Source of the DNA: an uncultured Gemmatimonadales bacterium
GTDB lineage: Bacteria > Gemmatimonadota > Gemmatimonadetes > Gemmatimonadales > GWC2-71-9
Assembly: GCA_963842945.1 (NCBI GenBank)
Contig: CAWJIM010000005.1
Span: 1-64,000, forward strand
Reading direction: 5' to 3'
Length of the DNA: 64,000 nucleotides
Both the position numbers and the translations under genes were made by a program. The notes beneath the pieces were generated by a model. That model saw only the letters and a program-made list of their open reading frames with translations, was not told the origin of the DNA and did not search any database. Position 1 is the first letter of the stretch, and each line of letters opens with the position of its first letter. This document shows positions 1 through 64,000 of this stretch, in pieces.

Positions 1-109
1 AAGATGCACCAAGATGGCCTGAATCACCGTGGCCAGCTAGATCTAGGGGGTATGAGGGCCGGAGTTAGAGATCGACCGGACGGTTCGCTGTGGGCTGGAT
101 GGCGGGTTC

Positions 110-132
110 GTACCTGACTAGTACCTGAACTC
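110..132 (+). promoter_or_regulatory. Paired arm-type integrase-binding-like direct repeats (GTACCTGA x2, 11-bp period)
   Basis: GTACCTGA at 110 and GTACCTGAACTC at 121. The same pair recurs at 6465/6476, at nearly the same distance (118 vs 116 bp) from the tRNA-fragment repeat. Confidence 0.6.
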
Positions 133-238
133 CGTGGAACTGTCGGCATCTGGGTGAGACTGGACCACCAAGCAAGGCCTGCCAAGTTGTTGCTGAAAGA
201 GCGTTAGTGACTCTCTGTGGTTCTCAATGGATCAGCAC

Positions 239-290
239 CTGACGCCCTGAAAGTCCGCGTGTCGGGGGTTCAATTCCCTCCCTGGCCATT
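239..290 (+). repeat. att-like 52-bp direct repeat, copy 1, containing the 3' half of tRNA-Phe(GAA) (247-288)
   Basis: CTGAAAGTCCGCGTGTCGGGGGTTCAATTCCCTCCCTGGCCA is anticodon loop, T-arm and 3' acceptor strand. There is no 5' half. 51/52 identical to 6592-6643. Confidence 0.9.
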
Positions 291-328
291 CCGCATACTC
301 CATTGACAGCATTGAGTAACAAACAGAC

Positions 329-355
329 GGCCACCGAGTGTTGGTGGCCATTTTT
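329..355 (+). terminator. Intrinsic terminator after the tRNA 3' fragment
   Basis: GGCCACC-7 nt-GGTGGCC followed by ATTTTT. Confidence 0.65.
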
Positions 356-362
356 GTGCTGA

Positions 363-381
363 GTACCTGAAAGTACTGAAC
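363..381 (+). promoter_or_regulatory. Arm-type repeat pair on the island side of the left att
   Basis: GTACCTGA (363) and GTACTGAAC (373), the same motif as at 110/121 and 6465/6476. Confidence 0.5.
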
Positions 382-538
382 GGACTCGCACCCGGTCATC
401 AGGCCTTCCTTAAGTACATTGCCCGAATACACCAGAGAGTCGTCGAGATTAAGTGCAGGTGCACGAATGAGCGGTCCGGCCGAGGGTGATCCGGAATCGG
501 TTTTCTTCTCTGGAAGAGTACGCAAAACTCTGGACGCC

Positions 539-1627
539 TTACCTTCGCGGCCAACGTGCTTGCAGAGCCGCACTTCGCGTTTTGAAGGGAACGATCAGGC
601 TTATTCTCCTCGGGGAAGGCTGTGGGATCGGTCGGCCGAATTGAGACAAAGGTGTCTTGCAAGCACCGTCTGGACACCCGCTTATGTCGGCGCGCCACTG
701 CCGTGACCAGCCAAAAACCGAACTAGAATTCACAGCGAGACGTCTGTACCAGTGTGACTTGGGTGTCCATCTCGGAGAGGCTCCATTGCGGTTTGCCATC
801 TGCGCTGAAAGGGCATCGGCGAACTCACAGGCAGCCTGAAAACGGTCGGCAGGTATCTTAGCCAGCGCTCGACTGAGCACCTGATCAAGGCCCGGGGAAA
901 TCGTTTCGCGGAGGCGACGCACTGAAGGCACTGCTTCCATCAGGCGCCTAGCTAATAATGCCTGGGGTGTGGGTGCCGTGAACGGTGGTTCGCCGGCCAG
1001 CATCTCGTATAGCACGCAGCCCAGCGCATAGAGATCCGAGCGCCCATCGAGATGGCTGTCACCTGTGGCCTGCTCGGGACTCATGTAGGCTGGCGTGCCT
1101 ACGGCAAGTCCTGACTCTGACAGCTCACGAGCCCCATCGCCTCCGAGCACCCTTGCGACGCCAAAGTCAGCCACTAAGGCATGCCCACGGCTCAGGAGGA
1201 TATTCTCGGGCTTCATGTCACGATGGATGACCCCTTGTTGATGAGCGTAGTCAAGAGTATCAGCCACCTCTATGACTATGCGCAGCGCCTCTTCAACACC
1301 CAACTGAACTTGCCGCTGAAGAAGGTCACGAAGGGATCCCCCCTCGATGTAGGGCATTGTGTACCACGGCTGGCCTGCTGTATTGCCGGACTCGAGGACC
1401 GGGAGGATGTGTGGGTGTTGCAGCTGACTAGTAACCCTGACCTCCTGGCAAAAGCGGTGCAACCCCAAAGTCGCTGCGATCGTGGAATGCAGGGCTTTCA
1501 AGGCAACAGGGCGGTCATGCCGGACGTCTCGGGCCAGGTAGACTGCGGCCATTCCACCCCGCCCGATCTCACGTTCGAGCACGTAGCGCGGAGCCAAGCT
1601 GTCAGCAAGGCAAGTAGGCCAACTCAT
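539..1627 (-). CDS. Hanks-type Ser/Thr protein kinase (kinase domain only, short unrecognisable tail)
   Basis: GRGGMAAV, VALK, HRDMKPEN, DFG and GTPAYMSPE motifs; AGGAGA SD upstream of ATG. Confidence 0.92.
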   Translation of the reverse strand: MSWPTCLADSLAPRYVLEREIGRGGMAAVYLARDVRHDRPVALKALHSTIAATLGLHRFCQEVRVTSQLQHPHILPVLESGNTAGQPWYTMPYIEGGSLRDLLQRQVQLGVEEALRIVIEVADTLDYAHQQGVIHRDMKPENILLSRGHALVADFGVARVLGGDGARELSESGLAVGTPAYMSPEQATGDSHLDGRSDLYALGCVLYEMLAGEPPFTAPTPQALLARRLMEAVPSVRRLRETISPGLDQVLSRALAKIPADRFQAACEFADALSAQMANRNGASPRWTPKSHWYRRLAVNSSSVFGWSRQWRADISGCPDGACKTPLSQFGRPIPQPSPRRISLIVPFKTRSAALQARWPRR

Positions 1628-1868
1628 TGAAGATCTCCTGGCGCAGCGCCTGGCCCAGGCGTGATAATTCCGTATCGCCTGTAGCTCATGGGCGATATAT
1701 GACTGAGCGCGAGCTGTGGCCAGTTGTGCGTTACCATTTCTGCCTCAATTCGGGGGTCGCCGTCACACTGAGCCCCAACAAATTCCAGGTTGGCTAGTGC
1801 TTCCATTAGTGAACACGGGCATTCGGTGCACAGGAAGCATAGGGAGGGGGCGTTGTACAGCCGTGGCA

Positions 1869-1897
1869 CTAGCGTGCCGCTAGCGTTCGGTGAGCGT
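1869..1897. promoter_or_regulatory. Three direct heptamer repeats at 11-bp period (CTAGCGT, CTAGCGT, TGAGCGT), SARP-type operator candidate
   Basis: AGCGT at 1871, 1882 and 1893, between the divergent kinase and BTAD genes. Confidence 0.6.
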
Positions 1898-1964
1898 TCT
1901 TCCATGTCTGGTCACAGTCAGGCTAGCTAGTGCGCACTCCACTCTTGCCGCTGGGTTCTGGCCC

Positions 1965-2690
1965 ATGATCGAACTTCGTGTGCTCGGAAGGCTAGAATTA
2001 GCAGGGCCGTCGTTGAGCCACGGGGATAACCTACTGGCACAACCACGACCCACCGCTCTCCTGGTCTACCTCGCGCTAGCTCGTCCTGCCGAGTTCCAGC
2101 GTCGGGACCACTTGGTGGGATTGTTCTGGCCGGAGTCGGACCAGGAGCATGCAAGGAGCAATTTGCGGAAGCTGATTTTCACCCTACGTAGGATGCTCGG
2201 CGATACTGCAATCGAGTCGCGCGGGGACGAGGAGATCCGCTTGTCGCCGAATGCACTGTGGTGTGATGCTGCGGAGTACGCCCATGCCGTTCGAGTTAGC
2301 CGATTGTCAAGAGCGATTGAACTCTATCGAGGCCCGCTACTCCTCGGATTCTTCGTCCCTGCAGCGGCACCGTTTCAAGAATGGCTGGAGCTGACCCGGC
2401 GCAACTTCAGCCGAGAGGCTGTGAAGGCGGCGCTCAAACTCGCAGAAGAACATGTCAGTAGGAAGGAGCGTACCGAGGTCGGCGATCTCGTGCAGTTCGT
2501 TCGACAACTCGAGGCGGAATTGCAGGATGAACACCAGCTCCGGAAATTAATCGACCTTCTCGAGCAGATCGGAGATCGAGCGAGCGCTCTTAGTCTCTAC
2601 GAAAGCTTCCGCGCGCGACTGTGGCGGGAGTATCGGGCCCTCCCATCACAGGAGACGCGCAAGCTCGTGGAGCACATTCGCACTCTGTGA
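1965..2690 (+). CDS. AfsR/SARP-family (wHTH + BTAD) transcriptional activator
   Basis: MIELRVLG...LLVYLAL...RDHLVGLFWPESDQEHARSNLR...AIELYRGPLL.GF...PSQETR. Likely start is ATG 1965. Confidence 0.9.
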   Translation: MIELRVLGRLELAGPSLSHGDNLLAQPRPTALLVYLALARPAEFQRRDHLVGLFWPESDQEHARSNLRKLIFTLRRMLGDTAIESRGDEEIRLSPNALWCDAAEYAHAVRVSRLSRAIELYRGPLLLGFFVPAAAPFQEWLELTRRNFSREAVKAALKLAEEHVSRKERTEVGDLVQFVRQLEAELQDEHQLRKLIDLLEQIGDRASALSLYESFRARLWREYRALPSQETRKLVEHIRTL

Positions 2691-2723
2691 ATCTTCCGCT
2701 ATTAGAGAGATCAGCGACTTATC

Positions 2724-5361
2724 CTATGCCGACGAGGCGATTGGTCGCGAAAATTCCGTAGTGTCGGAAGAAATGGGAAGACGCTTTAATCGTAAGAGTA
2801 AGGCTTCGGCGCTGGTTGGGCGAGCCAAAGGATCAGCCGAGAGCGCCTGTCTGAGAAAGGTGGCTACACTGGGGTGAACACTGGGGGCGAACTCCCGCAC
2901 ATCGGGGATCGCGGCCTCCATTATTCGTGTTCGGGTGTGTGCTAGGGACTCCCCGAGCAGTGGATTGACCCCTGCAATGGTCTCATAGAGCACGAGGCAC
3001 AGACTCCATAGGTCCAAGGCAGGGGTTGGCTCCTCTCCGCGTAATGCTTCCGGTGACATGTAGAGAACGGTGCCATGTACCAAAGTGGGTCCTAAGGTCG
3101 CAAGTGAGGCACTTTGAGTTAGTACGCTTCCCGACAGCCACGACTTGCGCCCCTCGAGCTCATTGATCGGGGACCCAGATCGTGAGGCGTTCATGATCCT
3201 GGCAAGCCCGAAATCCAATAGCTTCGGTGTGCCGTGTTCAGTGAATCCGATGTTGCTCGGCTTAATATCACGGTGGAGGACTCCAGCTCCATGAATGGCG
3301 CGCACGGCACCACCAATAGCTAAGACTAGGCCGAGTGCTTCGCAAACCGTGAGCGGTCCTGAGATGAGACGAGTGGTCAAGGTGCCACCGGATAAGTACT
3401 CCACGAGCAGCGCGGGCTGGCCGCGCCATGTCTCAGCGCCAAAGATTAGCGCTAGATTGGGATGCGACACTCGCGCCATCATGCGTGCTTCTCGCCTGAG
3501 GCGCACCGCCTCCTCAGGCGACACATAGGGAAGTGTCTTAATGGCAACTCTTCGCTCTAAGTGGACATCTAGACCTCTGTAGACCACCCCCATTCCCCCA
3601 GTCCCAATCCGCTGCTCCACGAGGAGTTTGCCTCCGAACATCTGAGGGAGCAGGCATTCCTGAATCCGGCCACCGCAGATTTCGCAGCTCGGCGTAGCCG
3701 AGGGATGTACTACTCCGCAACTAATACACTCGACTGCTTTAGCTTCGGTAAACGGCTGGCCAACAGAGTCGACGTTTCGCTGCTCTCGGCGAGCGCGGAA
3801 CTCATGATAGGCTATGGACATCTCCGCCGCTGATCCTACAGCAGTTAGCAACCACCAATCCTCTCTTGAGTAGGGCAGCTCACTTCTCTTCTCGCCGAGG
3901 GCCAGAACTCCAATCAGAGTCAGCTGAGGGTCACGGAGAGGTAGCAGGTAACGAAAACCTCCGTCGGCAAGCCAGTGCTTATCGCCGACTGGTAGACTGT
4001 AGGCGACGGAGCCTGAAACCCCGAGATCGTAATCGAGCGGCTCGTCGGCCTGCCGCAGAGCAGCGACGATCTCCGAGTCGGCACTCAGAGGTCTAATGCA
4101 ACCAACTATCGATGCGAGGGTCTGTCCCTCATTGTCCAGCAGGAGTAATGCTACACCCTGGAGATGGAGAGCCCTATCGATCTCGCCCTCGACTACCTCG
4201 ATCAGCGCACGCTCGTTGGTTACCCAACGACATTTGTCGACCAGAGCGCCGAGAGTCTGTCGCGCATCGTACTGCTCCCGAAAGAAGAGCCGATCAATTC
4301 GCTCGAGGACGCCGCGCCGACTACGCAATATGATCATGCCGGCAACGGCGAGGGCAAATAGCAAACCGCTCCTCCACGTGAAGAGCACAACATCTGTTGT
4401 CTCGTGCCTGCCTGGGTAGACACTCGCACCTAGGAGAACCATTGGAACTGCTGCCATGGCTATGACCGAGTAGCGAGCCAGTGCATACTGGAGGGCCTGT
4501 CGTACCACCCAGCGGACATCGAGCGCCCTGCGTGCCACGACAGCATAGGCAATGAGGACCGGACTTGATAGGAACGCCGGATAGATCACCCAGCCGGCGG
4601 CGCCGCAGGGGTAGGACATCCTCCATCTGCGGTATGAGGCTCCAGAGCGTTGCCCATATGACCATCGGACTCGTGCCCAGCACCAAGCCCCACAACAAGA
4701 GTGATGCCCGCCGGCGCTCCTCTAGCGGTGCGCGTTGGGTCTTCCTGACGAGAAAGGCAAACGCTGCAACTGAGAGTATGTACTGCGACGGCCAATAGAT
4801 AGACCGCGTATTGTGTCGAGAGAAGTGGAACAGAAATTCGGTGACAAAGTGCGTGTTCGAGATGAGTGAAAGGATGAGAGCAGCTAGATTCGCGAGAAAT
4901 AGAAGCAGCCCAAGGAACAGGCTCAGTGTGATCACCCCACGCAACCAACCTCCTGGCCTAATTGCTGGGGCGCTCGGGAACTCGTAGACAAAGAGCCAAA
5001 TGAAGTACGGCGTGAAGGCGTCGACCTGGAGCGAAAAAAGTGTCTGCAGGGGAAGGTGGGCCAATGAGTCGACAACATCGAAAGGCGTTATCAGCCGATC
5101 GGCAAAGAGCGCGGCGACGAGCAGAAGCAGGCCACCAAGCAATTCTGCCCGGAGATCCCGGTGGCTACCGAGTCTCAGGAATAGTCCGACGCCTGCGAAA
5201 ACCAAGACGTGGACCAGCATGAGAGCATAACGCGAAGTCAGCGACGCTGACGACAAGGCCATCATTACACATGCTGCCCCCAATCCGAGCGCGACCTTCA
5301 AAATTGCAATGGTCGTCACTACCCGGACAATCTGTGCGGAAAGCCTTGCACGTACTTCCAT
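2724..5361 (-). CDS. Multi-TM membrane Ser/Thr kinase with GAF-like domain and CxxC..CxxC Zn ribbon (frameshifted near 4600)
   Basis: The hydrophobic N-terminal ORF (4321-5361) joins ORF 2724-4619 at ...VLPLR/AGWVIYP. The C-terminal part has LIGVLALGEKRSELPYS (GAF-like), CISC...CEIC, GTGGMG, HRDIKPSN, DFG and YMSPE. Confidence 0.85.
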
Positions 5362-5379
5362 CCAGATCGAATCCTTGGT

Positions 5380-5808
5380 CTAAACCGTCACTGTCCAGTA
5401 CATGGGTCCGCAAGCCGGAGTCAGGAATACTTGCTCCCCGAGTCGGCGGTTCAGATCCTCCACGACCTTTCTGCACTCGTTGCGAATATCCTCCCGGTGC
5501 ATAACTGTGATAGTTGCCGTCCTTATGGTCGGTTTATCAAGCTCTCGAGTTGGATTTCCCGTGTCCTTCGATTCTCTTCGCGCCTCGGCGGCAATCTCTT
5601 TTGCTACGCGGTCGAGGATAAATCGCTGGAAGTCTACGAACTCCGGTTCGTTCCATACGTCACGTTTGTGTACTCCCTTTTCTAGGAAATCCCCGAGGCT
5701 TTGGTTGAAGATCTCCTGAAAGCCTCTGCGCGCGGCCCGTTGCATGCGGATACCCTCTGCGGTGAGTACGTAAAAGATGTCAACGAGGGCGTCGTTCGGG
5801 TTGACCAT
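5380..5808 (-). CDS. Hypothetical 142-aa helical protein, possibly histone-fold-like
   Basis: Strong SD (AAGGAGA); ends 18 bp before the kinase start; amphipathic helices. The fold assignment is inference only. Confidence 0.8.
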   Translation of the reverse strand: MVNPNDALVDIFYVLTAEGIRMQRAARRGFQEIFNQSLGDFLEKGVHKRDVWNEPEFVDFQRFILDRVAKEIAAEARRESKDTGNPTRELDKPTIRTATITVMHREDIRNECRKVVEDLNRRLGEQVFLTPACGPMYWTVTV

Positions 5809-6464
5809 GGTCTATCTCCTTAGGAGAACAGGTTCCAAGAAAGGTTGAAGCAGACTTGGACCACAGTCTGAGCTCGGCCAGATAACCGAGAGACGGTCGT
5901 GCAGGGCGGCTTAGCGGGATCCAGTTCTATGAGGGCTGTTCTATGGTATAGCGGTATTACGGCAACGGCTAGGGTCCTGGATCTAAGTGAGATCATCTAT
6001 TTGGGTAGCACAAGGACTGGTGCTTTGTGCCTCACCGAACATTGGCCATGGGTACACGCTGGCTCTGCCGCAACCCCGGACAGGCGGCTAGCGCTCCCGC
6101 TTACGAGATGTCTATAGGTGTAGGCCGACATGCCGCAACACAACGCATGGCCAAACTCAGGCGGAGAGCTGGAGAGTGACTCTGGATCAGGAAGAGTGCT
6201 GGTTGCCAAAAAATCTGCCTTCGGTACATTCGTGCCGCCGAACCAGAGGCAACGAGGGTTGCCACGCGGAGGTTCCCGTAGGAGGCTGATCGCGTTGGCT
6301 TCAGGTTGATCCTTGGTTGCGCTAGGGGGGACAGAGGGCAGATGGGCGGCCAACAGACCTGCGCTCAGAGGGTGCGTTTACAATCGGTCCCTAGTGGAGG
6401 AGACTGCGAGTCTCTCGGTGAAGATCAGCCGAACCCCAACCGGTGGAAGACTCTCTCAAAGTTG

Positions 6465-6487
6465 GTACCTGGGTAGTACCTGAACTC
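6465..6487 (+). promoter_or_regulatory. Arm-type repeat pair upstream of the right att
   Basis: GTACCTG (6465) and GTACCTGAACTC (6476), 11-bp period. Confidence 0.6.
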
Positions 6488-6591
6488 AGCATTCCTGGAC
6501 CGTTCTGGCCGGTGCTGCGACGTCCGAGAGAGCGACATAGATCCGCACTGGAAGGCGACTAGCGGTTCCCCGGCTCTCAGCTGAGCGGTCT

Positions 6592-6643
6592 CTGACGCCC
6601 TGAAAATCCGCGTGTCGGGGGTTCAATTCCCTCCCTGGCCATT
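6592..6643 (+). repeat. att-like direct repeat, copy 2, containing the tRNA-Phe(GAA) 3' half (6600-6641)
   Basis: CTGAAAATCCGCGTGTCGGGGGTTCAATTCCCTCCCTGGCCA. The upstream bases cannot form the 5' anticodon stem or D-arm. Confidence 0.9.
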
Positions 6644-6732
6644 GCAGTGCCTCACAGCGTCTGTCCCGATTAGCAAATCTCCACTCGACGCCTAGCGCGC
6701 AGCCATCATGGGTCGCATGTTACGTGCGGCCC

Positions 6733-6870
6733 ATGGCCGACCCCTTCCCTAAGCTCACCATCGCCCTGTCTGACCGTTACCGCATCGAGCGCGAGCTCGG
6801 CGCGGGCGGCATGGCGACGTGTACCTCGCGCACGACCGCAAGCATGCCATTAAGGTGCTCCGCGGTGAGC
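6733..6870 (+). pseudogene. Remnant of a Ser/Thr kinase N-terminus
   Basis: MADP...LSDRYRIERELGAGGMAT, a frameshift, then YLAHDRKH-AIKVLR; similarity stops there. Confidence 0.8.
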
Positions 6871-7051
6871 CGCGGGGCGGGCAGCGACCCCCCGCACGAG
6901 GCGCTCATGCTCGATTCGGTCGGGCTCGTGCTGCTGGTGGTCCTGGTGACCCTGCCTCCCGCCGAGCTGGGTGCGATAGGCTCGGCGACAGACGAGACAG
7001 CCGTCTGCAAGCGTAGCAACAGGCGAGGTCATAATCGTAAGGTGGTGAGCG

Positions 7052-8116
7052 ATGAAAACGATCAAGGGTCCTGCAATATTTCTGGCTCAGTTCGCCGGCG
7101 ACGAAGCGCCGTTCGACAATCTGGACAACATAGCCGCCTGGGCCGCAGGCCTCGGCTTCAAGGGCGTGCAGATACCGAGCTGGGATAGCCGTCTGTTCGA
7201 TCTGCAACAGGCTTCGGAAAGCAAGTCGTATTGCGAGGACATTGCCGGGACATTGGACCGGCACGGTCTCGTCGTGACGGAGCTGTCGACGCACCTGCAG
7301 GGCCAGCTCGTGGCCGTGCACCCCGCCTATGACGAGCTGTTCGATCCCTTCGCCCCGCCCGAGGTGCGCGGCAACCCGCAGGCTCGCCAGGGCTGGGCTG
7401 TCCAACAGCTGCACGACGCCGCGAAAGCATCGTGGCATCTCGGGCTGACGAATCACGCAACGTTCTCGGGCGCTCTTGCCTGGCCCTACTTCTATCCCTG
7501 GCCGCAGCGCCCAGCTGGCCTAGTCGAAACGGCGTTCGATGTGCTCGCACAACGCTGGCGGCCGATACTCGATGCGTTCGACGAAGCCGGCGTCAACCTC
7601 TGTTTCGAGATTCATCCCGGCGAAGACCTGCACGACGGCGTGACCTTCGAGATGTTTCTCGAGCGCGTCGGCAATCACCCGCGCTGCCAGATGCTGTTCG
7701 ACCCCAGCCACCACGTATTGCAGGCGCTGGACTATCTCGATCACATCGACATCTATCACGATCGCATCAAGATGTTCCACGTCAAGGATGCCGAACTCAA
7801 TCCAACGGGACGGCAAGGGGTTTACGGCGGTTATCAAAGCTGGATCGACCGCGCGGGACGTTTCCGCTCGCTGGGAGACGGTCAGGTGGATTTCGCCGGC
7901 ATTTTCTCCAAGCTCGCGCAGTACGATTTCGAAGGCTGGGCCGTGCTCGAATGGGAGTGCTGCCTGAAGCATCCCGAGGACGGCGCGCGCGAAGGCGCGG
8001 AGTTCATCGCCGATCACATCATTCGCGTTACCGAGCGGGCATTCGACGATTTCGCCGCCGCCGCTATCGACGATGCCGCCAATCGCTCGCTGCTCGGCAT
8101 CTCGGGCCGCGATTGA
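7052..8116 (+). CDS. Sugar phosphate isomerase/epimerase (xylose isomerase-like TIM barrel)
   Basis: MKTIKGPAIFLAQF start; FEIHP, FDPSH, FHVKDAE and VLEWE metal-binding motifs. Confidence 0.92.
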   Translation: MKTIKGPAIFLAQFAGDEAPFDNLDNIAAWAAGLGFKGVQIPSWDSRLFDLQQASESKSYCEDIAGTLDRHGLVVTELSTHLQGQLVAVHPAYDELFDPFAPPEVRGNPQARQGWAVQQLHDAAKASWHLGLTNHATFSGALAWPYFYPWPQRPAGLVETAFDVLAQRWRPILDAFDEAGVNLCFEIHPGEDLHDGVTFEMFLERVGNHPRCQMLFDPSHHVLQALDYLDHIDIYHDRIKMFHVKDAELNPTGRQGVYGGYQSWIDRAGRFRSLGDGQVDFAGIFSKLAQYDFEGWAVLEWECCLKHPEDGAREGAEFIADHIIRVTERAFDDFAAAAIDDAANRSLLGISGRD

Positions 8117-9267
8117 TGACGGTGGCGGCAAGGCCGATTCGACTCGGCATGGTCGGCGGCGGGCAAGGCGCCTTCATCGGCGCCGTGCACCGCATGGCCG
8201 CGCGCCTCGACGGGCATTATGACTTCTGCGCCGGCGCGCTCTCCTCCGATCCCGAGCGCGCCGTCGCCTCGGCGCGCGAGCTCGGGCTGGCGGAAGATCG
8301 TTCATACGCGAGCTACCCAGACATGATCGCCGGCGAAGCCGTCAGGGACGACGGCGTCGAAGCCATCGCTATCGTCACGCCCAACCACATGCACTTTCCG
8401 GTGGCGAAGGCGTGCCTCGAAAGCGGGTTCCACGTGATCTGCGACAAGCCGATGACACGCACGGTCGACGAGGCGCGCGAACTCAGGAGGGTTGCCGAAG
8501 CCAGCGGGCGCATTCTGGCGGTGACGTACAACTACTCCGGATACCCGATGATCCGTCAGGCGCGGCAGATGGTCCAGGACGGCGCCTTAGGCCGGATCCG
8601 CGTGGTGCAGGGCGAATACGCCCAGGAGTGGCTCAGCGAGAAGCTCGAGGACGCCGGCCACAAACAGGCGGTGTGGCGCACCGATCCGGCACGATCAGGC
8701 CCAGGGGGCTCGGTCGGCGATATCGGTACCCACGTATATCACCTCATGTCGTTCGTCACCGGCCTCGAAGCCAATGCCATCTGCGCGGATCTTGCAACGT
8801 TCGTCGGGCAGCGCAAGCTTGATGATAACGCCCATCTGCTGCTGCGCTTCAAAGGCGGCGCGAAGGGAATGATCTGGGCAAGCCAGGTCGCCGTCGGCTG
8901 CGAAAACGGTCTGCAACTGCGCGTATTCGGTGACAAAGGGGGCATCGTGTGGCGGCAGGAGAACCCCAACGAGCTGATGTTCTCGCTGCTGGGCGAAGCA
9001 CCCAGGAGAATTACCCGCGGCGGGCACGGCGCCGGCGACGCCGCGGCCAGGGTAACCCGGATTCCAGCCGGACATCCGGAAGGGTACATCGAGGGATTCG
9101 CGAATATTTACACCGAGATTGCCGCGGCGATTCGCGCGGCCCGGGACGGCAGTCAGCCAGATGTAAACGTCAGTTATCCAACCGCAACCGACGGTGAAAG
9201 AGGCGTGGCATTTGTCGACGCCGCGGTACGGTCGAGTGCGGCCGGCGCGAGTTGGGTCGAGATCTAG
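8116..9267 (+). CDS. Gfo/Idh/MocA family oxidoreductase
   Basis: RLGMVGGGQGAFIGAVH, VICDKP, GDIGTH and PAGHPEGY motifs; TGATG coupling with the upstream gene. Confidence 0.93.
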   Translation: MTVAARPIRLGMVGGGQGAFIGAVHRMAARLDGHYDFCAGALSSDPERAVASARELGLAEDRSYASYPDMIAGEAVRDDGVEAIAIVTPNHMHFPVAKACLESGFHVICDKPMTRTVDEARELRRVAEASGRILAVTYNYSGYPMIRQARQMVQDGALGRIRVVQGEYAQEWLSEKLEDAGHKQAVWRTDPARSGPGGSVGDIGTHVYHLMSFVTGLEANAICADLATFVGQRKLDDNAHLLLRFKGGAKGMIWASQVAVGCENGLQLRVFGDKGGIVWRQENPNELMFSLLGEAPRRITRGGHGAGDAAARVTRIPAGHPEGYIEGFANIYTEIAAAIRAARDGSQPDVNVSYPTATDGERGVAFVDAAVRSSAAGASWVEI

Positions 9268-9310
9268 TCGGTACCAGCAGCCACGTCCTTTCCCTTCATG
9301 GGAGCGGATC

Positions 9311-10738
9311 ATGAGACCAACTGCCATTCCCCGCCTGGGCGTGCCGGGCCGCCATGTGCCCGAGCTCGCCGGCGTCTGCACCTATGCGGAGTTTGCCCAC
9401 CCGGGTCTGGGCGTCGAAGAAAACGTCGCATTGTTGAAGCGTTACAATTGGGTCGAGAGGCGCCTGACCGATCTCTTCCTGACGCGTCTCAACTCCACGC
9501 CGGAATGGGAGGTCAAGGGTGCGTTCTCGCTGCATCTTTGGCTCGACGCGGAGCACGCGAAGTGGCTTCGCGAGCGAGTGGCCCAGCTGCGCCATCCGCC
9601 ACATCGCTTCGAACAGGTCCCTGACCCCGCTCTCGAGGCGTGGCTCCAGGAGACACTCTGCTCGCGCGGAACGATCGAGCTGCTGATTGGCATTTATCGG
9701 TCGATCAAGCCGGCGCTACTCGGTGCGTATCGCACCCACATGGAACTGACCCATCCGTTGATGGACCAGCCCACCCGGCGCGCACTGCGCTTCATCATCC
9801 TCGAAGAGGCGGAAATGATCGAGTGGGGCGAGCAGGCGCTCAGCGCGCTCCTGCCTGCGGCCACCGACGAGGAGCGGGCTGCCGCGGACGCATGGGACCG
9901 GCATCTTCGGGCCTTTCTGTCCGCTGCGGGTGGCGTGGCAGGCGACTCGCCCCGCCCCGAGACGGAGCTGCCTTCGGCCCGCGCGGCGGTGGAGCCGGAG
10001 GTCGAGGTGGACTGGACGCCGCGGCGCGACGACCGCATCGAGAGCGACAACTACAATTTCCCGCCGCACTGGGTGTACGCGCAGCGCGACCGCCCGGTGG
10101 AGGAGCGGATGCTCGCACTGATCTGCAAACGGCTGCTCGAGATGGATGTGCCGGAGACGCTTGCGTCCATCATTTACCGGTCACGTGACGCGAGCGCAAA
10201 GGAGGGTAAAGCCAGACCGTGGGGCTACACCACGGATATGTGCCGCCAGCTCTGGGACGAGGCGCGTCATTCGATGCTCGGCGAGGGATGGTTGGCCGCA
10301 CGCGGTATCGACTGGACTCAGGTGCCGCTCAACCGGGGTTTTTCGCTCGCGCTGAACACCCAGGTGACGCCTCGGGAGGCTCACGCTGCGCTGTACTGGA
10401 TCGAGCAAGGCCTGATGCCGCGCCAAACGGGCAAGGGCTACGAGTACGACACATCGGTCGACTCCGGCGATGCGCTGGCGGCGCTGATCCAGGATTACGA
10501 CTGGGCCGACGAAGTCCTGCACGTCTACCTGGGCCGTCACATCGTCGAGGAGCTCGGTTCGCGGAAGGAGGCGGAGCGCTTGGGCGAGGATGTCTTTCAC
10601 CGAGTGATGGAGCGGCGCCGCCACGAGACGGGGGGCGCGGAGTGGTGGACGCAGTTCTGCGAACGAACCATTGGTCTTACGCCCGAGCCGCTGAACGAAT
10701 CGGCGGTCGCGACGGACGCGCCATGGAAGAACGGGTGA
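9311..10738 (+). CDS. Tandem ferritin-like (DUF455-like) putative di-metal protein
   Basis: LWLDAEH in the N-half; WDEARHS, EQGL and ADEVLHV in the C-half; GGAG SD before ATG 9311. Confidence 0.7.
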   Translation: MRPTAIPRLGVPGRHVPELAGVCTYAEFAHPGLGVEENVALLKRYNWVERRLTDLFLTRLNSTPEWEVKGAFSLHLWLDAEHAKWLRERVAQLRHPPHRFEQVPDPALEAWLQETLCSRGTIELLIGIYRSIKPALLGAYRTHMELTHPLMDQPTRRALRFIILEEAEMIEWGEQALSALLPAATDEERAAADAWDRHLRAFLSAAGGVAGDSPRPETELPSARAAVEPEVEVDWTPRRDDRIESDNYNFPPHWVYAQRDRPVEERMLALICKRLLEMDVPETLASIIYRSRDASAKEGKARPWGYTTDMCRQLWDEARHSMLGEGWLAARGIDWTQVPLNRGFSLALNTQVTPREAHAALYWIEQGLMPRQTGKGYEYDTSVDSGDALAALIQDYDWADEVLHVYLGRHIVEELGSRKEAERLGEDVFHRVMERRRHETGGAEWWTQFCERTIGLTPEPLNESAVATDAPWKNG

Positions 10739-10744
10739 CGGTGC

Positions 10745-11506
10745 ATGCACCTCCGTTTCCGTCAACTCGCGATTCTGCCCTGCTTCGTCCTCCTCGCCGC
10801 GCCCATGCTGCAAGCCCAGCAGTGGTCGGTCCACGATCCCCACCGCCCTCCGCCGCCGGAGGTGGATCCCGGCTCGTCCACCCGGCCGCCCGCCGACGCG
10901 GTGGTGCTCTTCGACGGCAAGGATCTCTCACGCTGGCGGATGAAGAACGGCGCGCCCGCGGCCTGGAAGGTGGAGAACGGCTACTTCGAGGTGGTTCCGG
11001 GCAGCGGCGATCTGGCGAGCGTGGCCGGGTTCGGGGATTGCCAGCTCCACCTCGAGTGGGCCACGCCGGCGCCGCCCAGCGGCGAAGGCCAGGAGCGCGG
11101 GAACAGCGGCGTGTTCCTGATGGGCCTCTACGAGGTGCAGGTGCTCGACTCCTACCGCAGCCGCACCTACGCCGATGGACAGGCGGCCGCCCTCTATGGC
11201 CAGTTCCCGCCGCTGGTGAACGCCTCGCGTCCCCCGGGGGAATGGCAGACCTACGACATCGTGTTTCACCACCCGCGGTTCGACCGGCACGGCAGGCTCG
11301 AGCGCCCGGCGACGATGACGGTGCTGCACAACGGGGTGCTGGTACAGGACGGGGTCGAGCTGATCGGCGCGACGGCGCACAAGGTCAGGGCGAAGTACGC
11401 GGCGCACCCGGACCGGCTGCCGCTGGTGCTGCAGGATCACGGGCATCCGGTGCGGTATCGGAACGTGTGGGTGCGGGAGCTGGGGGAGGCGGGCGGCAGG
11501 TCCTGA
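10745..11506 (+). CDS. DUF1080 (3-keto-glycoside hydrolase/lyase family) secreted protein
   Basis: Signal peptide; LFDGKDL, FGDCQLHLEW, GNSGVF, YEVQVLDS, GEWQTYDI and LQDHG...YRNVW motifs. Confidence 0.92.
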   Translation: MHLRFRQLAILPCFVLLAAPMLQAQQWSVHDPHRPPPPEVDPGSSTRPPADAVVLFDGKDLSRWRMKNGAPAAWKVENGYFEVVPGSGDLASVAGFGDCQLHLEWATPAPPSGEGQERGNSGVFLMGLYEVQVLDSYRSRTYADGQAAALYGQFPPLVNASRPPGEWQTYDIVFHHPRFDRHGRLERPATMTVLHNGVLVQDGVELIGATAHKVRAKYAAHPDRLPLVLQDHGHPVRYRNVWVRELGEAGGRS

Positions 11507-11692
11507 TCTGGCGTTGAGCTCGCCGCCATGAAGCACAATCTTCCCCTCCGCCAGCGCAGCAAGCTTGCTTACGCCTTCGCCCAGACGAGTACCCCGGCGC
11601 GCACGAGATTGGCACCGCCGTTCTGCGGAAATCAGAGGGAATCCGGTCGATCAAATGCGTTGGTTACGATTGCCCCCGTTCGCCGCTGCACG

Positions 11693-12184
11693 TCAGGAGG
11701 TGAGCCTCGCGAAGGCCGAGTCCTTCCCGGGGTTCGACTTCTCCTTCTTGTACCATCCGTAAGCATTGCCGGGCGGGACCGGCTTGCCGATCTCACCTGG
11801 GTCGGTGAGCTCAGCCGTCGCGCCTGAGTGCACTGTGAGGCCCACCCCGTTCGGTGCCAAGAGCAAGGACTGCGTCTGGTAGCCGATCGTGAGGTCCACC
11901 CGGCCGGAATCGGTGTTAATGACCAGCTGCTCAACCGTCGCGACCGTGTCTCCGACGGGGTTCTTCTCCAAGTAACTCCTGACGTAGGTCTCGACTGAAC
12001 CTCCGGTGATGAACTCCTGCGCACCAGCTAGCACTGCGGCGTCGGCGGCGCGCTGCATTTCGGCCCTCCGGACATAGACGAGGCCGAGATCCATAATCAG
12101 GGCCCAAACGGCTAAGGCCGGGATGAGGAGCGCGGTCATGATGGCGAGAGTCTGGCCGCTTCTCTTACGGAGCTTTTCGCGCAC
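11693..12184 (-). CDS. TadG/TadE-like pseudopilin-domain protein
   Basis: RSGQT + hydrophobic helix + DLG...RAEMQRAADAAVLAGA; AAGGAG SD before a GTG start. Confidence 0.8.
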   Translation of the reverse strand: MREKLRKRSGQTLAIMTALLIPALAVWALIMDLGLVYVRRAEMQRAADAAVLAGAQEFITGGSVETYVRSYLEKNPVGDTVATVEQLVINTDSGRVDLTIGYQTQSLLLAPNGVGLTVHSGATAELTDPGEIGKPVPPGNAYGWYKKEKSNPGKDSAFARLTS

Positions 12185-12206
12185 GTCTAGCTCCTTGTTC
12201 GACGAT

Positions 12207-12254
12207 TGCTTCAGGGGGAAGGGTATTTCAGTTTGCTGCGCTGCTTCAGGGGGA
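12207..12254. repeat. 13-bp direct repeat TGCTTCAGGGGGA x2 in the leader of the TadG-like gene
   Basis: Copies at 12207 and 12242. Confidence 0.7.
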
Positions 12255-12620
12255 GGGGGTGGCTCAGCTCCTTTGAGCTCCTTATGTGGCGGTTAGTTCA
12301 AGGCAGAGAGTGTCTTAGTTCCAAATGACCTGGACTCCAGGAACTCGGTCTGACGACGGTGAGGGCGATAGGGGAGGCTCCCCAATCGCTTGGAGAAGAG
12401 AACTTGTCAGGGGGTAGGAGGGTCTCTATAGAACAAAGTTGGCCCCGGATTGTCAACAGCCGGTGCCAACGGCGATCTCCCTACCCTCGAGGTCATTCTG
12501 GATGGTGAGATCGCGGCCCCACGCTCGGCGTGTACCCTCAACAAGGCGGCCCCATGATCGGGGCCGTTTGCATGCTGATCTCCGAAGCTTATTGAACTGA
12601 TTGAGCCAGTCTGCGCCGAA

Positions 12621-12878
12621 TCAGTCCCGAGCGGTGGCGTTGAGCGAGGCGTCAGTATCCAACCGCAGCCGGCCCTCGATCCTGGCGGCCAGGCCGAAGC
12701 CGGTGTAGACGCGAGCCAGATCATCGATCGGCGTGCCCATGGAGCGCGGCGGCTCAAAGTAGGCGACGCCCAATCGTGCGGCGCTGCTCGGAGGGGTGGC
12801 GAGTGAATCGGTATGATGGCTCAGGACAGTGGCGACGAGAGCGACGGGAACGGACCAGCGGAAGATCGACGGCGACAT
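12621..12878 (-). CDS. Small hypothetical, possibly secreted protein
   Basis: GAGGAG SD; N-terminal hydrophobic stretch. Confidence 0.55.
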   Translation of the reverse strand: MSPSIFRWSVPVALVATVLSHHTDSLATPPSSAARLGVAYFEPPRSMGTPIDDLARVYTGFGLAARIEGRLRLDTDASLNATARD

Positions 12879-12982
12879 GAAAGCTCCTCGGTGTGCGTGG
12901 CAGGGACGCCGGGAGCTTCGGCTGTGTCTCCATCAAACTTGAGTGCTGGCTAAGGCAATGTCGCGAGACTGGGGGCCCGCGG

Positions 12983-13210
12983 TCAGGCCGCGCCTTCGAT
13001 AGGCCCCAGGTGACGCCGCGGGGTACCTCCCCGGAACTCGAAGTGAGCATCGGGAAGTACCCGGTCGTGCAACACGTACGCGTCCGCCAACTGCAGAATC
13101 CGCATGGCAGCCACTTTGTCGGCGATGACCGCTGCTGCGTCCCAGGCTCCCACCCGCAGCATGGGATAGAGGTGCGCGTACTCCGGCCGAAGACGGGCTT
13201 CACGCAACAT
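12983..13210 (-). CDS. Small hypothetical protein (REARLRPEYAHLYP...HFEFRGG)
   Basis: GAGGA SD; protein-like composition; co-oriented with the downstream small ORF. Confidence 0.7.
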   Translation of the reverse strand: MLREARLRPEYAHLYPMLRVGAWDAAAVIADKVAAMRILQLADAYVLHDRVLPDAHFEFRGGTPRRHLGPIEGAA

Positions 13211-13583
13211 CGACGTCCTCTAAATTTTTAGACCTGCGGGAGTTCAGAGGGAGGGTGCCACAATCTGAAGTTTTCCCCAGCCTGTGCAAGCGCTCATTTC
13301 TCTTCGGTAGTAATGACAAAGTGTTGAGTCGATGTTGATGAGTATGCTGAGCACTGTCAGCGGCTTACATGCAACTACCACATCTCCACAGGCTGTGGAC
13401 AAGAATTGAATCGCCTTCCCCCTTTTCCTCTTCTTCCACACCGTCAAAAAACCGGGCAGAAAAACCGAAGGGAATCCGTCAATCGGCGCTGGTTTCTTGT
13501 GGCGTGACCCGAGTCACGGGACCAGACGCCGGGAGAGACCATGTTTTGGATGGTGTGGAGGAAACCGAGACCAACGAGGAGGC

Positions 13584-13829
13584 ATGATGGGAAAAGATGA
13601 CCGGCCCAAGGCCGACTTCTCCGATGTAGAAAGCGGGAGCTCGTCTACGGCTGCGAGTCCCGCTGGGCGGAGCTATACCGTGCAGAAGGGCGACAGTCTC
13701 TCGAAGATCGCCAAGCGGGAGTACGGCGATGCCCAGCAGTGGCGCAGAATCTATGAAGCCAACCGGGATCTGATCCAGAATCCCGACCTCATCTATCCCG
13801 GGCAGGTCTTCCGCATTCCGGAGGCCTGA
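13584..13829 (+). CDS. LysM peptidoglycan-binding protein (Kbp/YgaU-like LysM)
   Basis: YTVQKGDSLSKIAK..YGD...WRRIYEAN...NPDLIYPGQ; GAGGAGG SD. Confidence 0.92.
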   Translation: MMGKDDRPKADFSDVESGSSSTAASPAGRSYTVQKGDSLSKIAKREYGDAQQWRRIYEANRDLIQNPDLIYPGQVFRIPEA

Positions 13830-13838
13830 GCAAGGACC

Positions 13839-14288
13839 ATGAACATGATGCGACGCTATCCAGCCATTCTACTGCTGGCCGCCGGCACCCTGGCTGCGCC
13901 CGGATGCAAGAAGAGCTCGGACACAGGCACACCGGCAGCTGGTACCGAGACGGCAACCGCGCCGGCCTCGATCGCGGAGATTCAGCTGGGCCGGCACTTG
14001 TCAGCCGACAAGCGGGTGTCCGACGCTACGACCAATTTCTCTCCGCGTGACACCATCTACGCCGTTGCCGTCACTCAGGGCAGCTCGCCCAATGCCACGG
14101 TCACGGCGCGCTGGACCTACGAGGAGGGAGGGCAGGTGGTCAAGGAGGATTCCCGTAGCATTGCGGCGAATGGCACCGAGGCCACCGAGTTCCACATCTC
14201 CAAGCCGAGCGGCTGGCCCAAGGGGAAATATCGGGTAACCCTCACACTGGGTGGGTCCACCGAGTCCAAGGATTTTGAGGTGAAGTAG
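13839..14288 (+). CDS. Putative lipoprotein, beta-sandwich
   Basis: Signal peptide ending ...LAAPGC; FHISKPSGWPKGKYRV. Confidence 0.8.
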   Translation: MNMMRRYPAILLLAAGTLAAPGCKKSSDTGTPAAGTETATAPASIAEIQLGRHLSADKRVSDATTNFSPRDTIYAVAVTQGSSPNATVTARWTYEEGGQVVKEDSRSIAANGTEATEFHISKPSGWPKGKYRVTLTLGGSTESKDFEVK

Positions 14289-14296
14289 CCGGGTCT

Positions 14297-14770
14297 TTAT
14301 AAGGTGGGATCGATCGCAATCTCGTAACGGACCGGCAGCGGTGGCAGGGTGCCGCCGCTGACCGGAGCCTCGAACCGGAAGTGCACGTCCTGCAGGATCT
14401 CTCCTGAGCCACGCGTATTACGCGCCACCGTCACCGCGGCACCGGCGGTGAGCAGCACGAATTCCCCAGTCGCCGTTTGGACCCACACTCGAGAGGTCGA
14501 GCCCGCCAATCCGCGCACGACCAGCCGATATCCGGCGTTGCTGAAAAGCCGCACCGTTGTGACAGCCTCTCTCAGAAGCCCTGTCTGACCGGTCTCGCGA
14601 GGGGGGGTGACGCTGGAGATCGATCCGCGCGGATCGACGTGGGCCACCAGGGTAACGCTACCACTAGCGGACGCGAGCCCCACCTGAGCGGCCGCGGGGG
14701 CGGACCGGAGGCACAGGAGCCCGGCTGTAAGCAGGGCCAGGGTTCGGGCCTCAAAGACGCAATAACGCAT
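14297..14770 (-). CDS. Hypothetical secreted protein
   Basis: Signal peptide ending APAAAQ, then a beta-rich sequence. The upstream part of the long ORF is antisense to the serine hydrolase and is not counted. Confidence 0.6.
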   Translation of the reverse strand: MRYCVFEARTLALLTAGLLCLRSAPAAAQVGLASASGSVTLVAHVDPRGSISSVTPPRETGQTGLLREAVTTVRLFSNAGYRLVVRGLAGSTSRVWVQTATGEFVLLTAGAAVTVARNTRGSGEILQDVHFRFEAPVSGGTLPPLPVRYEIAIDPTL

Positions 14771-15025
14771 TGTGTCACTAATCCTTAGCACGCGCAGCCG
14801 ATACGACAGGGCGTCGGAAAACCAGTCCGCTACCCTCGAACGTACCCCGCAAAACCGGACCTGGTTAGAGCAATCACTCCACGCAACCCTTTCACGAAGC
14901 CGAGTATCTACAAGAAGTGCGGCCTGCTGGGGCTCCAGCGAAACGTGCTGGCCCCGAACGCGTAGGGACATACTGGTCGTGCCGGGCCGCCCCCCGCGGG
15001 CCGGATCCAGAGGGTGAGGCTGAGC

Positions 15026-16243
15026 ATGTATGTGACCCGCCGGCGATTCATGCTTGGAACAGCGGGAGCCTTCATCAGCGCGGCGCAAGCTCGGGCTGCC
15101 TGGCCCGCGCAAGCCATGATGTCGATGGGCAAGGCCGGCCCCGGCTGGGAGCCCAATGCTGCCCTCCTGCGTCAGCTCCCTCGGTTGCTCGAGCTGGCCT
15201 CGGTTCCGGGTTTGGGTCTCGGAGTTGTGGAAGGCGCTCGAGTCTGGACCCGAGGCTTTGGTCGAGCGGTCGAGGATCCGGCGCAGCCCGCCTCCCCCGA
15301 GACAGTCTTCGAAGCCGCGTCCCTCGGCAAACCAATTTTTGCGTACGCGGTCCTCCGACTGGTGGACGCCAAAGCTCTCGATCTGGATCGGCCGCTGTAC
15401 GACTACCTGCCGATACCGGAAGCGAGCAGCGCCCGGATGAGACGGGTGACCGTGCGACAGGTGCTCAGCCATACGACCGGTCTTCCCAACTGGCGCCAGC
15501 TCCCCGGCCCGCTGGAGCCGGCGGAAGAACCCGGAAAAAAGTTCAGCTATTCGGGAGAAGCGTACTTCTATCTGCAGCGCGTGATCGAGGCCGTGACCGG
15601 CAAGCCGTTCTCCCGAGTCATGCAGGAGCAGGTGTTCGAACCCTTCGGCATGAAACAGAGCAGCTATGTGTGGCTGCCCCAGTTCGAGAGCCGCATGGCG
15701 GCAGGGTACGACGGACAGGAGAACCGGCTCGACGTTCAGGCAGCGATCGGCCGGCGCACGCTGGCCATCGCACAACAGTGGGGCACTCCGCTGGCCGACT
15801 GGCGTTACCAGGAATCGGCCAAGGCGATTCCGCTGGTGAATCCCGAGTGGCCGGTGCTGCCACTCTACATGGTGCCCAACGCGGCGACGTCGCTGCTTAC
15901 CACCGTGAGCGATTACACCAGGTTCCTGAGCCGGGTGGTTGCCCTGGATGGACGTCCCACCCTCGCCCTGTCTCCCGAGATCCGTCGAGCCATGACCAAG
16001 CCCGAGGTGCGGCTCAACAGCGCCCTATTCTGGGGTCTTGGTTGGGGAATACAGCGGGACGAGCACGGCGAAGTGCTGTGGCACTGGGGTGCCAACAACT
16101 CCTTCCGCAACTTCGTCATTGCGGATCCGCCAAATGGCCGAGCCATCGTGGTGTTCACCAACAGCGAGAACGGTCCCCGGCTCTACGAGCGGGTGATCCT
16201 GGCCGTGACGGGCCACGATCATCCCGCTTTTCTCTGGATCTAG
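15026..16243 (+). CDS. Serine hydrolase, beta-lactamase class C-like, Tat-exported
   Basis: TRRRFM twin-arginine signal; ASLGK (SxxK), LSHTTGL, FSYSG and WHWG motifs. Confidence 0.9.
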   Translation: MYVTRRRFMLGTAGAFISAAQARAAWPAQAMMSMGKAGPGWEPNAALLRQLPRLLELASVPGLGLGVVEGARVWTRGFGRAVEDPAQPASPETVFEAASLGKPIFAYAVLRLVDAKALDLDRPLYDYLPIPEASSARMRRVTVRQVLSHTTGLPNWRQLPGPLEPAEEPGKKFSYSGEAYFYLQRVIEAVTGKPFSRVMQEQVFEPFGMKQSSYVWLPQFESRMAAGYDGQENRLDVQAAIGRRTLAIAQQWGTPLADWRYQESAKAIPLVNPEWPVLPLYMVPNAATSLLTTVSDYTRFLSRVVALDGRPTLALSPEIRRAMTKPEVRLNSALFWGLGWGIQRDEHGEVLWHWGANNSFRNFVIADPPNGRAIVVFTNSENGPRLYERVILAVTGHDHPAFLWI

Positions 16244-16323
16244 CAGTACCCAGACTCTCCGTACTTCCAGCGTCACCCATCCTCTACTACTTATAGCCGT
16301 CGGACTCCTGACAAGGGACCTGC

Positions 16324-17265
16324 GTGCGCTCCAGAATGGGTTGGAAGATCGCGATTGCGTTCTTTGCGGTGTACGTGTGCTGGGGGATGACCTATCTGGC
16401 CATGCGGGTGGCCGTGGAGACCATCCCGCCGCATTTGCTATCCGGCAGCCGGTTTGTGTTCGCCGGGCTGGTGCTCTATGTCTGGGCCAGACGCCGCGGA
16501 GAGCCGGCACCGTCCACGGTGCAGTGGAGAGCGGCCGTGGTGATTGGCGGGTTTCTGCTGCTGGGAGGAAATGCCAGCGTGGCCTGGGCGGAACAGCGAG
16601 TACCGTCAGGCTTGGCGGCGGTGTTGATCGCGGTCGCGCCGATCTGGATGGTGGGTTTGGAGTGGGCCAGAGGCGGGTCACGACCGAGCAAGCAGGTGAT
16701 TGCAGGACTGCTGCTCGGCCTCGTGGGGGTTGGCTTGCTGGTGTCCTCCCGCGGGAACTCCGCCACCCGAGTGGACCTCGTGGGCGCCGTCATTCTGGTT
16801 CTGGCCTCTGCGTCCTGGGCCTGGGGGTCGGTGTGGTCCAAGACGGCTCCGCTTCCCAAGTCTCCCTTTCTGGCAACCAGCATGGAGATGATCGGGGGTG
16901 GCTTGCTCTTGTTGCTGACCGCGGGCATTGCCGGACAGTTTCAGGCCTTCGAGCCGAGCCGGGTGACTCTCCCAGCGGCGCTGTCGTGGTGGTACCTGGT
17001 GATATTTGGTTCGCTGGTGGGATTTACCGCTTATATCTGGTTGCTGGGAGTCACCTCCATCGCCAAAGCCGGCACCTACGCCTATGTCAACCCGATTGTC
17101 GCGGTCTTTCTGGGCTGGGCCATCCTGCATGAGACGGTCACCATGCGCATGTTGCTGGCTGCCGCGGTGATCCTGATCGGTGTGGCACTGGTCAACATCG
17201 ATTGGACTACCAATCCCGTTCTCTCGAGCCGGCCCCGAGCGAGGGATTGCCCTGGTGACTGCTGA
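16324..17265 (+). CDS. EamA/DMT family transporter (YedA-like)
   Basis: About 10 TM helices; WGMTYLA and YAYVNPIVAVFLG motifs. Confidence 0.92.
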   Translation: MRSRMGWKIAIAFFAVYVCWGMTYLAMRVAVETIPPHLLSGSRFVFAGLVLYVWARRRGEPAPSTVQWRAAVVIGGFLLLGGNASVAWAEQRVPSGLAAVLIAVAPIWMVGLEWARGGSRPSKQVIAGLLLGLVGVGLLVSSRGNSATRVDLVGAVILVLASASWAWGSVWSKTAPLPKSPFLATSMEMIGGGLLLLLTAGIAGQFQAFEPSRVTLPAALSWWYLVIFGSLVGFTAYIWLLGVTSIAKAGTYAYVNPIVAVFLGWAILHETVTMRMLLAAAVILIGVALVNIDWTTNPVLSSRPRARDCPGDC

Positions 17266-17905
17266 GCTGCTCTCGCTCGACCGTCTCCAGTAGCTGCCGA
17301 GCCTGTTCCGCGGTCAACTCTTCTGCCGACTCGCCTTCACCCGCGCCGTATCCGCCTCCGGCCATAGCACCGGCTGCCGCCTCCGGATTGCCCTCATATC
17401 CGGGAACGCTCATGTTGCCCCGGCCGTAGTCGGCGGAGCGCCCGCGGCCGGATGAGCCTCCCGACTCCCGGTCCTCCCCTCGACGCCGGAGTGCCAGCTC
17501 CAGGTTCCATTTGGCTGCCGAATCGTGCGGCTCCAGCCGCAGCGCCTCCTGATAGGCGGTGATTGCCTCGGTCAGGAACTGACTCTTCTCGGGAGCATCT
17601 TCGGCCGCGCGAAGATATGCGTTCCCGAGGTTGTAGTAGCTGGCAGGGCGGAGACGGGGCACGGCCATCGCTTCACGAAAGCTCCTGGCAGCCTCCTCGT
17701 AGCGTCGCATCCGGTAGAGTGCGTTGCCCACCGAGTAGTGCAGCGCCGGATCTCCGGTCCGCTCCAGCGCCTGATGAAATGCCTCATAGGCTTGGCGGTA
17801 CTGTCCCGCGTTGTACGAGCTTTCGCCCCGCCGGATCTCCCGCAGGGCCGGGCTGCAGCCTGCGAGGAGGAGGACGCCGAACGCGCGGAGGGCGTATGGA
17901 GTCAT
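17207..17905 (-). CDS. TPR protein, BatC-like
   Basis: HYSVGNALYR, YYNLGNAY, AKWNLELA; last gene of the MoxR-VWA operon. Confidence 0.8.
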   Translation of the reverse strand: MTPYALRAFGVLLLAGCSPALREIRRGESSYNAGQYRQAYEAFHQALERTGDPALHYSVGNALYRMRRYEEAARSFREAMAVPRLRPASYYNLGNAYLRAAEDAPEKSQFLTEAITAYQEALRLEPHDSAAKWNLELALRRRGEDRESGGSSGRGRSADYGRGNMSVPGYEGNPEAAAGAMAGGGYGAGEGESAEELTAEQARQLLETVEREQLSSHQGNPSLGAGSRERDW

Positions 17906-18918
17906 GGCCGAGTCCGTGGGGGGTACTTGCCGGCCAGAGGAATCAGGACCAGCAGACCGATCGCCAGGCCGAGCGGCCACTGGAAGCGATCCACCCGTTC
18001 CATCGCGTCGGCCGAGGTGATGGTCCGGCGGTCCAGGAGCGATAGCGCGTCGTTGAGCTCGCGAGCGGCTGCCGGGGACCAGCGATAGTAGCTGCCGCCG
18101 GTCTCCCGAGCGGCTCGCCGGAGATCCCCCTCTTCCAGGCGGGACAGCACGATTCTTCCGACGTTATCGCGATGCCACTTGTCCGGTGCTTCACTGCTGT
18201 CGGCCGGAACCGGCGCTCCCCCGGTGGTGCCCACCCCTATCGCGAGAACCGAAATGCGAGCCTGGCGCAGCCGGTTCAGCGCAGCCCCGATGTCGCCCGG
18301 GCCGCTCTCGCCATCGGATACCAGGAGTACCGTCTGATAGCCCCGTTCACCGTCGTGCTCGAATGCAGTAGCTGCGGCCGTGAGGGCGTTGGAGAGATCG
18401 GTGGCCGGATCGCCGAGATCATCGGTGCTTGCGGCGTCGAGGAATCGTTGGAAGGCCGCGTAGTTGCTGGTGAGCGGCAGCTGAAGAAATGCGCTCCCGC
18501 CGAACACCACGAGCCCGACTCGCTGGCCCGGACTGGCCCGGAGCAGGTCGCGCACGAGCTGCTTGGCAACCGCCAGCCGGCTTTGCTCCGCGTCGGCTGC
18601 GTTCATGGAGCGGGAGAGATCGAGAACAACCAGCAGGTCGCGGCCGGTCCGGCCCATTGCACTCGGGCGTTCACCGAGCTGAGGCCGAGCCAGGGCCAGC
18701 AGGATCAACAGCACGGCGGCGAGTGTCAGAGCATCCCGGACAACGTACTCCCGCCGAGAGGGGACCCGGGAGGTCTGTTGCAGCAGCGGCTCGTCGCCAA
18801 AGCGACGCAACCGCGCGAGCCGGTCCCGCTCTCGCCTGATCATGGCATATCCGACCAGAGGGCCGATCACTGCCAGGGCCAGCAGATACAGAGGTGCCCC
18901 GAAGCTGAGGGAGCTCAA
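17902..18918 (-). CDS. VWA domain protein, BatB-like
   Basis: ALARPQ, MIDAS DLSRSM, SDGE motifs. Confidence 0.88.
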   Translation of the reverse strand: MSSLSFGAPLYLLALAVIGPLVGYAMIRRERDRLARLRRFGDEPLLQQTSRVPSRREYVVRDALTLAAVLLILLALARPQLGERPSAMGRTGRDLLVVLDLSRSMNAADAEQSRLAVAKQLVRDLLRASPGQRVGLVVFGGSAFLQLPLTSNYAAFQRFLDAASTDDLGDPATDLSNALTAAATAFEHDGERGYQTVLLVSDGESGPGDIGAALNRLRQARISVLAIGVGTTGGAPVPADSSEAPDKWHRDNVGRIVLSRLEEGDLRRAARETGGSYYRWSPAAARELNDALSLLDRRTITSADAMERVDRFQWPLGLAIGLLVLIPLAGKYPPRTRP

Positions 18919-19907
18919 GGCAAGCTCCGCAGCCAGACGGCGCGCAGGCCCAACTCGAGCAGCAGCAGGAGGAGTGCGGGCACCAGAAGGAAAGGATAGA
19001 GCTCGCGAAAGTCCCGAATTTCGGCGACATGGACTTCGGACCGCTCCAAGCGGTCGATCTCACTCATGATGCCCTGGAGTGCCTGGGGATCGGTAGCGCG
19101 GTAGTAGCGGCCGCCGGTGCGTTCAGCCATGCGTTGCAGCGCGGCTTCGTCCCGACTGGTGAGCCGGGGGGTGGTACTGCCGACCCGCCACACACCGTTG
19201 AGGGCGACGCTGCTGGTGTCCTGGGTACTGAGCCCGATGGCTTGGATTCGTACCCCGAGCGAACGAGCGGCTTCGGCGGCCAGCAGCGGAGTGGGCTTGC
19301 CGGTGTTATTGGCCCCGTCAGTGATCAGCACGATGGTACTAGCCTTGACCGGCAGATCCTTGAGCTGGTTCAGTCCCAGTGCCAGCGCCGTCCCGATCGC
19401 GGTTCCGTCCGGCAGCATGCCTATGTCCACTCGCTTCATCGTGGCTTGAAGCAGCTGGAGATCCGGGGTGAGCGGGGCCTGCAGAAACGCCCTGCCGGCA
19501 AACAGCACCAGCCCAACCAGATCTCCGTGCCGGCGCAGGATGAACTCACTCACCACCCGGCGGGCCACGGTCAGGCGATTGCCGGGCTGGAAGTCTCCGG
19601 CTTTCATGCTGCTGGAGATATCGAGCGCCAGCACGATGTTGCGGGAGCGAAGCCGGATCTCCCGCAGGTCGCGAGGCGCCTGGGGTCTGGCCAGCGCTAC
19701 GATAGCGAGGGTGAGTACCAGAAGCCTGAGTGCCGGGAGCCACCGGCTCACCCGCGCCTTGGGACCTCCCGGTGCTCCACTGAGAAACTCGAGATCGGGC
19801 AGCACGAGATGCGCCTCTGGCGGGCGGTGGCGGCGAGCCCATCCGAGCAGAGCCAGCCCAGTCGGCAGCGCCAGGAGTCCGAGCAGCCAGGGGTCAGCGA
19901 ATCGCAT
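18915..19907 (-). CDS. VWA domain protein, BatA-like
   Basis: MRFADPW, ALARPQ, DISSSM, DGTAIG, TDGANN and TGGRYYRA motifs. Confidence 0.9.
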   Translation of the reverse strand: MRFADPWLLGLLALPTGLALLGWARRHRPPEAHLVLPDLEFLSGAPGGPKARVSRWLPALRLLVLTLAIVALARPQAPRDLREIRLRSRNIVLALDISSSMKAGDFQPGNRLTVARRVVSEFILRRHGDLVGLVLFAGRAFLQAPLTPDLQLLQATMKRVDIGMLPDGTAIGTALALGLNQLKDLPVKASTIVLITDGANNTGKPTPLLAAEAARSLGVRIQAIGLSTQDTSSVALNGVWRVGSTTPRLTSRDEAALQRMAERTGGRYYRATDPQALQGIMSEIDRLERSEVHVAEIRDFRELYPFLLVPALLLLLLELGLRAVWLRSLP

Positions 19908-20874
19908 CGCTGAGCTCAGTGGGGCGGCACTGGTGCCAGTCTTCCAACAAGGCGCGGCTGCGCCGCAGAAAATCGCGGGCCAGTGTGGGCTCCGGTCTGA
20001 GTCGCGCGAACTTGACCCGGTCGGCCTCGTCCAGGATCTGCTGCAGCCGCTGCCGGAGATCCGCCTCGGCCAGGTGAGGCGGCAAGCTCCAGAGCACCTC
20101 GGCCGAGGTCCGCTCCCTGGCGGGCACCTCCTCCGCTGCTTCGAGATAGTCGCGGAGGGTGTCCGTCACCGCGGCGTAGTGCCGGGCCGGAAATCCTTGC
20201 CCGGGCCAATTCTCCCGCGCGATCCGCTGCAGCTGCCGGACGGCAATGTCGTAGGGGCTCGGCGCCGTTTGCTCTGGCGGGGGAGGCAGGTCGACTTCCA
20301 CTTTGGCCGCGCCTGCCACCGCCTTTCGTCTTCTGCGATACAACGCAATCAGCCCACCGAGCACGATGAAGCCGGCTACGAACGGCCAAACTGTCGGCCC
20401 GGGGGTACGCTCCAGACCGGCGATGTCCTTGAGCGACGGATTTCCCGCAGGTAACAGCGGGACGATGTCAACAAATGCCGAGTCGCTCGCCAGAGTGGCC
20501 CGCTGAACTCCCTTGACCGCGCGCATGAAAGGAAGGCCAAACACCGGGACCGGTTGGTGTCCGGGCCGGTAGAATGCGAGGCGGGCCTGGCCATGGAAGA
20601 TCCGGTCCGGGGTGCGGTGAAGCTTTTCCACCGCCAGAATCCGCACGCCCTGGGGAACCGCTCCAATGGGGCGGGGCACGGTGTCGAACAGGAGATCCCG
20701 CTCGTCCAGGCGAACCCTGAAGCTCAGGATGACCGTGTCTCCCACCGTTGGGTGGATCGTGCCGCTGGTGACCTCGAATGATTGGTTGGATACCTGCGCC
20801 TGAGCGGGCCGGGTCAGGAGACTCGAAATCAGGCTCAGGGAGAGCGCGAAAAGCGCGAAGAGCGCCGATTTCAT
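19894..20874 (-). CDS. Membrane protein of MoxR/Bat operons (DUF4381-like)
   Basis: Signal peptide, one TM, then LRDYLE...ERTSAE...ADRVKFA; lies between DUF58 and BatA. Confidence 0.75.
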   Translation of the reverse strand: MKSALFALFALSLSLISSLLTRPAQAQVSNQSFEVTSGTIHPTVGDTVILSFRVRLDERDLLFDTVPRPIGAVPQGVRILAVEKLHRTPDRIFHGQARLAFYRPGHQPVPVFGLPFMRAVKGVQRATLASDSAFVDIVPLLPAGNPSLKDIAGLERTPGPTVWPFVAGFIVLGGLIALYRRRRKAVAGAAKVEVDLPPPPEQTAPSPYDIAVRQLQRIARENWPGQGFPARHYAAVTDTLRDYLEAAEEVPARERTSAEVLWSLPPHLAEADLRQRLQQILDEADRVKFARLRPEPTLARDFLRRSRALLEDWHQCRPTELSDAIR

Positions 20875-20875
20875 A

Positions 20876-21757
20876 TCAGTGTCGCTGGGCGCGCTCCCGG
20901 TTTCTGAAGAAGGCGATGAGCGGCTCGGCGTACGGTCGGCCGGTTTCGAGTCGAACCAGATCACCGCCGGATTCCCGAATGTCCCGCTGGAGCGAGCGAT
21001 CGAATGCATCCGCCCTTTGCCCGAACTGCTCGCGGATCTCGCTGCGCCCGGTATCCACCAACCGGTAGGTTTGCGACTCGGGGTCGAACAAGGTGATGAG
21101 CCCCAAGTCGGGCAGCTGCCGTTCGCGCTGGTCGTACAGTTGAAGCGCGACCACGTCATGCCGCCGGGCGAGCCGCTCGAGCGGCGGTCTCAGGCCGGTG
21201 GTAAGAAAATCCGAAACCAGGAACACGACCGACCGCCGCCGCAGAATCGAATCGGCAAAGCGTAACCCGGCAGCCAGGTCGGTTCCGGGATGCTGGGGCT
21301 CGAAGGCGAGCAGGTCGTTGATGATCCGAAGCACGTGGCGGCGGCCTCGGCGAGGGGGAACGAACCGCTCCACCTGGTCGGTGACCCACACCGCGCCAAC
21401 CCGGTCATTATTGCGGGCGGCAGCCAGAGCCAGTACGGCCGAGACTTCCACTCCCAGCCTGTGCTTGGTCCGCAGACGGGTCCCGAACATGGCCGAGGCG
21501 CTGGCATCGATCACGAAGAGAACGGTGAGCTCGCGCTCTTCGAGATAGCGTTTGACGTAAGCGGACCCCAGCCGGGCGGTGACGTTCCAATCGATCGAGC
21601 GCACGTCGTCGCCCGGCTGATATTCGCGCACTTCGGAGAATTCGACGCCCCGACCCCGAAAGGCACTGGAATACTCCCCCGCCACGATGTCCCGAACCAG
21701 GTGACGGGTGGTGATCTCGATGCGGCGCACCTCCGCCATCACTTCGTCGGGAGTCAC
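20876..21757 (-). CDS. DUF58 domain protein
   Basis: GRGVEFSEVREYQPGDDVRSIDWNVTAR. Confidence 0.93.
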   Translation of the reverse strand: MTPDEVMAEVRRIEITTRHLVRDIVAGEYSSAFRGRGVEFSEVREYQPGDDVRSIDWNVTARLGSAYVKRYLEERELTVLFVIDASASAMFGTRLRTKHRLGVEVSAVLALAAARNNDRVGAVWVTDQVERFVPPRRGRRHVLRIINDLLAFEPQHPGTDLAAGLRFADSILRRRSVVFLVSDFLTTGLRPPLERLARRHDVVALQLYDQRERQLPDLGLITLFDPESQTYRLVDTGRSEIREQFGQRADAFDRSLQRDIRESGGDLVRLETGRPYAEPLIAFFRNRERAQRH

Positions 21758-22779
21758 GGGACTGTCACGTTCTCGAAGATGCGCCGGAGCACCTCGTCCG
21801 GACTGATTGCCTCGGCGTCGGCGCGATAGGTGAGCAGGAGCCGGTGGCGCAGGACGTCCAGCCCCAGGGCCTTGATGTCCTCCGGAATCACATACCCCCG
21901 GCCCTGGAGAAAGGCGTGCGCCTTGGCGGCCCGGATCAGAAAAATGGCGGCACGAGGTGAGGCGCCGTACTCGATCATCGGGGCCAGATCCTGAAGCCCC
22001 GCCAGGTGCGGCTGACGTGTGGCACCCACGAGGTCCAGCACGTAATCCTTGATCCGGCCATCCACGTAGACCAGGTCGGCGGCGCGGCGGGCGCGGATCA
22101 CGCGCTCCGGGTCGAGCACCGGATTTGCGGCCGGCTCGGCGCCCGTGGTCATCCGATCGAGTACCTCTCGCTCGTCGGCGCGCACCGGGTAGCTCACCAG
22201 GAGCTTGAACATGAATCGGTCGACCTGGGCTTCAGGAAGCGGGTAGGTGCCTTCGTGCTCGATTGGATTCTGGGTGGCGAGGACCAGAAACAACTCGGGA
22301 AGGGGAAAGGTCTGGCCGCCAATCGTGACCTGCTTTTCCTGCATCGCTTCCAGTAGTGCACTCTGGACCTTGGCGGGTGAGCGATTGATCTCGTCGGCCA
22401 GCAGGATGTTGGCGAAGATCGGCCCCTGCTGAACGGTGAAGTCGCCGGACCGCTGGTTGTAGATCATGGTGCCGATCAGATCGGACGGCAGCAGATCGGG
22501 GGTGAACTGAATGCGGTGGAACACTCCCGTAATTGTCGTGGCCAGGGTCCGCACCGCCAGCGTTTTGGCGAGACCCGGAACCCCTTCGAGCAACACGTGC
22601 CCATCGGCCAGAAGGGCGGTGAGCAGGCGTTCCACGGTGGGATGCTGCCCCACGATCACCTTTCCAATCTCCTGGCGCACTTCCTGAAACAGTTGGGTGT
22701 CTTCCGGCGAGGGTGGGGCGGCCACTGCGCCGGAGGCGGACCGCAGCTCGGCGATGGAACGATCTGATGTGGCGCTCAT
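21754..22779 (-). CDS. moxR: MoxR family AAA+ ATPase
   Basis: LEGVPGLAKT, RIQFTPDLLPSD, DEINR, ATQNPIE.EGTYPLPEAQ.DRF and GASPR motifs. Confidence 0.95.
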   Translation of the reverse strand: MSATSDRSIAELRSASGAVAAPPSPEDTQLFQEVRQEIGKVIVGQHPTVERLLTALLADGHVLLEGVPGLAKTLAVRTLATTITGVFHRIQFTPDLLPSDLIGTMIYNQRSGDFTVQQGPIFANILLADEINRSPAKVQSALLEAMQEKQVTIGGQTFPLPELFLVLATQNPIEHEGTYPLPEAQVDRFMFKLLVSYPVRADEREVLDRMTTGAEPAANPVLDPERVIRARRAADLVYVDGRIKDYVLDLVGATRQPHLAGLQDLAPMIEYGASPRAAIFLIRAAKAHAFLQGRGYVIPEDIKALGLDVLRHRLLLTYRADAEAISPDEVLRRIFENVTVP

Positions 22780-24086
22780 GATGCGACCGTTACCGGCAGC
22801 GGGGATTCGTGATTGGGGGCTGCATTTCCGGCGGCGGTGGTGACCTGCTCCTGTGCCAGGATCAGCCGGCGCGCTTCTTCCCGGATGGTCGGCAGTCGGT
22901 TGAGGAACACCGCGCCGCCCAGCAGACAGAAGGCCCCGCCCAGTCCCACGGTCGTAGTCGCTCCCAGCCAGCCGGCCAGCGTGCCGGCGAGCAATGCACC
23001 GATCGGCGCCATGCCCATGAACATCATCGAGTACACAGCCATGACCCGTCCCCGCAGGGAGTTGGGAGTCATGGACTGGACCAGAGTATTTGAGGCCGCC
23101 ATTTGAGTCATCATGGAGAAGCCCGCGGGCAGCAGGAACAGTACTCCCAGCCAGAATTGCCGCATGAACGAGAACGCGAGTATGCTCAAGCCAAAGGCGA
23201 TAGCGGCCCAACCGATACTCCGGCCGTAGCCCTTGAGCCCCACCCGGCGCGCGAGGCTCAGTGCGCCGAACAGGGCACCCACACCCGCGGCACCCATCAG
23301 AATGCCCAGCCCTCGAGATCCGGCATGGAACGTCTGGTCGGCAATGATGGGCATCAACACCGAATAGGGTGTTCCCATGAGACTGACCAGTCCCAGCAGC
23401 ACAAGCAGCGCCGAGATGGGCCTGGATCGGAGCACAAAGCGAAAGCCCTCGGTGAGATGGGCCAGCATCGAGGCCGGCTGCTCAAACTTCGCAACCGCCG
23501 GGACCCGCATGAGCAGCAGTCCGGCGAGAACCGCGATGTAGCTGACCGCGTTGGCAAAGAAACACCAGCCTTCTCCAACCGCCGCCACCAAAACCCCGGC
23601 GACCGCCGGGCCCACCACCCGGGCGCCGTTGAACATCGAGGAGTTGAGGGCGATGGCGTTCTGCAGATCTTCCCGCGCCACCAGCTCGACCACGAACGCC
23701 TGCCGGACCGGGATGTCGAAGGCGTTCACAATACCCAGCAGCGTGGCGATGGCCATGAGGTGCCAGACCTGCACCACATGGGTCAGCGTCAGCACCGCAA
23801 GGAGGGATGCCAGCAACATGGAAGCGGTCTGGGTGGCAATCACGATATGATGACGGTTGTACCGGTCTGCGATGGCACCGCCCAGGCTGGAAAAGAGAAA
23901 GACGGGTATCCGGTTGGCAAAGCCTACCGCGCCGAGCAGGAAGGCGGATCCGGTCAGCCGATAAACCAGCCAGCTTTCCGCCACGGTCTGCATCCAGGTT
24001 CCGATGAGCGAGATCAGCTGCCCGCTGGCGAACAGCCGATAGTCCCGATGTCGCAACGCCCGGAGCAGGGCAGGGCGAGAGCTCAT
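22776..24086 (-). CDS. MFS transporter (DUF894/H+ antiporter-like)
   Basis: 12-TM pattern; GQLISLIGTWMQ, AFDIPVRQA and LRGRVM motifs. Confidence 0.92.
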   Translation of the reverse strand: MSSRPALLRALRHRDYRLFASGQLISLIGTWMQTVAESWLVYRLTGSAFLLGAVGFANRIPVFLFSSLGGAIADRYNRHHIVIATQTASMLLASLLAVLTLTHVVQVWHLMAIATLLGIVNAFDIPVRQAFVVELVAREDLQNAIALNSSMFNGARVVGPAVAGVLVAAVGEGWCFFANAVSYIAVLAGLLLMRVPAVAKFEQPASMLAHLTEGFRFVLRSRPISALLVLLGLVSLMGTPYSVLMPIIADQTFHAGSRGLGILMGAAGVGALFGALSLARRVGLKGYGRSIGWAAIAFGLSILAFSFMRQFWLGVLFLLPAGFSMMTQMAASNTLVQSMTPNSLRGRVMAVYSMMFMGMAPIGALLAGTLAGWLGATTTVGLGGAFCLLGGAVFLNRLPTIREEARRLILAQEQVTTAAGNAAPNHESPLPVTVAS

Positions 24087-27000
24087 CTGGTTGCCCCGGC
24101 CACCCTGGCCTCTCCTGCGGCCGCTTCAGGATAGCCCTTGGCTGCCCGGACGCGGCGGTGGGCCAGCCGCTGCTGCCAGGCATCCATGTAGGTGTAGACC
24201 ACCGGCGTGATGTAGAGCGTGATCAGCTGGGAGAAGAGCAGGCCACCCACCACGGCAATGCCCAGCGGCCGCCGCGACTCGGCGCCGGCCCCGTGTCCCA
24301 GCGCAATCGGCAGGGTGCCAACCAGTGCGGCCATCGTCGTCATCATGATGGGGCGGAACCGCACGCTGGCCGCTTCGAGAATCGCACTCCGGGCGGTAGT
24401 GCCCTCGCGCCGCTCGGCCTCGATCGCGAAGTCGATCATCATGATGGCATTCTTCTTCACGATTCCGATCAGCATGATGATGCCCACGAAGGCGTAGATG
24501 CTGAGGTCCTGACCGAAGATCAGGAGCGCGAGGAGCGCGCCGAAGCCGGCAAACGGCAGCCCCGAGAGGATGGTCAATGGATGAATGAAGCTCTCGTACA
24601 GGATGCCGAGCACCAGGTAGATCACCAGAATGGCCAACACTAGGAGGAGCAGCAGCCCCTGCTGGGCTGCCTGGAACGCCTGGGCCGTTCCGGCAAAGCT
24701 GGTGCTGATACTCGCGGGGAGCACCTGCCGGGCTGTTTGCTCCACCCGCGCGACTGCGGTCCCGATGGAAACGCCGGGCTCCAGGTTGAAGGAGAGCGTT
24801 ACCGAGGGCAGCTGACCCGAGTGATTGACCGAAAGAGGACCAGTCCCGGGCTTCACCCGCGCCAGGCTGCCCAGCGGGACCGAGACGCCGTTCCGGCCGC
24901 TGATGTGGAGCAGGTTCAGGGCGGAGAGATCCCGCTGATACTGCGGCAGCAGCTCCATTACCACCCAGTACTGATCGTTAGGCGTATAGATCGTGCTGAC
25001 CTGTCGGGCGCCATAGGCATCGTAGAGGGCGCTTTCGATCTGGTTCACGTCAATGCCCAGGGCTGCGGCTCGGTCGCGATCGATGCTCACCTGTACCTGC
25101 GGGTTCTTGATCTGCAGGTCGCTGGTGACGTCGGTAAGGCCGGGAACATCATGTAACCGCTGCTCCAGCGTAGCCGCGCCCTCGTACAGCGCCTCAATAT
25201 CGGAGCTCTGAAGGGTGAACTGGTACAGGCTCTTCGAGCTGCGTCCGCCGATGTTGATCACCGGAGGGTTCTGCACAAAGGCGCGGAGGCCCGGTACCGC
25301 CGCCAGCTTCCGGGTCAGTGACCGAGCCACCTCATCGGCCGAGAGTTCCCGCTGATCCCGGGGCTTGAGATGGAGGATGAGCCGTCCCTGGTTCACGGCA
25401 CTCGAGCCGCCGCCACCTCCCACCGACGACATGAAGCCGTCGACGTTGGGGTCCTCCTGCACGATCTCGGCGGCCGCCAGCTGGTGCTTCACCATGGCGT
25501 CGAAGCTGGTGCCCTCGGCGGCTTCAGTGGTGGCGTAGAGCTGGCTCTGGTCCTCGCTGGGAATGAAGCCCTTGGGGACGATTCGGCCGAGCAGAAGGGT
25601 GCCCACCAGAATGGCCCCACTGAAGGCCATCGTTAGCGGCCGATGATTCATGACCCAGTTGAGGCTACGCTGATACCAGGCGTGGGACTTCTCCCATGCG
25701 GTCTCGACGACCCGGTACCAGCGGCCATGCTGCTCGTTGGGCTCATGCGGTTTGAGCCAGCGGCTGCAGAGCATCGGTGTAAGCGTCAGCGAAATGACGC
25801 CCGATACCAGGATCGCCACACCGATGGTCACGGCGAATTCCTGGAAGAGCCGCCCGATGAGCCCGCCGAGGAAGAGCACGGGAATGAACACGGCCACGAG
25901 GGACAGGGTCATCGAGAGCACGGTAAAGCTGATCTCCCGGCTGCCCCGGATGGCTGCCTGCGTGACCGGCTCTCCGGCCTCGATGTGCCGCACGATGTTC
26001 TCCAGCACCACGATGGCGTCATCGACCACAAATCCCACCGCCAGGGTGAGCGCCATGAGCGAGAGATTGTCCAGGCTGTAGCCCAGCAGGTACATCACGG
26101 CAAACGTCCCCACCAGCGACATGGGGAGCGCCAGACTGGGGATCATGGTCGCCCGCAGATTGCGGAGGAAAAGGAAGATCACCATCACCACGAGACAGAG
26201 CGCGAGGAAGAGGGTGAACTTCACGTCGCTGACGGACGCCTTCACCGTAAGCGAACGGTCATTCAGGGTGGCGATGTCGATTGCGGGAGGAATCTGGGGC
26301 CGGAGCCGCTCGACCTCGGCTTTGACCCGATCCGCCACAGCCACGGTATTGGTCCCGGGCTGCCGCTGCACCGCCAACACCACGGCGCGTTGCCCGTTGA
26401 ACCAGCTGGCGCGCTTGGTGTCCTGGATGCTGTCGATGACTCGGCCGAGGTCGCGAAGGCGTACCGGGGCGCCGTCGCGATAGGTCACCACCAGGGCGCC
26501 GAAATCCGCGGCGTTATTGAGCTGACCCTGGCTCTCGACCGAGTAGGCCTTGTCGGTTCCCCAGAGAATGCCGGTCGGCAGGTTGACGTTGCCGTTCTCG
26601 ATGGCAGTCGAGACCTCGTCGATACCGATGTTGCGGGCGGTCAGCTCCTGGGGATCGATCTGAATGCGGACCGCGAACTTCATCGACCCGAATACCTGCA
26701 CCTGAGCCACGCCGTCTATAGTGGACAGGCGCTGGGCCAGGAACGTTTCCGCGTACTCATTGAGCTGGGGCAGCGGCAGCGTCGTGGTGCGCAGCGCGTA
26801 GTACAGGATGGGCGAGGATGACGGATCCACCTTGCGGAAGCTGGGAGGCAGCACGTCCCGGGGCAGTTGACGCTGCGCCTGCGAGATGGCCGCCTGCACG
26901 TCCTGAGCGGCGGCATCGATGTCGCGGCTGAGCGCAAATTGCAGCGAGATCTGAGTACTGCCCTGGGTGCTGGTGGAGGTCATCGTCTCCACGCCGGGAA

Positions 27001-27220
27001 TGGTGGAGAATTGTTTTTCCAGCGGGGTCGCCACCGACGACGCCATCGTCTCCGGGCTGGCGCCCGAAAGGCTGGCCGATACCGAGATGGAGGGATAATC
27101 CACGGCGGGCAGGTCGCTCACCGGCAACTGCCGGTATGCCACCAGGCCAAAGATCAGGATCCCGGCCATGACCAGAGTGGTCATGACTGGACGGCGGATG
27201 AACAGCTCGGTGAAGTTCAT
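24083..27220 (-). CDS. RND efflux permease (AcrB/MdtBC-like)
   Basis: 1045 aa; FIRRPV, GFVVDDAIVV, GIVKKNAIMMIDFA and RFRPIMMT motifs. Confidence 0.95.
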   Translation of the reverse strand: MNFTELFIRRPVMTTLVMAGILIFGLVAYRQLPVSDLPAVDYPSISVSASLSGASPETMASSVATPLEKQFSTIPGVETMTSTSTQGSTQISLQFALSRDIDAAAQDVQAAISQAQRQLPRDVLPPSFRKVDPSSSPILYYALRTTTLPLPQLNEYAETFLAQRLSTIDGVAQVQVFGSMKFAVRIQIDPQELTARNIGIDEVSTAIENGNVNLPTGILWGTDKAYSVESQGQLNNAADFGALVVTYRDGAPVRLRDLGRVIDSIQDTKRASWFNGQRAVVLAVQRQPGTNTVAVADRVKAEVERLRPQIPPAIDIATLNDRSLTVKASVSDVKFTLFLALCLVVMVIFLFLRNLRATMIPSLALPMSLVGTFAVMYLLGYSLDNLSLMALTLAVGFVVDDAIVVLENIVRHIEAGEPVTQAAIRGSREISFTVLSMTLSLVAVFIPVLFLGGLIGRLFQEFAVTIGVAILVSGVISLTLTPMLCSRWLKPHEPNEQHGRWYRVVETAWEKSHAWYQRSLNWVMNHRPLTMAFSGAILVGTLLLGRIVPKGFIPSEDQSQLYATTEAAEGTSFDAMVKHQLAAAEIVQEDPNVDGFMSSVGGGGGSSAVNQGRLILHLKPRDQRELSADEVARSLTRKLAAVPGLRAFVQNPPVINIGGRSSKSLYQFTLQSSDIEALYEGAATLEQRLHDVPGLTDVTSDLQIKNPQVQVSIDRDRAAALGIDVNQIESALYDAYGARQVSTIYTPNDQYWVVMELLPQYQRDLSALNLLHISGRNGVSVPLGSLARVKPGTGPLSVNHSGQLPSVTLSFNLEPGVSIGTAVARVEQTARQVLPASISTSFAGTAQAFQAAQQGLLLLLVLAILVIYLVLGILYESFIHPLTILSGLPFAGFGALLALLIFGQDLSIYAFVGIIMLIGIVKKNAIMMIDFAIEAERREGTTARSAILEAASVRFRPIMMTTMAALVGTLPIALGHGAGAESRRPLGIAVVGGLLFSQLITLYITPVVYTYMDAWQQRLAHRRVRAAKGYPEAAAGEARVAGATR

Positions 27221-28333
27221 AGTGCCCCCAACCGCGACGTATCGGCCGCGGCCTTGATCTGAACCTTGGAGCCCTGCCGCAGACGGAGTTGTCCGTCGGT
27301 AACCACGCGGTCACCCGGCTGGACGTCTCCATTTACGATGGCGTAGTCGCCGGCTGTCCGGGTGACCGTAACCGCCCGGGTGGCGGCAGAATTGTCCTTC
27401 TGAATCACGAACACGAAGTTGCCCTGCTGCCCGGCGACCACGGCCGAAGCCGGCACCACCAGCGCGTTAGGCTCGACGTACAACTGCAGCCGGATATTCA
27501 CGAACGCTCCCGGCCATAGCGCACCGTCGTCGTTGGGGAAGCGGCCCTTCAGCAGGATGGTCCCGGTGGCGGTATCCACCGCATTGTCGATGAACGTCAG
27601 CGAGCCTTCGCTCGGCTCACCCCCACCGCCCGGCTCGGCGCGGATCACCATGTCCTTCCCGCGATGCTCCTGAAGTAAAGGCAGGTTCGGGGCGGGGACC
27701 GCGAAGCGGACCAGGATGGGCCGGATCTGGTTGATCGTGACCAACGGCTGCGCCGAATTGGCCCGCACCAGGTTGCCTTCCCGCAGCAACAAGCTGCCGG
27801 TCCGGCCGGTAATCGGCGCCCGGATCGTGGCGTACTGCAGGTTGAGCCGCGCCGACCTCTACTGCGGCCCGGCTGCCGGCCAGGGTAGCTCGGCTAGCAG
27901 CGGCAGTGGTCCGGATCTGCTCGTACTGCTGGGTGGTCACGTACTGCTTCTCGGCCAGCGCCTGGTACCGGCTCGCATCCTCCGCTGCGTTCGCTGCCTG
28001 GGCGCTGTCTCGAACCAAAGCGGCTAAGGCCTGATCCAGCGAGGCGCGATAGGGCCGAGAATCCAGCTCGAAGAGCACCTGGCCGCGCTTTACCTCGTCG
28101 CCCTCGGTAAAGGCGATCCTCCGCAGGGTGCCTTCGACCTGCGATTGGACGGCTACGGTCTGAAGCGGCTCGACCTGGCCGGTGGCAGCCAGCTCGAACG
28201 GAACCGAGCGACGCTCCGCGGTGGCCACCGTGACCGGCACCGGAGGCGGCGGGGGCGGATCGCGATCGGTGCAGGCTGCGAGCAGCAGCACTCCGAGTGC
28301 CCACGCCCGAAGGAGGGAAGGGGACATGGACAT
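27217..28333 (-). CDS. RND periplasmic adaptor (MdtA-like), frameshifted near 27855
   Basis: Lipobox LAAC; EGDEVKRGQVLF, then in the other frame LLLREGNLV, FIDNAVD..TGT and VVTDGQ. Confidence 0.88.
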
Positions 28334-28815
28334 CAGCCGCTCACTCCCACCCGATCCATCCGTGAGCCTCGGGCGGACTGCCAATCCGCCAGCGCTTCCT
28401 GGATCACCTGGGACATGTAGGTATAGGCCTGCTCGAATTCGGTTAGCCGATCCAGGACCTCGCGGCTTCGAATGGGGACGGTGGCCCGGGCATCGCCGAT
28501 CGCGTCCTGAAACCGCTGCCAGCGGGCCAGCCGCTGGGCCATGGTATGGGTGAAGAGATCCCGAGGAATTCGATAGTAATCGCGCCGGTCGGCGGGCCGG
28601 CTGACCTGCTCCAAGACCCCGCGATGCTCCAGCAGCCGGGCATTGGTGCTCACGCTGGCTTTGCTGACCCGCAGTTCGGCGGCCAGTTCGTCCAGGGAGC
28701 GGGGGTTCTCGCTGACCAGCAGGAGACCGAAGATCCGGCCCGCTATCCGGGGGAGGCCATCGGACTCGAGGGCCAGTCCCATTCGCTCAACGAAGTGTGC
28801 GGTACGTGTATCCAT
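28333..28815 (-). CDS. GbsR/MarR family transcriptional regulator
   Basis: FVERMG...GLPRIAGRIFGLL...SLDELA..L.VSKASVSTN...DRRDYY. Confidence 0.9.
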   Translation of the reverse strand: MDTRTAHFVERMGLALESDGLPRIAGRIFGLLLVSENPRSLDELAAELRVSKASVSTNARLLEHRGVLEQVSRPADRRDYYRIPRDLFTHTMAQRLARWQRFQDAIGDARATVPIRSREVLDRLTEFEQAYTYMSQVIQEALADWQSARGSRMDRVGVSG

Positions 28816-28840
28816 ATGTGCCTCGCCCAATCGGGCACCA

Positions 28841-28865
28841 AAGTTAGTTCGTTCAATACTAACTT
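28841..28865. promoter_or_regulatory. Perfect 8-9-8 inverted repeat, likely GbsR-family operator
   Basis: AAGTTAGT-N9-ACTAACTT, 25 bp upstream of the regulator start. Confidence 0.65.
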
Positions 28866-28983
28866 AACTCTGACAATCGCCGTGTGTCTGCGCGGCACGT
28901 TGCCCGGGGTTGAAGCTGAACATACGAGGAGCGTGCAACCACCGTTGGGTGGCTGCACGCTCCGGAAGGTTGAGAGAGGAGGC

Positions 28984-30555
28984 TTAGTCGCTACCGAGCC
29001 GAATCCGCTCGATCCGGCGGTTCTTGGCCTGGGTGTTGTAGATCCTGAGACTTACGATATCGCCGGCCTTGTAGTTCTTGAGGGCCTGGCGCAGATCCGC
29101 CGGAGTCTTCACCGGCTTGCCTTCGAGATCCAGAATGATGTCCGGCCCTCCGTTATCCGGGTCGGCCACCTCGCCGTAGGCGGGACCACCGGGGCTCACG
29201 CCGGTCACCAGTAGCCCGCGCTGCTCAGCAGGCAGGTTGAGCTGCTGCACATCGTCCCGGTCCAGGGACTGGACGGTGACACCCAGCAGGTCGATGGACG
29301 TGGCGCCGGCGTCATCGGCGGTGTCGCCGTTGTCAGCTCCGTTCTCCGACCGGGCCAGCTCGCTGGCGGGCTTCACTTCCTGCAGTGCGACTTCGTAGGT
29401 CTTCCGGACACCGCCCTTCCGGGCCACTTCGACCTTGAGCTTCTCACCGGGCTTCCGGAACCCGACCTGCTGCTGCAGCTGGCCGACGTATTCCACTGGC
29501 TTGCCGTCGAGCGCGATGATGATATCGCCTTCCTGAATACCGGCCTTCCGGGCGGGCGAGTTCTCAGTGAAGTCCTGCACCAGCACGCCGCGAATGTCCG
29601 GCAGTCCTACGTATTCGGCGTCATTGGCCGTGGCGTTCTGGACGCTGACCCCCAGCGCGGCACGGTGCACCCGGCCATCGGCAATGATCTGATCCATCAC
29701 CTTGTGGGCCAGGTCGATCGGGATGGCAAAGCCGTAGCCGGAATAGAACCCGGTCTGGCTGGCGATGGCCGAGTTGACCCCGATGACCTCTCCCTTCACG
29801 CTGACCAGCGGGCCACCCGAGTTGCCCGGGTTGATGGCAGCATCGGTCTGGATGAAGTCCTGAATACTGCGGTCGGACTGGCCGGGAAGAGCCAGGGTCC
29901 GCCCCTTGGCGCTGATGATGCCGGAGGTGACGGTGAACGTGAGGTTATCACCCAAAGGATTACCCACCGCCAGAACCCACTCGCCGACTCGCGCATCGTT
30001 GCTGCTGCCCAGCGGTGCCGGCGTGAGGTTCGGGGCATCGATCTTGAGTACGGCAAGATCGGTGTTGGGATCGGTGCCTACCACCTTGGCCTTGAACTCA
30101 CGCCGGTCGAGCAGGCGCACCGTGACCTGGTTGGATCCATCAACCACGTGATTGTTGGTCAGGATGTAGCCGTCTTTGGATACGACGAACCCCGAGCCGG
30201 AGCTCTCCTGAAACTCGGGCTCCTGCATGGGGGGGAGGTTGAAGAACCGCTCGAAGCCGGGGGGAACCTGCATCCGGGGGGCGTTCCGCGCCGTCTGATT
30301 CTTCCGTCCCGACTTGATGTACACCACGCTCGGCTTGACGTGCTCCGCCACCGAGGCAAATGACTCGCTCAGGTTCTGGAGTGCGGCCGACCCGGTTGGA
30401 GCATCGCGACTGCTGGAGGCAGCGCTGTACGCGGTGCCCTGCTGCTGGGCGGCCGTTTGATAGGGCAGATGGAAGACCCCCGCGGTCAGGAGACCAACGG
30501 CAAAGGCCAAACCGACGCCGCCGGAGCGTAACCGGCGAAGCCATCCGTGCGACAT
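28984..30555 (-). CDS. degP: DegP/Do family serine protease with two PDZ domains
   Basis: SGSGF, LTNNHVV, TDLAVLK and QTDAAINPGNSGGPL motifs. Confidence 0.93.
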   Translation of the reverse strand: MSHGWLRRLRSGGVGLAFAVGLLTAGVFHLPYQTAAQQQGTAYSAASSSRDAPTGSAALQNLSESFASVAEHVKPSVVYIKSGRKNQTARNAPRMQVPPGFERFFNLPPMQEPEFQESSGSGFVVSKDGYILTNNHVVDGSNQVTVRLLDRREFKAKVVGTDPNTDLAVLKIDAPNLTPAPLGSSNDARVGEWVLAVGNPLGDNLTFTVTSGIISAKGRTLALPGQSDRSIQDFIQTDAAINPGNSGGPLVSVKGEVIGVNSAIASQTGFYSGYGFAIPIDLAHKVMDQIIADGRVHRAALGVSVQNATANDAEYVGLPDIRGVLVQDFTENSPARKAGIQEGDIIIALDGKPVEYVGQLQQQVGFRKPGEKLKVEVARKGGVRKTYEVALQEVKPASELARSENGADNGDTADDAGATSIDLLGVTVQSLDRDDVQQLNLPAEQRGLLVTGVSPGGPAYGEVADPDNGGPDIILDLEGKPVKTPADLRQALKNYKAGDIVSLRIYNTQAKNRRIERIRLGSD

Positions 30556-30876
30556 AAGAACTCCCGCAAAGAGAACAGTATTTCCGGAGCCGATTGCTCC
30601 AGCCGGATAGTGTAATGTCTGTGCGGGAGTTTTCGTCGCGGCTCAATCCGCGTATTGCCGCCGAGAATCGGAAGAAGTGGTTGGCGGCGGGACTGAAACG
30701 TCGCCCCGAAGCGTCGCGTAAGGCCTCCACCTCCCCGCAATTCCTGATCGCCCGACCGTCCTGAGCGTATCTTTCGGGGTGCAGCGGCGAACGGGGATTG
30801 ACCGAACGTGCGCTCCGGACCATCATCCGCGCCCGCGAGCGGTGGCTGTCGCCGGCTCTTCACACCTGGAGAAGTG

Positions 30877-32859
30877 ATGTATCAATTGGGAACTCGCAGC
30901 TCAGTCTTTGTGGCCACTACCTTGGTCGCGATCTCCGCGGGCTGTTCCAGCGGTCGAAGCGAGCCCAAGACCGCCCCGTCACCGGGAACAGGCACAGCGG
31001 CGCCGCGCGGCGCCATGGAGGTGCCCATCTCCGATGCCTTCGAGCGTGCCACCTCCCGGGGCACTCGTACTCACTCGGGCGAGCCGGGCCCGAAGTACTG
31101 GCAGCAGTGGGCCGACTACCGGCTCGAGGCCGAGCTGAATCCCGTTGCGAAGCGGCTCACCGGTAAGGGAACGGTGACCTACCAGAACCGTTCGCCCGAC
31201 ACGCTGCGGGAGGTCTACGTGCAGCTGCTGCACAACCTCTTTGCGCCGGGCGCGCGGCATAACACCGATGTCCCCTGGGCCTTGGAGGGCATCGAGCTCA
31301 GCCGGGTCGCGGCTCAGGGACAGGATCTCAAGCCAGGAGAGGGAGATTCTCCAGGCTACCGGGTCGAGGGCACCATCATGCAAGTGAGGCTGCCCAAGCC
31401 CCTGCCGCCGGGGGGATCAGCCACCTTTGACTTCGCCTGGCGGCTCCGGATTCCGCCGGACGGCGCGCCGCGCGGTGGCCAGGACGGCGAGACCTACTAC
31501 ATCAATTACTGGTATCCCCAGATGGCGGTGTACGACGATGTGGACGGCTGGCACACCGACCCGTACCTGGGCAATGCCGAGTTCTACATGGGGTACGGGA
31601 ACTACGACGTGGCGGTGACCCTCCCGGCCGGCTGGCTGGTCGATGCCACCGGGCGGCTGCAGAATGCCTCCGAGGTGCTTTCGGCCCAAACCAGGGCCCG
31701 GTTGGATTCTGCCGCTCATTCCAGCGGCGTGATCCACGTCGTCACCGAAGGAGACCGCAAGGCAGGGACGTCCACCACCGCCGGCGTCAACGGCAAACTG
31801 ACCTGGCGCTATCGGGCTGAGCGGGTGCGCGATGTTTCCTGGGCCGCATCGCCCAAGTATCTCTGGGACGCCACCAACGCTGTGGTGGGCGACGTCACTG
31901 GAGACGGCCAGCCGGACACCACCGCGATCTACTCCTTCTACCGGCCCGAGAAGCGCATCAGTCACTGGGACCAGAGCGCCCGGTACAGCCGGCATTCGAT
32001 CGAGTTCTTCTCCCGGTTTCTCTCGCCCTATCCGTATCCTCACATGACTGCGGTGGACGGTCCCACGTCCTGCGGCGGGATGGAATATCCGATGATGACC
32101 TGTATTGGAGGACAGTGGGACACGCTGGGCCTGTACGAGGTCACCACCCACGAGATCGGCCATATGTGGTTTCCCATGATGGTCGGCTCCGACGAGAAGC
32201 GTTACGCCTGGATGGACGAAGGGCTCACCCAGTTCGACCAGTCACAGTCCATGGCCGATTTCTTCAAGGGCTTCGACGACGAGGCACGGAATCGGAAGAA
32301 CTATCTCGACTTTGCGGAAACGGAGAGCGAAGTCGAGCTGATCCACCATGGCGACCACTATCCCGACTACGGCTCCTATGGCGTGGCAAGCTACTACAAG
32401 CCGGCAACCATCATGGTGGCGCTCCGGGGAGTGCTGGGAACAGACACTTTCAACAAGGCGTACAAGGAGTACATCCGGCGCTGGGCCTATAAGCACCCCA
32501 CCCCGTACGACCTGTTCAACACCTTCGAGAATGTGTCCGGCCGGGATCTATCCTGGTTCTGGCGCAGCTGGTTCTTCGAGACCTGGAAACTGGATCAGGG
32601 CATCGATACCGTGACCACCACCGGCAACTCGCTCGACATCGTGGTGCTCAATCAAGGCAAAATCCCCATGCCGGTCCATCTGACGGTGACCCGAATCAGT
32701 GGCCCGGTCGAGCACGACACCCTGCCGGCCGACGTCTGGTTCAAGGGGCGGCGCCAGACCATTCGGGTGGCCCGCGAGCCCGCCATTCGCAGCATAGAGA
32801 TCGACGCGGAAAAGGAATTTCCCGATCTCGACCGCAGCAATCAGGTCTGGCCGCGGTAG
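30877..32859 (+). CDS. M1 family metallopeptidase (lipoprotein)
   Basis: ISAGC lipobox; GGMEYP, HEIGH...WMDEG and YYKP motifs. Confidence 0.92.
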   Translation: MYQLGTRSSVFVATTLVAISAGCSSGRSEPKTAPSPGTGTAAPRGAMEVPISDAFERATSRGTRTHSGEPGPKYWQQWADYRLEAELNPVAKRLTGKGTVTYQNRSPDTLREVYVQLLHNLFAPGARHNTDVPWALEGIELSRVAAQGQDLKPGEGDSPGYRVEGTIMQVRLPKPLPPGGSATFDFAWRLRIPPDGAPRGGQDGETYYINYWYPQMAVYDDVDGWHTDPYLGNAEFYMGYGNYDVAVTLPAGWLVDATGRLQNASEVLSAQTRARLDSAAHSSGVIHVVTEGDRKAGTSTTAGVNGKLTWRYRAERVRDVSWAASPKYLWDATNAVVGDVTGDGQPDTTAIYSFYRPEKRISHWDQSARYSRHSIEFFSRFLSPYPYPHMTAVDGPTSCGGMEYPMMTCIGGQWDTLGLYEVTTHEIGHMWFPMMVGSDEKRYAWMDEGLTQFDQSQSMADFFKGFDDEARNRKNYLDFAETESEVELIHHGDHYPDYGSYGVASYYKPATIMVALRGVLGTDTFNKAYKEYIRRWAYKHPTPYDLFNTFENVSGRDLSWFWRSWFFETWKLDQGIDTVTTTGNSLDIVVLNQGKIPMPVHLTVTRISGPVEHDTLPADVWFKGRRQTIRVAREPAIRSIEIDAEKEFPDLDRSNQVWPR

Positions 32860-35060
32860 TGCCCCGGGTCATCATCGTCGCCAACCGGCTGCCGGTGACG
32901 GTCAGCCCCACCGAATCCGGGGTGGAGGTCCAAAAGAGTACGGGTGGCCTGGCAACGGGATTGCTGCGGCCGCACGAGCAGTCCGGCGGGGTCTGGATCG
33001 GCTGGTCCGGCAGCACGGAAGAGGATCTCTCGGAGCTGCAGCGAAAGGCGTTGCAGGAAAAGCTGTCGGACATGCGGCTGGTGGCCGTACCCCTCACTGG
33101 GGCGCAGGTGGCCCGGTACTACGAGGGGTACTCCAACGGCGTGCTGTGGCCGCTCTTCCATTATCTGCTCGACCAGATCCCGCTCCACGTCAGAGACTGG
33201 GACGCCTACGTCGAGGTCAACGAGCAGTTCGCCGAAAAGGTCGCCCAGCACTATCGGCCCGGTGATCTGATCTGGGTCCACGACTATCAGCTGCTGCTGC
33301 TCCCCCAACTGCTGCGGCGGCGGCTGCCTGACGCCCGAGTGGGCTTCTTTCTTCACATCCCCTTTCCCAGCGAGGAGCTGTTCCGCATCCTGCCCGAACG
33401 CGATCAGGTTCTCCGGGGACTGCTCGGAGCCGACCTGGTTGGCTTTCACACCCCCGCGTACCTGCGGCACTTCGCCGCCTCGCTCACGCAGATCCTGGGA
33501 CTCACGGTGGATATCGATCGGGTTCAGCTGGCCGATCGGGATGTCCGGCTCGGTGTGTTCCCCATGGGGATCGACGCCGAATCGTTCCGGAAAATGTCCG
33601 AGGCTCCTGGGGTGGCTGCGGAGGCCCTGACCCTGAAGGACAACGGAAACCTGAAGCTGCTGGTAGGAGTGGACCGGCTGGACTACACCAAAGGCATTCC
33701 CCGGCGACTGCTCGCCTACGAGCGGATGTTGGAGGCGCACCCCGATCTGCGGGAGGGAGTGAGACTGGTTCAAGTGGCGGTGCCCTCCCGAACCAACGTC
33801 GAGGCCTACCAGGAAATCCGGGCCTTGGTCGACGGCCTGGTCGGCCGGATCAACGGCGCTTTTGGTACGCCCCGTTGGGTGCCGGTTCACTACATCTATC
33901 GAGGCCTGTCGGAACCGGAGCTGGTGGCGCTATACCGGGCGGCAGACGTCATGCTGGTTACTCCGCTTCGGGACGGTATGAATCTCGTGGCGAAAGAGTT
34001 CGTGGCCTCGCGGATCGACGGAGACGGAGTGCTGGTTCTGAGCGAGTTTGCCGGGGCTTCCTGGGAGTTGCCCGAAGCCATCCAGGTGAATCCGTATGAT
34101 GTGGAAGCCACCGCGGAGAGCTATTACCGGGCCTTGACCATGGCTGCTGAAGAGCGCCGGGCGCGGCTCGCTCCGCTGCGAGCGCGGGTCGAGGCGTATG
34201 ACGTGCACCGCTGGACGGCAAGCTTTCTCGAGCAGCTGGAGACCATCACCCGCGCCGCTGCTATCGCGCGCCGGGCTCCAGCCCCGGGCTCGGCTGCGCT
34301 GCGGGAGCTGACGGCCCGGCTGCAGGACGCGGAAAGCCTATTGGTTCTCCTGGATTATGACGGGACTCTGGTGCCCTACACGGCCACCCCGGAGCTGGCC
34401 CGTCCCGATCCCGTGTTGCTGGAGCTGCTGTCCGCGCTCGCCAGCCGGCCAAACACCGAATTGCATGTGGTGAGCGGGCGAGCGCGGGAGACGCTGGAGC
34501 AGTGGTTGGGCAGTCTGCCGATTGCCCTGCACGCCGAACACGGTTTCTGGTCTCGCGGGCTCGGCGAACGCGAATGGGTTCCCGCCGGTGAATTAGGACC
34601 GGCCTGGCGGGAGCCGGCTCTGGGAATTCTCCGGGAGTTTACCTCCCGGACACCCGGTTCCCTCACGGAGGAGAAATCGGTCGCGCTGGCATGGCACTAC
34701 CGCATGGCGGATCAGCAGTCGGGTGCTCGACGGGCCAACGAGCTGCGACTGCATTTAACGCAATTGCTCAGCAATCAGCCGGTCGAGATTCTGGCGGGCC
34801 ACAAGGTGATCGAGATCCGCCCCTACGGGATTCACAAAGGAAGGATTGTCCCGCCGATTCCCCCAGACCGGCTGGCCTCCGTGGTAATCCTCGCAATCGG
34901 GGACGACCGGACCGACGAAGACCTGTTCACCGTGCTCCCACCCGAGGCGATCACGATCAAGGTTGGTCCCGGAGCAACTCATGCCCGGTTCCGGCTGGAA
35001 GGGGTACCGGCGGTACGAACATTCCTGGCGTCTCTGGTTCAGGCGGAGGTCCCAAGATAG
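32859..35060 (+). CDS. otsAB: Bifunctional trehalose-6-phosphate synthase/phosphatase
   Basis: [40 protein letters not shown] domain with DYDGTL and GDDRTDED. Confidence 0.95.
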
Positions 35061-36412
35061 ATCGCCACCCGCCAGGGCTTCTGGTTCTCTTCGTAACCGA
35101 GCTCTGGGAACGCTTCGCGTATTACGGGGTGCGCGCCCTGCTCATCCTGTACCTGATCGACACTACCGCAGGCGGTCTGGGCTGGAGCCGGGAGCATGCA
35201 AGCCGGCTGTATGGCTGGTACAACGGTTTGCTGTATTTGACCCCCGTCGCGGGTGGATGGCTGGCCGACCGGCTTCTCGGAGCCAACCGGTCGCTGGCCA
35301 TCGGCGGCGCCATCATCTGCCTGGGTTATTTCACTCTCGCGCTGGGCACCGAGTCGACTTTTTACGGCGGGCTGGTCCTCATCATCATCGGGACCGGGTT
35401 CTTCAAGCCCAATGTGTACACCATGGTCGGCCAGCTCTACTCACCTCACGATGTCCGCCGCGATTCCGGCTTCACTCTCTACTATATGGGAATCAATCTC
35501 GGCGCCCTGTTCGGTCCTCTGGTGTGCGCCTGGTTTGCAGTCAGTCCGCGGTTCGGCTGGCCCTGGGGATTTGGGGTGGCCGGCGTCGGCATGCTCATCG
35601 GCCTGGCTTTTTATCTGGGGACCAGGGCCGATCGCCTTTCCGGGGTGGGAATGCGACCGCTCGCCTCTGCCGGCGCCTATGGAAACGCTCGAGAGGCCGG
35701 GGAGTCACTGACTGCGCAAGAGCGGCAGCGAATACTGGCGCTGGCGCTGGTGACGATCTTTGTGGTCTTCTTCTGGCTGGCCTTCGAGCAGGTGGGCTCG
35801 TCTCTCAATCTCTTTGCCGCGCAACGGACCGACCGGACGCTGAGCGGGTGGGCAGCGGAATGGGTTCCGCAGGGCAAAATACCGGCGGCCTGGTTTCAGG
35901 CCGTGAATCCTCTCTTTGTCCTTCTGCTTGCTCCCGTGGTAGCGCGCTGGTGGCAGAGGCTGGGGTCCCGGGCCCCGAGCACTCAGGCCAAGATGGCGCT
36001 GGGTCTGGTCGCTCTCGGGCTCGGGTACCTGATCATGGTGCTGGCCGCGGCGAAGAGCGACACCGGAGCTCTGGTGAGCCCCTGGTACCTGATCTCGTTC
36101 TACTTCGTGTACAGTCTGGGCGAGCTCTGCTTTCTGCCGGCTGGTTTTTCCTTTGTAGGTCAGGCCGCACCGGCGCGGCTGGCCTCCATGTTGATGGGCC
36201 TCTGGCTGGCGGCAAACTTCCTGGCCAATCTGATCGGCGGCTACCTGGCGGGCACGATCGAGGGGTTCGAGCGGGGGGAATTTGCCTGGGCCCTGGGAGG
36301 TCAGGCGGATTTCTTCCTGCTGTTTGTGGTCTCCTGCCTGGGGGCCGGAGCCCTGCTATACCTCCTGCTGCCACTGATTACCCGGCTCATGCGCTCGGCT
36401 GCCGCGAGCTAG
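35057..36412 (+). CDS. POT/PTR peptide MFS transporter (start apparently ATA)
   Basis: HPPGL..LF.TELWERFAYYG, GFFKPN, YMGINLG, FEQ.GS and FQAVNP motifs. Confidence 0.9.
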   Translation: MDRHPPGLLVLFVTELWERFAYYGVRALLILYLIDTTAGGLGWSREHASRLYGWYNGLLYLTPVAGGWLADRLLGANRSLAIGGAIICLGYFTLALGTESTFYGGLVLIIIGTGFFKPNVYTMVGQLYSPHDVRRDSGFTLYYMGINLGALFGPLVCAWFAVSPRFGWPWGFGVAGVGMLIGLAFYLGTRADRLSGVGMRPLASAGAYGNAREAGESLTAQERQRILALALVTIFVVFFWLAFEQVGSSLNLFAAQRTDRTLSGWAAEWVPQGKIPAAWFQAVNPLFVLLLAPVVARWWQRLGSRAPSTQAKMALGLVALGLGYLIMVLAAAKSDTGALVSPWYLISFYFVYSLGELCFLPAGFSFVGQAAPARLASMLMGLWLAANFLANLIGGYLAGTIEGFERGEFAWALGGQADFFLLFVVSCLGAGALLYLLLPLITRLMRSAAAS

Positions 36413-36425
36413 CTTTCCGGGAGCC

Positions 36426-36728
36426 TCAGATGCTCTGAAGTATGGTGCGCTTCAGCTCACGGATGCGCGCCTCGTCCCGCCGATAGAAGGTCCACTGCTT
36501 GATTCGCTTGGAACGGATGAGGCCGGCGCGGGCCAGCACTTTCAGGTGCTCGCTGGCCGTCGGCTGGCTCACCTTGAGCTTCTCCGCGATCAGCAGCCCG
36601 CACACGCCATCGCGCACCAGATCGCCATCGACCTGAGGACGAAAGTGTGCCCGCGGGTCCTTCAGCCATTCCAGAATCTGCAGCCGGCGGTCATTGGCCA
36701 GCGCCCGCAGTCCGGCATCTATCGTCAT
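36426..36728 (-). CDS. ArsR/SmtB family regulator
   Basis: ALAN..RLQILEWL...GVC...SQPT.SEHL..L..AGL....RIKQW.FYRR. Confidence 0.9.
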   Translation of the reverse strand: MTIDAGLRALANDRRLQILEWLKDPRAHFRPQVDGDLVRDGVCGLLIAEKLKVSQPTASEHLKVLARAGLIRSKRIKQWTFYRRDEARIRELKRTILQSI

Positions 36729-36755
36729 ATTGCTAATTAGCTAATTAGCTATATG
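36726..36755. promoter_or_regulatory. 30-bp near-perfect palindrome, operator candidate between divergent genes
   Basis: CATAT-T-GCTAATTAGCTAATTAGC-T-ATATG. Confidence 0.75.
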
Positions 36756-36788
36756 TTGGTCAAGGGCCCGAGCACCCGGAGACAGTGT

Positions 36789-37742
36789 ATGGCCGGCGTC
36801 ACCCATGCCGTGATCGACCGAGAGCGCATCAGCGCTACCGAGAACGTCATCCGCCCGCACATCCGCCGCACCCCGGTCGTCCACCTGCAGGGCACCGAGC
36901 TCGGCGTTCGGGCCGGCCGGGTGAGCCTCAAGCTGGAGTTTCTGCAGCACTCCGGTTCGTTCAAAGCTCGGGGCGCCTTTGCCAACCTCCTCCTCCGCCC
37001 GGTTCCCAGTGGCGGTGTGGTTGCCGCTTCCGGTGGAAACCATGGAGCCGCGGTGGCGTACGCCGCCCGCGTGCTGGGTCACGCCGCAACCATTTTCATC
37101 CCCTCGATCTCTTCCCCGGCCAAAGTGGAGCGCATTCGCAGCTACGGCGCTACCCTGATGATCGGAGGCGAAGATTATGACGACGCGCTCCGCGCCAGCG
37201 AAGCCTGGGCTTCAGGACACGATGCGCTTCGAGTTCACGCCTTCGACCAGGAAGAAACCCTTTGGGGGCAGGGCACCCTGGCCTTGGAGCTGGAAGCGCA
37301 GGCGCCCGACCTCGATAGCCTGCTGGTGGCTATCGGGGGTGGCGGACTTCTGGGCGGCACAGCGGCCTGGTATGGGCGGAAGCTGCGGCTGATCGCGGTC
37401 GAGCCGGAAAGGTGCCCCACGTTGACTCGCGCGTCTGCAGAGGGTCGTCCGGTGGACGCCGAGGTCGGCGGCATTGCCGCCGATTCACTCGGTCCACGAC
37501 GAGTTGGCGAGCTGAACTATTCCATCATACGGGACGCTCTGGAGCAGACGGTGCTGGTCACGGATGCCGAGATTCACGCTGCACAGGTGGCGCTGTGGAA
37601 TCAGCTCAGGATCGTGGCGGAGCCTGGCGGGGCAACGGCGCTCGCCGCGCTGCTGAGCGGAAAGTACCGTCCCCGAGCCGGGGAGCGGACCGGCGTGGTG
37701 ATCAGCGGGGGCAACACCGTCGCCGTCAACTTCGATCGCTAG
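36789..37742 (+). CDS. Threonine/serine dehydratase family PLP enzyme
   Basis: LKLE.LQHSGSFKARGA, ASGGNHG, IGGGGL, EPGGA and ISGGN motifs. Confidence 0.92.
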   Translation: MAGVTHAVIDRERISATENVIRPHIRRTPVVHLQGTELGVRAGRVSLKLEFLQHSGSFKARGAFANLLLRPVPSGGVVAASGGNHGAAVAYAARVLGHAATIFIPSISSPAKVERIRSYGATLMIGGEDYDDALRASEAWASGHDALRVHAFDQEETLWGQGTLALELEAQAPDLDSLLVAIGGGGLLGGTAAWYGRKLRLIAVEPERCPTLTRASAEGRPVDAEVGGIAADSLGPRRVGELNYSIIRDALEQTVLVTDAEIHAAQVALWNQLRIVAEPGGATALAALLSGKYRPRAGERTGVVISGGNTVAVNFDR

Positions 37743-37748
37743 GAGTCC

Positions 37749-38216
37749 ATGGGCGCTACCATTGCAGCCCGTCTGGCGGAGCTCGGACTCGAGCTCCCGA
37801 ATGCTACCGCGCCGGTCGCGAACTTCGTTGCCTGCGTCCAGAGCGGCCACACCCTGTTCATCTCGGGGCAGATCAGCTCTTGGAACGGTGAGCTCCGGTA
37901 TGTCGGCAAGGTGGGTCGCGATATCTCCGTGACTGACGCGAAAGCGGCCGCCCGGCTCTGTGCCCTCAATCTGATCGCTCAGGTGCAGGCCAGTCTGGGA
38001 GATCTCGAACGGGTTCGCCGGGTGTGCATGCTCCAGGTGTTCGTCAACGCTGCCCCCGATTTCAGCGATCATCCGCTGGTGGCCAACGGGGCGTCGGACC
38101 TCCTGGTCGAGGTATTCGGCGCCGCCGCCGGCAAGCACGCGCGATTCGCGGTCGGAGCGGGGTCGTTGCCGTTCAACGTGGCCGTCGAAGTGGCCGCGGT
38201 AATGGAGATCGGGTGA
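37749..38216 (+). CDS. RidA family protein
   Basis: [27 protein letters not shown] motifs. Confidence 0.92.
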
Positions 38217-39181
38217 AGGCCATCCGGATCCATCAAACCGGTGGGCCGGAGGTTCTCCGGCTGGAGGAGGTGCCCGACCCGGCACCGGAACCGGGAGAGA
38301 CTGTGGTCCGGCTGGAGGCCATTGGTCTCAACTTCATCGAGGTCTATCAGCGCACCGGCCTCTATCAGTCAGCCTTGCCGTTCACTCCGGGCGGGGAAGG
38401 TGCCGGAAGGGTCGTCGCGGTGGGCAAAGACGTCTCTGCCGTCAAACCGGGCGACCGGGTGGCCTCCACCAGCCTGAGGGGCTCGTATGCCGAACTGGCC
38501 CGGGTTCCCGCCGACAAACTGGTGCCGGTTCCCGACGATGTAGACACCACCCTGGCCGCGGCCGTTCTGGTTCAGGGACTCACGGCTCACTACCTGGCCA
38601 TCTCGACCTACCCGCTGCCCCAGGGGTCCTGGTGTCTGATTCATGCCGCCGCTGGGGGTGTGGGGCTGCTGCTGTGCCAGATTGCCAAGGCCCGGGGTGC
38701 CCGGGTGATCGGCACGGTCTCGACGGAGGAAAAAGCAGCCCTGGCAAGGGAGGCCGGGGCCGATCACGTCGTGCTGTATACGCGGCAAGACTTCGTATCC
38801 GAGGCTCGGCGGCTAACTGGCGGCCGCGGGGTGGCGGTGGTGTACGACTCCGTCGGACAGTCCACCTTCGAAGGCAGCCTGAACAGTCTGGCTCCACGCG
38901 GAATGCTGGTGCTCTTCGGACAGTCGAGCGGTCCGGTGCCACCGGTAGATCCCCAGGTTCTCAATGCCAAGGGATCGCTGTATCTCACCCGTCCCACGAT
39001 CACACATTACACGGCCAGCCGTGACGAGCTGCTCACCCGCGCACGGGATCTCTTTCTCTGGATGGAGTCAGGCAGGCTGCGGGTGCGCATCGACCGGACG
39101 TACCCCCTGGCCGATGCCGCGGCAGCTCATCGCGCATTGCAGGCCAGGGAGACGAAGGGCAAGGTCCTTCTTCTCCCGTGA
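38213..39181 (+). CDS. qor: NADPH:quinone oxidoreductase (zeta-crystallin-like)
   Basis: [26 protein letters not shown] and GSLYLTRP motifs; GTGA coupling. Confidence 0.92.
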
Positions 39182-39194
39182 AGCACCAACAGGC

Positions 39195-39614
39195 TTACTG
39201 AGTCGGAACGGCGGCGGGATCGATTCGCTTCAAGGCCCGGCGAGCGGAGGCGGCAATCTCGTCGTTGATTTCCTCGTCCACCATCTGCTGCAAGCGGGGC
39301 ACTGCTGCTTTGGCGGCGGGCCCGATCTCCATCAACGCAACAGTCACGGGGAAGCGTACCGAAGGCGCCGGGTCGTCGAGGGCTTCGATCAGGGCAGGGA
39401 CCGCTGCTGCGGCTTCGGCTCCCATGCCGGCAATCTCGTAGGCTGCCGCGTTGCGGGTCTGCGGCGCCTGGGCCTTGAGGTCGGCAATCCATTGGCTCAA
39501 TGGACGGCCGGCGGACATCGGCTCCTTCGAGTGCGCCGGCTTGGCCTGGGCCGATAAGCTCGAGCCCCCCAGCAAAATTGCCGCACCCAATACCACTACG
39601 AAACGCTTCAGCAT
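39195..39614 (-). CDS. Exported HEAT-repeat protein
   Basis: Signal peptide; AVPALIEALDD..PSVR and AVPRL repeats. Confidence 0.8.
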   Translation of the reverse strand: MLKRFVVVLGAAILLGGSSLSAQAKPAHSKEPMSAGRPLSQWIADLKAQAPQTRNAAAYEIAGMGAEAAAAVPALIEALDDPAPSVRFPVTVALMEIGPAAKAAVPRLQQMVDEEINDEIAASARRALKRIDPAAVPTQ

Positions 39615-39690
39615 TGCTACTCCTGCATGGAGGTTGCCCCCTTCAGGGGCCTTGCGGAATATAAGCGCCTCCTGATGCTGAAAATGCTGC

Positions 39691-40659
39691 TTAACGGAGG
39701 GAGGCGTACAGCTGATCGAACAGAGCGCCGCCCCGCTCCAGCCTCGTCGCGTCGTCGGAGTAGGTCCTCACCAGGCCCCGGAGCATTGCGGCCACGCCGG
39801 AAGCTTCCTCCCGCCCGAACTTGCCGTCCTTGCAATCGATATCGTGCACGATCTCGCCCACGGCCCGCAGGGCGCGGTCGCGCAGGCCGGCGCGGAGCAT
39901 GATGGTTTCGAAGGTGCACCGGTCTCCATCGTGGGTGTACTCGGCCTCATACATGTCGAAGCGGACCTCCCCCTTGGCGGGGCGATAGGTCTTCCCTGCG
40001 ACAAATCTGAATTCGGCCCTGGCATCGATGAATCGCCGGATCAGCCAGGCGCTGGCGATCCGGTCGACGAAAACGTCGCGACGGGTGACCCAGACTTTTC
40101 CCCGCATGCGATCGATGGCTTTCCCGCTGACGGTCTGGGGTCGGCTTAACCGGACTTCGAGGCGAGCCAGCGCGCGCTCCGCCGTCGGGCCGCCGGATGA
40201 TCCGAAGTAATCGATGGCCTGCACTTCCTCCAGCCGCCGCCGGAGCCGGGCGAGCTCGGCCTCGATCTCGGGCGGGACTTCCTCCGCCTTTGCCGTGACC
40301 GACACCAGCTGCTCCGCGGCCGTGGTGATCTCGGCGTAATCGGGATCGCGCGCGGCCCGAAAGACTTTCTCCAACTCGGGCCGAGTGAATCCCTCGACCA
40401 AGTTTGCCTCACAGAGAGTAGCCTCGCCGCCCTCGGACACGATCTCCCGGAGCAGCCAGCGAAAATCCTCGAGGCATTCCTCGGTATAGGGCAGAACGTA
40501 CACCGAGTTCTTGAGCGGTACCGCCCCGATCCGCTCCAGCCGCCGTCGTACTTTGACCCGGAAGTAGTCCGGCTTGGGCGGTATCTGGTGGATCAGGAGC
40601 AGCCAGGGTGCCGCGGAGGGGGAGCGGAGTGACTTGACAGTCACAACTGAAGCATTCAT
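39691..40659 (-). CDS. chrB: Chromate resistance protein ChrB
   Basis: WLLLIHQIPPKP.Y.RVK..RRL...GAV.LKNSVY and WVTR....VDRIASAWLIRRFID...H.GD.CTFE. Confidence 0.88.
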   Translation of the reverse strand: MNASVVTVKSLRSPSAAPWLLLIHQIPPKPDYFRVKVRRRLERIGAVPLKNSVYVLPYTEECLEDFRWLLREIVSEGGEATLCEANLVEGFTRPELEKVFRAARDPDYAEITTAAEQLVSVTAKAEEVPPEIEAELARLRRRLEEVQAIDYFGSSGGPTAERALARLEVRLSRPQTVSGKAIDRMRGKVWVTRRDVFVDRIASAWLIRRFIDARAEFRFVAGKTYRPAKGEVRFDMYEAEYTHDGDRCTFETIMLRAGLRDRALRAVGEIVHDIDCKDGKFGREEASGVAAMLRGLVRTYSDDATRLERGGALFDQLYASLR

Positions 40660-40729
40660 ATAGCAAGTGTATCATCTCTCAGCGGGAGAGACAAGCTGGT
40701 CCGGCCGTTCACCCCAACCTAGACCGACC

Positions 40730-42145
40730 ATGCGGCATACTCGCCTGCTCCTGGTTTTGCTGCTCTCCGCCCTCCTCACCGAGCCTGATCTTCTTCGCGC
40801 CCAGACCCCGACGGCAGATCGAGCGAAAGCACCCTGTCCGGAACGTACGGCCCGGCCGCGGACAGCTTGATCCGGGCGGCAACCCGGGACAGCGCCGCCT
40901 ACCGACGCCTGGGCGAGCTGGTGGATCGGTTCGGCTCCCGCTTCAGCGGCTCAGCCAGTCTCGAGGCTGCCATCGACTGGATCCTGGCCCGGATGAAGTC
41001 CGACGGGCTGGAGCATGTTCGAGGCGAGCCGGTGGTGGTCCCGCACTGGGTACGGGGCCGCGAGTCTGCCTGGCTGATCCAGCCGCGCCGGGCACCCCTG
41101 GCCATGCTGGGCCTGGGCGGAAGTGTGCCCACGCCCGCGTCAGGCATCACCGCTCAAGTCCTGGTGGTCAGCAGCTTCGATGACCTCGAAGCCCAAGGCA
41201 GTAAGGCCCGGGGCAAGATCGTGCTGTTCGATGCGCCGTTTACCAGTTACCGAGAAACCGTGCGAGTACCGGGTGGAAGGCGCGTCGGCAGCCGCGCGGG
41301 CCGGCGCGGTGGCCTGTCTGGTTCGGTCCATCGCCTCCTTCTCGATCAGGAGCCCGCACACCGGCACCATGCGCTACGACTCCACGGTCACGCGGATTCC
41401 TGTCGCGGCGTTGAGCACTGAGGATGCCGCAATGCTGCACCGGTTCCAGGACCGGGGCGAGCGAGTGGTGGTGACCCTGACCATGGGCGCCCGCACTTTG
41501 CCGGACGCTCGCTCCCGCAATGTGGTGGCCGAGCTGCCGGGCACGGAGCGGCCGGATGAGGTCGTGGTGCTGGGGGGACACATCGATTCCTGGGACGTGG
41601 GACAGGGCGCCGTGGATGACGGTGGAGGAGCGGTTGCCGCCTGGGAAGCCGTCAGGCTGATCCACGTTCTGGGACTCCGGCCGCGGCGCACAATCCGGGT
41701 GGTGCTGTGGACCAACGAGGAGAACGGCGGGCGGGGCGCTCTGGCCTACCGGGACGCGCACTCGGCCGAGCTGGCCAACCACACGCTCGCCATTGAATCG
41801 GACAACGGGACGTTCAGCCCGCATGGATTCAGGTTCAGCGGCAGCGATGCCGCTCTCAGGCGATTGCAGGAAATCGGGCCGTTGCTTTCGCGGGTTGGCG
41901 CGGGTGATATCAGCAAGGAGCCCAACTCGCCGGAAGCGGACATCGCTCCGCTGGTCGAGCGGGGGGTTCCCGGCATGGGGCTCGACGTGGAGCGCAGCAA
42001 ATATTTCTGGTTTCATCACAGCCAGGGCGACACTCTGGACAAGCTGGATCCGGCCGAGCTGGCGCGCTGCGTGGCCGCACTGGCGGTGATGGCATACGTC
42101 GTAGCCGATCTGCCCGATGCTCTGCCGCGCAGCGCGGGACCGTGA
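40730..42145 (+). CDS. M28 family peptidase (carboxypeptidase Q-like), frameshifts near 40850 and 41260
   Basis: Signal peptide; R.SGS, LGLGGSV.T, GKIVLF, SPHTG, GGHIDSWDVGQGA.DDG, WTNEE and ESD motifs spread over three frames. Confidence 0.88.
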
Positions 42146-43335
42146 GCCGGCCGGCGCTCGTCTGGCTGGGGCTCAATCGCAACACCGCCTCCGTCGCCGG
42201 CGCCGGCCTCCTCATGGCGCTGGGCGAAGAGCTCTGGAAGCGGTTCCTCCCGAAATATCTGGAGAGCAGCGGTGCTCCACTGCTGGTGGTGGGCGCCTAT
42301 GGCAGCACCCGGGATCTGCTCGACGGGCTGGCGCAGTACCCGGGCGGGTGGATCTCCGACCGATACGGCCGCCGGGTGGGTCTGCAGATTTTCATCGGTA
42401 TCGCGATCATCGGCTATCTCCTGCTGGTAGCTGGAAGGTCCTGGGCCCTGATCTTTGCCGGGACGGTGCTTGCCCTGGCGTGGACCAGCATGGCCAGCCC
42501 TACCGTCTTCGCGGTCATCGGGGACGCCCTGCCGCCTGGGCGTCGTGCCATGGGGTTCTCCGTACAATCGATCCTGCGACGGATCCCCATCGCCGTAGCT
42601 CCGGTCCTGGGCGGAATGATGATCGCGAGTCGGGGTGTCCTGGCGGGCGTCAGGCTGGGGTTGATGGTCACCATCGCCCTTGCCCTGGCAACGCTGACGT
42701 TGGTCTCTCAGGTGCGGCTGGAGCTTCCACCCCAGAGCCGGTCCCACTCCATGCGGGATGTCTGGCGCTCCCTTCCCGAATCGCTTCGGCGGTTGCTGCT
42801 GTCGGATATTCTGGTCCGCACCTCCGAGGCGCTGGTGGACGTGTTTCTGGTCATCTACGCGCTGGATGTGGTGGGAGTGCGGGCGCCGCAGTACGGGCTG
42901 CTGGTTTCGGTGCAAATGACCACCTCCATCCTGGCGTATCTGCCCGCGGCCCGGCTGGCCGATCGGATCGGGCGGAAGCCGCTGGTCATCGCGACCTTCG
43001 TGGCCTTCGGTCTCTTCCCACTGGCCGTGGTGCAGGCTACCTCGTTCGCCGGACTGCTGGGAGCCTTTGTCGTGGGTGGGTTGCGAGAGGTGGGGGAGCC
43101 GGCCCGCAAGGCGCTGATCGTCGATCTGGCTCGGGCCGATCTGCGGGCGAGGTCGGTCGGTCTCTACTATCTGGTCTGATCGCTCAGCATCACACCCGCC
43201 GCATTGCTGGGCGCCCTGCTCTGGCAGTCCTCGCCGACATCTCCCTTTCTGATCGCGTCAGGGTTCGGGCTGGTTGGGGCGTTGGTCTTTACCGCTACGG
43301 TCGACGAGACCACCGCTTCGCGGATGATGAGGTAA
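42142..43335 (+). CDS. MFS transporter with in-frame TGA at 43177-43179
   Basis: MFS helices with the DRYGRR motif. The frame continues past TGA with two more TM helices to TAA at 43333. Confidence 0.8.
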
Positions 43336-43428
43336 GGTCGGTATGGGCCTGAAGCTATGCCAACTGTATCATGGGAGAGGACGCGGTTCGAAACCGCGGG
43401 CGTGCCGTTGCCGTAACGGGTACTAACC

Positions 43429-45775
43429 ATGCTGCTGGCGCTAGCCCTCCTCACTCCATGGGAATTGCCAGACCCGCCTGCCGTGTACAGCGGCCGTGCG
43501 GGGCAGGTGGAGGTGCGGGTTCCCCGGCTGGAGGCCGACCTCTCGGTCGACGGCAAGCTGGCGGAGGCGGTGTGGGGCGAGTCGGCGGTGCTGACCGGCT
43601 TCTCCCAGTTCTCTCCGACCGATGGGATCCCGGCCGCGGACACCACCCAGGTGCTTGTCTGGTACTCTCCCACCGCGATCCATTTCGGCGTCCGGGCCTT
43701 CGAGGCGCATGGACCGGTGCACGCCACCCTGGCGGACCGGGATAAGATCTCGGCGGACGATTACATCCAGATCCTGCTCAGCACCTTCAACGATAGCCGC
43801 CAGGCGCTGGTCTTTTCGGTGAACCCCCTGGGGGTTCAGTCGGATGGCGCGCTGGTGGAGACCGGATCCACCAGCGGAAACGGCTTCAACAGTGCCGTGG
43901 TGAAGCGGGAGCAAGCCGACCTCAGCCCCGACTATGTGTTCGAATCCAAGGGCCGGGTTACCGAGTACGGATATGAGATCGAGATCCGGATACCCTTCAA
44001 GAGCATCCGCTTTCAACCCAGGAAGGAGCAGATCTGGGGCATCAACGTTGTCCGGCTGGTCCAGCACTCGGGCCGGGAGGACAGCTGGACCCCGGCCAAA
44101 CGGGCTAGCGCCTCCTTCCTGAGGCAGTCCGGCAAGCTCGTGGGGCTGACCGACCTGCGCCGTGGCGTGGTGCTCGACTTCACGCCATCTCTGACCTCCA
44201 GGACTACTGGAGCCGACGGGGCCGCCGGCTGGAGCTATTCCGGAGGGAGTCCCGAGCTGGGCGGGACCCTCCGCTGGGGTATCACCAACAACTTGACGCT
44301 CAACGGGACGGCCAACCCGGATTTCTCCCAGATCGAGTCCGATGCCCAGCAGTTCGTGTTCGATCCGCGCAACGAGCTCTTCTTTCAGGAGAAGCGACCG
44401 TTCTTCCTGGAGGCAATCGAGCAGTTCTCCACGCCGAGCAACCTGATCTACACCCGGCGGATCGTGCAGCCCGTCGTGGCCGCCAAGCTCACCGGAAAAG
44501 CGTTCGGGACCGACCTGGCCGTGCTGTCCGCGGTGGACGATCCGGCCCTGTCGCCCTCTGCCGACGATCATCCGCTGTACAACCTGCTCCGGATTCAGCG
44601 CGATGTCGGCTCGCAGTCCCGGGTCGGAGTGGTCTACACCGACAAGGTGGTGGGCCGCGACTACAACCGGGTGGCCGGCGTCGATACCCGACTGGTCATG
44701 GGCGAGATCTACAGTGCCCAGCTTCAGGTGGCCGGCAGCCGCACCCGGGTTGGGGGTGTGACCGAAACCGGTCCTCTCTGGTCCTCTCGGCTGGCCCGAA
44801 ACGGCCGCACCTTTGGGGCGCGCTACACCTTCACCGGCGTGGCCAATGATTTCCGCGCGGCCAGCGGATTCATTCAGCGGGCCGGGATCGTGCACGCCAA
44901 TCTGGATCACAGCATAACGCTCTATGGGAAACAGGGCGGGTGGCTCGAAAGCTTTACCGGAGACGTGGCGTTGGATGGAACCTGGGAATACCAGAAGTTC
45001 GTGAACGGCGAGGGAATTCAGGACAAGAAGCTGCACTTCAATACCAACACCCGGTTTGGTGGAGGCTGGCAGTTTGGGGCCTCCGTTCTGACCGAGTCGT
45101 TCGGGTATCCGGCGGATCTCTACACCGATTATGCGCTCGAGGTGCCCGGCGGGGCCGGCGGCCTGGACACGATTCCCTTCACCGGCCAACCCACCATCCC
45201 GAATCTGGACTACGTGCTCTCACTCGACACGCCGGAGTTCTCCCATTTCTCGGGGAACATTTTCTTTCTCTGGGGTCACGACGAAAACTTCTACGAATGG
45301 GCCAGTGCCGAACATCACCTGGCTCGATCTGGTCCTCGACTGGCGGCCCACCGACCAGCTGCGGGTGAATGGAGAGTACCACCTCCAGTTTGTGGGCCGT
45401 CGCAGCGACGGCAGCACGGTGAGCATCTGGAGAAGTCCGCGGATCAAGATCGAATATCAGCTCTCCCGGCCGATCTTTCTCCGGCTGGTGGGGGAGTACA
45501 CCACCGAACGGCGCGACTCCCTGCGGGACGAGTCTCGAACCAACGCTCCCATTCTGGTGCTCGATCCAGCAACCAACCTGTACACGCGCACCCAGCCCTT
45601 TGGCCACCGCGCGTTCCGCGGTGATTTTCTGTTCTCCTATCAGCCTACGCCCGGAACCGTGCTCTTCGCCGGTTACGGAAGCACGCTACGAGATCCCACC
45701 CAGATGGGCCAATCCACGCTCCAGCGGGCGGAAGATGGATTTTTCCTCAAGTTGAGCTACCTGTTTCAGATGTAG
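43429..45775 (+). CDS. DUF5916 / CBM9-like sugar-binding outer-membrane protein, frameshift near 45310
   Basis: VDGKL.E.VW, F.VNPLGVQ.DG, EIRIPFKS.RF, NPDFSQIESD, EKRPFFLE; C-terminal FLKLSYLF. Confidence 0.85.
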
Positions 45776-45951
45776 GTCCTCCTAAGGCTTTCCCTCCACG
45801 TCCTTTGTAGCCGGCCCGCTACAACGCCGGGGCATAAGCCACATGCCGGTGGTGATCCAGCCAGCTACGGGCGACCGCAAAAGAGGCACTCGCTCAACAG
45901 TTTGACCGCCGTGAGACAAATACTGCAGTAGTCAGCGGATAGCCCCTGCGG

Positions 45952-45967
45952 TTGGCTTGCCTCTTGC
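45952..45967 (+). promoter_or_regulatory. Possible sigma-54 promoter
   Basis: TTGGCTTG-CCTC-TTGC (GG-N10-GC), 110 bp upstream of the glycosyltransferase operon. Confidence 0.4.
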
Positions 45968-46077
45968 CCCCCGATGCCGCGCATTTCTTCGCATTCCTGA
46001 CACAGTCGATTGGTAGCTGCCGCCGAAAGCGGCAGAGCAGGGTACCGCTCGTCTCTCTCCCCCTGGAGCAGCTCGAG

Positions 46078-47313
46078 ATGCGCATCCTGATCCTGAATTA
46101 CGAGTATCCTCCGCTGGGCGGCGGAGCCGGGGTAGCCACCGCCGCGCTGGCCCACGGCCTGGCAGATCGTGGTGTCGCCGTCGATGTGGTGACTGCTTCC
46201 GCCAATGACCGTGCCGAGCGGCGGAGCTCTTCGCGGGATCACCACCTGCCCCAGGAGCTGGGTGGGTTGCGCCTCTTCCGGGTGCGGAGCAGCCGGATCG
46301 GGGTGCATCAGGCCGGGATGCTGGGTGCGGCGAGCTATCTTCTGCACGCGCTTCCGGTGGTGCGCCGCCTGCTCCGCACTCACCAGTACGATGCGGTCCA
46401 CGTCTTCTTCTCCCTCCCTACTGGTGCCTTGCTTCCGTTCGCCGGGATCGGCGACGTACCGGTCATCGTTTCGCTTCGCGGATCCGACGTCCCGGGCTAC
46501 GACCCCTACAACAGCAGCGTGCAGCGAATGCACCGGCTGCTCGCACCGCTCACCCGCTGGATCTGGCGACGGGCGGACCAGGTGGTCCCGGTCTGCGAGA
46601 GTCTCGGCCGGCTGGCGAAGCTCACCTGCCCGGGCCTGGCATACAGCGTCCTCCCAAATGGCGTGGACCTGGACCTCTTCCACCCAGCGGTGCCAAGCCC
46701 GCGGGTGCCGGGAACCAGGCCTACCCGCTGCCTTGCCGTGGCCCGGCTGGTGGAGCGAAAGGGACTCGGTGAGCTCATTCGCGCCTTTGCCCTTCTCCCG
46801 CGGGGTCAATTCGAGCTGGAGATCGTAGGCGAGGGGCCGGATCGGGAGTTGCTGCGTGGGCTGACCAAACGCCTCGGAATTGCCGGTGAAATCAAGTTCA
46901 GCGGCTCCCTCAGCCGAGCTGCGCTGGCGGAACGCTACCGCGCCGCGGATCTCTTCACCTTACCGTCGGCGGCGGAGGCGTTCGGAAACGTGTTCGCCGA
47001 AGCCTTGGCATCCGGTCTTCCCATTGTAGGCAGCACCACAGGCGGCATCCCCGAGCTGGTGGAACACGGGGTCAACGGTCTGCTGATCGATCCCGGCCAG
47101 CCTCTGGCGTTGGCCCGCGCCATCCAGTACCTGGCGCAGGATCCCGAGCTTCTGCAGATGATGCGGACCCGCAACCGGGCCAAGGCCGAAGCCATGCTGC
47201 AGTGGTCTCAAATCACCGGCCGATACCACGCCCTGTACGAGGGTCTCAGGCATCGGGCGCCCGCACTAGCGCGGCTGAGCCGGCAGCCGGTCGGCGTGGT
47301 GAACACCGTATGA
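46078..47313 (+). CDS. Glycosyltransferase family 4
   Basis: MRILILNYEYPPLGGGAG, PNGVD, RL..RKG and EAFGNVFAEALASGLP motifs. Confidence 0.93.
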   Translation: MRILILNYEYPPLGGGAGVATAALAHGLADRGVAVDVVTASANDRAERRSSSRDHHLPQELGGLRLFRVRSSRIGVHQAGMLGAASYLLHALPVVRRLLRTHQYDAVHVFFSLPTGALLPFAGIGDVPVIVSLRGSDVPGYDPYNSSVQRMHRLLAPLTRWIWRRADQVVPVCESLGRLAKLTCPGLAYSVLPNGVDLDLFHPAVPSPRVPGTRPTRCLAVARLVERKGLGELIRAFALLPRGQFELEIVGEGPDRELLRGLTKRLGIAGEIKFSGSLSRAALAERYRAADLFTLPSAAEAFGNVFAEALASGLPIVGSTTGGIPELVEHGVNGLLIDPGQPLALARAIQYLAQDPELLQMMRTRNRAKAEAMLQWSQITGRYHALYEGLRHRAPALARLSRQPVGVVNTV

Positions 47314-48590
47314 GCGCGGCTCTCGGCTTTTGGCTCGCGGCTGATGCAGCGCGCACCTTCGGCATGCTGCGGCAGGACCCGGAGTGGATCAGCGCTGTGG
47401 CCCGGGACCGCCTCAGCCGACTGCTCTTTCACCTGGCACGCCACAACAGCTTCTATGGTCGCCGACTTCAGTCGGCAGGCATCGAATGGGCCGACCCGGT
47501 GCTCCAGCGGGACCCGTATCGGGCGCTTGCCGCGCTGCCTCCAGTGTCAAAGGCCGAGCTTCGTCGGGCGGGAACCCGGGCTCTGGATGGAGGGGTGCTG
47601 CGCCCTGACTGGTATTCCTCATCCTCGTCCGGCTCCACTGGCGAGCCGTTCACGGTGTATTACGAGGCGCGGTCCTGGGCCCGTCTCAAGTATCTGGTCA
47701 AGCTGCGGGCCCGCGCCGCCTGCGGTGTTCGACCGAGCGACCGGATTGCCCTGCTCGACGCATTCCTGCCGGAGCGCTCCACGCCGGCGAACTGGAGGCC
47801 ATGGGCACGGATCAGCGTGCTTCAGCCCGCGGCTTCCGTTGCGGCTGCTCTGCAGGCCTTCCAGCCCGATGTGGTGTATGGGCTCCCTTCAGCCCTGCTC
47901 GAGGTGGGAAGACACCTCGGAGAGCAGGGGCAACAGCTCCCGGTGCGAGCACTGTTCACCAGTGGGGAGCTGCTCCAAGGCGGAGTCCGGGACACTCTTT
48001 CGGCGACATTCCAGGCACCGGTTTACGACATCTACGGCACGTCGGAGACCAAGGAGATTGCCTGGGAATGCTCGTCCGGCGGCCGGCACATCAACGCCGA
48101 CGTGGTGCATGTCGAGGTGGTCGACGATGCGGGTCAGGCGCTGCCGGCCGGCGTGGAAGGCAATCTGGTCGCCACGGTGTTGGTCAATCGCGCCATGCCC
48201 CTGCTGCGGTACCGGACCGGTGACCGGGCCAGCCTGCAACCTGACGGCTGTGCCTGCGGCTGCCCCATGCCGCGGCTCGGGCCGGTGACCGGCCGGGCGG
48301 CGGACATCCTCATCCTGCGCGATGGACTGCGCGTTTCCCCCTACGCGCTGACCTGCGCCATCGAGCGCATCCCCGGCGTGGTGCGCTACCAGGTGAGCCA
48401 ACTGGATCAGGTCAGAGTACGGGTGCGCGCAATTCTGGAGTCGGCGGCGGACCGGAGTGCGGTCACCGCCCGGGTTCGGGCGGCGCTCCGCTACGATGTC
48501 GCTCCGTTTCTCGACGCCGACGTGGAATTCGTGGATCGGCTTCCCACCGGCCCCCGGGCCAAGTTCCGCGTCGTGGAGCCGCTGGCATGA
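47310..48590 (+). CDS. Phenylacetate-CoA ligase-like adenylate-forming enzyme (CapK-like) 1
   Basis: SSSGSTGEP, YGTSE, MPLLRYRTGD and GR motifs. Confidence 0.88.
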   Translation: MSAALGFWLAADAARTFGMLRQDPEWISAVARDRLSRLLFHLARHNSFYGRRLQSAGIEWADPVLQRDPYRALAALPPVSKAELRRAGTRALDGGVLRPDWYSSSSSGSTGEPFTVYYEARSWARLKYLVKLRARAACGVRPSDRIALLDAFLPERSTPANWRPWARISVLQPAASVAAALQAFQPDVVYGLPSALLEVGRHLGEQGQQLPVRALFTSGELLQGGVRDTLSATFQAPVYDIYGTSETKEIAWECSSGGRHINADVVHVEVVDDAGQALPAGVEGNLVATVLVNRAMPLLRYRTGDRASLQPDGCACGCPMPRLGPVTGRAADILILRDGLRVSPYALTCAIERIPGVVRYQVSQLDQVRVRVRAILESAADRSAVTARVRAALRYDVAPFLDADVEFVDRLPTGPRAKFRVVEPLA

Positions 48591-49834
48591 GTCACCCCGG
48601 CGCGGTCATCATCGGCGGGTACGCCAACGCTGTCAGTGCGCTTCGGGGTCTCGCGCGGGAGGGGGTGCGCACCGCGGTTGTGCTGACGGCCGACCACGAC
48701 ATTGCCCAGCACTCCCGTTACGCCCACGAGGCCCACCGGGTCCACTACCTCAACCGCCGTCCCGACGGTTTGCTCGAGCTGCTCGATGCTCAGCGCTGGC
48801 GTTGGCGCAACTGGGCGCTTCTTCCCACCAACGACTATGCGGTAGCCGCGATCGCCCAGCACCGGGACCATCTGTCCCGCACCTACCGGGTGACGGTTCC
48901 GGACCGGGAGGTCGCCGGCCGGGTGCTGGACAAGGCGATCACCTACCAGTTCGCTCGCAGCGTGGGAGTCGATGTGCCGACTTCCTATGGCCCTGCCTCC
49001 CGGGTCACGGCGGCCAGGCTGGATCTGGTCTTTCCGCTGGTGGTCAAGCCACTCCAGAGCGCCCGATTCTGGGAGGTGTTCGGCAAGAAGCTCCTGGTGG
49101 TCCGCGACCGCGCGGAGCTGATGCAAGCGGTGGATCGGGTGGAGGAGTCGGGGATGGATGCGGAAGTGCTGGATCTCGTCCCCGGCGGCGACACCCAGGT
49201 CTGCAACTACACGGTGTATCTCGACCGCTGGGGGAACCCGGCCGCCGAGTTCGCCCTGAGAAAGCTGCGCAAGGCTCCCCGCTTCTTCGGCGTGGGCCGG
49301 GCGGCAACGCCGGCAAATCTTCCCCAGCTGCGCGAGCGGACCATCGAGCTGCTGCGGCGGATCGGATGGCGTGGCATCGCGAGCGTCGAGTACAAGCTCG
49401 ACCCCCGGGACGGGCGCCACCGGCTGATGGAAATCAACGGCCGCTGCTTCCTGGTCCATGGACTGCCGACGCGGTGTGGAGTGAATTACCCGCTGCTCGC
49501 CTGGCGCGAGCATGTGCTCCGGGAAACTGTGAGCGCGGAGCCGAATGGCTGGAATGGAGTCTGGACCCACATGCACGCGGACCTGCTGTACACCATGGTG
49601 GAGGATCGCGCCCCCGACTGGAGCTGGCGCGACTTCATCGGCAGCTACACGGGCCCGTGGGTGGACGCGGTCTGGTCCAGCAAGGACCCGCTTCCCTTCC
49701 TGGCTCAGTGCGCCGGCACCTTCCGCAAGGCGGCGCATGGCGTGCGCGATCCCGAGGTGCGCGACGAAGTCCGCAACCGCTTCCACCAGCTGCCGGCCGG
49801 CATGGGCGGCTCTTACCGGGCGGAGGTGGGATGA
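48587..49834 (+). CDS. ATP-grasp carboxylate-amine ligase (D-aspartate ligase-like)
   Basis: LLPTND, DK, FPLVVKP and VEYKLDPRDG..RLMEINGR motifs. Confidence 0.85.
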   Translation: MSHPGAVIIGGYANAVSALRGLAREGVRTAVVLTADHDIAQHSRYAHEAHRVHYLNRRPDGLLELLDAQRWRWRNWALLPTNDYAVAAIAQHRDHLSRTYRVTVPDREVAGRVLDKAITYQFARSVGVDVPTSYGPASRVTAARLDLVFPLVVKPLQSARFWEVFGKKLLVVRDRAELMQAVDRVEESGMDAEVLDLVPGGDTQVCNYTVYLDRWGNPAAEFALRKLRKAPRFFGVGRAATPANLPQLRERTIELLRRIGWRGIASVEYKLDPRDGRHRLMEINGRCFLVHGLPTRCGVNYPLLAWREHVLRETVSAEPNGWNGVWTHMHADLLYTMVEDRAPDWSWRDFIGSYTGPWVDAVWSSKDPLPFLAQCAGTFRKAAHGVRDPEVRDEVRNRFHQLPAGMGGSYRAEVG

Positions 49835-51126
49835 AGTTCCAGTGGCGCTCCCGTCGGGAGCTGGCGGAGTTTCGCGACGCCCAGCTGCGCCGGCTGCTGG
49901 TGCATGCCTACGAGAACGTGCCGTACTACCGTACGCTCTTCGACCGGCACCGGCTGCATCCCAGGCACGTCCGCGGCGTGATCGATCTCGACCTGATTCC
50001 CATCAGCTCCAAGCCGGACCTGCGCGGCCTGCCGGCGCAGAAGGTGATCGCCGCGGGGCATGATCCCGCCCGCCTGCTCACCGCCAGAACCAGCGGTGCC
50101 ACCGGCGAGCCGTTCATCATCCGCCGCACCTGGCTGGAGGACAAGCGCAATCATCTATTCCGGCTGCGGGCCCTGACCTCGATGGGCGTGCGGCTGGGAG
50201 ACCGGCGAGTGGCCGTGGGAGTGGTGCGGCCGTCCGATCCCAACCACCTCAAACGAATCTTCCGCCCTCTACGCGGACTCGGCATCACCGGCGCTCCGCG
50301 GCTGAACGGGCTGGAGGAGCCGGAGGTCGTCGCCGCTGAGCTTCGGAAGCTCAGGCCGGACGTGATCACCGGCATGCCGGGCATTCTCTGCCGGGTGGCT
50401 GACTATCTGATCTCGAGCGGCTCCCAACCGGTGCACCCTCGGCTCGTAGTCGTGGGCGGCGAGGTGCTCACCAGCGTGATGCAGCACCGGCTGACGACGG
50501 CGTTCCAGGCGCCGGTCTATCAGACCTACGCCAGCCACGAGTTTCCGCTGCTCAGCTGGCAGTGCACCCGGACCCAGGAGCTTCACTGCTGTGACGATGG
50601 AGTGATCCTGGAGGTGCTGCACGACGGCCGTCCGGCCCAGCCGGGCGAGCAGGGCGAGGTGGTCGTCACCAATCTCAACGCTTTCACGATGCCCTTCATC
50701 CGGTATCGTCTGGGTGACATCGCCACCGTCGGTGTCGAGCAGTGCGCCTGCGGCGCGCCATTCTCGACCATTCGCCAGGTTCAGGGCCGCTCCATCGATT
50801 CGTTTACGCTTCCCGACGGCCGGGTGATCCACCCCTACCAGCTGCTCGGCACCTTCATCGGCGGAAGTGACGGCTGGATCCGGCAGTACCAGCTGCTGCA
50901 GGAGCGGCGCGATCGTATCGTCCTCCGCGTGATTCCCAACCAGGCAGCGGTCTCGGATCACATCTCCCGCATCGAGCGCTCGGTGCTCCCGGTACTGGGC
51001 CCCGGCGTGGAGTTCCGGGTCCAGCTGATGGACCACATTCCGCTCGAGCACACCGGGAAGTTCCGGTCCGCTCGTTCGCTGGTGGAGCCGGGGCCCGGCG
51101 CCCCTTTCCCCTCCAATCATGGGTGA
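49831..51126 (+). CDS. Phenylacetate-CoA ligase-like adenylate-forming enzyme (CapK-like) 2
   Basis: HAYENVPYYR, TSGATGEP, YASHE, MPFIRYRLGD and TGKFR motifs. Confidence 0.88.
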   Translation: MKFQWRSRRELAEFRDAQLRRLLVHAYENVPYYRTLFDRHRLHPRHVRGVIDLDLIPISSKPDLRGLPAQKVIAAGHDPARLLTARTSGATGEPFIIRRTWLEDKRNHLFRLRALTSMGVRLGDRRVAVGVVRPSDPNHLKRIFRPLRGLGITGAPRLNGLEEPEVVAAELRKLRPDVITGMPGILCRVADYLISSGSQPVHPRLVVVGGEVLTSVMQHRLTTAFQAPVYQTYASHEFPLLSWQCTRTQELHCCDDGVILEVLHDGRPAQPGEQGEVVVTNLNAFTMPFIRYRLGDIATVGVEQCACGAPFSTIRQVQGRSIDSFTLPDGRVIHPYQLLGTFIGGSDGWIRQYQLLQERRDRIVLRVIPNQAAVSDHISRIERSVLPVLGPGVEFRVQLMDHIPLEHTGKFRSARSLVEPGPGAPFPSNHG

Positions 51127-52392
51127 GCTGCTGCGGAGCCTGGGAGCGGGAGCCGGCTCCCGTCTTTTCGTCCATTGCGCCACCTCGATCGACTATCTGG
51201 CCGAGCTCTCAGCCTCGAAGCCGGATGTCGAGCGGTACGCCGAGCGGGCGCTCCTGTTGGCGGACGCCGGAGACATCGTGTGCCTTACCCACGAGGTGGA
51301 TCCTGCGTACCTGGAGCTGCTGGCGGCGCTCGGTCTCGGCCCCCGTCCGGAGAACGTGGTCGTTGCCTCGCGCTTCTCCGAGAGCCGCGGCCCCCTCTGG
51401 GAGCGCCTGTTGGAGAGCGATGACGCGCTGGAGCTGCTGGGCCGCCGGATGCGGATGGCGGGCACGGCTCAGCTGCATCCGTTCTTTCTCACCAAAGGGC
51501 AATTCGATCTGGCGCGAGCACTGAGCGAAAGGATCGGCAGAGACGTCACCGTGATGGGGGGAGACCCGGAGGTCGTGGCCTACGCCGATCACAAGCACCA
51601 TATTCGCGCTCAGGCTCTGGAGCTGGGAATTCCCGTAGCACCGGGCGAGGCCGTGCACGCCGGGTCAGTGTTCTCGGCGGTAAAGCGCCAGCTCCGGATT
51701 ACCGGCAGGGTGATCGTGCGGGGGACGTCCGGTGCGGCCGGCTCGGCGACCTACCTGTGTGCCGGGACGGCCGAGAGCCTGGATGATCTGGCTGTCTGGT
51801 TGAGCGGCAGAATCGACAACAGCATGTATCTGGTCGAGGCGATGTACCAGGTGGTTGCCTCTCCCAATGTTCAGGTTCACATCTCCCGCGAAGGGGATAT
51901 CAGTTGCGTGGGGATTTCCGACCAGCTGCTCGATTCGGATCTGACCCACACCGGTAACGCCTTTCCCTCGACCGCGGCCTGCATCAAGGACATGGTCGTG
52001 TGGGCGAGGAGATTTGGAGAGTGGCTGGGCGACATGGGATATGTCGGGATCGCGGGGTTCGACTTCGTGGAGTACATCGCGCCGGACGGCACGCGAAAGG
52101 CGTTCCTGGCGGAGCGAACCCGCGGGTGAATGGAGCTACCTACCCGCTGGCCGTGCGCGAACGGCTGAGCCCGAGGTCGGCTTTCGTGTGCGGCTCAATA
52201 GAGACCCGACTCGACGCCTTCGCCGAGGTGCGCGATCGGCTGGCGCATCTGCTCTACTCGCCGGCCCGCAGGCGGGGAGTGATACCAGCTATGCCCGGGT
52301 GCCTGGCCTTCGGTAGATGCGCCATGATTGCGCTCGCCCCCAGTCGCGCGGAGGCGTCTGAGCTCTTTGCCCAGGCGGAGCTGCAGCCTTAG
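51119..52392 (+). CDS. Pre-ATP-grasp/ATP-grasp protein (PGM1 peptide ligase-like), frameshift near 52115
   Basis: YAERALLL...DIV, GAAGS, SPNVQ, GYVGIAGFDF and E/NPRVNGATYP motifs. Confidence 0.75.
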
Positions 52393-52440
52393 CGCCCCAA
52401 TGCCCCAGCCCGAGCCGCTAAAGTTGCTGGCCGGCATTTC

Positions 52441-53059
52441 ATGAGCCCCACGACTCTGCGCCGGCGCATCGCTGACTTCCGCTGGCAGCTCGACCGTCTG
52501 GGTGGATACGGGCGAAAGTTCGTGGTCGAGACCGATCTATCCCGGCTGGCGGAGCTGGCTCCGCCGTCCGAGGTGGATATTCGTCCGTTCAAGGAATCCG
52601 ACTGGTCGCTGCTCGGCGACATCATGCCCAAGTCGCTGACCGTCGAGCACGACGCCCCCGGTGCCGAAGGCCGAACCTGCCTGGTGGCGTGGAAACGACG
52701 GCGCGCGGTGGGCTACGCCTGGTTCTACCCCGAGGTGGACTGCCGGCACGAGCGCTGCGCGCTGCCGCTCCCTTCCGATGCGGTCTACATCCGGCAGCTG
52801 CCAGGTCGATCGGGCGGAGCGGCGGCAGGGTCTCGCCGCCGCTCTCCTGAGCGCGGGGCTCAAGCTCCGGCGCGACCAGGGTTATCACCGGAGCTGGATC
52901 GTGCTCGACCCCAAGAACACGGCGTCGGTGCGAACCATCGCGAGCGTGGCGCCCTGTCAGGTGCTGGGCACGCTAGCCTGGCTCCGGATCTTCGGCTGGA
53001 TACGCTGCCGGTACCGCGAGCTGCACGCGCCGTTTCCGATCGACACCCGCCTGTCGTGA
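52441..53059 (+). CDS. GNAT family N-acetyltransferase, frameshift near 52800
   Basis: AVGYAW, then V..AERRQGLA.ALL...N.AS in the next frame. Confidence 0.75.
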
Positions 53060-54531
53060 GCACGTCCGCCTCGTTCGAAGTCGCCCGGGCCACGGGTGCG
53101 CGCCAACCACAACGGCGGCTACTCCGGCGGCTCGCCACCTATGGGGTCTCGCGTGGCGCCACCGAGGCCATGCTGGCGGTTCGAGGAGTACTGCTCGCCG
53201 TGCTGCTCGGGCCGGCGGCGTTCGGCACCTGGGCGCTCCTGCGCCTGGTCATGCGCTACTCCGCACTCATCGGGCTCAGCGTCTATCGTGGGCTCGAGCT
53301 GGAGCTGTTGCGCAAAAAGGCGGGATCGCCTGGTGACGCCGGGACATTTGCGCCTGCCGGCGCTGGGCTTCGTGCTCCTGCTGTCGGGGGCCTCTCGCTC
53401 GTCGCGCTGACCATCTCGTTTCTGCGTGACGATCAGGCACACCGGGTGGTGCTGCGAGGCTTTGCGGCTGCGGGGCTGGCGGAGGCTCTCTTCGGCTATG
53501 CCCTGGTGTGCACCCGGGTGCGGGGGAGCCTCCGGCTCTACTCTCTGCTCGAGTCCGGGACGGCGGTGCTCCACGTAGTCTGCGCCGTCGCCCTGGCCTC
53601 GGTGTGGGGGCTGGGTGGCGCCTTCATCGGCCTCACTCTGGCCAACCTCCTGGGGATTGCCGCCGCGGCGCGGTGGCTCGAGCTGCGGCCCACCATCGAT
53701 CCGCAACGGGTGCGGCGGATGCTGGAGATTGGGTTGCCGGTGGTGCTCAGCATCGCGGCCGGAATTGCGCTGGGAACCGGAGACCGCTGGGTGGTGGCGA
53801 TCTGGGGTGGACCGACCATGCTGGGTTACTACGCGTTTGCCGGATCGGTTACAACCGTTGCAGCCGCGTTGGCGATGGTGGTGCGCACTGTCGTGTTCCC
53901 TCAGGTATATGGAGAAGCCAACTCCAATGGAGCGGCCGCGGCACTGCAGTCTCATCTGGAGCGGGCCTTATTGCCGTACGCCCGCCTGCTGCCACCGCTC
54001 CTTGGCGGATTGAGTCTGATTCTGGGACCGGTCGTGGTACAGGCGGTGCCCAGCTACCGCGAGGCTATTGCGCCGGGTCGAGTCTTTCTTCTAGCCGGGG
54101 TGGCCATGGGACTGGTCAATTTGGCCTCTATCGGTGCGGTCGCAGCCGGCCGGCAGAGGCGGCTGCCCCTCTATGCGGGATCGGCACTGGTGCTCACGTT
54201 TGCGCTTTCGATCATGGCGCTGGTCAGTGGCTATGGGCTCGGCTCGGTCGCTGCCGCCACCTTTGCCGGCCATCTGGTGTTCGCCGCACTGGTCCTCCGC
54301 CTCAATGTTCGGGAAGCCGGTATCCGGGAGCCGGGGCGGTTCGTCGCCACCATTCTCCTCCCGCTCGCGTGGTGCACCACCGCCGTGGGACTGGTGGGAC
54401 AGGTGATACCCGGTCTGGACGTTCGGTCGACCGCCATGGCCCTTTCCCTCTATCTCCTCCTGCTGGCGCCGCTGATGCCGAGCTGGACCAAGGAGATCCG
54501 GCGGATCCGCCATCGAGTCTCCGGCATTTGA
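53056..54531 (+). CDS. Oligosaccharide flippase (Wzx/MOP-like)
   Basis: Many TM helices; LLGPAAFG.W, DRWVV...G...LGYYAFA, VVFP. Possible local double frameshift near 53350-53390. Confidence 0.8.
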   Translation: MSTSASFEVARATGARQPQRRLLRRLATYGVSRGATEAMLAVRGVLLAVLLGPAAFGTWALLRLVMRYSALIGLSVYRGLELELLRKKAGSPGDAGTFAPAGAGLRAPAVGGLSLVALTISFLRDDQAHRVVLRGFAAAGLAEALFGYALVCTRVRGSLRLYSLLESGTAVLHVVCAVALASVWGLGGAFIGLTLANLLGIAAAARWLELRPTIDPQRVRRMLEIGLPVVLSIAAGIALGTGDRWVVAIWGGPTMLGYYAFAGSVTTVAAALAMVVRTVVFPQVYGEANSNGAAAALQSHLERALLPYARLLPPLLGGLSLILGPVVVQAVPSYREAIAPGRVFLLAGVAMGLVNLASIGAVAAGRQRRLPLYAGSALVLTFALSIMALVSGYGLGSVAAATFAGHLVFAALVLRLNVREAGIREPGRFVATILLPLAWCTTAVGLVGQVIPGLDVRSTAMALSLYLLLLAPLMPSWTKEIRRIRHRVSGI

Positions 54532-54557
54532 CATCCCGACAGATTAGGTCGTAATTT
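54528..54557 (+). promoter_or_regulatory. Sigma-70 promoter (TTGACA-N18-TAATTT) placing the predicted TSS on the leader-peptide ATG
   Basis: Perfect -35 at 54528; -10 at 54552-54557; ATG at 54564. Confidence 0.7.
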
Positions 54558-54563
54558 CTTGCC

Positions 54564-54659
54564 ATGAACTCCGTCGTCTCGCAGCTTCGCTCTGTCTCCG
54601 CCTCATGTTGCTGTACAAGCGCTCGAAAAACGCGAGCAGAGGGCGCCGCCCGAGATTGA
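54564..54659 (+). CDS. Cys-rich leader peptide MNSVVSQLRSVSASCCCTSARKTRAEGAARD
   Basis: 31 codons with TGT TGC TGT at 54606-54614; no SD; lies upstream of a sulfurtransferase and an attenuator hairpin. Confidence 0.8.
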   Translation: MNSVVSQLRSVSASCCCTSARKTRAEGAARD

Positions 54660-54686
54660 CTAGTGGCACAGGATCAGGACTTCTCG

Positions 54687-54728
54687 CCGGCCGCACCTCT
54701 TCCGAGGTCAGCGGCCGGTCTCATTTCT
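54687..54728 (+). terminator. Attenuator terminator
   Basis: CCGGCCGC-ACCTC-TTCC-GAGGT-CA-GCGGCCGG followed by TCTCATTTCT. Confidence 0.7.
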
Positions 54729-54766
54729 GATACTCAGTACGCGAGCTTCTTACCAAGGAGAATGCT

Positions 54767-55660
54767 ATGACCCCGGTGCAGACCGCTCACTCTGTTACTC
54801 CGATCGAGGAGCGAGGATATGCTCATCCGGAGGTGCTGGTGTCCACCGATTGGGTGGCTCAGCATCTGGAGGATCCCAAGGTCCGGCTGGTCGAATCGAA
54901 TGAGGATCTGCTGCTCTATGACACGGGGCACATTCCGGGGGCGGTAAAGATCGACTGGACCAACGACCTGAACGATCCGGTCATCCGCGACTACGTCGAT
55001 CGCGAGCGGCTGCAGAAGCTCCTGCGGTCGAAGGGCATCGACAACGACACCACCATCGTCTTCTATGGCGACAAGAACAACTGGTGGGCCACCTACGCGC
55101 TGTGGGTGCTGCAGCTGTTCGGGCTAAACAATGTGAAGGTGATGGACGGCGGCCGGCTCCGCTGGATCGACGAGGGCCGTTCCCTGTCCACTGATCGAAC
55201 CAAGTACCGTGAGGGCAACATCACGGTGGGAGAGCGAGACGACTCCCGCATCCGCGCCTTCCGCGAGGACGTTCTCGCTCACCTGAAGCAGAAAGGCCAG
55301 TTGGTCGATGTCAGGAGCCCCGAGGAGTTCCGGGGAGAGAAAACCCACATGCCGGAATACCCGCAGGAGGGCTGCCTGCGCGGCGGGCATATTCCCGGAG
55401 CGAAAAGCATCCCCTGGGCCAAGGCGATCGACCCCGAAACTCACACCTTCCGGCCCGCGAGCGAGCTGCGCCAGCTGTACCAGCAGGACAACAATCTGCG
55501 GCCGGAAGCGGAGACCATCGCCTACTGCCGGATCGGCGAGCGGTCGTCTCACACCTGGTTCGCACTCACCTACCTGCTCGGCTACGACAACGTGCGGAAC
55601 TACGACGGCTCGTGGACCGAGTGGGGGAACGCGGTGCGGCTTCCGGTGGAGAAGGGGTGA
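54767..55660 (+). CDS. Two-domain sulfurtransferase (rhodanese, SseA/CysA-type)
   Basis: LVSTDWV, GHIPGA x2, active site [25 protein letters not shown]. Confidence 0.95.
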
Positions 55661-55670
55661 CAACAAGAGC

Positions 55671-55748
55671 GTGAGCGGTAAGCGGTAAGCGGGAAGGCCC
55701 GCACCTCATCCCGAGCGCAGCGAGGGATCTACCTGTCGGGATGAGGTG
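55671..55748. repeat. Heptamer tandem (GT[GA]AGCG x3) plus REP-like hairpin between convergent genes
   Basis: 13-bp perfect IR CACCTCATCCCGA/TCGGGATGAGGTG (55702-55748) enclosing GCGCAGCGAGGGATCT. Confidence 0.6.
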
Positions 55749-58713
55749 ATCAGGTCGAGTTCCGCCAGCCGCTTCCTCGCTCCGGCCACAACCGGCTGAA
55801 GCTCCGGGTCCGCGTTCTGCCAGAGCTCGATGAACCGGCGGTAGTGCTTCACCGCCTCGTCGCGGTCTCCCCGCCGGTCGTAGATCTCGGCCTGGCGGAG
55901 ATGCGAAGGCGCCAGGTACACCAGCTCGTACGATGCCCGCTCCGCGATCGAGCGGAGCCAGCCGAGCGCCTCGTCGTCCCTTCCGATGTCGGCGAGCAGC
56001 TCCGCCCGAAAATACCGGTCGTACGCCTCGGCAACGAAGACCGAGGCCGCCGTCTCCCAGTCCGCTGCGTCGAGATCGGTCAGTGCTTCTTCGGTCCGGC
56101 CGCCGGCGGCGGCGACATGGGCCCGGATGCTCTGCGCCAGGGTATGGGCCAACCGGCCGGTGCGAGAGGAATCCGCGGTCCGTTCTAAAGCTCGGGCATT
56201 GGCCAGCGCCCCGGTGGTGTCGCCCAGACGGGTGTCGAGCAGGCCCAGCCGGTGAAGCCGAAGGAAGCGGTGGATGCCCACATGCGCCGTGGTGTGCCCG
56301 GCCTGGTCCGCGGGGGCGGCAGCCGGTGTCCACCGCCGTACCGCATTGCGTGCCTCCTCGATGTCCTGGCGCGGCAGCGGCAAGAAGGTGAAGGCGGCAA
56401 AGAGCGACTGCAGCTCGAGCGCCGGGATCGAGTCCTGCCGGGCCGCCACGGCCAGCTCGCTATCGGCCCGCCGCCATTGTCCCCGGGCGATCGCGACCTG
56501 GGCCAGCATCCGATGCCCGTAGCCCTGGAGATCCGGGGCCTGGGCGGCACCCACCAGCCAGCGGGCGAATCGCTCGGTCCCGTCCAGATCGTCCGCCAAC
56601 ACGGCGACCTCCAGCGCCGTCACCGGCGGTACCCCAGCCGGGCCCGCGAGGATCTGCTGGGTGACCCGCTTCTGTCCCGGCCGGTCGCCCAGGGCATAGG
56701 CGCGAAACGCGCGGGACTCGACGACCTCGGCACCTTGGGTCACTTGGCGCACCCGGCGCACCAGCGTATCCACCTCCTGCCGCTTTCCCTCTATCCAGGC
56801 GATCCGGGCCAGGTGGATCAGGGCTTCTCCGTTATCCGGGTCGCGGGCGAGCACCTGCTCCAGGGCCGGCCGCGCCTCGACCGAGGAGCGTCCCCTGAGC
56901 GGATTGCCGTGACCAGGACCTCCGCGAGCTGGAGCCACGCGTCGGTATCGTCCGGATAGTCGGCCACCAGACTCCGGCCCAGGCTCTCAGCCTCATCAAA
57001 GCGTCCCAGTCGCCAGGTGTGCTGCACCTCGATCAGCCGGCGCTCCCGTTCGCCCAGGCGGTCCCGGTAGCGGAGCGCCTGATCGGCTGAGCGCTGTGCC
57101 TCTTCGGCACGCCCGGCCCGGTCGGCGGCATCGCTCAACCGATAGTACCCCAGGGCAAAGGTGCTGTCGGTCGTCACGGCCTGGGTGAGCGCCTCGATGG
57201 CCTCGGCGTAGCGGCCCTCCCGGTAGGCGTTCTCTCCGTCCAGATAGGACTTGAAGGCCGAGAGAGACGCGGTCGTCACCGCGGCCACCCGGGTGAGCCG
57301 CTCGTGAGGCTGGCCATAGCGGCTCGCGATCAGCTCGGCGGCCAGCCGGTCCACCAGCTGGAACAGCTCCGCCGTGCTGCCTGCGACCGACGACTGACCG
57401 ACGGGATCGTTGCGCCCGCGCTGATACATGACGGCACTGATGTGGACCTGGTCGCTCGTGGCGACGACGTCGCCCAGCACGTAAAGCTCGGCGCCGAGCC
57501 GGTCGGCCCATCCGCGGGCGCGCTCCGGGTCCGGCGGCTCGCTGTCCTGGCTGGCCACCCGGGCCAGATAGGCGCTGGGGTGTATGCTGCGGAGCTCACC
57601 CGCGCCGTCCAGGCTGGCACTCAGCAGATCGGCCAACCCGTTGCCGAAGAAGCCGGGCTGGCCGCTGCCGGTGAAGCTGAACGGGAAGACCGCCACCAGG
57701 TCGGGTGAGACCGGGGTGCCGGGAACGGATCGGTTACCCCACCACACGTCGGCCAGCACGAGCAGAGCCAGTCCGAGCCCGACCAGGCGAAGGGTTCGCC
57801 TCTTCCGGCCGGATGCATCTGGAGCGCCGGGGGGAGCCGCGACGGCCGAACCGGCTACGCCGGGTTCTGCCGCCGGGCCGGCTGGGGTTGAATGTCCGGT
57901 TGAAGCACCCGCTGTAACTCCGTTCGGGACCGACGTCGCGCCGGGAGACGGACTGATCCGGGGACCCGCCGGTCTGGCCGGCGGGGTTCCGGCCCAGCGG
58001 CCGAACATGCCCCGCAGCTGCTTGGCGTACTCCACGACTTCCGGATCGGGTGCGGTGTCGTACTCGCCCCGGATCAACTCCTCATAGACGCGGGCGTGGT
58101 CCAGCGCCGCGGACCGGTCGCCCGCCTGAACCAGGGCCCGCATGAGCCCCACGGCGTACCGGGAGTTGACCCGGTCGGTGGCCGCGAGCCGGCGCCACCA
58201 GTCGGAGGCTCCGTGATGGTCGCCGTGCCGGGCGGCGGTATTGGCCAGGGCCTCCAACGCGCCGGCATAGCGCTGCGCCAGGATGGCCCGCTCGGATTCC
58301 GCCCAGCGCTCGAACTCGGCCAGGCCGGGGAGATAAAAGCCGTCGAGGAAGGGCCCCCGGTAGAGGGTCACCGCGGTGGTGGGGTTGGACCGGTCCAGTG
58401 CCGCCTGGAAGTCGCAGGCGTCCACGCTGATGGTCTCGGGGTTCAGCCGAAGTGGTCCGGGACCGCGGAGGAAGACATCCTCGTGGAGCTCCTGGCGGAG
58501 CTGGAACATGGTCTGCTTCAGGTTGTTGCGGGCCCGGTCGGTGTCGCTCTCGGGCCAGAGGAAGGCGAGCACCCGGTCCCGGCTCACCCCCTGTTCGCTG
58601 CCCAGTCCTACCAGGGCCAGCAACGCCAGCGAGCGCTTCCGGGCGATCGCCCCCGCCACGGGGCCGTTCTCGTCTTCAATGGTGAGACCGCCGAGGGTCC
58701 TGAGGCGCAACAT
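55706..58713 (-). CDS. Membrane-spanning BTAD/SARP regulator with TolB-N-like and TPR domains, frameshift near 56910
   Basis: MLRLRTLG, LWPESD...ARNNL, LYRGPFLDGF, Pro-rich linker, TM, VAVFPF, TTAS..AFKSYL.GE; TPRs ending FIELWQNADPELQP.V. Confidence 0.88.
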
Positions 58714-58735
58714 TTGGCAGGGGGATGAGGTGCTC

Positions 58736-58762
58736 TAACCCGGATATAACCGCCACCTAACC
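58736..58762. promoter_or_regulatory. Three TAACC direct repeats at 11-bp period, SARP-type operator candidate
   Basis: TAACC at 58736, 58747 and 58758, just upstream of the BTAD gene. Confidence 0.6.
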
Positions 58763-59077
58763 GACAGCTCTTAGGTTACGGCGCCGTACCGGGAAAGACA
58801 ACACCTTCTCAGCCGAGCCGGACCCGCCGGTGTCGTTTCTCCGACGCAGTTCCTCGCCCCAGGCGCCGCAGGTGAGTCGTTGGTAGGGTACCCCTTACGG
58901 TAATCCGGAACAGGAGACATCTTTGCGGCAGTGTCGCCAATCATCAGGGACACCGCAGTGCAACAGTGGCTCACTCCGGCGCAGTACGGTCCAGCCAAAG
59001 TCTGGTTGAAGGATGGATGCGGAACAGCTCGGAAGGTGAATTGCTGTCACCCCGATAATACCTCGACACAACTGAAG

Positions 59078-59153
59078 TTCGAGTGAACGGCACCCCGGCC
59101 GCGAGGCCGGTCCGCAAAGCCCCGGGTCTCTCCGAGACAGCCAGGCTGCCGAA
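59078..59153 (+). ncRNA. c-di-GMP-I (GEMM-I) riboswitch
   Basis: GGCA-CCCCGGCC-GCGA-GGCCGG-TCCGCAAAG-CCCCGGGTCT...AGACAGCCAGGCTGCCGAA, with GNRA loop and TTCG/CGAA P1. Confidence 0.8.
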
Positions 59154-59213
59154 GGTGCGTCTATGCTGGCGCCTTCGTGTCCCTGGTTCCAGGTCCCCTG
59201 AGGAGAAGTCCCG

Positions 59214-62200
59214 ATGCGTCGTGCCCTGCTGGTCTGACTCTTGCCATCGCGTTCGCCCTTGCCTGCGGCGACGACATCACCGAGCCGACCGGACCCCGAA
59301 GACCACTGCGGTGGCGGCGAGGCCCTTGTTCGCCACGACGACGACGGAAGACGGTTTGTCGATCTCGACGGACAAGGACGACTACCAGCCGGGGGATGTG
59401 GTGCACTTCACCGGGTACGGCTGGCAGCCGGGGGACGTGCTGGACATCGTGCTCACGGATGATCCGCAGACCGCACGAGCCGCACACCTGGACGGTGAGC
59501 GTGGGGGCGGACGGGATGTTCCACGACTCGACCTATGTCGTGGATGAGGGGGACCTCAACGTCGCGTTCACATTGGTGGCGACGAGCAGGGCGACGGGGC
59601 GGAGCCTGACGGTGAACTTTACGGATTCTCAAGCGCAGTCTCTCACTCTTGCGCCCACAAGTTCCACGGTGACTCAGGGGACTTCGGGCGAATTACACCG
59701 TAGCCGTAAAAATGGGTGGAAATACCGGTCAGTGTACGATAACGCTCACTGTGAGTTCAATCACTCCTGCCGCACCGTCATCAACTCCTGTGTTTGGTGG
59801 CGGTGCCAATCCTTTCAACGACGAACGCCGATTTTAACAGAACTCTGACGATCGGCGGCACGCTAGTACGCCTCCAGGCACTTACACCTTCACGTAGTCG
59901 GACTGAAGGGTCAAATTGCCAGGGCAACAATCCTCCTAAAACGGCCTCGGTACCTTAATCGTCCAAGCACCTGCCGATCAGACGCGGCCGACGGTTACCA
60001 TCAACCAGGCTGGCGGGCAGGCCGACCCCACCAACGCTTCACCGATCAACTTCACGGTGGTGTTCAGCGAGACAGTCACAGACTTCGCCACCGGAGACGT
60101 TACCCTCGACGGGCGCGGGTCGGCCCGGAGCTACCGCCGCCGTAACCGGCAGCGGAACGACTTACAACGTGGCGGTCAGCGGGATGACCACCACGGGCAC
60201 CGTCAGTCGCTTCGATCGGTCGCCGACGTGGCTCACGATGCCGCGGGAAATGGTAACGATGCCTCCACCAGCACCGACAACACCGTGCTCTACGACAAGA
60301 CCGGGCCCACGGTCACCATCAATCAAAAGTCCGGCCAGCCCGACCCCACGAACCAGTCGCCGATCCAGTTCACGGTAATCTTCGACAAACCGGTCAGCGA
60401 CTTCACGGGCGGACGTCACGCTGGGTGGGACAGCCGCACCCGACTACGGCCGTGGTGTCCGGCGGATCCGACGGGACGAACTTCGAGGTCGCGGTGAGCG
60501 GGATGACCGGCGACGGAACGGTCACCGCCACCATCGCAGCCGATGTGGCCGCACGATGCCGCCGGGAACGGCAACATGGCGGCCTCCAGTACCGACAACG
60601 AGGTCACCTACGATGCGACTCCGCCGACGGTGACCATCAATCAGGCAACCGGGCAGGCGGACCCGACCAATGCTTCACCGATCAACTTCACGGTCGTGTT
60701 CAGCGAGCCGGTGAGCGGCTTCCCGAGTAACGACATCCCTTCTGAGCGGGACGGCGAACCCGGCGACAGCCTTGGTGTCGACTAGCGACCCAGAGCTGAA
60801 GACCTACAACGTTGCGGTGAGCGGAATGACCGGCGACGGAACCGTCACTGCCGCGGTCAGGGTCAACGCCGCTGATGATGAGGCCACGAATCACAGCACG
60901 GCTTCCACCAGCACGGACAACACCGTTACCTACGACCATACGCCGCCGACCGTCACCATCAACCAGGCCGCCGGCCAGGTGGACCCGACCAGCGCATCAC
61001 CCGATCAACTTCACCGTTGTTTTCAGCGAAAACGTGACCGGCTTTGAGAGCGGTGACGTGACCCTGGCCGGGACGGCCAGCTCACTCGGCTGCAACCGTC
61101 ACCGGTGGCCCGGCGACTTACAATGTGGCGGTCCCGGTGACCGCGCCTGGAACCGTGATCGCGTCGATCAATGCTGGTAAGGCCAGTGATGCGGCGGGTA
61201 ACGGCAATACGGCGTCCACCAGCACCGACAATACTGTGACCTACGACCCAGAGCCGCCCGCAGTATCCAACGTGGCGGTGAACCCCACTCCAACCAACGG
61301 CACGATCGCCGTGACTGCCACGGCCAAGGTTGACGATGCCGCGACCGGCAACTCCAAGATCGTCTCGGCCGAGTACAGCATCGATGGCGGCACCCCGGTG
61401 GCGATGAATGCGGCAGACGGCAGCTTCAATTCAGCGACCGAAAACGTGACTGCCATCATTCCGGCAGCTGTGGTTGCCGCACTACCCGCCGGGCGCTCAC
61501 CAAGTATGCGTCCGGGGTACCGACGATGCCGGCAACAGAAGCTCGTTCTCCGATACCGGGGCATGCGCTACGCTGGTGGTGGATCCTGAGCCGCCTGCTG
61601 TGTCGAACGTTGCGGTCAACCCGAACCCGACCAACGGCACGATCAACGTCACCGCCACCGCCAAGGTCGACGACGCCGCCACCGGTAACTCGAAGATCGT
61701 GTCGGCCGAGTACCGGATCGATGGTGGCTCCGCGGTAGCGATGTCCGCCGCCGACGGCAGCTTCAGCTCGGCAACCGAAAACGTCACCGCGAGTATCTCC
61801 CGCAGGAACAGTCGCGGCGTTGAGCAACGGTCCGCACCACAGTCTGCGTTCGGGGAACCGACCAGGCCGGGAATACGAGCTCATTCGACGACGCCGGTGC
61901 CTGCGCCACGCTCAACGTGGATAAGCAGCCACCAGTTGTCTCAAACGTGGCTGTCAGCCCGAGTCTCACCAACGGTTCAATCAATGTGACTGCTACCGCA
62001 AACGTGGATGACGCCGCCACCGGCAGCTCAAGGATTGTAGCGGCCTACTACAATATCGATGGTGGCCTCGCGATTGCGATGGGCGCTTCTGATGCGGCCT
62101 TCGACGAGGCGACAGAGAACGTCACCGCGACAATACCGGCTGCTACCGTACATGCGCTCGACGAGGGCAATCACACCGTTTGTGTGAAGGGGAAGGATCT

Positions 62201-63395
62201 CGCGGGTAACCTGAGCGCTTTCACAGATGCCGGCGCGTGCGCCACACTCACGATCGATAAGACGCCGCCGGAAGTGACGATCAATAGAGGTGGAACACAA
62301 GATGATCCGACGAATGCCTCGCCGATCAACTTCAAGGTTGTGTTCAGCGAAAATGTCAGTGACTTCGCCACCGGAGACGTCACATTGAGTGGAGCGGCGG
62401 GCGCCACGACAGCGACGGTGACGGGGAGCGGAACCACGTATTACGTCGCCGTAAGCGGGATGACTGGCGACGGAACGGTGATCGCAAGCATCGCGGCCGA
62501 TGTGGCTCACGACGGCGCTGGGAACGGGAATAACGCGTCCACCGGCACCGCTTCAGTAGTGTATGACCACACACCACCAGTCATCGTGTGCGGCACGGCT
62601 GACGGAGCCTGGCATGCCGGAGATGTATCGATCGGTTGCACGGCAACGGATGCCACGTCCGGGTTGGCGAGTGCAGCCGATGCCAGCTTCAGCCTGACGA
62701 CCAATGTCGCGGCCAACACCGAGACCAATAACGCGTCGACCAACTCACGCACGGTCTTCGACAAGGCGGGCAACAGCTCGGTCGGCGGTCCAATCAATGG
62801 CAACATGGTGGACAAGAAGGCGCCCCAGGTCGCGCTGACGTGTCCGGCAGACCTGGTGATTCTGAACGCGTCTGTGAACGCGACCTGGGCGGCAAGCGAC
62901 GGAGGTTCCGGCGTTACTCCCAGCGGAACTGTACCGCTGGTGACCAACTCCATCGGCTCGAAGACCGCAAGTGTCACGGTACACGACAACGTGGGCAATC
63001 CCAACTCCAGCAGCTGCGGCTACACCATCGGGTATAGCTTCTCCGGCTTCTCCGCCCCGGTCGACCGGCCGACCACGATGAACATCTCCAAGGTCGGCCA
63101 GGCCATCCCACTTAAGTGGCGGCTGACCGATGCTAGCGGCCGGGGGATAGCGGGGGTGACGAGCGTGGCAGTACAAGCCTATGATCTGAACTGCTCCCTC
63201 GGGAGCACCCTGGACGTGGTGGAGGAATACGCGGGTAACTCAGGACTCCAGGATTTGGGAGACGGCTACTACCAGTTCAACTGGAAGACGCCGAGTAGCT
63301 ATCTGAACAGCTGTAAGAAGATCGCGCTTACGTTCGGCAGCGGAGGTCTCGGTTATACCGAGAAGCCGGCGGCATACTTCACCTTCAAGAAATAA
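59214..63395 (+). CDS. Large Ig-like repeat surface lipoprotein with C-terminal PxKF domain (many frameshifts)
   Basis: GAGGAG SD; lipobox FALAC; five PTVTINQ...PINFTVVFSE repeats; three PPAVSNVAV...VC.RG.D.AGN repeats; FSGFSAPV...GQAIPLKW...YQFNWKT. Confidence 0.82.
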
Positions 63396-63418
63396 GTCAG
63401 CCTATAGTGACAGAACGG

Positions 63419-63447
63419 AGGCCCGGCACCCGCCGGGCCTTTGTTTT
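63419..63447 (+). terminator. Intrinsic terminator
   Basis: AGGCCCGGC-ACCC-GCCGGGCCT-TTGTTTT. Confidence 0.88.
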
Positions 63448-63495
63448 GTCTCACCACATGGACCGCTGACCGGAACATGGCTATGCTGCCACCCG

Positions 63496-64000
63496 ATGCG
63501 ACTCTGCCTCCTCAGCATGGAGATCTTCGCCTGGGGCAAGCACGGTGGTTACGGCCGGGCCACCCGCGTGATCGGCCGAGAGCTGGTCCGCCGGGGCGTC
63601 GAAGTCTCCGCCGTTGTGCCCCTTCGGGGTAACCAGCGGCCGGTTGAACAACTGGATGGGATCCAGGTGCTCGGCTTTCCGCCCCGGGCACCCTGGAAGG
63701 CGGCCCGCCTCCTCCAGGAAGCCCGTGCAGACATCTATCACTCGCAGGAGCCCTCCTTCACCACGTATCTCGCCCAGCGAGTCATGCCCGGCCGCAAGCA
63801 TCTGGTGACCCTGCGCGATACCCACGAGTGGAGCGACTGGCTGGCCGAGCTCCGGCACCCGTCGCTCAACCGAAGGCAGGTGCTGGCCAACAAGTTGTTC
63901 GAGGACAATCCGCTCGTCCAACGCGCAGTGCGCCGGGCCCACCGGGTGTATTGCGCCGCCGAGTTCCTGCGGGCCAAGGCGCAACGCAAGTACCGATTGA
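63496..64000 (+). CDS. Glycosyltransferase (GT4-like N-terminal domain), runs off the window
   Basis: MRLCLLSMEIFAWGKHGGYGRATRVIGRELVRRGVEV...ADIYHSQEP; frame is open to the window end. Confidence 0.8.
   Translation, partial: MRLCLLSMEIFAWGKHGGYGRATRVIGRELVRRGVEVSAVVPLRGNQRPVEQLDGIQVLGFPPRAPWKAARLLQEARADIYHSQEPSFTTYLAQRVMPGRKHLVTLRDTHEWSDWLAELRHPSLNRRQVLANKLFEDNPLVQRAVRRAHRVYCAAEFLRAKAQRKYRL

Follow-up and report, generated by a model that had tools for sequence, protein, structure and literature searches.

Leader-peptide attenuators and cysteine-codon leaders

A classical attenuator consists of a short leader open reading frame (ORF) that carries codons for the amino acid being sensed, an intrinsic terminator, and a segment that can either engage in an alternative pairing or be covered by the ribosome. 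Leader-peptide attenuators of this kind, known from amino-acid operons (trp, his and others) of Proteobacteria, are summarised in the available text of Canestrari et al. (bioRxiv 10.1101/834739), which sets the mechanism found in mycobacteria against such terminator-based systems. The mycobacterial elements described there are the polycysteine leaderless small ORFs (sORFs) Ms5788A and Rv0815A of the ‘Cys ribulon’: a Cys tract at the 3′ end of the sORF pairs with the Shine-Dalgarno (SD) sequence of the next gene, which results in translational attenuation. In Rhodobacterales, the accessible portion of Brewer et al. 2021 (PMC8632094) describes the uORFC-8-2 motif upstream of cysS, a predicted upstream ORF (uORF) with Cys codons at positions 14–15 together with stems and a U run that was read as an intrinsic terminator, and proposes read-through on stalling. 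Finally, a 2005 comparative genomics study (PMC1262725) detected, upstream of sulfur amino-acid genes, short ORFs in which several Cys codons follow one another and predicted them to be actinobacterial leader peptides; as far as the available text goes, these leaders lack a conserved terminator hairpin, and the study suggested Rho instead.

For cysteine, then, we found in print only a translational system in mycobacteria, terminator-less predictions in Actinobacteria and one predicted uORF motif at cysS. In the openly accessible literature that was searched, we found no paper on such an attenuator in Gemmatimonadota, in agreement with the first-pass annotation of this DNA, which was aware of no description in the phylum. 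Gemmatimonadota are abundant in soil and have barely been cultured, and to our knowledge almost nothing has been learned about gene regulation in them.

The window analysed here, a 64-kb stretch of DNA from a soil member of the Gemmatimonadota taken as a whole, contains an arrangement upstream of a rhodanese gene that we consider quite likely to be a ribosome-mediated, cysteine-sensing transcription attenuator of the classical kind, probably acting on a leaderless transcript. As read from the sequence, the rhodanese would most likely be switched on when charged tRNA-Cys is scarce. The core of the first-pass reading, in which a Cys-codon leader and a terminator would together control a sulfurtransferase, is supported.

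Like the classical attenuators, this locus has a leader ORF with codons for the amino acid that would be sensed, a predicted terminator before the gene, and a four-segment logic that is reproduced in folds. Unlike them, it would sense cysteine, it precedes a single rhodanese gene rather than a biosynthetic operon, its transcript is predicted to be leaderless, its antiterminator is without covariation support, and it belongs to Gemmatimonadota. With the mycobacterial sORFs it shares an ORF that had escaped annotation, consecutive Cys codons, a position at the transcript 5′ end (predicted here), stalling at the Cys codons as the sensor (proposed here), and a target in sulfur metabolism, since the mycobacterial targets named in the available preprint text include a thiosulfate sulfurtransferase (the cysA2 operon). 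It differs from them in phylum, in the absence of any sequence relationship, in the position of the tract, which is mid-ORF here, and in the terminator hairpin that lies between ORF and SD. Among the hallmarks of the mycobacterial type, a run of at least two consecutive Cys codons is present in the window, whereas pairing of the Cys tract with the SD was absent from the folds. The mycobacterial precedent invoked by the first-pass annotation exists and does involve a sulfurtransferase operon, but according to the text available it works by SD sequestration and not through a terminator, so that the mechanism proposed here would be classical rather than mycobacterial.

The resemblance to uORFC-8-2 lies in the tandem Cys codons (14–15 there, 15–17 here), the stems, the U-run terminator and the proposal of read-through on stalling. 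That motif, however, has two Cys codons, precedes cysS in Alphaproteobacteria and forms a separate sequence family, to which our leader does not belong: it has a rhodanese downstream, lies in Gemmatimonadota and gave no Rfam match above threshold (Rfam may not include that motif). The actinobacterial leaders of PMC1262725 likewise consist of a Cys-run ORF before a sulfur gene, whereas a conserved intrinsic terminator is predicted here. Leader-peptide attenuation is textbook knowledge and the element is of an expected kind; the new part would be a terminator-based cysteine version in Gemmatimonadota.

Promoter boxes, leader ORF and predicted terminator upstream of the rhodanese gene

The putatively regulated gene (54767–55660; + strand, like all features below) encodes a two-domain rhodanese of the thiosulfate/3-mercaptopyruvate sulfurtransferase type. 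Its protein matched Pfam family PF00581 twice (E 4e-37), and the nearest solved structures were 1uar (E 4e-119), 3hzu, named thiosulfate sulfurtransferase SseA (E 8e-106), and 3aax (E 2e-86). The gene is monocistronic here because the next gene lies on the opposite strand. Its start is preceded by the SD AAGGAG (54755–54760); AAGGAG or GAGGAG occupies this place at 17 of the 18 related loci that bear the element described below, and locus L022 deviates.

The predicted promoter begins with a −35 box, TTGACA (54528–54533), which overlaps the TGA stop codon (54529–54531) of the upstream ORF. After an 18-nt spacer follows a −10 box of the TANNNT type, TAATTT (54552–54557). Relatives have TTGACN at the same relative place and keep TAAnTT or TAnnnT 16–19 nt after the −35 box. 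The pattern TTGACA-N18-TANNNT occurs once in the window, with 0.07 matches expected. A stricter sigma-70 scan listed no promoter at the leader because TAATTT matches only three of the six bases of TATAAT. Within the spacer, CCGAC and GTCG form an inverted repeat (54536–54551), a candidate operator.

Downstream of the promoter, a mini-ORF of 31 codons plus TGA (54564–54659) encodes MNSVVSQLRSVSASCCCTSARKTRAEGAARD. The A of its ATG is the seventh base 3′ of the −10 hexamer; transcription probably starts at this A or within 1–2 nt of it, which would make the mini-ORF leaderless. It has no SD (no GGAG in the upstream 20 nt). Codons 15–17, TGT TGC TGT (54606–54614), are the predicted regulatory Cys codons, of a kind kept as Cys runs in relatives, and 42 nt separate the last of them from the stop codon. 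Cys makes up 9.7% of the leader peptide compared with 0.86% of codons genome-wide, and TGT accounts for 22% of the Cys codons in the genome (both genome figures from crude gene calls). TGY-TGY-TGY alone is not rare: the window holds 12 such runs against 3.2 expected, mostly off-frame.

The geometry behind the leaderless start at 54564, put forward in the first-pass annotation, is seen again in relatives but is not the rule. At no fewer than 11 loci from different lineages, including that of the window, the start codon lies 6–8 nt after the −10 box (the others are L002, L008, L037, L053, L055, L006, L111, L118, L162 and L172), and this geometry recurs independently. In most relatives, however, the first in-frame start codon follows the −10 box at a distance of 12–33 nt or more, and leaderless initiation is therefore not general.

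Between the mini-ORF and the SD lies a GC-rich hairpin (54686–54719; −26 kcal/mol on folding), with a 5′ arm at 54686–54699 and a 3′ arm at 54704–54719, followed by the U-rich tail CTCATTTCTGA (54720–54730). Together, hairpin and tail are predicted to form an intrinsic terminator ahead of the rhodanese gene. The U-tract is imperfect; relatives have a T-rich tract 3′ of the hairpin, and the scan that listed no promoter here flagged a short stem within the terminator as terminator-like.

RNA libraries contained two contigs from this region. One, from a single library, is identical to 54580–54730. The other, from a second library, has three differences and spans 54648–54844, across the terminator into the gene. 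As contigs show neither ends nor strand, the support they give is weak. Positions 54300–54554 had no cover in any of four RNA runs, which, being contig data, says nothing on the start site.

Conservation of the leader in relatives

We compared 28 rhodanese orthologue loci from 41 genomes of the same order, with the paralogue loci L029 and L030 left out of all counts. At 18 of the 28, a mini-ORF with at least two Cys is accompanied by the same hairpin, and the stop codon of the ORF lies 17–41 nt before it. Eleven of these leaders have three or four consecutive Cys codons, five have two, and two have spaced Cys; leaders with one Cys were seen at L064 and L115. Within the runs, the Cys codons vary synonymously (32 TGC and 29 TGT across the element-bearing loci), and the residues of the leader peptide other than Cys are poorly conserved. 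The conservation of Cys codons upstream of orthologous sulfurtransferases, a check suggested in the first-pass annotation, thus held at 18 of 28 loci, and its attenuation reading is supported there by a Cys mini-ORF at a fixed distance before a conserved terminator and behind a conserved promoter.

A pipeline that looks for a Cys-dense sORF together with a terminator gave hits in 25 of 108 upstream regions and in none of the 108 reverse complements. With relaxed thresholds, further regions from a sample of the phylum gave 20 of 86, compared with 5 of 86 in the control. Some matches of the pipeline or of the Cys-run search are doubtful (L041 and L052 from Chloroflexota; L034, L095, L113, L182 and L189). 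The features of the single sequence are individually weak; their combination and its conservation in relatives are far beyond chance.

The hairpin is conserved at all 18 element-bearing loci. Six pairs of the lower stem are invariant and a seventh has one G-U change, while two pairs of the upper stem carry compensatory changes. The lower stem, being invariant, is uninformative as to covariation. The covarying stems that the first-pass annotation had named as a check are accordingly seen in part: in the two compensatory pairs of the upper terminator stem, but neither in the invariant lower stem nor in the antiterminator. Its other sequence claims, namely the TTGACA-N18-TAATTT promoter, the 31-residue ORF with three consecutive Cys codons, and the GC-rich hairpin with a U-rich tail, were all found where it had placed them, and the promoter and the hairpin are kept in relatives.

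Proposed mechanism and folding of the leader

The proposed switch involves four segments. Segment 1 (54573–54600) is predicted to pair with segment 2 on a ribosome-free leader, as in the minimum-free-energy (MFE) fold of the leader. Segment 2 is the G-rich tail of the ORF (54638–54655), the proposed 5′ strand of the antiterminator. Segment 3 is the terminator 5′ arm, which together with 54682–54685 and 54700 would also serve as the antiterminator 3′ strand, and segment 4 is the terminator 3′ arm. With ample Cys-tRNA, the ribosome would reach the stop codon at 54657 and cover the G-rich tail, leaving the terminator free to form, and transcription would end before the rhodanese gene. With scarce Cys-tRNA, the ribosome would stall at 54606–54614 and break the pairing between 54573–54600 and the tail; the free tail could then pair with 54682–54700, the terminator would be blocked, and RNA polymerase would read into the gene. 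If the leader were not translated at all, segments 1 and 2 as well as 3 and 4 would pair, and transcription would terminate.

RNA folding, also among the checks named in the first-pass annotation, gave the three expected states when the ribosome was masked. The pairing of 54638–54655 with 54682–54700 comprises 16 bp (5+3+3+5). It is the MFE fold once the 3′ terminator arm is omitted, and it also appears when the stretch covered by a ribosome at the Cys codons is masked and the sequence is cut at 54703; the 42 nt from the last Cys codon to the stop codon are compatible with this arrangement. Statistically, the fold of the whole leader is not significant (z = −1.45), and the 16-bp pairing has a z of −0.46 against dinucleotide shuffles, 32% of which fold as well. 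Across the relatives, only 3 of 18 loci beat 95% of their shuffles. Tested against foreign terminator arms, the ORF tails showed no preference for their own in the variable part (P = 0.37), while the whole arm gave P = 0.014. At each of the 18 loci, and in each of 13 lineage groups, no other window complements the terminator arm as well as the ORF tail, but the tail is still the best in 10 of 13 groups with the arm reversed and in a mean of 10.5 of 13 with the arm shuffled; this positional signal therefore reflects G-richness and is largely compositional. The pairing noted in the first-pass annotation does form in folds, then, but no better than with shuffled sequence or foreign arms: a specific 16-bp antiterminator is indistinguishable from chance or composition. 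The conserved feature is a G-rich tail of the ORF opposite a C-rich arm of the terminator.

Alternative explanations

We considered whether the leader could instead encode a functional Cys-rich micropeptide, for example one that handles thiols, persulfides or metals together with the rhodanese, with the hairpin as a leaky terminator that determines how much peptide is made relative to enzyme. Conservation in the leader peptide is confined to Cys, the partner gene encodes a sulfur-carrying enzyme, and within one clade a C-terminal pattern, ...CCCT(T/N).PP...AAA.R, is partly conserved. That tail, however, coincides with the G-rich RNA segment. The length, start position and non-Cys sequence of the peptide vary widely, its Cys count ranges from 1 to 6, and leaders of unrelated sequence appear to do the same job in other phyla. 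A micropeptide would also leave the fixed spacing between stop codon and terminator unexplained, and we regard it as improbable.

Marginally less probable still is translational attenuation of the mycobacterial type, in which a ribosome stalled at the Cys codons would expose an otherwise sequestered rhodanese SD, leaving the hairpin a purely structural role. This mode of control has been demonstrated for polycysteine leaderless sORFs in M. smegmatis, according to the available text of the preprint cited above, and the MFE fold of the window allows a small local hairpin that includes the SD. The sequence of this small hairpin is not kept in relatives, though, and the region from ORF to SD contains a conserved strong hairpin with a T-rich tail. 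The Cys tract itself is 42 nt upstream of the stop codon and some 140 nt upstream of the SD, and in none of the folds does it pair with the SD.

On a par with this, and as hard to favour, is the idea that the Cys codons are incidental and that control is exerted by a protein or ligand, acting either on the spacer of the promoter or on the invariant CGGCCGC/GCGGCCG hairpin. The core of that hairpin is unchanged at 18 of 18 loci, beyond the needs of a generic terminator, and the spacer elements (CCGAC following the −35 box and (G/C)TCG ahead of the −10 box) are found again in relatives, even at loci that have no attenuator. Against this stand the Cys runs, which have been retained, with synonymous exchanges, in strongly diverged leaders and appear again in the unrelated leaders of other phyla. 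Nor does the hairpin core recur elsewhere as an element with a T tail (of its 30 occurrences in the own genome, 3 have one), and Rfam gave no match for the leader at the gathering score; at a permissive threshold, the search of 54300–55000 returned only a 15-bit, minus-strand, chance-level match to Ocean-VII. An operator in the promoter may well be present alongside the attenuator.

That a promoter-like site, an off-frame TGY repeat and a terminator came together by chance, without regulatory significance, is hardly credible: each feature of the window is weak alone and the pipeline gave 17 hits on reverse complements against 18 on real upstream regions of the own genome, but the same three-part arrangement occurs at the same gene in dozens of genomes, with no hits in 108 controls.

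Cysteine leaders elsewhere in the genome and in other phyla

The proposed ribosome-mediated attenuator appears to be confined to the rhodanese gene in its own genome, where it was the only convincing hit of the full pipeline. Runs of at least three Cys in small frames number 108 in this genome and are commonly off-frame; nine are intergenic. Two CCC(C) matches before Mrp-like genes proved to be off-frame readings of a small NifU-like gene, and five further intergenic runs that we inspected (seven besides the rhodanese leader) showed nothing convincing. No Cys leader was seen at the cysK-like and cysD loci, and a genome-wide motif search found no second copy of the CCGAC...GTCG promoter motif. 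The NIR_SIR domain was not found in this genome, which is 87% complete, so that the absence of a sulfite reductase is not established.

If the attenuator reading is correct, it would give Gemmatimonadota a concrete, testable regulatory element, lend support to leaderless translation in the phylum, mark the rhodanese as a cysteine-starvation gene, and help in annotating overlooked small ORFs in metagenome-assembled genomes.

Comparable leaders of unrelated sequence precede the same rhodanese in Chloroflexota (L053–L056), in Longimicrobium (L037) and in one gammaproteobacterium (L092). That this enzyme has such leaders in several phyla suggests that a general rule of sulfur economy is at work. 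We tentatively propose, as a possibility that we would not favour over its negation, that rhodaneses of the SseA/CysA type have come under the control of Cys-codon ribosomal attenuators several times independently (in Gemmatimonadota, Chloroflexota and a gammaproteobacterium, and, in translational form according to the literature, in Actinomycetota), and that they might constitute a first-line response to shortage of Cys-tRNA. In this genome, where no sulfite reductase was found, no other gene carries such a leader, so the supply of cysteine may depend on sulfur acquisition through the rhodanese. As part of the same proposal, the spacer repeat would be a second, independent layer of control, present with or without the attenuator. 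The same promoter occurs with neither mini-ORF nor terminator at L015, L026, L032, L033, L038, L040, L113, L114, L123, L125, L129, L137 and L141.

Architecture of the rhodanese leader region

The intergenic stretch at 54532–54766 separates a plus-strand ORF (52441–54531) from the rhodanese gene (54767–55660, plus strand). It quite likely holds a classical ribosome-mediated attenuator that senses cysteine and controls transcription of this gene, probably on a leaderless transcript. The 297-aa product contains two rhodanese domains. Its closest solved relative is 1uar (E 4e-119), followed by 3hzu, deposited as the thiosulfate sulfurtransferase SseA (E 8e-106), and 3aax, a putative thiosulfate sulfurtransferase (E 2e-86). 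The gene is monocistronic, since the next gene downstream sits on the opposite strand.

All elements of the leader lie on the plus strand. A −35 box, TTGACA (54528–54533), is followed by an 18-nt spacer and a −10 box, TAATTT (54552–54557). Six bases separate the −10 box from the ATG at 54564, which opens a mini-ORF of 31 codons, MNSVVSQLRSVSASCCCTSARKTRAEGAARD, ending in a TGA at 54657–54659. Next come a terminator hairpin (54686–54719; −26 kcal/mol by folding) with the U-rich tail CTCATTTCTGA, and the rhodanese ribosome site AAGGAG (54755–54760) ahead of the start ATG at 54767. The first-pass annotation had placed the boxes, ATG, ORF, hairpin and a pairing of 54638–54655 with 54682–54700; on re-reading the sequence, all of its coordinates were correct. 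The observation is confirmed, and its interpretation is supported in its core.

We found no Shine–Dalgarno (SD) sequence 5' of the mini-ORF. The A of its ATG is the seventh base 3' of the −10 hexamer, a geometry that suggests a leaderless start. The frame is closed upstream by a TAA within the −10 box and 54564 is the sole in-frame start, so the ORF, if translated, must begin there. Among the rhodanese loci of other genomes, the start lies 6–8 nt 3' of the −10 box in L008, L037, L053, L055, L006, L111, L118, L162 and L172 by script, and in L002 (GTG), L117 and L056 by eye; in other loci the distance is 12–33 nt or more. Leaderless initiation therefore appears to be recurrent, not universal.

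The upstream ORF (696 aa) has a weak Polysacc_synt match. Matches to polysaccharide-biosynthesis (flippase-type) families are confined to residues 367–526, and no family covers the N-terminal third; the protein may be a fusion, or the ORF may be over-extended.

Taken by itself, the window sequence makes an above-chance case only partly. TTGACA-N18-TANNNT occurs once in the 64 kb (0.07 expected), and a scan of the window with a stricter promoter consensus did not list the TTGACA/TAATTT site. Three tandem TGY triplets occur 12 times in the window and, in any frame, about 500 times in the whole assembly, mainly off-frame inside genes. The folding energy of the leader has a z of −1.45. The 16-bp pairing is the exact minimum-free-energy structure once the 3' terminator arm is left off the transcript, and dinucleotide shuffling of the upstream segment gives folds that are just as good in 32% of cases.

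Expression evidence came from assembled RNA-library contigs. One of 151 nt matches 54580–54730 with zero differences, and one from a second library, with 3 differences, runs over the terminator into the gene (54648–54844). This evidence is weak, because contigs give no information on transcript ends or strand, and such libraries may be contaminated with DNA.

Conservation of the element

In public databases the nearest relatives are Gemmatimonadales (phylum Gemmatimonadota) assembled from metagenomes. Searching 41 genomes of the order yielded 28 orthologue loci, with two paralogue loci left out. Of the 28, 18 have a small ORF with at least two Cys codons that stops 17–41 nt 5' of a hairpin with the same core. 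The Cys codons number three to four in a row in 11 of these loci and two in 5; in the remaining 2 they are spaced (C-G-C...C and C-P-C-S-C). Beyond the Cys run the peptides diverge in sequence and in length (from 22 residues to about 40). At the Cys positions both synonymous codons occur (32 TGC, 29 TGT), against a genome-wide TGT share of 22% and a Cys share of 0.86% of codons, both from crude gene calls. In the hairpin, six pairs of the lower stem, CGGCCGC/GCGGCCG, are invariant in all 18 loci and two upper-stem pairs show compensatory changes. A T-rich tract follows the hairpin in relatives.

The promoter is also kept, including the spacer positions CCGAC 3' of the −35 box and (G/C)TCG 5' of the −10 box; this motif occurs once in the window's own genome. 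The element is absent from 10 of the 28 loci. Two of these, L015 and L026, carry the same promoter immediately 5' of the gene, as do further attenuator-less rhodanese loci (L032, L033, L038, L040, L113, L114, L123, L125, L129, L137 and L141), which implies repeated gain or loss of the attenuator within a single family. The set lacking both Cys mini-ORF and terminator also pairs L026 with L082. In L026, L033, L113 and L114 the 5' UTR is about 90 nt long and contains a GC hairpin without a U-tract.

The conserved spacer positions form an inverted repeat, CCGAC(T)-N5-9-(A)GTCG, between the two boxes (54536–54551 in the window). It recurs in L003–L007, L015, L026, L032, L033, L038, L040 and L064, likewise in L113, L114, L123, L125, L129, L137 and L141, and is retained even in relatives that lack both the mini-ORF and the terminator; a regulator may use it as an operator. 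In L064, from a Gemmatimonadota MAG, short direct repeats (units like GGGATTG/AATCCC; about 750–900) lie immediately 5' of the conserved promoter.

We also scored upstream regions with a simple pipeline, which required an sORF holding two or more Cys within 7 codons and, no more than 70 nt away, a hairpin of −10 kcal/mol or lower followed by a T-rich tail. Of 108 regions 25 qualified, versus 0 of 108 reverse complements. In a phylum sample of 201 genomes, 98 have an orthologue at E ≤ 1e-90 (a tally that counts the genome G184, marked as unpublished and outside the fetched set). With relaxed thresholds, 20 of 86 new regions matched, versus 5 of 86 controls; we judged 17 of the 20 credible, from several genera in two families. 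The ORF and terminator are also present in L115, L117 and L135, though below the pipeline thresholds. The same plan, in leaders of unrelated sequence, is seen ahead of this rhodanese in Chloroflexota (L053, L054, L055 (MMTMPLYPPAVCCPTCCCTQ...) and L056), a Longimicrobium MAG (L037) and a Cellvibrionaceae MAG (L092, ...MMIIMICYCCCKN).

The proposed switch

With the ribosome modelled as a masked footprint, folding of the leader gave the three classical attenuator states. Without a ribosome, 54573–54600 would pair with the tail of the ORF, and the terminator would form. If the transcript stops at 54703 while a ribosome sits on the Cys codons, the tail (54638–54655) is predicted to pair with 54682–54700. 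A ribosome on the stop codon would cover the tail and leave the terminator arm free. The last Cys codon lies 42–45 nt from the stop codon in the window's clade and 24–33 nt in most others, far enough that a ribosome stalled there would not cover the tail.

The predicted terminator is conserved in all 18 loci that carry the element. The antiterminator pairing beats 95% of shuffles in only 3 of 18 loci, and cognate tails paired no better than foreign ones with the variable part of the terminator arm (P = 0.37). The leader segment most complementary to the terminator 5' arm falls in the ORF tail in all 18 loci and in each of the 13 lineage groups. This result largely survives when the arm is reversed (10 of 13 groups) or shuffled (mean 10.5 of 13), so the conserved feature is a G-rich ORF tail facing a C-rich terminator arm. 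The antiterminator is the weak link of the mechanism, and its specific base pairs are best regarded as putative.

Comparison with known cysteine leaders

The mycobacterial precedent invoked by the first-pass annotation applies to the proposed sensor and the target and not to the mode of action. In Canestrari et al. (bioRxiv 10.1101/834739), leaderless polycysteine sORFs act by unmasking an SD sequence; the authors explicitly set this against terminator-based attenuation, and state that uORF-mediated cysteine attenuation was previously undescribed. Both systems share a run of Cys codons as the likely sensor, predicted to be leaderless in the window, and a sulfurtransferase target (an operon in mycobacteria), whereas the Cys-tract pairing that defines the mycobacterial family forms in none of the folds of the window's leader. 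A 2026 paper on attenuation in M. tuberculosis cites the cysteine loci as translational. The actinobacterial Cys leader peptides predicted by Seliverstov et al. (PMC1262725) lack terminators; in Rhodobacterales, Brewer et al. (PMC8632094) predicted a two-Cys uORF and intrinsic terminator before cysS. Our literature search found no report of such elements in Gemmatimonadota, and none in which a rhodanese is combined with a Cys leader and a terminator. What would be new for terminator-based cysteine attenuation is the phylum and the target.

Other features of the locus and genome

A dispersed short repeat, GTGAGCGG(T/G)(A/G)A, occurs at 55671–55695 and at 115 places in the window's own genome, commonly in small intergenic clusters (e.g. 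C2, about 118274–118335; C22, about 839–881). One copy pair lies directly 3' of the rhodanese stop codon, and the repeat may be REP-like. The rhodanese and TPR genes are convergent, and between them lies a 13-bp inverted repeat (CACCTCATCCCGA at 55702–55714, TCGGGATGAGGTG at 55736–55748) that overlaps the minus-strand ORF at its end and may be a bidirectional terminator.

We found no second convincing Cys leader in this genome, where the pipeline gave 18 matches versus 17 in controls. The cysK-like genes and cysD have no Cys leader, and no sulfite-reductase domain (NIR_SIR; sulfite or nitrite reductase) was found in the assembly, which is 87% complete, so such a domain may have been missed. 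An APS-kinase-like gene stands ahead of the sole PAPS_reduct gene, a cysD, and an Rrf2-type regulator gene ahead of one cysK-like gene. Apparent CCCC leaders before two Mrp-like genes were rejected as off-frame readings of a NifU-like gene. At these paralogous loci (C19, about 616966–617200; C21, about 261104–261400; both minus strand), a NifU-like gene of about 75 aa with a CxxC motif lies just 5' of an Mrp/ApbC-type ATPase gene and resembles a poly-Cys leader off-frame. A small plus-strand ORF at C19:705057–705140, MAGANCGCTKGCCDTGCCCGTSACECG, has 9 Cys in 27 residues, and its product looks like a metallothionein-type peptide.
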